A stretch of 6,088 nucleotides of DNA, taken from a virus. Taxonomy: Duplodnaviria > Heunggongvirae > Uroviricota > Caudoviricetes. Shown here piece after piece: positions 1 through 6,088 of this stretch. Made by a program: the position numbers and the translations under genes. How positions within the stretch are numbered: position 1 is the stretch's first letter; the number at the start of each line of letters is the position of its first letter. Below the pieces are notes generated by a model. The model was given only the letters and a program-made list of their open reading frames with translations, did not search any database and was not told the origin of the DNA. Location of the stretch: positions 1 through 6,088 of IMG/VR virus record IMGVR_UViG_2526164631_000022; one strand, 5' to 3'.

Positions 1-1616
1 CGCCCGATGGAGGATGTACTGGCCGACCTTTATAAAGCCACCCGCAAATACGGGGAAGTTGACCGGGTATCGTTCTTTAAGGATATTGCCGGAGAAGAGG
101 CTTTCACATCATTTATGGCCCTCGTTGATGCGGCAGGTGACGGCTCCTTACCCAAACTGAGAAAAGAACTTGAAGGCGCGCGCGGTGAGGCTGAACGCAC
201 AGCAAAGGTTATGGCCAACAACCTTGACGGCGATCTGAAATCACTCGGCAGTGCATGGGAAGGGGTGCGCATCCGCATTGCAGATCTGATTGACGGTCCG
301 CAGCGTTCTGTCACGCAGTGGCTCACGCGGGTGGTATCGAAGGTGACGGCGCTGGCGCAGGCCCATCCGGCACTGACGCGCCAGCTACTGGTTGCAGGCG
401 GTGCTCTGCTGGCAATGACTGCAACCATAGGCTCGTTGTCGCTGGCTATTGGTGTGCTTGCTGGCCCACTGGCAAAACTGCGTCTTGGTTTTTCCCTCCT
501 GACCGGATCATTGAATGTTGTCAGGGTTCTGCCTGCATTATGGGGAATGGTGACGGGTTCCATTTCGTTACTGGGAGGCGCTATCGGGGCGCTGTTCAGT
601 CCGGTCGGATTGATTGCTGCTGCGTTTGTGGCTGCGGCGGTTCTCATCTGGAAATACTGGGAACCCATCAAGGCGTTTTATGCAGGGGTGTTCAGTGGGA
701 TTATGGAGCGGCTGGCTCCGTTGCGCGAAACCTTTGAACGGTTTGGCCCTGTTTTTGACGCAATCGGAAGCGGGATCAGCCAGGTGTTTAACTGGTTTAA
801 ATCGCTGCTGTCACCGATGGAGTCCAGCAAGGAAACGCTGGATAAATGTACCAGTGCTGGCGAGATATTCGGTAACGTTCTTGGCGGTGCGTTACAGCTT
901 GTTCTGACACCTGCAAAAATGCTACTGGATACGCTGGCGTGGATACTTGAAAACTTGGCGTCCTTCCGGATGAAGCGGAAAGGGCGCGCAAGAAATCGAA
1001 GACGCACAGCGTGCGGCCATTCTTCAGGACAAGGTTGCCTTGCTTCAGGGGGACCTGGCGAAAATCAATCCGCCGAAGCCTGTGGAAAATGGCAATGGCA
1101 CCGGAGGTGATAAACCCAAAGACAACAAACCACTCACAGACAGCAATACCGGTACGCTACGCAGACTCAGCAAAATTGCTGATAACACAGGTAAGCTGGT
1201 TGATGAGCGAAAAACGCATTGGCCCCGGTGATATTGTCTTTAAGAACCTGCCCCGCGCACTTGCTGTTCGTGGGGAGTGGCAGGAGCGGAAGATTGCGCA
1301 GGTCAGTAAGCCTGCCCCCGCAATTACTATCACACCCGTGGTTCCGGCTCCGCTGCCTCCGGCGCTGGTCCCTGTTGTTGCGGCCAGCTCCCGCCCGGTG
1401 GCGGAGGCTATACGATCGCCAGTGGCATCAGTTCCTGCAAATTCCCGTAACCGGGAGCCTGTTGCCTCCGGATTTGGCGGTGAAATTCATGTTCATCTGC
1501 ATAACGTTGTTACACAGAATCCCCGCGGACTGGCGAAACTGGTCGGTGAAATGGTCAGGGCAGAAATGGAACGGCGCGCCCGTGCCGGACGTGGCAGTTT
1601 TTACGATAAAGATTGA
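1..1616 (+). pseudogene. Phage tail tape-measure protein (P2 gpT-like), 5'-partial (enters from upstream of window); reading frame broken at least twice near ~965-995 and ~1210-1220
   Basis: Frame 1 (1..~970) translates to a typical tape-measure sequence with long Gly/Ala/Leu-rich hydrophobic stretches (e.g. LLVAGGALLAMTATIGSLSLAIGVLAGPLAKL). Plausible protein sequence then continues in frame 2 (~974..1228, ...EIEDAQRAAILQDKVALLQGDLAKINPPKP...) and again in frame 0 (~1216..1616, ...IGPGDIVFKNLPRALAVRGEW...RGSFYDKD*). The frame-1 continuation past ~970 is Arg-rich and looks out of frame. The breaks coincide with short homopolymers (TTCC ~964, AAA ~993, A5 at 1210-1214). This is either a genuine pseudogene or homopolymer sequencing errors; the sequence alone cannot decide. 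Confidence 0.55.
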
Positions 1617-1622
1617 GGAGTC

Positions 1623-2117
1623 ATGGCCATGATGATGATCTACGGCATGTTTGTTTTTGAGCTGCGCACATTGCCGCATCAGCAGTTACAGCAAAACAAA
1701 AGCTGGCGGCATGTGAAAAATGAACGCGTAAACCGCTCAGCAAGCTGGCAGTATATCGGCGCAGGTGATGATCGCATCGTGCTTTCCGGCGTGCTTTATC
1801 CTGAAATTACAGGTGGCGAAGTGTCGCTTTCGTTGCTGACCACGCAGGCATATACAGGACGCCCCTGGCCTCTGATTGATGGTGTCGGGCAGATTTACGG
1901 CATGTATGTACTGACTGAAACGAATACGACCCGTTCGAGTTTGATCGCTACGGCAAGGCGAAAAAAGATAGAGTTTTCACTGACTCTTGAACGCTGCGAT
2001 GAGGATTTGCGGGAACGCCTGCAATCCTCATCGTTCAGTGATATGCTGTCCGGCTTCAAAGATAAGGTCACATCATCCCTTAACAGCGCGGCCAGCTCCG
2101 TTAAAGGGCTGTTCTGA
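1623..2117 (+). CDS. Phage tail protein, P2 gpU-like
   Basis: 164-aa ORF directly after the tape-measure stop, with GAGGAG at 1615-1620 upstream. ATG at 1623, 1629, 1632 and 1635 are all possible starts. The sequence (MMIYGMFVFELRTLP...SASWQYIGAGDDRIVLSGVLYPEITGG...PWPLIDG.GQIYGMYV) fits my recollection of the P2 gpU family. T-then-U gene order matches P2-like tail operons. Confidence 0.7.
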   Translation: MAMMMIYGMFVFELRTLPHQQLQQNKSWRHVKNERVNRSASWQYIGAGDDRIVLSGVLYPEITGGEVSLSLLTTQAYTGRPWPLIDGVGQIYGMYVLTETNTTRSSLIATARRKKIEFSLTLERCDEDLRERLQSSSFSDMLSGFKDKVTSSLNSAASSVKGLF

Positions 2118-2126
2118 TTTAACACA

Positions 2127-2159
2127 AAAACCGCTAATGGCCAGATTAGCGGTTATTTT
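2127..2159. terminator. Bidirectional rho-independent terminator between convergent gpU-like gene and invertase gene
   Basis: Perfect 10-bp stem aaccgctaat (2129-2138) / attagcggtt (2145-2154) with 6-nt loop ggccag. It is followed on the + strand by ATTTTGTTT and on the - strand by TTTTTGTGTT. The invertase stop codon (2146-2148) lies in the stem. Confidence 0.55.
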
Positions 2160-2736
2160 GTTTACTCTTCTCAATTGTTCCACTTGATTCTCCTGCGGGG
2201 TGGTAACGATAAATTGTCGATATACCAATGCTGTAAATTATTGCCAGTTGTTTTCTGTCGTGACCGTTTTTAATCAGCCTTGCTATTTGCTCATGCTGTT
2301 CTTTTGTCAGCTTCGGTCGACGTCCGCCTGTGCGCCCCCGTGCGCGCGCTGCCGCCAGTCCGGCCAGTGTACGTTCAACAATTAATTCACGTTCCATTTC
2401 AGCCAGGGCACCCATCACGTGGAGAAAAAACGACCCCATTGGAGAAGATGTATCTATGCTGTCGGTCAGACTGCGAAAATTAATCCCTCGCTCCCGTAGT
2501 TCCCCGACGAGAGAAATCAGATGTTTCATGCTTCGCCCGAGGCGATCCAGTTTCCAGACAACCAGCGTGTCACCTTTTTGAAGCTGCTTTAAAGCGCGTT
2601 TTAATCCCGGTCGGTCTGTCTTTGTTCCGCTTAATTTATCTTCAAATATCTGTTCACATCCTGCACAAACAAGAGCGTTTCGTTGCAGGTCTGTATTCTG
2701 GTCATTTGTTGATACCCTTACATAACCAATCAGCAC
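2146..2736 (-). CDS. pin: Site-specific DNA invertase, serine recombinase of the Gin/Pin/Cin/Hin family
   Basis: Translation MLIGYVRVSTNDQNTDLQRNALVCAGCEQIFEDKLSG...DTLVVWKLDRLGRSMKHLISLVGELRERGINFRSLTDSIDTSSPMG...ALAEMERELIVERT... has the YVRVSTNDQ catalytic-serine motif and a C-terminal helix-turn-helix (KQLAIIYSIGISTIYRY). Preferred start is GTG at 2734-2736 with GGGAG 7 nt upstream, giving the canonical MLIGYVRVS N-terminus. The ORF track's TTG start at 2754 adds 6 non-conserved residues and is probably not used. Confidence 0.9.
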   Translation of the reverse strand: MLIGYVRVSTNDQNTDLQRNALVCAGCEQIFEDKLSGTKTDRPGLKRALKQLQKGDTLVVWKLDRLGRSMKHLISLVGELRERGINFRSLTDSIDTSSPMGSFFLHVMGALAEMERELIVERTLAGLAAARARGRTGGRRPKLTKEQHEQIARLIKNGHDRKQLAIIYSIGISTIYRYHPAGESSGTIEKSKQNNR

Positions 2737-2790
2737 ACTGAATCTCCCGTCCAAAAGCGCAAATCATGCCATGCAGGCCAGAAACGGCCA

Positions 2791-2816
2791 TTATCTAAAA
2801 CCTCGGTTTACAGGAA
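2791..2816. repeat. Left crossover site for the invertase (gix/pix/cix-like, 26 bp: TTATCTAAAACC-TC-GGTTTACAGGAA)
   Basis: Two imperfect 12-bp inverted half-sites flank a central TC dinucleotide, matching remembered gix/hix architecture. 24 bp (2801-2824) are identical to the reverse complement of 5710-5733. Located about 55 bp upstream of the invertase start. Confidence 0.8.
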
Positions 2817-3761
2817 ACGGTAAATCAGGCTTCTGGCGCATTACAGAAAAACCAGAACGGCGCAGATATTCCGGGAAAAGATATCTTCACCAAAAATATT
2901 GGTGCCTGCCGCGCATATAGCTCATGGGTGGATATTGGTGGCGATAGTCAGGTCTGGACAACCGCGCAATTTATTTCGTGGCTGGAGAGTCAGGGAGCAT
3001 TTAACCATCCTTACTGGATGTGCAAAGGCTCATGGGCTTATGCAAATAATAAGGTCATTACAGATACAGGTTGCGGAAATATTTGTCTTGCAGGTGCTGT
3101 GGTGGAAGTTATTGGCACTCGCGGCGCAATGACCATACGCGTTACTACGCCGAGCATGTCCAGCGGTGGCGGAATTACTAACGCTCAATTCACTTATATT
3201 AATCATGGTGATGCTTATGCTCCTGGCTGGCGAAGAGACTACAACACGAAAAACCAGCAGCCTGCATTTGCTTTAGGGCAAACAGGAAGCAGGGTTGCAA
3301 ATGATAAAGCTGTTGGCTGGAACTGGAATAGCGGCGTTTATGATGCAGATATCAGTGGCGCATCGACATTAATCCTCCACTTCAATATGAATGCGGGGAG
3401 TTGCCCTGCTGTACAGTTCCGCGTGAATTATAAGAACGGCGGTATCTTTTATCGTTCAGCGCGTGATGGTTATGGCTTTGAAGCTGACTGGTCAGAGTTT
3501 TACACCACAACCCGCAAACCCTCTGCGGGGGATGTTGGTGCATATACGCAGGCAGAATGTAACTCAAGGTTTATTACAGGTATTCGCCTGGGCGGTCTGT
3601 CATCTGTTCAGACATGGAATGGTCCCGGCTGGTCTGACAGGTCAGGTTATGTCGTTACGGGTTCAGTTAACGGAAACCGTGATGAATTAATTGATACAAC
3701 TCAGGCAAGGCCAATTCAGTATTGCATTAATGGAAGGTGGTATAACGCGGGGAGTATTTAA
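2799..3761 (+). CDS. Alternative tail-fibre C-terminal (receptor-binding) cassette, currently in the unexpressed orientation; no own start codon, frame open from 2799
   Basis: The frame is open from just after TAA at 2796-2798 and reads NLGLQETVNQASGALQKNQNGADIPGKD...VDIGGDSQVW...RPIQYCINGRWYNAGSI*. The ORF track's 2928 start is only the first GTG in this frame. Its first ~9 residues are encoded by the crossover site and match the LGLQETVN encoded at the right site. The C-terminal ...INGRWYN motif parallels the other fibre ORF. Confidence 0.75.
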   Translation, partial: NLGLQETVNQASGALQKNQNGADIPGKDIFTKNIGACRAYSSWVDIGGDSQVWTTAQFISWLESQGAFNHPYWMCKGSWAYANNKVITDTGCGNICLAGAVVEVIGTRGAMTIRVTTPSMSSGGGITNAQFTYINHGDAYAPGWRRDYNTKNQQPAFALGQTGSRVANDKAVGWNWNSGVYDADISGASTLILHFNMNAGSCPAVQFRVNYKNGGIFYRSARDGYGFEADWSEFYTTTRKPSAGDVGAYTQAECNSRFITGIRLGGLSSVQTWNGPGWSDRSGYVVTGSVNGNRDELIDTTQARPIQYCINGRWYNAGSI

Positions 3762-3763
3762 TT

Positions 3764-4297
3764 ATGATGCACTTAAAAAACATTACTGCTGGCAACCCTA
3801 AAACAAAAGAGCAATACCAGCTAACGAAACAATTTAACATCAAATGGCTTTATTCAGATGATGGAAAAAACTGGTATGAGGAACAAAAGAACTTTCAGCC
3901 TGATACGTTGAAAATGGTCTATGACCGTAACGGCGTTATTATTTGTATTGAAAAGGATGTTTCAGCAATTAATCCAGAAGGCGCAAGCGTCGTTGAATTA
4001 CCTGATATTACAGCAAATCGCCGGGCTGATATTTCGGGTAAATGGATGTTCAAAGATGGCGTAGTGATAAAGCGAACTTATACCGGGGAAGAGCAGAGGC
4101 AGCAGGCAGAGAATGAAAAGCAAAGCCTGTTGCAACTTGTCAGGGATAAAACCCAGTTATGGGACTCACAGCTACGGCTGGGCATCATTTCCGACGAGAG
4201 TAAACAAAAATTAACAGAGTGGATACTCTTTGCGCAGAAAGTCGAATCTACAGACACTTCCAGCCTGCCAGTAACATTTCCCGAACAACCTGAATGA
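3764..4297 (+). CDS. Tail-fibre assembly chaperone (Tfa / Mu U / P2 gpG family), partner of the 2799..3761 cassette
   Basis: 177 aa, ATG 2 nt after the cassette stop, GGGGAG upstream. N-terminus [22 protein letters not shown]...DDGKNWYEE is shared with the second chaperone and is typical of Tfa proteins. ...[18 protein letters not shown]... is also shared. Confidence 0.85.
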   Translation: MMHLKNITAGNPKTKEQYQLTKQFNIKWLYSDDGKNWYEEQKNFQPDTLKMVYDRNGVIICIEKDVSAINPEGASVVELPDITANRRADISGKWMFKDGVVIKRTYTGEEQRQQAENEKQSLLQLVRDKTQLWDSQLRLGIISDESKQKLTEWILFAQKVESTDTSSLPVTFPEQPE

Positions 4298-4300
4298 GAC

Positions 4301-4329
4301 AAGGCCCGATAGCGGGCCTTAATTTTTAT
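4301..4329. terminator. Hairpin plus T-tract between the two convergent chaperone genes (probable terminator)
   Basis: Perfect 8-bp stem aaggcccg (4301-4308) / cgggcctt (4313-4320) with loop atag, followed by AATTTTTATT on the + strand. It sits at the centre of the invertible segment, so it is positioned the same way in either orientation. Confidence 0.45.
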
Positions 4330-4853
4330 TCAGGCTTTTGTGGCCATTCAGGATTTGCCGTATCCACACGGCTGACCAGAACACTGTAGCGTTCCCATGC
4401 TTCCAGTCGTGTGCGCTCCTCGTCTGTTGCCATATTCAGCCTGGCAGCGCGTTCCAGTGGCTGGATGACTGATTCAGTTTCGGAAAGCAATGCGGCCTTT
4501 TGTGATTCGGCCTGTTGTTGCTGTTCGTCTGCTGTATAAATCCGCTTAACCACAGTTCCGTCCTTAAACATCCACTTCCCTGAATCATCGGCACGACGAT
4601 TGACTGTTATATCTGGAATCTCAACGACACTAAAGCCTTCGGGATTAAGCGTTGAGGCATCTTTGGTTATGGCAACAATAATATTATTTTCGTCGTAAAC
4701 AATCTTTATGGTGTCTTCCTGAAAGCTATTTACTTCCTCATACCAGTTTTTACCGTCTTCTGTATATAACCAGATAACATCAAAATTCTTTGTTAGCTGA
4801 TATTGCTCTTTTGTTTTTGGATTTCCTGACTTAATATTTTTTAAATGCTGCAT
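4326..4853 (-). CDS. Tail-fibre assembly chaperone (Tfa family, lambda-Tfa-like C-terminus), partner of the currently expressed fibre tip
   Basis: 175 aa, ATG 3 nt after the fibre stop with AGGTG upstream. N-terminus [22 protein letters not shown]...EDGKNWYEE. The C-terminus ...[27 protein letters not shown] resembles the lambda Tfa C-terminus as I remember it. Confidence 0.85.
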
Positions 4854-4856
4854 AAT

Positions 4857-6020
4857 TTACACCTGTGCTACGTTATACCATGTGCCATTGATGTATTTTT
4901 GTATTGGTCTGAAGATGGCTTCATCATCGCCATCTACTTCACCAATGATTCTTAATCCGGTAATTGCGTGTCCGGCTTTTTCATAACGACCACCACGCGC
5001 CATCAATTGAACAACTCGCGTACCCAGGCGAACATCTTTTACATAGCGTGAATCAAAATTCCCCCAGTTGCTGGGCTGTATCTGACCGTTAACAGAAAAT
5101 ATTACCGAGTTATCTGTATTTCGCTGGCTATAGAAATGCCATCCTGCCTCATCGCCTAACTCTGCAACTACTGGACGGGTTGAAGCACCCCATAAATTAA
5201 ACGTTACATTCTTTGTGGAGGTGTTGGAGCTGGATAGCGAGATTTTTTTACTATCACCTGCCTGAATGTTTTTAAAAGCAATAGCAACTCCATTCTGAAA
5301 GCGGAATACTCGCTGACTATTAGCGTAAACATCAAGAATACCGTCTCCATTCTGTTTAAATCCGGTATCATTATCACCAAGAACAATAGAGCTACCACCT
5401 AACGCATTCGTCGTACCAACTCCAAGGCTGCCATTAATGACGGCATTAACAAGAATATTTAGTGCATCCCATTTCAGCGTCATCAGGTCTTTTGTTGTGG
5501 TGCTTTGTTTGCTTCTCCATTTGAAATATTCATTGCCGTTGTCGCCTGTTTCAAACCACATGTATGAATCAGTATCGCTGTCGGCATCATTTTTAAATCC
5601 AATCTTCGCCCAGTCAGTATTTCGAATCCAGGCAAGGATTGAGTCGTTTTCAAAAGTAAGCCCACCGGACAAGGTATCGCCATTCTTTTGCACGGCGTTC
5701 CTGGCCCTGTTTACCGTTTCCTGTAAACCGAGGTATTCGATAACAGCGGCAACGGTCGATTTCGCAAGAATATCCCGCCCGACTTTTGTCAGGGTTGCCA
5801 GGCTGGCGACATCATTCCCCGTAAAATACGGAAACTTGTCTGCCGCAGTAGCAAGCCCGGCCAGCGCCGTCAGGGTGGCATCTTTCGGTTGCTTACCCGC
5901 AAGCGCTTTAGTCATGGTGGTCGCAAAATTCGGGTCGTTTCCCAGCGCCGCCGCTAACTCGTTCAACGTATTCAGTGCGTCAGGCGACGAGTCTACAAGT
6001 GCGGCAATCGCGGCCATCAC
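4857..6020 (-). CDS. Tail-fibre protein, currently assembled form: constant N-terminal ~96 aa (6020..5733, outside the segment) fused to variable C-terminus (5729..4857, inside the segment)
   Basis: 387-aa ORF. The start is GTG at 6018-6020 or, more likely, ATG at 6015-6017, which overlaps the upstream gene's TGA (ATGTGATGG on the - strand). The ORF spans the right crossover site in frame. Gly/Asn/Ser/Thr-rich fibre-like body ends ...RPIQKYINGTWYNVAQV*. An in-frame stop at 6066-6068 means it cannot extend further upstream. Confidence 0.85.
   Translation of the reverse strand: MMAAIAALVDSSPDALNTLNELAAALGNDPNFATTMTKALAGKQPKDATLTALAGLATAADKFPYFTGNDVASLATLTKVGRDILAKSTVAAVIEYLGLQETVNRARNAVQKNGDTLSGGLTFENDSILAWIRNTDWAKIGFKNDADSDTDSYMWFETGDNGNEYFKWRSKQSTTTKDLMTLKWDALNILVNAVINGSLGVGTTNALGGSSIVLGDNDTGFKQNGDGILDVYANSQRVFRFQNGVAIAFKNIQAGDSKKISLSSSNTSTKNVTFNLWGASTRPVVAELGDEAGWHFYSQRNTDNSVIFSVNGQIQPSNWGNFDSRYVKDVRLGTRVVQLMARGGRYEKAGHAITGLRIIGEVDGDDEAIFRPIQKYINGTWYNVAQV
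5718..5743. repeat. Right crossover site for the invertase, in inverted orientation (TTCCTGTAAACC-GA-GGTATTCGATAA)
   Basis: Its reverse complement TTATCGAATACC-TC-GGTTTACAGGAA differs from the left site at only 2 positions of the outer half-site. It lies inside the - strand tail-fibre ORF, where it encodes ..IEYLGLQETVN... Confidence 0.8.
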
Positions 6021-6088
6021 ATAAGCCGTGCTTGCGATCTGAGTATTATTAGTCCCTTTTTGGCGTCAGTTGGCGTTGTTGGCGTTCG
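6017..6088 (-). CDS. 3' end of an upstream tail/baseplate-module gene (partial, continues beyond window), translationally coupled to the tail-fibre gene
   Basis: Open frame on the - strand from the window edge ends ...RTPTTPTDAKKGLIILRSQARLM* with TGA at 6017-6019, overlapping the fibre start. Only 23 codons are visible, so the product cannot be identified. Confidence 0.35.
   Translation of the reverse strand, partial: RTPTTPTDAKKGLIILRSQARLM

Follow-up and report, generated by a model that had tools for sequence, protein, structure and literature searches.

Apparent frame breaks in a P88-like tape-measure gene from Escherichia coli DEC12A probably reflect a draft contig that blends three near-identical prophages

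Three bodies of earlier knowledge bear on the tail genes of P2-family prophages and on how an interrupted reading frame within them is to be read. The P88-like phages share a gene order in which sheath and tube are followed by gpE/E', the tape measure, gpU, an invertase, and an invertible fibre segment, with the tape-measure protein corresponding to P2 gpT and belonging to TIGR01760 (tape_meas_TP901) and PF10145 (PhageMin_Tail). In P2-like phages, expression of the neighbouring chaperone genes (gpE/E+E') also involves a programmed -1 frameshift. Phage Mu provides the closest described fibre switch, namely the G segment, which is inverted by the serine invertase Gin. Finally, collapsed-repeat contigs are a familiar product of early next-generation draft assemblies, and pyrosequencing miscalls homopolymer lengths.

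The DNA examined here, which we call the window, is a stretch of 6,088 bp that the listing of open reading frames and family searches place in the tail and fibre-switch module of a P2-like prophage. Its DNA is 96-97% identical to that of phage P88, 500465-2, Shae_phiSM, and other Xuanwuvirus (Peduoviridae) genomes. Of 5426 complete E. coli genomes, about 1370 contain prophages that match it at up to 99% identity. The window opens with the 3' part of the tape-measure gene (1..1616, plus strand), corresponding to codons 397-935 of 935 and lying in pieces in frames 1, 0, 2, and 0; this part can be aligned from end to end with intact 2808-bp genes of E. coli prophages and phage P88. Directly after it comes a gene for a P2 gpU-like tail protein (1629..2117, plus strand; PF06995), followed by a serine DNA invertase of the Gin/Pin/Hin type on the minus strand (2146..2736; PF00239 and PF02796). 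Inverted repeats of 34 nt, at 2791-2824 and 5710-5743, enclose an invertible tail-fibre segment (2791..5743) with alternative fibre C-termini and two tail-fibre assembly genes; the tail-fibre gene (4857..6088, minus strand) has a constant part that runs off the 3' end of the contig. The stretch 2357-5750 matches the G segment of Mu and D108, together with gin, at about 93% identity, and shares with them the serine invertase and the 34-nt inverted repeats. Unlike its counterpart in Mu, this G-type switch belongs to a P2-like (P88-type) prophage, and the constant part of the fibre differs.

The preliminary description of this locus, made from the sequence alone, had proposed that the tape-measure gene needs at least two frame changes between 940 and 1240, with a net move from frame 1 to frame 0. 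Three-frame translation and alignment to orthologues bear this out: over 898-1300 the protein-like sequence runs from frame 1 to 0 to 2 and back to 0. Base-by-base alignment of the window to the best E. coli match (L001, in CP077479) and four other references locates the cause in four lost A's, all on the plus strand. The first is at 950..953, where the window has A4 and its closest relatives A5 (over 949-953, all references have one base more), and it shifts frame 1 to 0. The second is at 993..995, with A3 in place of the A4 of all relatives (AAGAAAT at 990-996), shifting frame 0 to 2. The third lies at the G/C junction 1207..1208, where GAGACG has become GAGCG outside any homopolymer, and the fourth is at 1210..1214, where all relatives have A6 and the window A5; these two jointly return frame 2 to 0. 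Thus, several single-base changes are indeed present, as had been suggested, but they number four and not two or three, and one of them is outside a homopolymer. Two of the sites offered as candidates, 990-995 and 1210-1214, proved right; TTCC at 964-967 did not, and the A run at 950-953 and the loss at 1207/1208 had been overlooked.

Over 925-1235, 311 of 315 positions match L001, and the four gaps are the sole differences, with no substitutions. When the four A's are put back, one open frame of 539 codons with a normal stop is obtained, which differs from the 935-aa protein of L001 at three residues. With the breaks marked by slashes, the true peptide reads ...AWILE/KLGVLPDEAERARKK/IEDAQ...KLVDE/TKKRIGPGD..., and the corrected peptide across both break regions is ...AWILEKLGVLPDEAERARKKIEDAQ...KLVDETKKRIGPGD.... 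The smooth peptide drawn earlier (LENLASF-PDEAERAR-KEIEDAQ and VDERK-RIGPG) departs from the one that the orthologue alignment gives and has to be abandoned.

Profile searches place the gene in the tape-measure families. The intact homologue, L001:4114-6921, reaches 287 bits against TIGR01760, for which the cut-off is 28.8, and 199.5 bits against PF10145, with a cut-off of 33.2. For the repaired window protein, the TIGR01760 match amounts to 75.5 bits over the last 139 profile positions, and there is a further match to phrog_28, 'tail length tape measure protein'. In the annotated neighbourhoods L001-L008, the tape-measure gene stands between the gpE/E' tail chaperone genes and the gpU/gpD tail-completion genes. 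We opened homologues in five finished E. coli genomes (one with three copies) and in three phage records, and in all of them the gene is a single CDS of 2808 bp, or 935 codons. Homologues that truly end near the break, with separate genes downstream, were looked for among these as a possible refutation; every annotated homologue examined is continuous. Compared with these P88-like reference genes, the deposited contig lacks four A's, and its frame breaks fall at codons 713, 727, 799, and 800 of 935. The underlying gene is an ordinary, intact TP901-type tape-measure gene of P88 type, and the breaks have no bearing on tape-measure biology.

The window is, base for base, the whole of the 6088-bp contig AIHA01000077.1 (GCA_000250215.2) from the draft assembly of E. 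coli DEC12A. Exact look-up matches several of its open reading frames to EHX19568.1, EHX19570.1, EHX19571.1, and EHX19573.1 of 'Escherichia coli DEC12A', within the range EHX19568-EHX19573. DEC 12A has serotype O111:H2 and the WGS prefix AIHA. Its draft reportedly belongs to the genomes of the 'diarrheagenic E. coli collection' that Hazen and colleagues made public in 2012; a literature search on the DEC12A sequencing platform or on CP077479 found nothing. The closest complete genome throughout the window is that of 'E. coli O111:H2 strain 12A' (CP077479). The name, the serotype, and a near-perfect mosaic fit, described below, lead us to infer that DEC12A and 'strain 12A' are the same strain.

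Matches to the tape-measure region reveal exactly three P88-like (P2-family) prophages in CP077479: L001 at 2.23 Mb, L006 at 1.66 Mb, and L008 at 1.36 Mb. They are 92-98% identical to one another over the stretch covered by the window, and in each the tape-measure gene is annotated as intact, with 2808 bp, 935 aa, and no internal stops on translation. When window positions 1-2800 are aligned with the three copies, there are 303 columns over 1-2790 at which the four sequences are not all alike, and at 290 of them the window equals one copy or another. The 13 unmatched columns comprise one substitution (1528) and eight indel events: the four in the tape-measure gene, two in the gpU gene, and two in the invertase gene. 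To build 1-2790 from the three copies takes at least 14 alternating segments, among them L006 at 12-24, L008 at 84-708, L001 at 711-786 and again at 956-1697, and L006 at 1760-2422, after which L001 and L006 alternate. The contig is thus short and made of multi-copy DNA, with copy-specific variants mixed along it. A majority-rule consensus of the three copies was considered and rejected, as the stretch 956-1441 goes with L001, the copy in the minority there. The left end of the contig was also compared with the point at which similarity between the three prophages drops, and the two do not coincide.

The preliminary description had confined the disturbance to 940-1240 and had taken the fibre switch to be intact. 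Neither view survives, as six further single-base indels unique to the contig lie at 1935, 1961, 2423, 2433, 6061, and 6066. In the gpU gene, a C lost at about 1935 and an A gained at about 1961 form a compensating pair 26 bases apart that garbles eight residues, turning SEFDRYGKAKK into SSLIATARRKK (EFDRYGKA to SLIATARR, residues 104-111). The invertase gene has a similar pair only 10 bases apart, with an A lost at about 2423 and an A gained at about 2433; this changes MGRFFFHVM, a motif identical in all three reference invertases, to MGSFFLHVM (residues 102-105). Relative to the closest allele, L006/L007, these two pairs are the four indels found over 1737-2502, with no substitutions. In the fibre gene, there is one surplus T at about 6061 and another at about 6066, and the last base is discrepant. 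All three lie in the final 28 bases, where such discrepancies would be expected of a thinly covered contig end; the stretch 5744-6087 shows two insertions and no substitutions.

Over the whole contig, then, there are 10 private indels and one private substitution. Spontaneous mutation in E. coli yields roughly ten substitutions per indel in mutation-accumulation studies, so that the tenfold excess of indels is the opposite of the spontaneous spectrum and argues against neutral decay. The location of the indels is equally uneven. All 10 fall within the 3135 bases common to the three prophages and none within the 2953-base single-copy segment (P ~0.001 under uniform placement), even though homopolymer runs of four or more are about as frequent in the single-copy segment (45) as in the shared bases (49). 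The discrepancies are accordingly confined to the collapsed part and the contig ends.

These indels also appear to be peculiar to this contig. A record identical but for three or fewer of the four gaps would reach 99% identity over 925-1235, and none of the roughly 1370 complete E. coli genomes with the gene does so; the 15 best matches to this stretch all span 315 bases, that is, they carry no deletion. Exact-pattern scans of viral and species-representative genome collections did not find the deleted form of 1193-1220. In a search of 153 billion gene positions, the 137-aa fragment of the tape-measure protein turned up on a single contig, and the exact invertase protein of the window was likewise found on one contig only. 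For the gpU open reading frame taken from the ATG at 1623, exact look-up returned no record; the annotation of the assembly starts this gene at 1629 and gives it 162 aa.

Taken together, the comparisons favour a reading in which the apparent break is an artefact of sequencing or consensus calling, in a collapsed-repeat contig that blends three near-identical prophages, and is neither a decaying gene nor programmed frameshifting; we put its probability at roughly 0.9. The frame changes are real in the deposited sequence, and they are very probably not a feature of the genome, which makes the finding an ordinary one. On this comparative evidence, the tape-measure gene in the real genome would be an intact gene of 935 codons in all three prophages. 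The contig shares with collapsed-repeat contigs of early drafts its small size, its mosaic of copies, differences that are nearly all indels and that lie in the multi-copy part and at the contig end, and open reading frame fragments that are found nowhere else. Two traits set it apart from that class: some errors affect bases outside homopolymer runs, and its consensus does not simply follow the majority among the three copies.

We envisage that reads from the three prophages, 92-98% identical, may have been merged by the assembler into one chimeric contig whose consensus tracks different copies at different places, and that thin or mixed support would then have produced single-base miscalls. 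Four of the missing A's would by chance have fallen in the tape-measure gene without compensation, so that several frame changes appear to be needed. These uncompensated four all lie inside 265 bases where the L001-only stretch 956-1697 begins, which would fit a region with very few supporting reads. We infer that the errors arose in sequencing or in consensus calling. The DEC drafts were probably made by 454-era pyrosequencing, with its errors in homopolymer length. A simple model of homopolymer error probably falls short, as the change of GAGACG to GAGCG, like some of the other indels, affects no homopolymer. The suggestion of homopolymer errors in the assembly thus appears sound as regards an assembly error and too narrow as regards its type and extent: the errors are not all in homopolymers, and they are confined to the collapsed three-prophage part and absent from the single-copy segment.

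Alternatively, the gene may be a true pseudogene, in which one P88-like prophage of the DEC12A stock, either a fourth copy or a recombined form of one of the three, lost four A's and was decaying towards a cryptic prophage or a repurposed tail module. The frame is disrupted relative to intact orthologues, by four single-base deletions against every reference, and replication slippage, too, happens at A runs such as those at three of the four sites. Prophage tail genes do decay, as the annotated frameshifts in fibre and fibre-assembly genes of the same module in TW10828 and DS26-1 illustrate, and a mosaic could come from natural recombination between co-resident prophages. We nevertheless regard decay, which the preliminary description had entertained for the tape-measure gene, as improbable. 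The finished O111:H2 12A genome, apparently of the same strain, has just three copies, all of them intact, and the deletions are in no other assembly, so that the disruption was not found in the DNA of the organism itself. Relaxed selection would let substitutions outnumber indels, and the reverse is seen, with 10 private indels to one private substitution. At least 14 mosaic segments in 2.8 kb would be extreme for natural recombination, and the indels avoid the single-copy segment. Compensating pairs 10 and 26 bases apart, together with three discrepancies in the last 28 bases, resemble base-calling errors, and the features of the contig are common to no other genome or contig searched.

Less probable still is that the DEC12A culture of 2012 really had a recombinant P88-like prophage with changes that were almost exclusively indels in its tape-measure, gpU, invertase, and fibre genes, and that this copy was later lost or gene-converted in the stock used for the finished genome; if so, an unusual indel-biased mutational process would have acted on one prophage. 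Programmed frameshifting or transcriptional slippage at the A runs, by which the tape-measure protein would be made regardless, has in its favour the three sites in A runs and the P2-like precedent in the neighbouring gpE/E+E' genes, but can be set aside as next to impossible, since every homologue examined is one continuous 2808-bp frame, and the same frame breaks were sought in independent genomes and not found; the shifts thus lack conservation. A series of four shifts, of which one is not at a slippery run, would moreover give a negligible yield, and indels of the same character sit in unrelated genes of the contig.

The blending of prophages proposed here carries a wider caution. Short prophage contigs from early drafts can mix paralogous prophages and carry indel errors, and these errors imitate pseudogenes, 'cryptic prophage decay', and frameshifting. 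The deposited fragments are now in protein databases as seemingly real variants. EHX19568.1, for example, which bears the annotation 'putative prophage tail fiber protein', is the 137-aa piece of the tape-measure protein, and the invertase with the garbled motif has RefSeq and UniRef entries of its own (WP_000905051.1 and UPI0002510C89).

Several smaller observations concern the same module. PHROGs contains families made only of C-terminal pieces of the tape-measure protein, namely phrog_17114 (388 aa), phrog_5431 (233 aa, starting near the first break), and phrog_38463, which cover residues 152-539 of the repaired protein (window ~460-1616); these families presumably reflect a similar splitting of the gene in the annotation of further phage or prophage entries. 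Fibre, fibre-assembly, and gpI genes annotated as frameshifted or internally stopped occur in the same module of the finished genomes TW10828 and DS26-1 (L003:5807-6768; L004:6772-7304 and 10149-10679), and decay of the module may be genuine elsewhere, to judge from these annotations. Position 1528 holds the sole substitution with no match in the three copies or the other references: G replaces A here, so that residue 511 of the repaired fragment, about residue 907 of the full protein, is Gly and not Glu. The 3' end of the invertase gene (2146-2170) differs from L001 by 4 bp, giving the C-terminus ...SKQNNR in place of ...SQETK; this was considered as another error and rejected, being a real allele common to L006 and L007.

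The strain has a single copy of the invertible segment itself (2791-5743); the other two prophages either lack it or carry a far more diverged counterpart (91.6% identity to L006). An origin of the window in an old hand-read Sanger record, for instance the Shigella boydii pinB/B-segment, had been suspected from the likeness to Mu G and was dropped once the window was identified as AIHA01000077.1. The segment has no indels in the contig and is identical to L001, in the opposite orientation, except for four bases inside the inverted repeats. These four bases, and a paired one-base difference at 2825/5709, are what an exchange of repeat halves on inversion would leave. Because the draft contig and the finished genome of O111:H2 12A hold the segment in opposite orientations, the switch evidently flips in this lineage.

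Follow-up and report, generated by a model that had tools for sequence, protein, structure and literature searches.

A probable working tail-fiber host-range switch of the Mu G type in a P88-like prophage of Escherichia coli DEC12A

A Gin-type invertase gene lying beside two tail-fiber tips raises the question of whether this locus is a working host-range switch or the relic of one. The window, by which we mean the entire stretch of DNA analyzed, is a whole 6,088-bp draft contig of E. coli DEC12A. It corresponds to the tail region of a P88-like prophage (Xuanwuvirus, P2 family), an assignment that applies to the tail region only, as read from the window. Phage P88 is 94.3% identical across 94% of the window, with matching gene order, and ETEC prophages are 98.7 to 98.8% identical. 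P88 and prophages L001, L002, and L010 share the order FI-FII-E-E′-T-U, convergent invertase, segment, H-I-J-W-V. We read the window as the tail-fiber host-range switch of a P88-like prophage, built on a Mu G-type module, with the errors in the contig introduced by assembly (probability of about 0.93); the switch is probably real and working. An earlier note on this DNA had described a complete Gin/Pin-type invertible host-range switch, and the invertase, both sites, both tips, and both chaperones were indeed found (Table 1). The boundary drawn in that note at base 6020 needs correction: this base is not a gene start, and the fiber gene runs on upstream past the end of the window. Intact H in the relative L001 encodes 760 aa.

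Table 1. Features of the 6,088-bp window, with coordinates and the evidence on which each rests
Feature	Coordinates	Strand	Evidence and details
Hairpin with T-runs on both strands	2129..2154	.	Between converging gpU and invertase genes; also inverted repeat I6
Gin-type serine DNA invertase, 196 aa, GTG start	2146..2736	-	Pfam domains, Gin structure match, Mu gin start alignment
Putative recombinational enhancer (Fis sites), inside invertase gene 5′ end, coding nt 19-86	2651..2718	-	Homology
gix-like 26-bp site adjoining invertase	2791..2816	+	TTATCTAAAACCTCGGTTTACAGGAA; 1 mismatch to Mu gix; crossover dinucleotide TC at 2803-2804
Silent alternative tip S′v, 318 codons, without its own start codon	2805..3761	+	Mu S′v homology
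Chaperone U′ for silent tip, 177 aa	3764..4297	+	Caudo_TAP 1.3e-33; 94.9% identical to Mu U′
GC-rich hairpin between chaperone stop codons, followed by + strand T-run	4301..4320	.	Terminator search
Chaperone U for fused tip, 175 aa	4326..4853	-	Caudo_TAP 1.2e-34; 93.1% identical to Mu U
Tip Sv now fused to constant part, 290 codons, P2 gpH type	4857..5729	-	Protein identity
gix-like 26-bp site within fiber gene	5718..5743	-	TTATCGAATACCTCGGTTTACAGGAA (reverse complement); crossover GA (TC on - strand) at 5730-5731
Constant part Sc of tail-fiber gene H, partial, running off the window	5730..6088	-	Alignment to L001 H and both strain 12A prophage copies

The alignment of 2791-2824 with the reverse complement of 5710-5743, proposed in the earlier note, gave inverted-repeat arms of 34 nt that are 94% complementary and spaced 2,885 nt apart. 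The two inverted 26-bp sites with a 24-bp core were borne out as well: an exact 24-nt core (ACCTCGGTTTACAGGAAACGGTAA) occurs once per strand, at 2800-2823 (+) and 5711-5734 (-), against an expectation of 0 from 200 shuffles. Mu gix (TTATCCAAAACCTCGGTTTACAGGAA) was the reference for delimiting the 26-bp sites. The site at 5718-5743 departs from Mu gix at 2 bases, each in its outer half-site. Between the two sites, 24 of 26 positions agree, the central TC included, and the 2 that disagree are again in the outer half-site. In relatives, the inversion breakpoint falls within the site at 2791-2816.

Both tips and both chaperones are open reading frames. S′v is 95.3% identical in amino acid sequence to Mu S′v and matches residues 171 to 488 of PDB 8ju3 (E = 7e-213), and chaperone U matches PDB 5yvq_B (E = 7e-107). 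The fused tip, Sv, is 96.6% identical to the C terminus of P2 gpH and 98.3% identical to its counterparts in phages phiSM and P884B11, but only 47% identical to Mu S. The two Caudo_TAP chaperones are convergent and 55% identical to each other. The constant part, Sc, is fused in frame with either tip, each fusion is open to a stop codon, and the fusion point corresponds to residue 171 in 8ju3, the solved chain of Mu S/S′. Once 2805-5729 is flipped, the other tip reads on in frame from the constant part, with its own chaperone behind it, in agreement with the predicted swap of tip and chaperone.

The invertase has a Resolvase domain (PF00239, 4e-50, residues 9 to 141) and an HTH_7 domain (PF02796, 6e-13, residues 144 to 187), with residues counted on the 202-aa open reading frame. 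Comparison with the Gin family, also suggested beforehand, returned matches to Gin structures 4m6f (E = 5.5e-99) and 3uj3 (2.6e-98) and 71% identity to Cin. The catalytic-serine motif is in place (Ser9, with VRVSTNDQ), and residues 1 to 101 differ from Gin at 2 positions. Identity to Gin is 95.4% over residues 1 to 130 and 49% from residue 131 to the end; by alignment, the catalytic domain is Gin-like and the C-terminal DNA-binding domain is divergent. The TTG at 2754, previously taken as the start codon, is unlikely to serve as such; the GTG at 2736, with which the start codon and Shine-Dalgarno sequence of Mu gin align, is the likeliest start. A search upstream of the invertase for a sigma-70-like promoter found none. 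Downstream, the hairpin between the invertase and gpU genes looks like a bidirectional terminator.

The residues of Hin that contact Fis and the enhancer are K47, R48, and K51 and Q151, R154, and L155 (PMC3798978). Alignment with Gin and Cin showed that the Fis- and enhancer-contacting residues are conserved in the invertase (LKRALK and EQIARL), which keeps the motifs K-R-x-x-K in helix B and Q-x-x-R-L in helix 1 of the DNA-binding domain. Fis sites have been reported within gin (PMC3378877). Over 2651-2718 the DNA equals Mu gin base for base (100% identity) and is homologous to the enhancer annotated in P7 cin; G-N13-C 15-mers stand at both ends of this interval (GTATCAACAAATGAC and GTGCAGGATGTGAAC). 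This homology suggests that the interval binds Fis and functions as a recombinational enhancer.

Both orientations of the segment, with breakpoints inside the sites, are observed among sequenced genomes. Strain 12A (O111:H2, complete genome) is very probably the same strain as DEC12A, judging by name, serotype, and allele matching; its segment is identical to 2805-5729 at 2,925 of 2,925 positions but lies in the opposite orientation, between outer half-sites that have not moved. With the segment flipped, the window is colinear with FDAARGOS_1059 and strain 12A over 6,087 nt. The near-clonal isolates 2022S01-140 and 2022S01-140-18 have flanks that are 99.94 to 99.96% identical and an inverted segment, with breakpoints inside the repeats. 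Among complete E. coli genomes, the invertase-S′v junction was counted 132 times and the invertase-Sv junction 130 times. Fiber segments of EPEC P2-like prophages have been found to phase-vary by sequencing and PCR (PMC4272514). These comparisons, which draw on other assemblies rather than on DEC12A culture, indicate that the segment flips in nature and support the proposal that the switch is active; a false join made by the assembler through the ~40-nt repeat is an improbable alternative.

By analogy with the Gin/Hin literature on Fis dependence, chemistry, and host ranges, dimers of the Gin-type invertase would bind the two inverted gix-like sites, and host Fis, seated on the enhancer in the 5′ end of the invertase gene, would aid formation of the synaptic tetramer; as in other invertases of this class, inversion would be expected to depend on Fis and on DNA supercoiling. 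The tetramer would cut both sites at the central TC, half of it would rotate by 180 degrees, and religation would leave bases 2805-5729 inverted. Because the segment includes neither the promoter nor the constant N-terminal portion of H, its orientation would set the choice of tip and chaperone. In the present orientation the constant part is joined to the P2 gpH-type tip, and chaperone U comes next; inversion gives it the Mu S′-type tip, with chaperone U′ behind. Because orientation would select the tip and chaperone, a lysogen population would be expected to release phage of two receptor specificities.

The state of the record bears on whether this particular copy could work. Every part had been thought intact; this holds for the tips and chaperones, which are open, but the fiber gene is frameshifted 37 to 46 nt past base 6020 by two extra bases (6057 and 6066) that are absent from every relative, and the invertase carries F105L. 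Further private indels lie in the T (tape-measure) gene at 949/953, 992, and 1207, and this gene is frameshifted as written. Helix E of the invertase reads GSFFLHV, where Gin, Cin, P88, and every relative have GRFFFHV; a +1 and a -1 indel at 2424-2433 account for the two changes, R102S and F105L, which are private to the contig. Apart from reading GRFFFHV, the strain 12A invertase allele matches that of the window throughout, and Q51, S169, and the distinct C-terminal tail, in which the window's invertase differs from that of P88, are real alleles that are also in the 1.66-Mb copy of strain 12A. No frameshifting indel of the window occurs in four close relatives or in either strain 12A prophage copy. 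Several of the private indels are in homopolymer runs and two are closely spaced compensating pairs; this heavy load falls entirely within the mixed part of the contig, while the 2,925-bp segment is error-free. Every informative site in 1-2830 fits one or the other strain 12A copy, A or B, in interleaved fashion: a B-type tract with 28 sites (1760-2410) is embedded in A-type sequence, 2503-2780 alternates at single sites (AABBBABA), and the contig end reads BBBB. On this pattern, the contig merges two co-resident prophage copies. Since the indels are private to the contig and the copies are interleaved, assembly error, not biology, is the most likely source of both the frameshifts and the Phe-to-Leu change in the invertase.

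Were the record instead correct, the DEC12A prophage would be decaying, its invertase would be dead through F105L, and the switch would be frozen, a remnant comparable to the P segments of cryptic prophages. The private indels in T and H and the R102S/F105L changes would fit such decay, as would the finding that the gpU and invertase variants each occur on only this one contig in a collection of 15 billion proteins. The Phe switch of helix E (Gin F104/F105, equivalent to Hin F105/F106) is required for the active tetramer, the window has Leu at Gin position 105, and all substitutions of Hin Phe106 except Tyr abolish inversion (PMC4513852). We nevertheless regard a decaying prophage as quite improbable: the indels are missing from the close relatives and from both strain 12A copies, they fall in homopolymers and in compensating pairs that would be unexpected under neutral decay, the flank interleaves two paralogous copies in a way typical of a collapsed-repeat consensus, and the segment matches strain 12A without errors. 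The mixture could also be biological, with DEC12A carrying a recombinant prophage that arose by gene conversion between two P88-like prophages. Related prophages that share a host are well known to recombine, and the long B-type tract inside A-type sequence is what it might leave behind. This origin is unlikely, although less so than decay, given the single-site alternation over 2503-2780 with BBBB at the contig end, the restriction of private indels to the mixed part, and the two clean copies in the complete strain 12A genome.

The remaining alternatives concern what the module does and whether it recombines at all. In the cryptic prophages of E. coli K-12, PinQ/StfE2, a Pin-family invertase with an e14 fiber chimera, is reported to block adsorption of other phages (PMC12529663), and the invertase and tip cassettes of the window are of that type. 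Inversion here could thus serve the host by making a fiber-derived protein that blocks adsorption of other phages. That role is very doubtful for a complete P2-like prophage whose close relatives keep all virion genes intact; two of its relatives, P88 and phiSM, can be induced and form plaques. The possibility raised in the earlier note that the repeat is a mere portion of a longer nonspecific duplication, without site-specific recombination, could appeal to the two cassettes being paralogues, but distant ones only (55% identity between chaperones and 24% between tips). It can be considered ruled out: similarity stops at 34 nt, beyond which the tip proteins share only that 24%; the repeats fit the 26-bp Mu gix consensus; and breakpoints lie inside the repeats in four independent comparisons, with the outer half-sites unmoved. 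A Mu G-type switch recorded in an error-bearing contig remains our preferred reading.

The switch is already known, as a near-copy of the Mu G segment in a common, annotated P2-like E. coli prophage. Full-length cassettes, which the earlier note had thought unusual, are standard in P88-like phages and occur in >100 complete genomes of E. coli. P88, P884B11, and Citrobacter phage phiSM are 94% identical over 91 to 94% of the window, with identical gix sites, and the Xuanwuvirus arrangement of T-U, convergent invertase, two tips, and two chaperones is already so annotated in public records; the P88 host-range paper makes no mention of an invertase or inversion. The Sv tip of P88 differs in the middle, with many indels in 5091-5400. 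In P2, the last 290 residues of gpH are 96.6% identical to the fused tip, including the stretch from the inner gix half-site. No invertase and no second tip-chaperone cassette are known from P2, so its tip would be fixed.

The e14 P segment with Pin, and PinQ and PinR of E. coli K-12, have an invertase of the same family acting on fiber-tip cassettes in prophages, and their flipping has been observed by sequencing and PCR; their carriers are defective lambdoid remnants whose cassettes have decayed, whereas the carrier family here is complete, inducible, and P2-like. The C segment of P7 is 95.8% identical in DNA over 2838-5681, with homologous tips and chaperones, and the C terminus of P7 Sv is 96% identical to S′v of the window. 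P1 and P7 have their enhancer within the 5′ end of cin, as proposed for the invertase gene of the window, but their C segment is longer (4 kb), is arranged differently relative to cin, and is carried by a plasmid prophage. Mu differs in its carrier, being transposable where the window belongs to a P2-family prophage, and in having com/mom next to the invertase gene in place of gpU of the tail operon. The constant fiber part of the window is P2 H-like, its Sv tip is of the P2 gpH type, and its invertase DNA-binding domain is 49% identical to that of Gin. The likeness to Mu runs from mid-gin via gixR, S′v, U′, and U to gixL, with DNA identity of 93.0% over 2348-4892 and 93.8% over 5430-5750 (5′ part of gin and G segment). 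The gix sites match except at 1 or 2 bases, the enhancer interval is identical, the GTG invertase start is common to both, proteins S′, U′, and U are 93 to 95% identical, solved Mu structures match, and both have the layout Sc-[Sv-U/U′-S′v]-invertase.

A Gin/Pin-type invertible tail-fiber switch, described for this DNA in an earlier note, was confirmed as an observation, and its interpretation is supported by anatomy, in-frame fusions, and comparisons. The window (6,088 bases) is a complete contig of the E. coli DEC12A draft genome that opens in the 3′ third of the tape-measure gene T and closes midway through the fiber gene H; its gpU-like protein (EHX19569.1) and invertase (EHX19570.1, recorded as "DNA-invertase hin") are each on record from one contig. 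Prophages of several ETEC genomes are 98.7 to 98.8% identical to the window, and P88, an inducible temperate phage (Xuanwuvirus, Peduoviridae), matches 94% of it at 94.3% identity. P88 and the prophages share a gene order in which ogr and D occupy one strand and FI-FII-E-E′-T-U the other, followed by a convergent invertase gene, the invertible segment, H-I-J-W-V, and the remaining late genes. The FI-U operon is opposite in strand to V-W-J-I-H and D-ogr (8546-14121 in the E. coli DS26-1 locus; 2640-8215 in P88), so it is inverted relative to the canonical P2 order and stands tail to tail with the invertase gene. Extra sites resembling gix, the 26-bp recombination site of Mu Gin, that might account for this arrangement were sought with up to 5 mismatches allowed: each locus has only two gix-like sites, and none flanks the operon. 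The gpU-invertase arrangement occurs in 621 of 5,426 complete E. coli genomes (~1 in 9). None of the six window proteins reached the cutoff of an NCBIfam family, and no Rfam family was found in the window.

Features of the switch and private indels in the window (Sv, tip now fused; S′v, silent tip; U and U′, their chaperones)
Feature	Position	Strand	Remarks
Invertase gene	2146-2736		Probable GTG start at 2736 (shared with Mu gin), with GGAG upstream
Interval homologous to annotated P7 cin enhancer	2651-2718		Coding nt 19-86 of invertase; identical to Mu gin
Inverted-repeat arms	2791-2824 and 5710-5743		34 nt, 94% complementary
gix-like site, invertase side	2791-2816		One mismatch to Mu gix (TTATCCAAAACCTCGGTTTACAGGAA)
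gix-like site, fiber gene side	Reverse complement of 5718-5743		Two mismatches to Mu gix (TTATCCAAAACCTCGGTTTACAGGAA)
S′v tip	2805-3761	+	Open; 95% identity to Mu S′v
Chaperone U′	3764-4297	+	Caudo_TAP, open; 95% identity to Mu U′
Chaperone U	4853-4326	-	Caudo_TAP, open; 93% identity to Mu U
Sv tip	5729-4857	-	Open; 47% identity to Mu S, 96.6% to C-terminal 290 residues of P2 gpH, 98.3% to phiSM and P884B11
Private indels, T	949/953, 992, 1207		One base missing at 949/953, one at 992, two at 1207
Private indels, gpU	1935 and 1961		-1/+1 pair
Private indels, invertase	2424-2433		+1/-1 pair
Private indels, H	6057 and 6066		Two extra bases

The inverted 26-bp crossover sites and their identical 24-nt core, as claimed in the note, were confirmed. 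The exact core occurs once per strand, compared with an expectation of none in shuffled sequence. Both sites carry the central TC, and every mismatch to Mu gix falls in the outer half-sites. Similarity between the repeats stops a few bases into the segment, and past that point the tips share only 24% identity; the repeat is thus not part of a longer, nonspecific duplication. A lone T, GGTAAA[T]CAGG, tells the flanks just inside the two repeats apart.

Two full-length tips with two chaperones, swapped by inversion, were likewise found as proposed: when 2805-5729 was inverted in silico, the constant part of H (Sc) was in frame with the other tip. The fusion point is residue 171 of the S/S′ chain, and window proteins match the solved Mu structures (S′, S, and U). 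The same Sc-S′v fusion with its chaperone was also seen at 5598-9221 of the locus from O6:H16 strain 2014EL-1346-6, in a degraded lambdoid prophage by the trp operon. With only one gix-like site, its second chaperone truncated, and an invertase lacking, that prophage holds the fusion fixed, as a relic of this cassette.

The invertase has Resolvase and HTH_7 domains and matches solved Gin structures (E = 5.5e-99). The catalytic serine reported for it stands, aligning with Gin as Ser9; the start proposed at TTG 2754 was rejected in favor of the GTG used by Mu gin. The protein is a mosaic, with residues 1 to 130 being 95% identical to Gin and the DNA-binding domain 49%; DNA identity to Mu gin is 91 to 100% as far as window position 2348 (codon ~129) and collapses past that point. 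The gix sites are nearly unchanged although the DNA-binding domain is only 49% identical to that of Gin. Fis sites inside gin are on record (PMC3378877), and the residues of Hin that contact Fis and the enhancer (K47, R48, and K51; Q151, R154, and L155 [PMC3798978]) are conserved in the aligned invertase. For the Fis sites, the interval with homology to the annotated P7 cin enhancer was preferred to a pair spaced 48 bp apart (coding nt 46-108). A sigma-70 scan returned fewer promoter-like sites than shuffled sequence and none upstream of the invertase, whose promoter was therefore not located.

Four lines of comparison between assemblies support the view that the switch flips and bear out the suggestion that it may be active. 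The flipped window is colinear with FDAARGOS_1059 and O111:H2 strain 12A across 6,087 nt, while the native window aligns to either in three pieces with boundaries within the repeats. Segment 2805-5729 is identical to that of strain 12A at 2,925 of 2,925 positions, in inverted orientation, and four positions look mismatched because the outer half-sites have not moved, precisely the outcome expected of exchange at the central dinucleotide. Isolates 2022S01-140 and 2022S01-140-18 (chromosomes of 4,943,889 and 4,943,894 bp; locus flanks 99.94 to 99.96% identical) each harbor a P88-like prophage; its gix sites are the same in both, and its segment lies in opposite orientations. Finally, where both window tip types occur among complete E. 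coli genomes, the orientations are evenly split, with the invertase-S′v junction in 132 genomes and the invertase-Sv junction in 130. These frequencies were taken from invertase-side junctions; Sc-side counts (126 versus 355 genomes) were set aside because fixed fusions in invertase-less prophages, such as that of strain 2014EL-1346-6, match as well. Phase variation of fiber segments has been shown experimentally in P2-like prophages of EPEC E2348/69 (PMC4272514), and Mu-type fiber inversion at another locus of FDAARGOS_1059 has been confirmed by long reads (PMC9881135).

The claim that every part is intact held for the tips and chaperones, which are open, and failed for the record as written in H, which is frameshifted, and in the invertase, which has GSFFLHV in place of the GRFFFHV of Gin, Cin, and all relatives. 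The Leu corresponds to Gin position 105 and to Hin Phe106, at which all substitutions but Tyr abolish inversion (PMC4513852); read literally, the record would thus encode a dead invertase. Called against four close relatives, the private indels also leave T without a continuous frame and give gpU a local shifted stretch, SSLIATARRKK in place of SEFDRYGKAKK. The frame of H changes between "...TPTTPT" and "KGTNNTQIASTAYVMAAIA..." at the two extra bases, so GTG 6020 is not a start and the gene boundary placed there does not exist.

None of these indels occurs in the four relatives or in either of the two P88-like prophages in the complete genome of strain 12A (copy A at 2.23 Mb and copy B at 1.66 Mb), which we infer to be DEC12A from its name, serotype, and allele matching. 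The copy B invertase equals that of the window except for GRFFFHV, copy B gpU lacks the indel pair, and the extra H bases are in neither copy. Across 1-2830, each informative site agrees with A or B, with only three private substitutions; the order is BBBB, 45 A, B, 20 A, B, AA, 28 B, and then AABBBABA, interleaved site by site within 2503-2780. The simplest reading is that the contig is a collapsed-repeat consensus of two coresident P88-like prophages and that the indels are errors. The same mixed pattern could come from a real recombinant of the two prophages, 570 kb apart on one chromosome; since their gix sites are identical, each of their invertases could act on the segment of the other, or even between prophages. 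Another record with an oddity is TW10828, in which the lone T has swapped arms at both ends of the segment (around 14808-14850 and 17700-17742 of its locus). A T on the wrong arm puts both fiber tips out of frame, which explains the "frameshifted," split fiber annotations there. This pattern reflects either an exchange in CAGG, beyond the gix core, or an artifact of polishing with a mixed-orientation culture, and by the former route TW10828 could represent a third, fiberless state of the switch. That the oddities of these records are biology rather than assembly noise, whether as an A/B recombinant or as a third state, we consider very improbable. The unusual-looking features of the window are most likely artifacts of a composite draft contig. 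The window is a cautionary case: a short draft contig in which two paralogous prophages are mixed and private indels occur would, if taken at face value, point to a dead invertase and a broken fiber gene.

At least two P88-like prophages with identical gix sites are present per strain in DS26-1 (second locus near 16921-21388 of NZ_CP035879.1), 12A, FDAARGOS_1059, and MSI001. Since the sites are identical, each invertase could act in trans on the segment of the other copy.

By homology to Gin and Hin, invertase dimers would bind the two gix-like sites, and Fis bound to the enhancer within the invertase gene would gather them into a tetramer; Ser9 would then cut at the central TC, one half would turn 180 degrees, and the ends would be rejoined. 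H is transcribed and translated from starts that lie outside the segment, so orientation alone sets the outcome: one orientation would give a P2 H-type tip with chaperone U and the other a Mu S′-type tip with chaperone U′. P2 H-type fibers use the E. coli lipopolysaccharide core, and the S′/U′ fibers of Mu G(-) widen infection to hosts such as Citrobacter freundii, Shigella sonnei, and Enterobacter cloacae. Given the even split of orientations and the presence of the arrangement in ~1/9 of genomes, host-range work on P88-like phages should control for segment orientation. In a paper that maps determinants of host range in the P88 tail fiber, the terms invertase, inversion, and second tip have 0 occurrences (PMC5285337), and segment orientation was apparently uncontrolled.

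As a discovery the switch carries little weight. Its family, its module (which copies the Mu G segment at 93% DNA identity), and its carrier phage are already known, and public records of the carrier phage (P88, P884B11, and phiSM) already annotate the element. The mechanism is on record, as are the proteins, with structures solved for Gin and for Mu S, S′, and U. Window 2348-4892 and 5430-5750 are 93 to 94% identical to Mu DNA, taking in the first 129 gin codons, both gix sites, S′v, U′, U, and the beginning of Sv. The segment is Mu-like except at 4893-5429, the receptor-binding middle of the fused tip; this stretch is of the P2 gpH type and differs from its counterpart in P88 by many indels.

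Follow-up and report, generated by a model that had tools for sequence, protein, structure and literature searches.

A probable Mu G-segment-type tail-fibre switch on a P2 gpH-type constant part, carried by a P88-like prophage of Escherichia coli

The window analysed here (a viral DNA of 6,088 nucleotides, positions 1 to 6,088 of IMG/VR record IMGVR_UViG_2526164631_000022) very probably carries a host-range switch of the Mu G-segment type, which is built on a P2 gpH-type constant part, resides in a P88-like prophage, and is served by a Gin-family invertase. The switch itself is real, well understood, and already known: by mechanism and by descent, it is the Mu G-segment/Gin system. The process by which inversion of the Mu G segment splices one constant 5' part of a fibre gene to two 3' parts has been textbook material since the early 1980s. 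That a fixed 5' portion of the fibre gene is spliced in frame to either of two 3' portions that invert was the founding observation on Mu G inversion, reportedly made by Giphart-Gassler, Plasterk, and van de Putte in 1982 and by Grundy and Howe in 1984. The original prediction read from this DNA a fibre of 387 residues, or of 415 residues after inversion, with a constant part of 96 residues; fibres of that size are an artefact of the window edge and of a frameshift.

The window is the tail-fibre end of a P88-like prophage of E. coli (Xuanwuvirus, Peduoviridae; P2-related). Its best matches, prophages in E. coli ETEC-2264 and TW10828, are 98.8% identical over the whole window, and the viable temperate phage P88 is 94.3% identical over 94% of it. 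Prophages that match at a coverage of at least 80% are present in about 100 complete E. coli genomes. The gene order T-U-invertase-[Sv' U' / U Sv]-H-I-J-W-V is identical in P88, TW10828, ETEC-2264, and FDAARGOS_1059. One strand carries the genes for sheath, tube, E, E', tape measure, and gpU, and these converge on the invertase, the segment, the fibre constant part, gpI, gpJ, gpW, and gpV of the other strand. Within the window, the + strand begins with the 3' part of the tail tape measure gene (7..1616), followed by a gene for a P2 gpU-type tail protein (1623..2117; Pfam Phage_P2_GpU), which converges on the invertase gene; a terminator-like hairpin is present at 2129-2154. In P2, the order H-G-FI-FII-E-T-U is colinear, whereas in the P88 type the tail block ending in T-U converges on the fibre block. 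A secondary rearrangement was considered as the source of the opposite orientation of T-U and H, but was rejected, given that the same convergent layout is found in viable P88 and in all of the relatives. The P88 paper contains no description of an invertase or of inversion.

The one outstanding repeat of the window is an inverted repeat of 34 nt (2791-2824 and 5710-5743), whose arms match at 32 of the 34 positions. Each arm contains a 26-bp gix-like crossover site: the left site occupies 2791-2816 (TTATCTAAAACC-TC-GGTTTACAGGAA, core 2803-2804) and the right site 5718-5743 (TTCCTGTAAACC-GA-GGTATTCGATAA, core 5730-5731). Both sites consist of two 12-bp half-sites around an asymmetric 2-bp core, with the TC and GA cores in inverted orientation, and both are built like the crossover sites of Gin/Hin-family invertases. 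The left site has a single mismatch to the Mu site (TTATCCAAAACC...). The inner half-sites of the two sites are identical to each other, and the right inner half is also identical to that of Mu. The right outer half-site (TTATCGAATACC), which lies within the fibre codons ..VIEYL, differs from the left outer half at two positions.

The cores occupy equivalent positions in their reading frames. On the - strand, the core TC forms nt 2-3 of a CTC (Leu) codon, codon 97 when counted from 6020, and on the + strand the TC at 2803-4 forms nt 2-3 of the CTC at 2802-4. This much had been pointed out in the original prediction, and its coordinates and arithmetic are exact. The expectation that inversion would yield an in-frame fusion also proved correct: when 2805..5729 was reverse-complemented in place, the frame stayed open, with neither a stop nor a shift at the junction, and ran for 415 codons from 6020, compared with 387 at present. 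Translation across the inverted junction gives ...AAVIEY-L-GLQETVNQASGALQKNQNGADIPGKD..., and a fibre peptide spanning the splice would be expected to read ...VIEYLGLQETVNR/Q.... The phase agreement had further been offered as a test of the second cassette. The cassette is real, but the phase match follows automatically from the identity of the two arms over the 23 nt that run inward from the Leu codon. What is informative instead is the long open frame that follows the arm. From the stop-triplet frequency of the window, the probability of 319 stop-free codons beyond the repeat is ~2e-6, and a 319-codon frame remained open in 0 of 20,000 shuffles; therefore, this frame is not a matter of chance. 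Directly upstream of the Sv' cassette, and in its frame, there is a TAA stop (2796-2798).

The segment holds two variable cassettes, each with a chaperone gene. The Sv-type cassette (4857..5732, - strand), which is currently joined to the constant part, is 291 codons long with the junction Leu counted in; it belongs to the P2 gpH tip type and is 100% identical to the C-terminus of the ETEC-2264 fibre. The Sv'-type cassette (2802..3761, + strand), silent in the present orientation, comprises 319 codons from the junction Leu, and its first own start codon comes only at 2928. Its sequence is 95% identical to residues 170-488 of Mu S' (PDB 8JU3) and matches the C-terminus of the FDAARGOS_1059 fibre at 100% identity. 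Pfam fibre domains are present in both cassettes. The U-type tail-fibre assembly chaperone for Sv (4326..4853, - strand; 175 aa; Pfam Caudo_TAP, E 1e-34) is identical to WP_001164128.1 of TW10828, and the U'-type chaperone for Sv' (3764..4297, + strand; 177 aa; Pfam Caudo_TAP, E 1e-33) is identical to WP_000972151.1. A G+C-rich hairpin followed by a T run, resembling a terminator, is found inside the segment between these converging chaperone genes (4301..4320, + strand). A promoter scan yielded nothing that exceeded shuffle expectation.

Solved structures place the crossover at the same residue. PDB 8JU3 ('Tail fiber protein S, Tail fiber protein S''), a protein of 488 aa, is a fusion of Mu Sc (169 aa) with Sv' (319 aa), and its alignment with the Sv' cassette of the window starts at residue 170, which is the same Leu as that of the crossover. 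The structure of Mu S with the chaperone U has also been solved (5YVQ/9KI1).

Beside the segment, the gene at 2146..2736 (- strand) is predicted to encode a small serine recombinase of the invertase subfamily. This Gin-family DNA invertase of 196 aa carries the catalytic Ser9 (MLIGYVRVS9) and matches the Pfam families Resolvase (E 4e-50) and HTH_7 (E 6e-13). It is 84% identical to Mu Gin and 96% identical to WP_000905056.1, and it matches the crystal structures of Gin (PDB 3UJ3/4M6F) with an E value of ~1e-97. A compensated -1/+1 pair at 2422/2433 results in the changes R102S and F105L relative to Gin and the closest homologues. The 5' ~200 nt of the gene are ~97% identical to the Mu gin region, and the 5' ~400 nt align with Mu gin with few substitutions. 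In Mu, this 5' region of gin contains the Fis-dependent enhancer, and, by analogy, the switch in the window may likewise depend on Fis and an enhancer.

Both orientations of the segment are found among natural prophages. The prophage of FDAARGOS_1059 has chaperones, invertase, gpU, gpI, gpJ, gpW, and gpV that are accession-identical to those of the TW10828 prophage, and its segment is inverted. The 415 residues predicted from the inverted window are 100% identical to the last 415 residues of the 656-aa FDAARGOS_1059 fibre, WP_000108566.1. Thus, the claim that inversion yields an alternative C-terminus is confirmed to the residue, given that an annotated fibre contains the exact junction and the whole of the predicted sequence. 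The inverted junction (500 nt) is present in 127 complete genomes at a coverage of at least 80% and is contiguous at 100% identity in 2 complete genomes (FDAARGOS_1059 and O111:H2 12A), while the present junction, on the fibre side, is present in 358 complete genomes at a coverage of at least 80%. For the junctions on the invertase side, 228 genomes have the inverted form and 135 the present form. The comparison of near-identical prophages with opposite orientations, together with the four types of junction, strongly indicates that the segment inverts. The second cassette is a genuine alternative fibre tip, both full-length fusions being annotated in sister prophages. In P2-like prophages of EPEC, inversion has been seen directly by sequencing clonal cultures (PMC4272514), and tail-fibre inversions have been confirmed by long reads in a systematic survey that included FDAARGOS_1059 at another locus (PMC9881135).

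The switch would operate as follows. The invertase would bind the two inverted gix-like sites and cut at the 2-bp cores (2803-4 and 5730-1), and rotation and religation would then flip the 2.9-kb segment between the sites. From what is known of Mu and Hin, invertase dimers at both sites would synapse with a Fis-bound enhancer, and cleavage would proceed via phosphoserine links, followed by 180-degree rotation and religation; the mechanism of Gin has been described (PMC3575834). The constant N-terminal part, which would be transcribed from outside the segment and would attach to the baseplate, would be joined in frame either to Sv and U, giving the P2 gpH-type tip of the present orientation, or to Sv' and U', giving a Mu S'-type tip. 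Splicing to either cassette would be in frame because both cores lie in the same Leu codon of the fibre frame, and each cassette would bring its own assembly chaperone. The outcome would be virions with one of two receptor specificities and, as for Mu, lysates would be expected to contain two virion types that differ in this respect. In Mu, 34-bp inverted repeats, a 2-bp crossover core, and G(+)/G(-) host ranges have been described (PMC4406740). The rate of flipping may be like that of Mu. The consequence for host range may also be like that in Mu, judging from Mu G(+)/G(-) and from the 95% identity of Sv' to Mu S'.

The fibre gene does not begin at the GTG at 6020, where the original prediction had placed its start. 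This codon is an internal Val codon of a P2 gpH-type fibre, because it is not preceded by a ribosome-binding sequence, because homology continues without a break upstream of it, and because the protein read from it is identical to residues 418-804 of a longer fibre. Specifically, the 387 residues encoded by 6020..4857 match the C-terminal 387 residues of the 804-aa fibre of ETEC-2264 at 100% identity, and residue 1 of this ORF corresponds to Val-418 in that fibre, to Val-330 in the P88 fibre, and to Val-242 in the FDAARGOS_1059 fibre. The sequence ahead of 6020 (GCAAGCACGGCTTAT) contains nothing that resembles a Shine-Dalgarno sequence. In the frame of 6020, translation from the window end gives ...N*RQKGTNNTQIASTAY-VMAAIAAL..., while another frame upstream of 6020 gives RTPTTPTDAKKG, of which RTPTTPT.. 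continues the homology to full-length fibres up to the window edge. When the extra bases at 6057 and 6066 are left out, alignment with the closest relatives gives TPTTPTAPKGTNNTQIASTAYVMAAIAAL as the continuous reading. An internal translational start at 6020/6017 was also considered and was rejected on the same grounds, namely the lack of a ribosome-binding sequence and the continuous upstream homology.

What the window does contain is the 3' end of the constant part (5733..6088, - strand), the P2 gpH-type equivalent of Sc, which continues past the window edge and has the same sequence as residues 418-513 of the ETEC-2264 fibre. Its frame is broken by the 1-nt insertions at 6057 and 6066, with an in-frame TGA at 6068-6066. 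Only 68 nt of the constant part are visible upstream of 6020, and the fibre gene starts beyond the window. In the relatives, the full fibre has 804 aa (ETEC-2264), 764 aa (P88), or 656 aa (FDAARGOS_1059), and the constant part 513, 425, or 337 aa, respectively, compared with 169 aa in Mu S. The differences in constant-part length among these three relatives are multiples of a 44-aa repeat. Because 6020 is not a gene start, the 387 aa, the 415 aa, and the 96-aa constant part are not gene products but C-terminal portions; as codon counts from 6020, the first two numbers are nevertheless exact. The constant part had seemed puzzlingly short at about 96 aa, and this puzzle vanishes with the 337-513 aa of the relatives, to whose interior these residues belong. 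The original prediction had also considered that the true start might be elsewhere and 6020..5733 noncoding. The start is indeed elsewhere, yet 6020..5733 remains coding sequence from the interior of the gene. A single intact ORF that combines an N-terminal baseplate-attachment region with a repeat shaft was not found in the window. With its frame disrupted at 6057/6066 and its N-terminus outside the window, the fibre is P2 gpH-type by descent, but is not demonstrably intact in this copy.

Compared with all close relatives, the window has undergone about eleven indel events, nearly all of single bases. Four 1-nt deletions (949, 992, 1207, and 1209) break the tape measure gene into three reading frames, a compensated pair lies in the gpU gene (1935/1961), and the invertase gene has lost 4 nt at its 3' end (2163). 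All of the indels fall into two clusters, 949-2433 and 6057-6066, which leaves 2434-6056 free of them (P ~5e-5 if they were uniformly distributed), and the window is identical to ETEC-2264 from ~3500 to 6056. The two insertions in the fibre gene, at 6057 and 6066, are present in 0 of 1,013 matching complete genomes and are therefore derived. Most of the indels are in or beside A/T runs, and two compensated pairs have members that are 11 and 26 nt apart. A defective prophage and sequence errors in the indel stretches are about equally likely.

Three other readings of the window have to be weighed. A stand-alone fibre gene starting at GTG 6020 would make proteins of 387 and 415 aa that share a constant part of 96 aa. 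Such a gene is suggested by the ORF itself, in which the GTG is followed by an ATG and an in-frame TGA lies 15 codons upstream. However, the 15 codons between this TGA and the GTG, as well as the RTPTTPT stretch, correspond to internal sequence of full-length fibres; an 804-aa protein contains the ORF, residue for residue, as its C-terminal part; and a Shine-Dalgarno-like sequence is lacking before 6020. Moreover, a fibre without the gpH N-terminal domain would not be expected to attach to the baseplate, and an exact product of 386 or 387 aa is absent from 153 billion gene calls. This reading is close to refuted, and scarcely any probability can be assigned to it. It is quite another matter to suppose that the indels are real and the prophage defective, so that the switch is a fossil. 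The intact invertase may then allow the segment to go on flipping, as in e14, but inversion would be without phenotype, because no functional fibre or virion would be made. This has a little less than an even chance of being right. It is consistent with the number of indels, which break both the tape measure and the fibre, and with the derived state of the 6057/6066 insertions. Decay is also seen in a sister prophage, as the ETEC-2264 tape measure gene contains an IS100 and one of the ETEC-2264 tail genes an internal stop. Yet indels at A/T runs, closely spaced compensated pairs, and an indel-free stretch of 3.6 kb are also what uneven sequence quality would leave.

The indel-free 3.6 kb has a bearing on one further reading, in which the module has been domesticated. 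The host would have kept the invertase and the cassettes of a dead prophage, and a fibre fragment, truncated or chimeric, would serve as a switchable receptor blocker directed against other phages. Within this stretch lie the 5' portion of the invertase gene, the two cassettes with their chaperones, and as much of the constant part as is visible, while its flanks have indels, and a precedent exists in PinQ/StfE2 of e14 (PMC12529663). However, an internal start would lack both a promoter-like and a ribosome-binding signal, and the stretch is identical to the corresponding DNA of intact prophages elsewhere, so that a recent origin or good sequence quality fits equally well. Domestication is accordingly a very improbable explanation, and the more specific proposal, that a decayed prophage uses a 387- or 415-aa fragment from an internal start as a phase-variable receptor-blocking or anti-phage protein like PinQ/StfE2, would be just as hard to credit. 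The preferred reading remains that of a G-segment-type switch in a P88-like prophage.

The similarity of this switch to the Mu G segment and Gin is extensive. The order Sc, gix, Sv U / U' Sv', gix, invertase is the same, as are the 34-nt inverted repeat, the inner half-site, the TC core, and the Leu codon at the crossover (L170 of Mu S). Mu and D108 are ~93% identical to the window over 2357-5750, a region that comprises the 5' two-thirds of gin and the G segment. The first 135 aa of the Sv of the window also match Mu S, although overall this Sv is only 46% identical to that of Mu, and the middle of the cassette is of the P2 H type. The window further differs from Mu in its constant part, which is unrelated to that of Mu and of the P2 gpH type; in the C-terminal third of the invertase, which has diverged; in the absence of mom and com beside the invertase gene; and in the host element, which is P2-like rather than transposable. 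The homology to Mu breaks off no more than a few bases from where the right site ends on its outer side. Therefore, the invertible segment is a module common to otherwise unrelated phages, and only the constant part is of P2 lineage. The P88-type prophage illustrates module exchange neatly, since its homology to Mu ends exactly at the outer border of the crossover site.

Other known elements resemble the window to different degrees. The same element, at 94-98.8% DNA identity, is found in the P88-like prophages (ETEC-2264, TW10828, FDAARGOS_1059), in phage P88, and in Citrobacter phage phiSM. Unlike these relatives, the window carries 1-nt indels of its own; the relatives vary among themselves in how many 44-aa repeats their constant part has, and the Sv tip of P88 is of the Mu type and not of the P2 type. 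The C segment of P7 is 95.8% identical to the window over 2838-5681, and the C segments of P1 and P7 with Cin share the invertible Sv/U/U'/Sv' cassettes and the splicing of a constant to a variable part of the S gene. However, P1 has another and far longer Sc, Cin serves as the invertase with cix as its sites, and the prophages are plasmids. P2 gpH is 96.6% identical, in its last 387 aa, to the 387 aa of the window, including LGLQETV, which is encoded by the crossover site; in P2, however, gpH/gpG form a fixed fibre system, and P2 has neither an invertase nor a second cassette.

More distant counterparts are known from Shigella and from e14. Tominaga et al., writing in J Bacteriol in 1991, are said to have found the B-pinB element of Shigella boydii nearly identical to G-gin but with a different constant region, as is the case here. 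The P segment with PinE of e14 and the B segment with PinB of Shigella boydii are Gin-family inversion systems of defective prophages, in which a constant 5' part is fused to alternative 3' parts (PMC4272514). Unlike the prophage in the window, e14 belongs to the lambdoid group and carries other cassettes.

Annotations of this element already exist for many complete E. coli genomes and cover both orientations, and the significance of the present case lies mainly in correct annotation. For the scanning of such windows, the lesson is that an ORF beginning near a window edge should not be read as a complete gene. Switches of this kind have silent cassettes, for which 'partial/frameshifted tail fiber' or 'hypothetical protein' is a routine mis-annotation.

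Nucleotide homology between the window and phages Mu and D108 starts at position 2357, within the invertase gene, and stops at 5750, at the outer limit of the right crossover site. The C-terminal, DNA-binding third of the invertase is diverged. This distribution of homology marks a sharp mosaic boundary of the exchanged module. The first 30 or so residues of Sv' past the crossover (NQASGALQKNQNGADIPGKDIFTKNIG; window 2817-2900) are similar to the stretch of Mu Sc that lies just before it (NANARLAKDRNGADIPNKPLFIQNLG), the comparison being made with Mu Sc residues 132-171. This likeness has the look of an ancient duplication around the crossover site.

Just past the inverted repeat, the prophage of E. 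coli TW10828 (L001, near 8820 and near 11717, corresponding to 2825 and 5709 in the window) has the T after GGTAAA on the Sv arm, and not on the Sv' arm. Thus, the Sv and Sv' cassettes of TW10828 are both frameshifted just past the repeat, and the annotation divides its fibre into two CDSs and one "frameshifted" fragment. An exchange within the CAGG that lies just past the repeat would produce this placement of the T, and a consensus assembled from a culture of mixed orientation would produce it equally.

Sequence comparison reveals about 11 indel events, almost all of a single base, that set the window apart from all of its close relatives. These are bunched within the stretch containing the tape measure, gpU, and invertase genes (949, 992, 1207, 1209, 1935, 1961, 2163, 2422, and 2433) and within the last 30 nt (6057 and 6066), with none in the intervening 3.6 kb. 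The tape measure gene is present as three frames, and the frameshifts in gpU and in the invertase gene are compensated within 26 nt and 11 nt, respectively. In the invertase, the compensated frameshift (2422-2433; residues 102-105) turns GRFFFH, conserved in Gin and in every close homologue, into GSFFLH. The change adjoins His106, the position to which Fis-independent Gin mutations map. The indels may represent prophage decay, or they may arise from uneven sequence quality. In the closest relative, ETEC-2264 (L005, approximately 10492-12293), the tape measure gene is interrupted by IS100, and one tail gene has an internal stop; thus, sister copies of the window prophage are decaying too.

The constant parts of the fibre in the relatives vary in length in whole units of a 44-aa repeat (...QLSSATNSTSETLAATPKAVKAAYDLANGKYTAQDATTARKGIV...), with 5 copies in ETEC-2264 (L005:4710-7124), 3 in phage P88 (L002:10865-13159), and 1 in FDAARGOS_1059 (L004:5238-7208). 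Consequently, the length of the fibre shaft differs between otherwise near-identical prophages.

Two terminator-like hairpins are present in the window, each between converging genes: one, bidirectional, at 2129-2154, between gpU and the invertase gene, and another at 4301-4320, within the invertible segment, between the U' and U chaperone genes.
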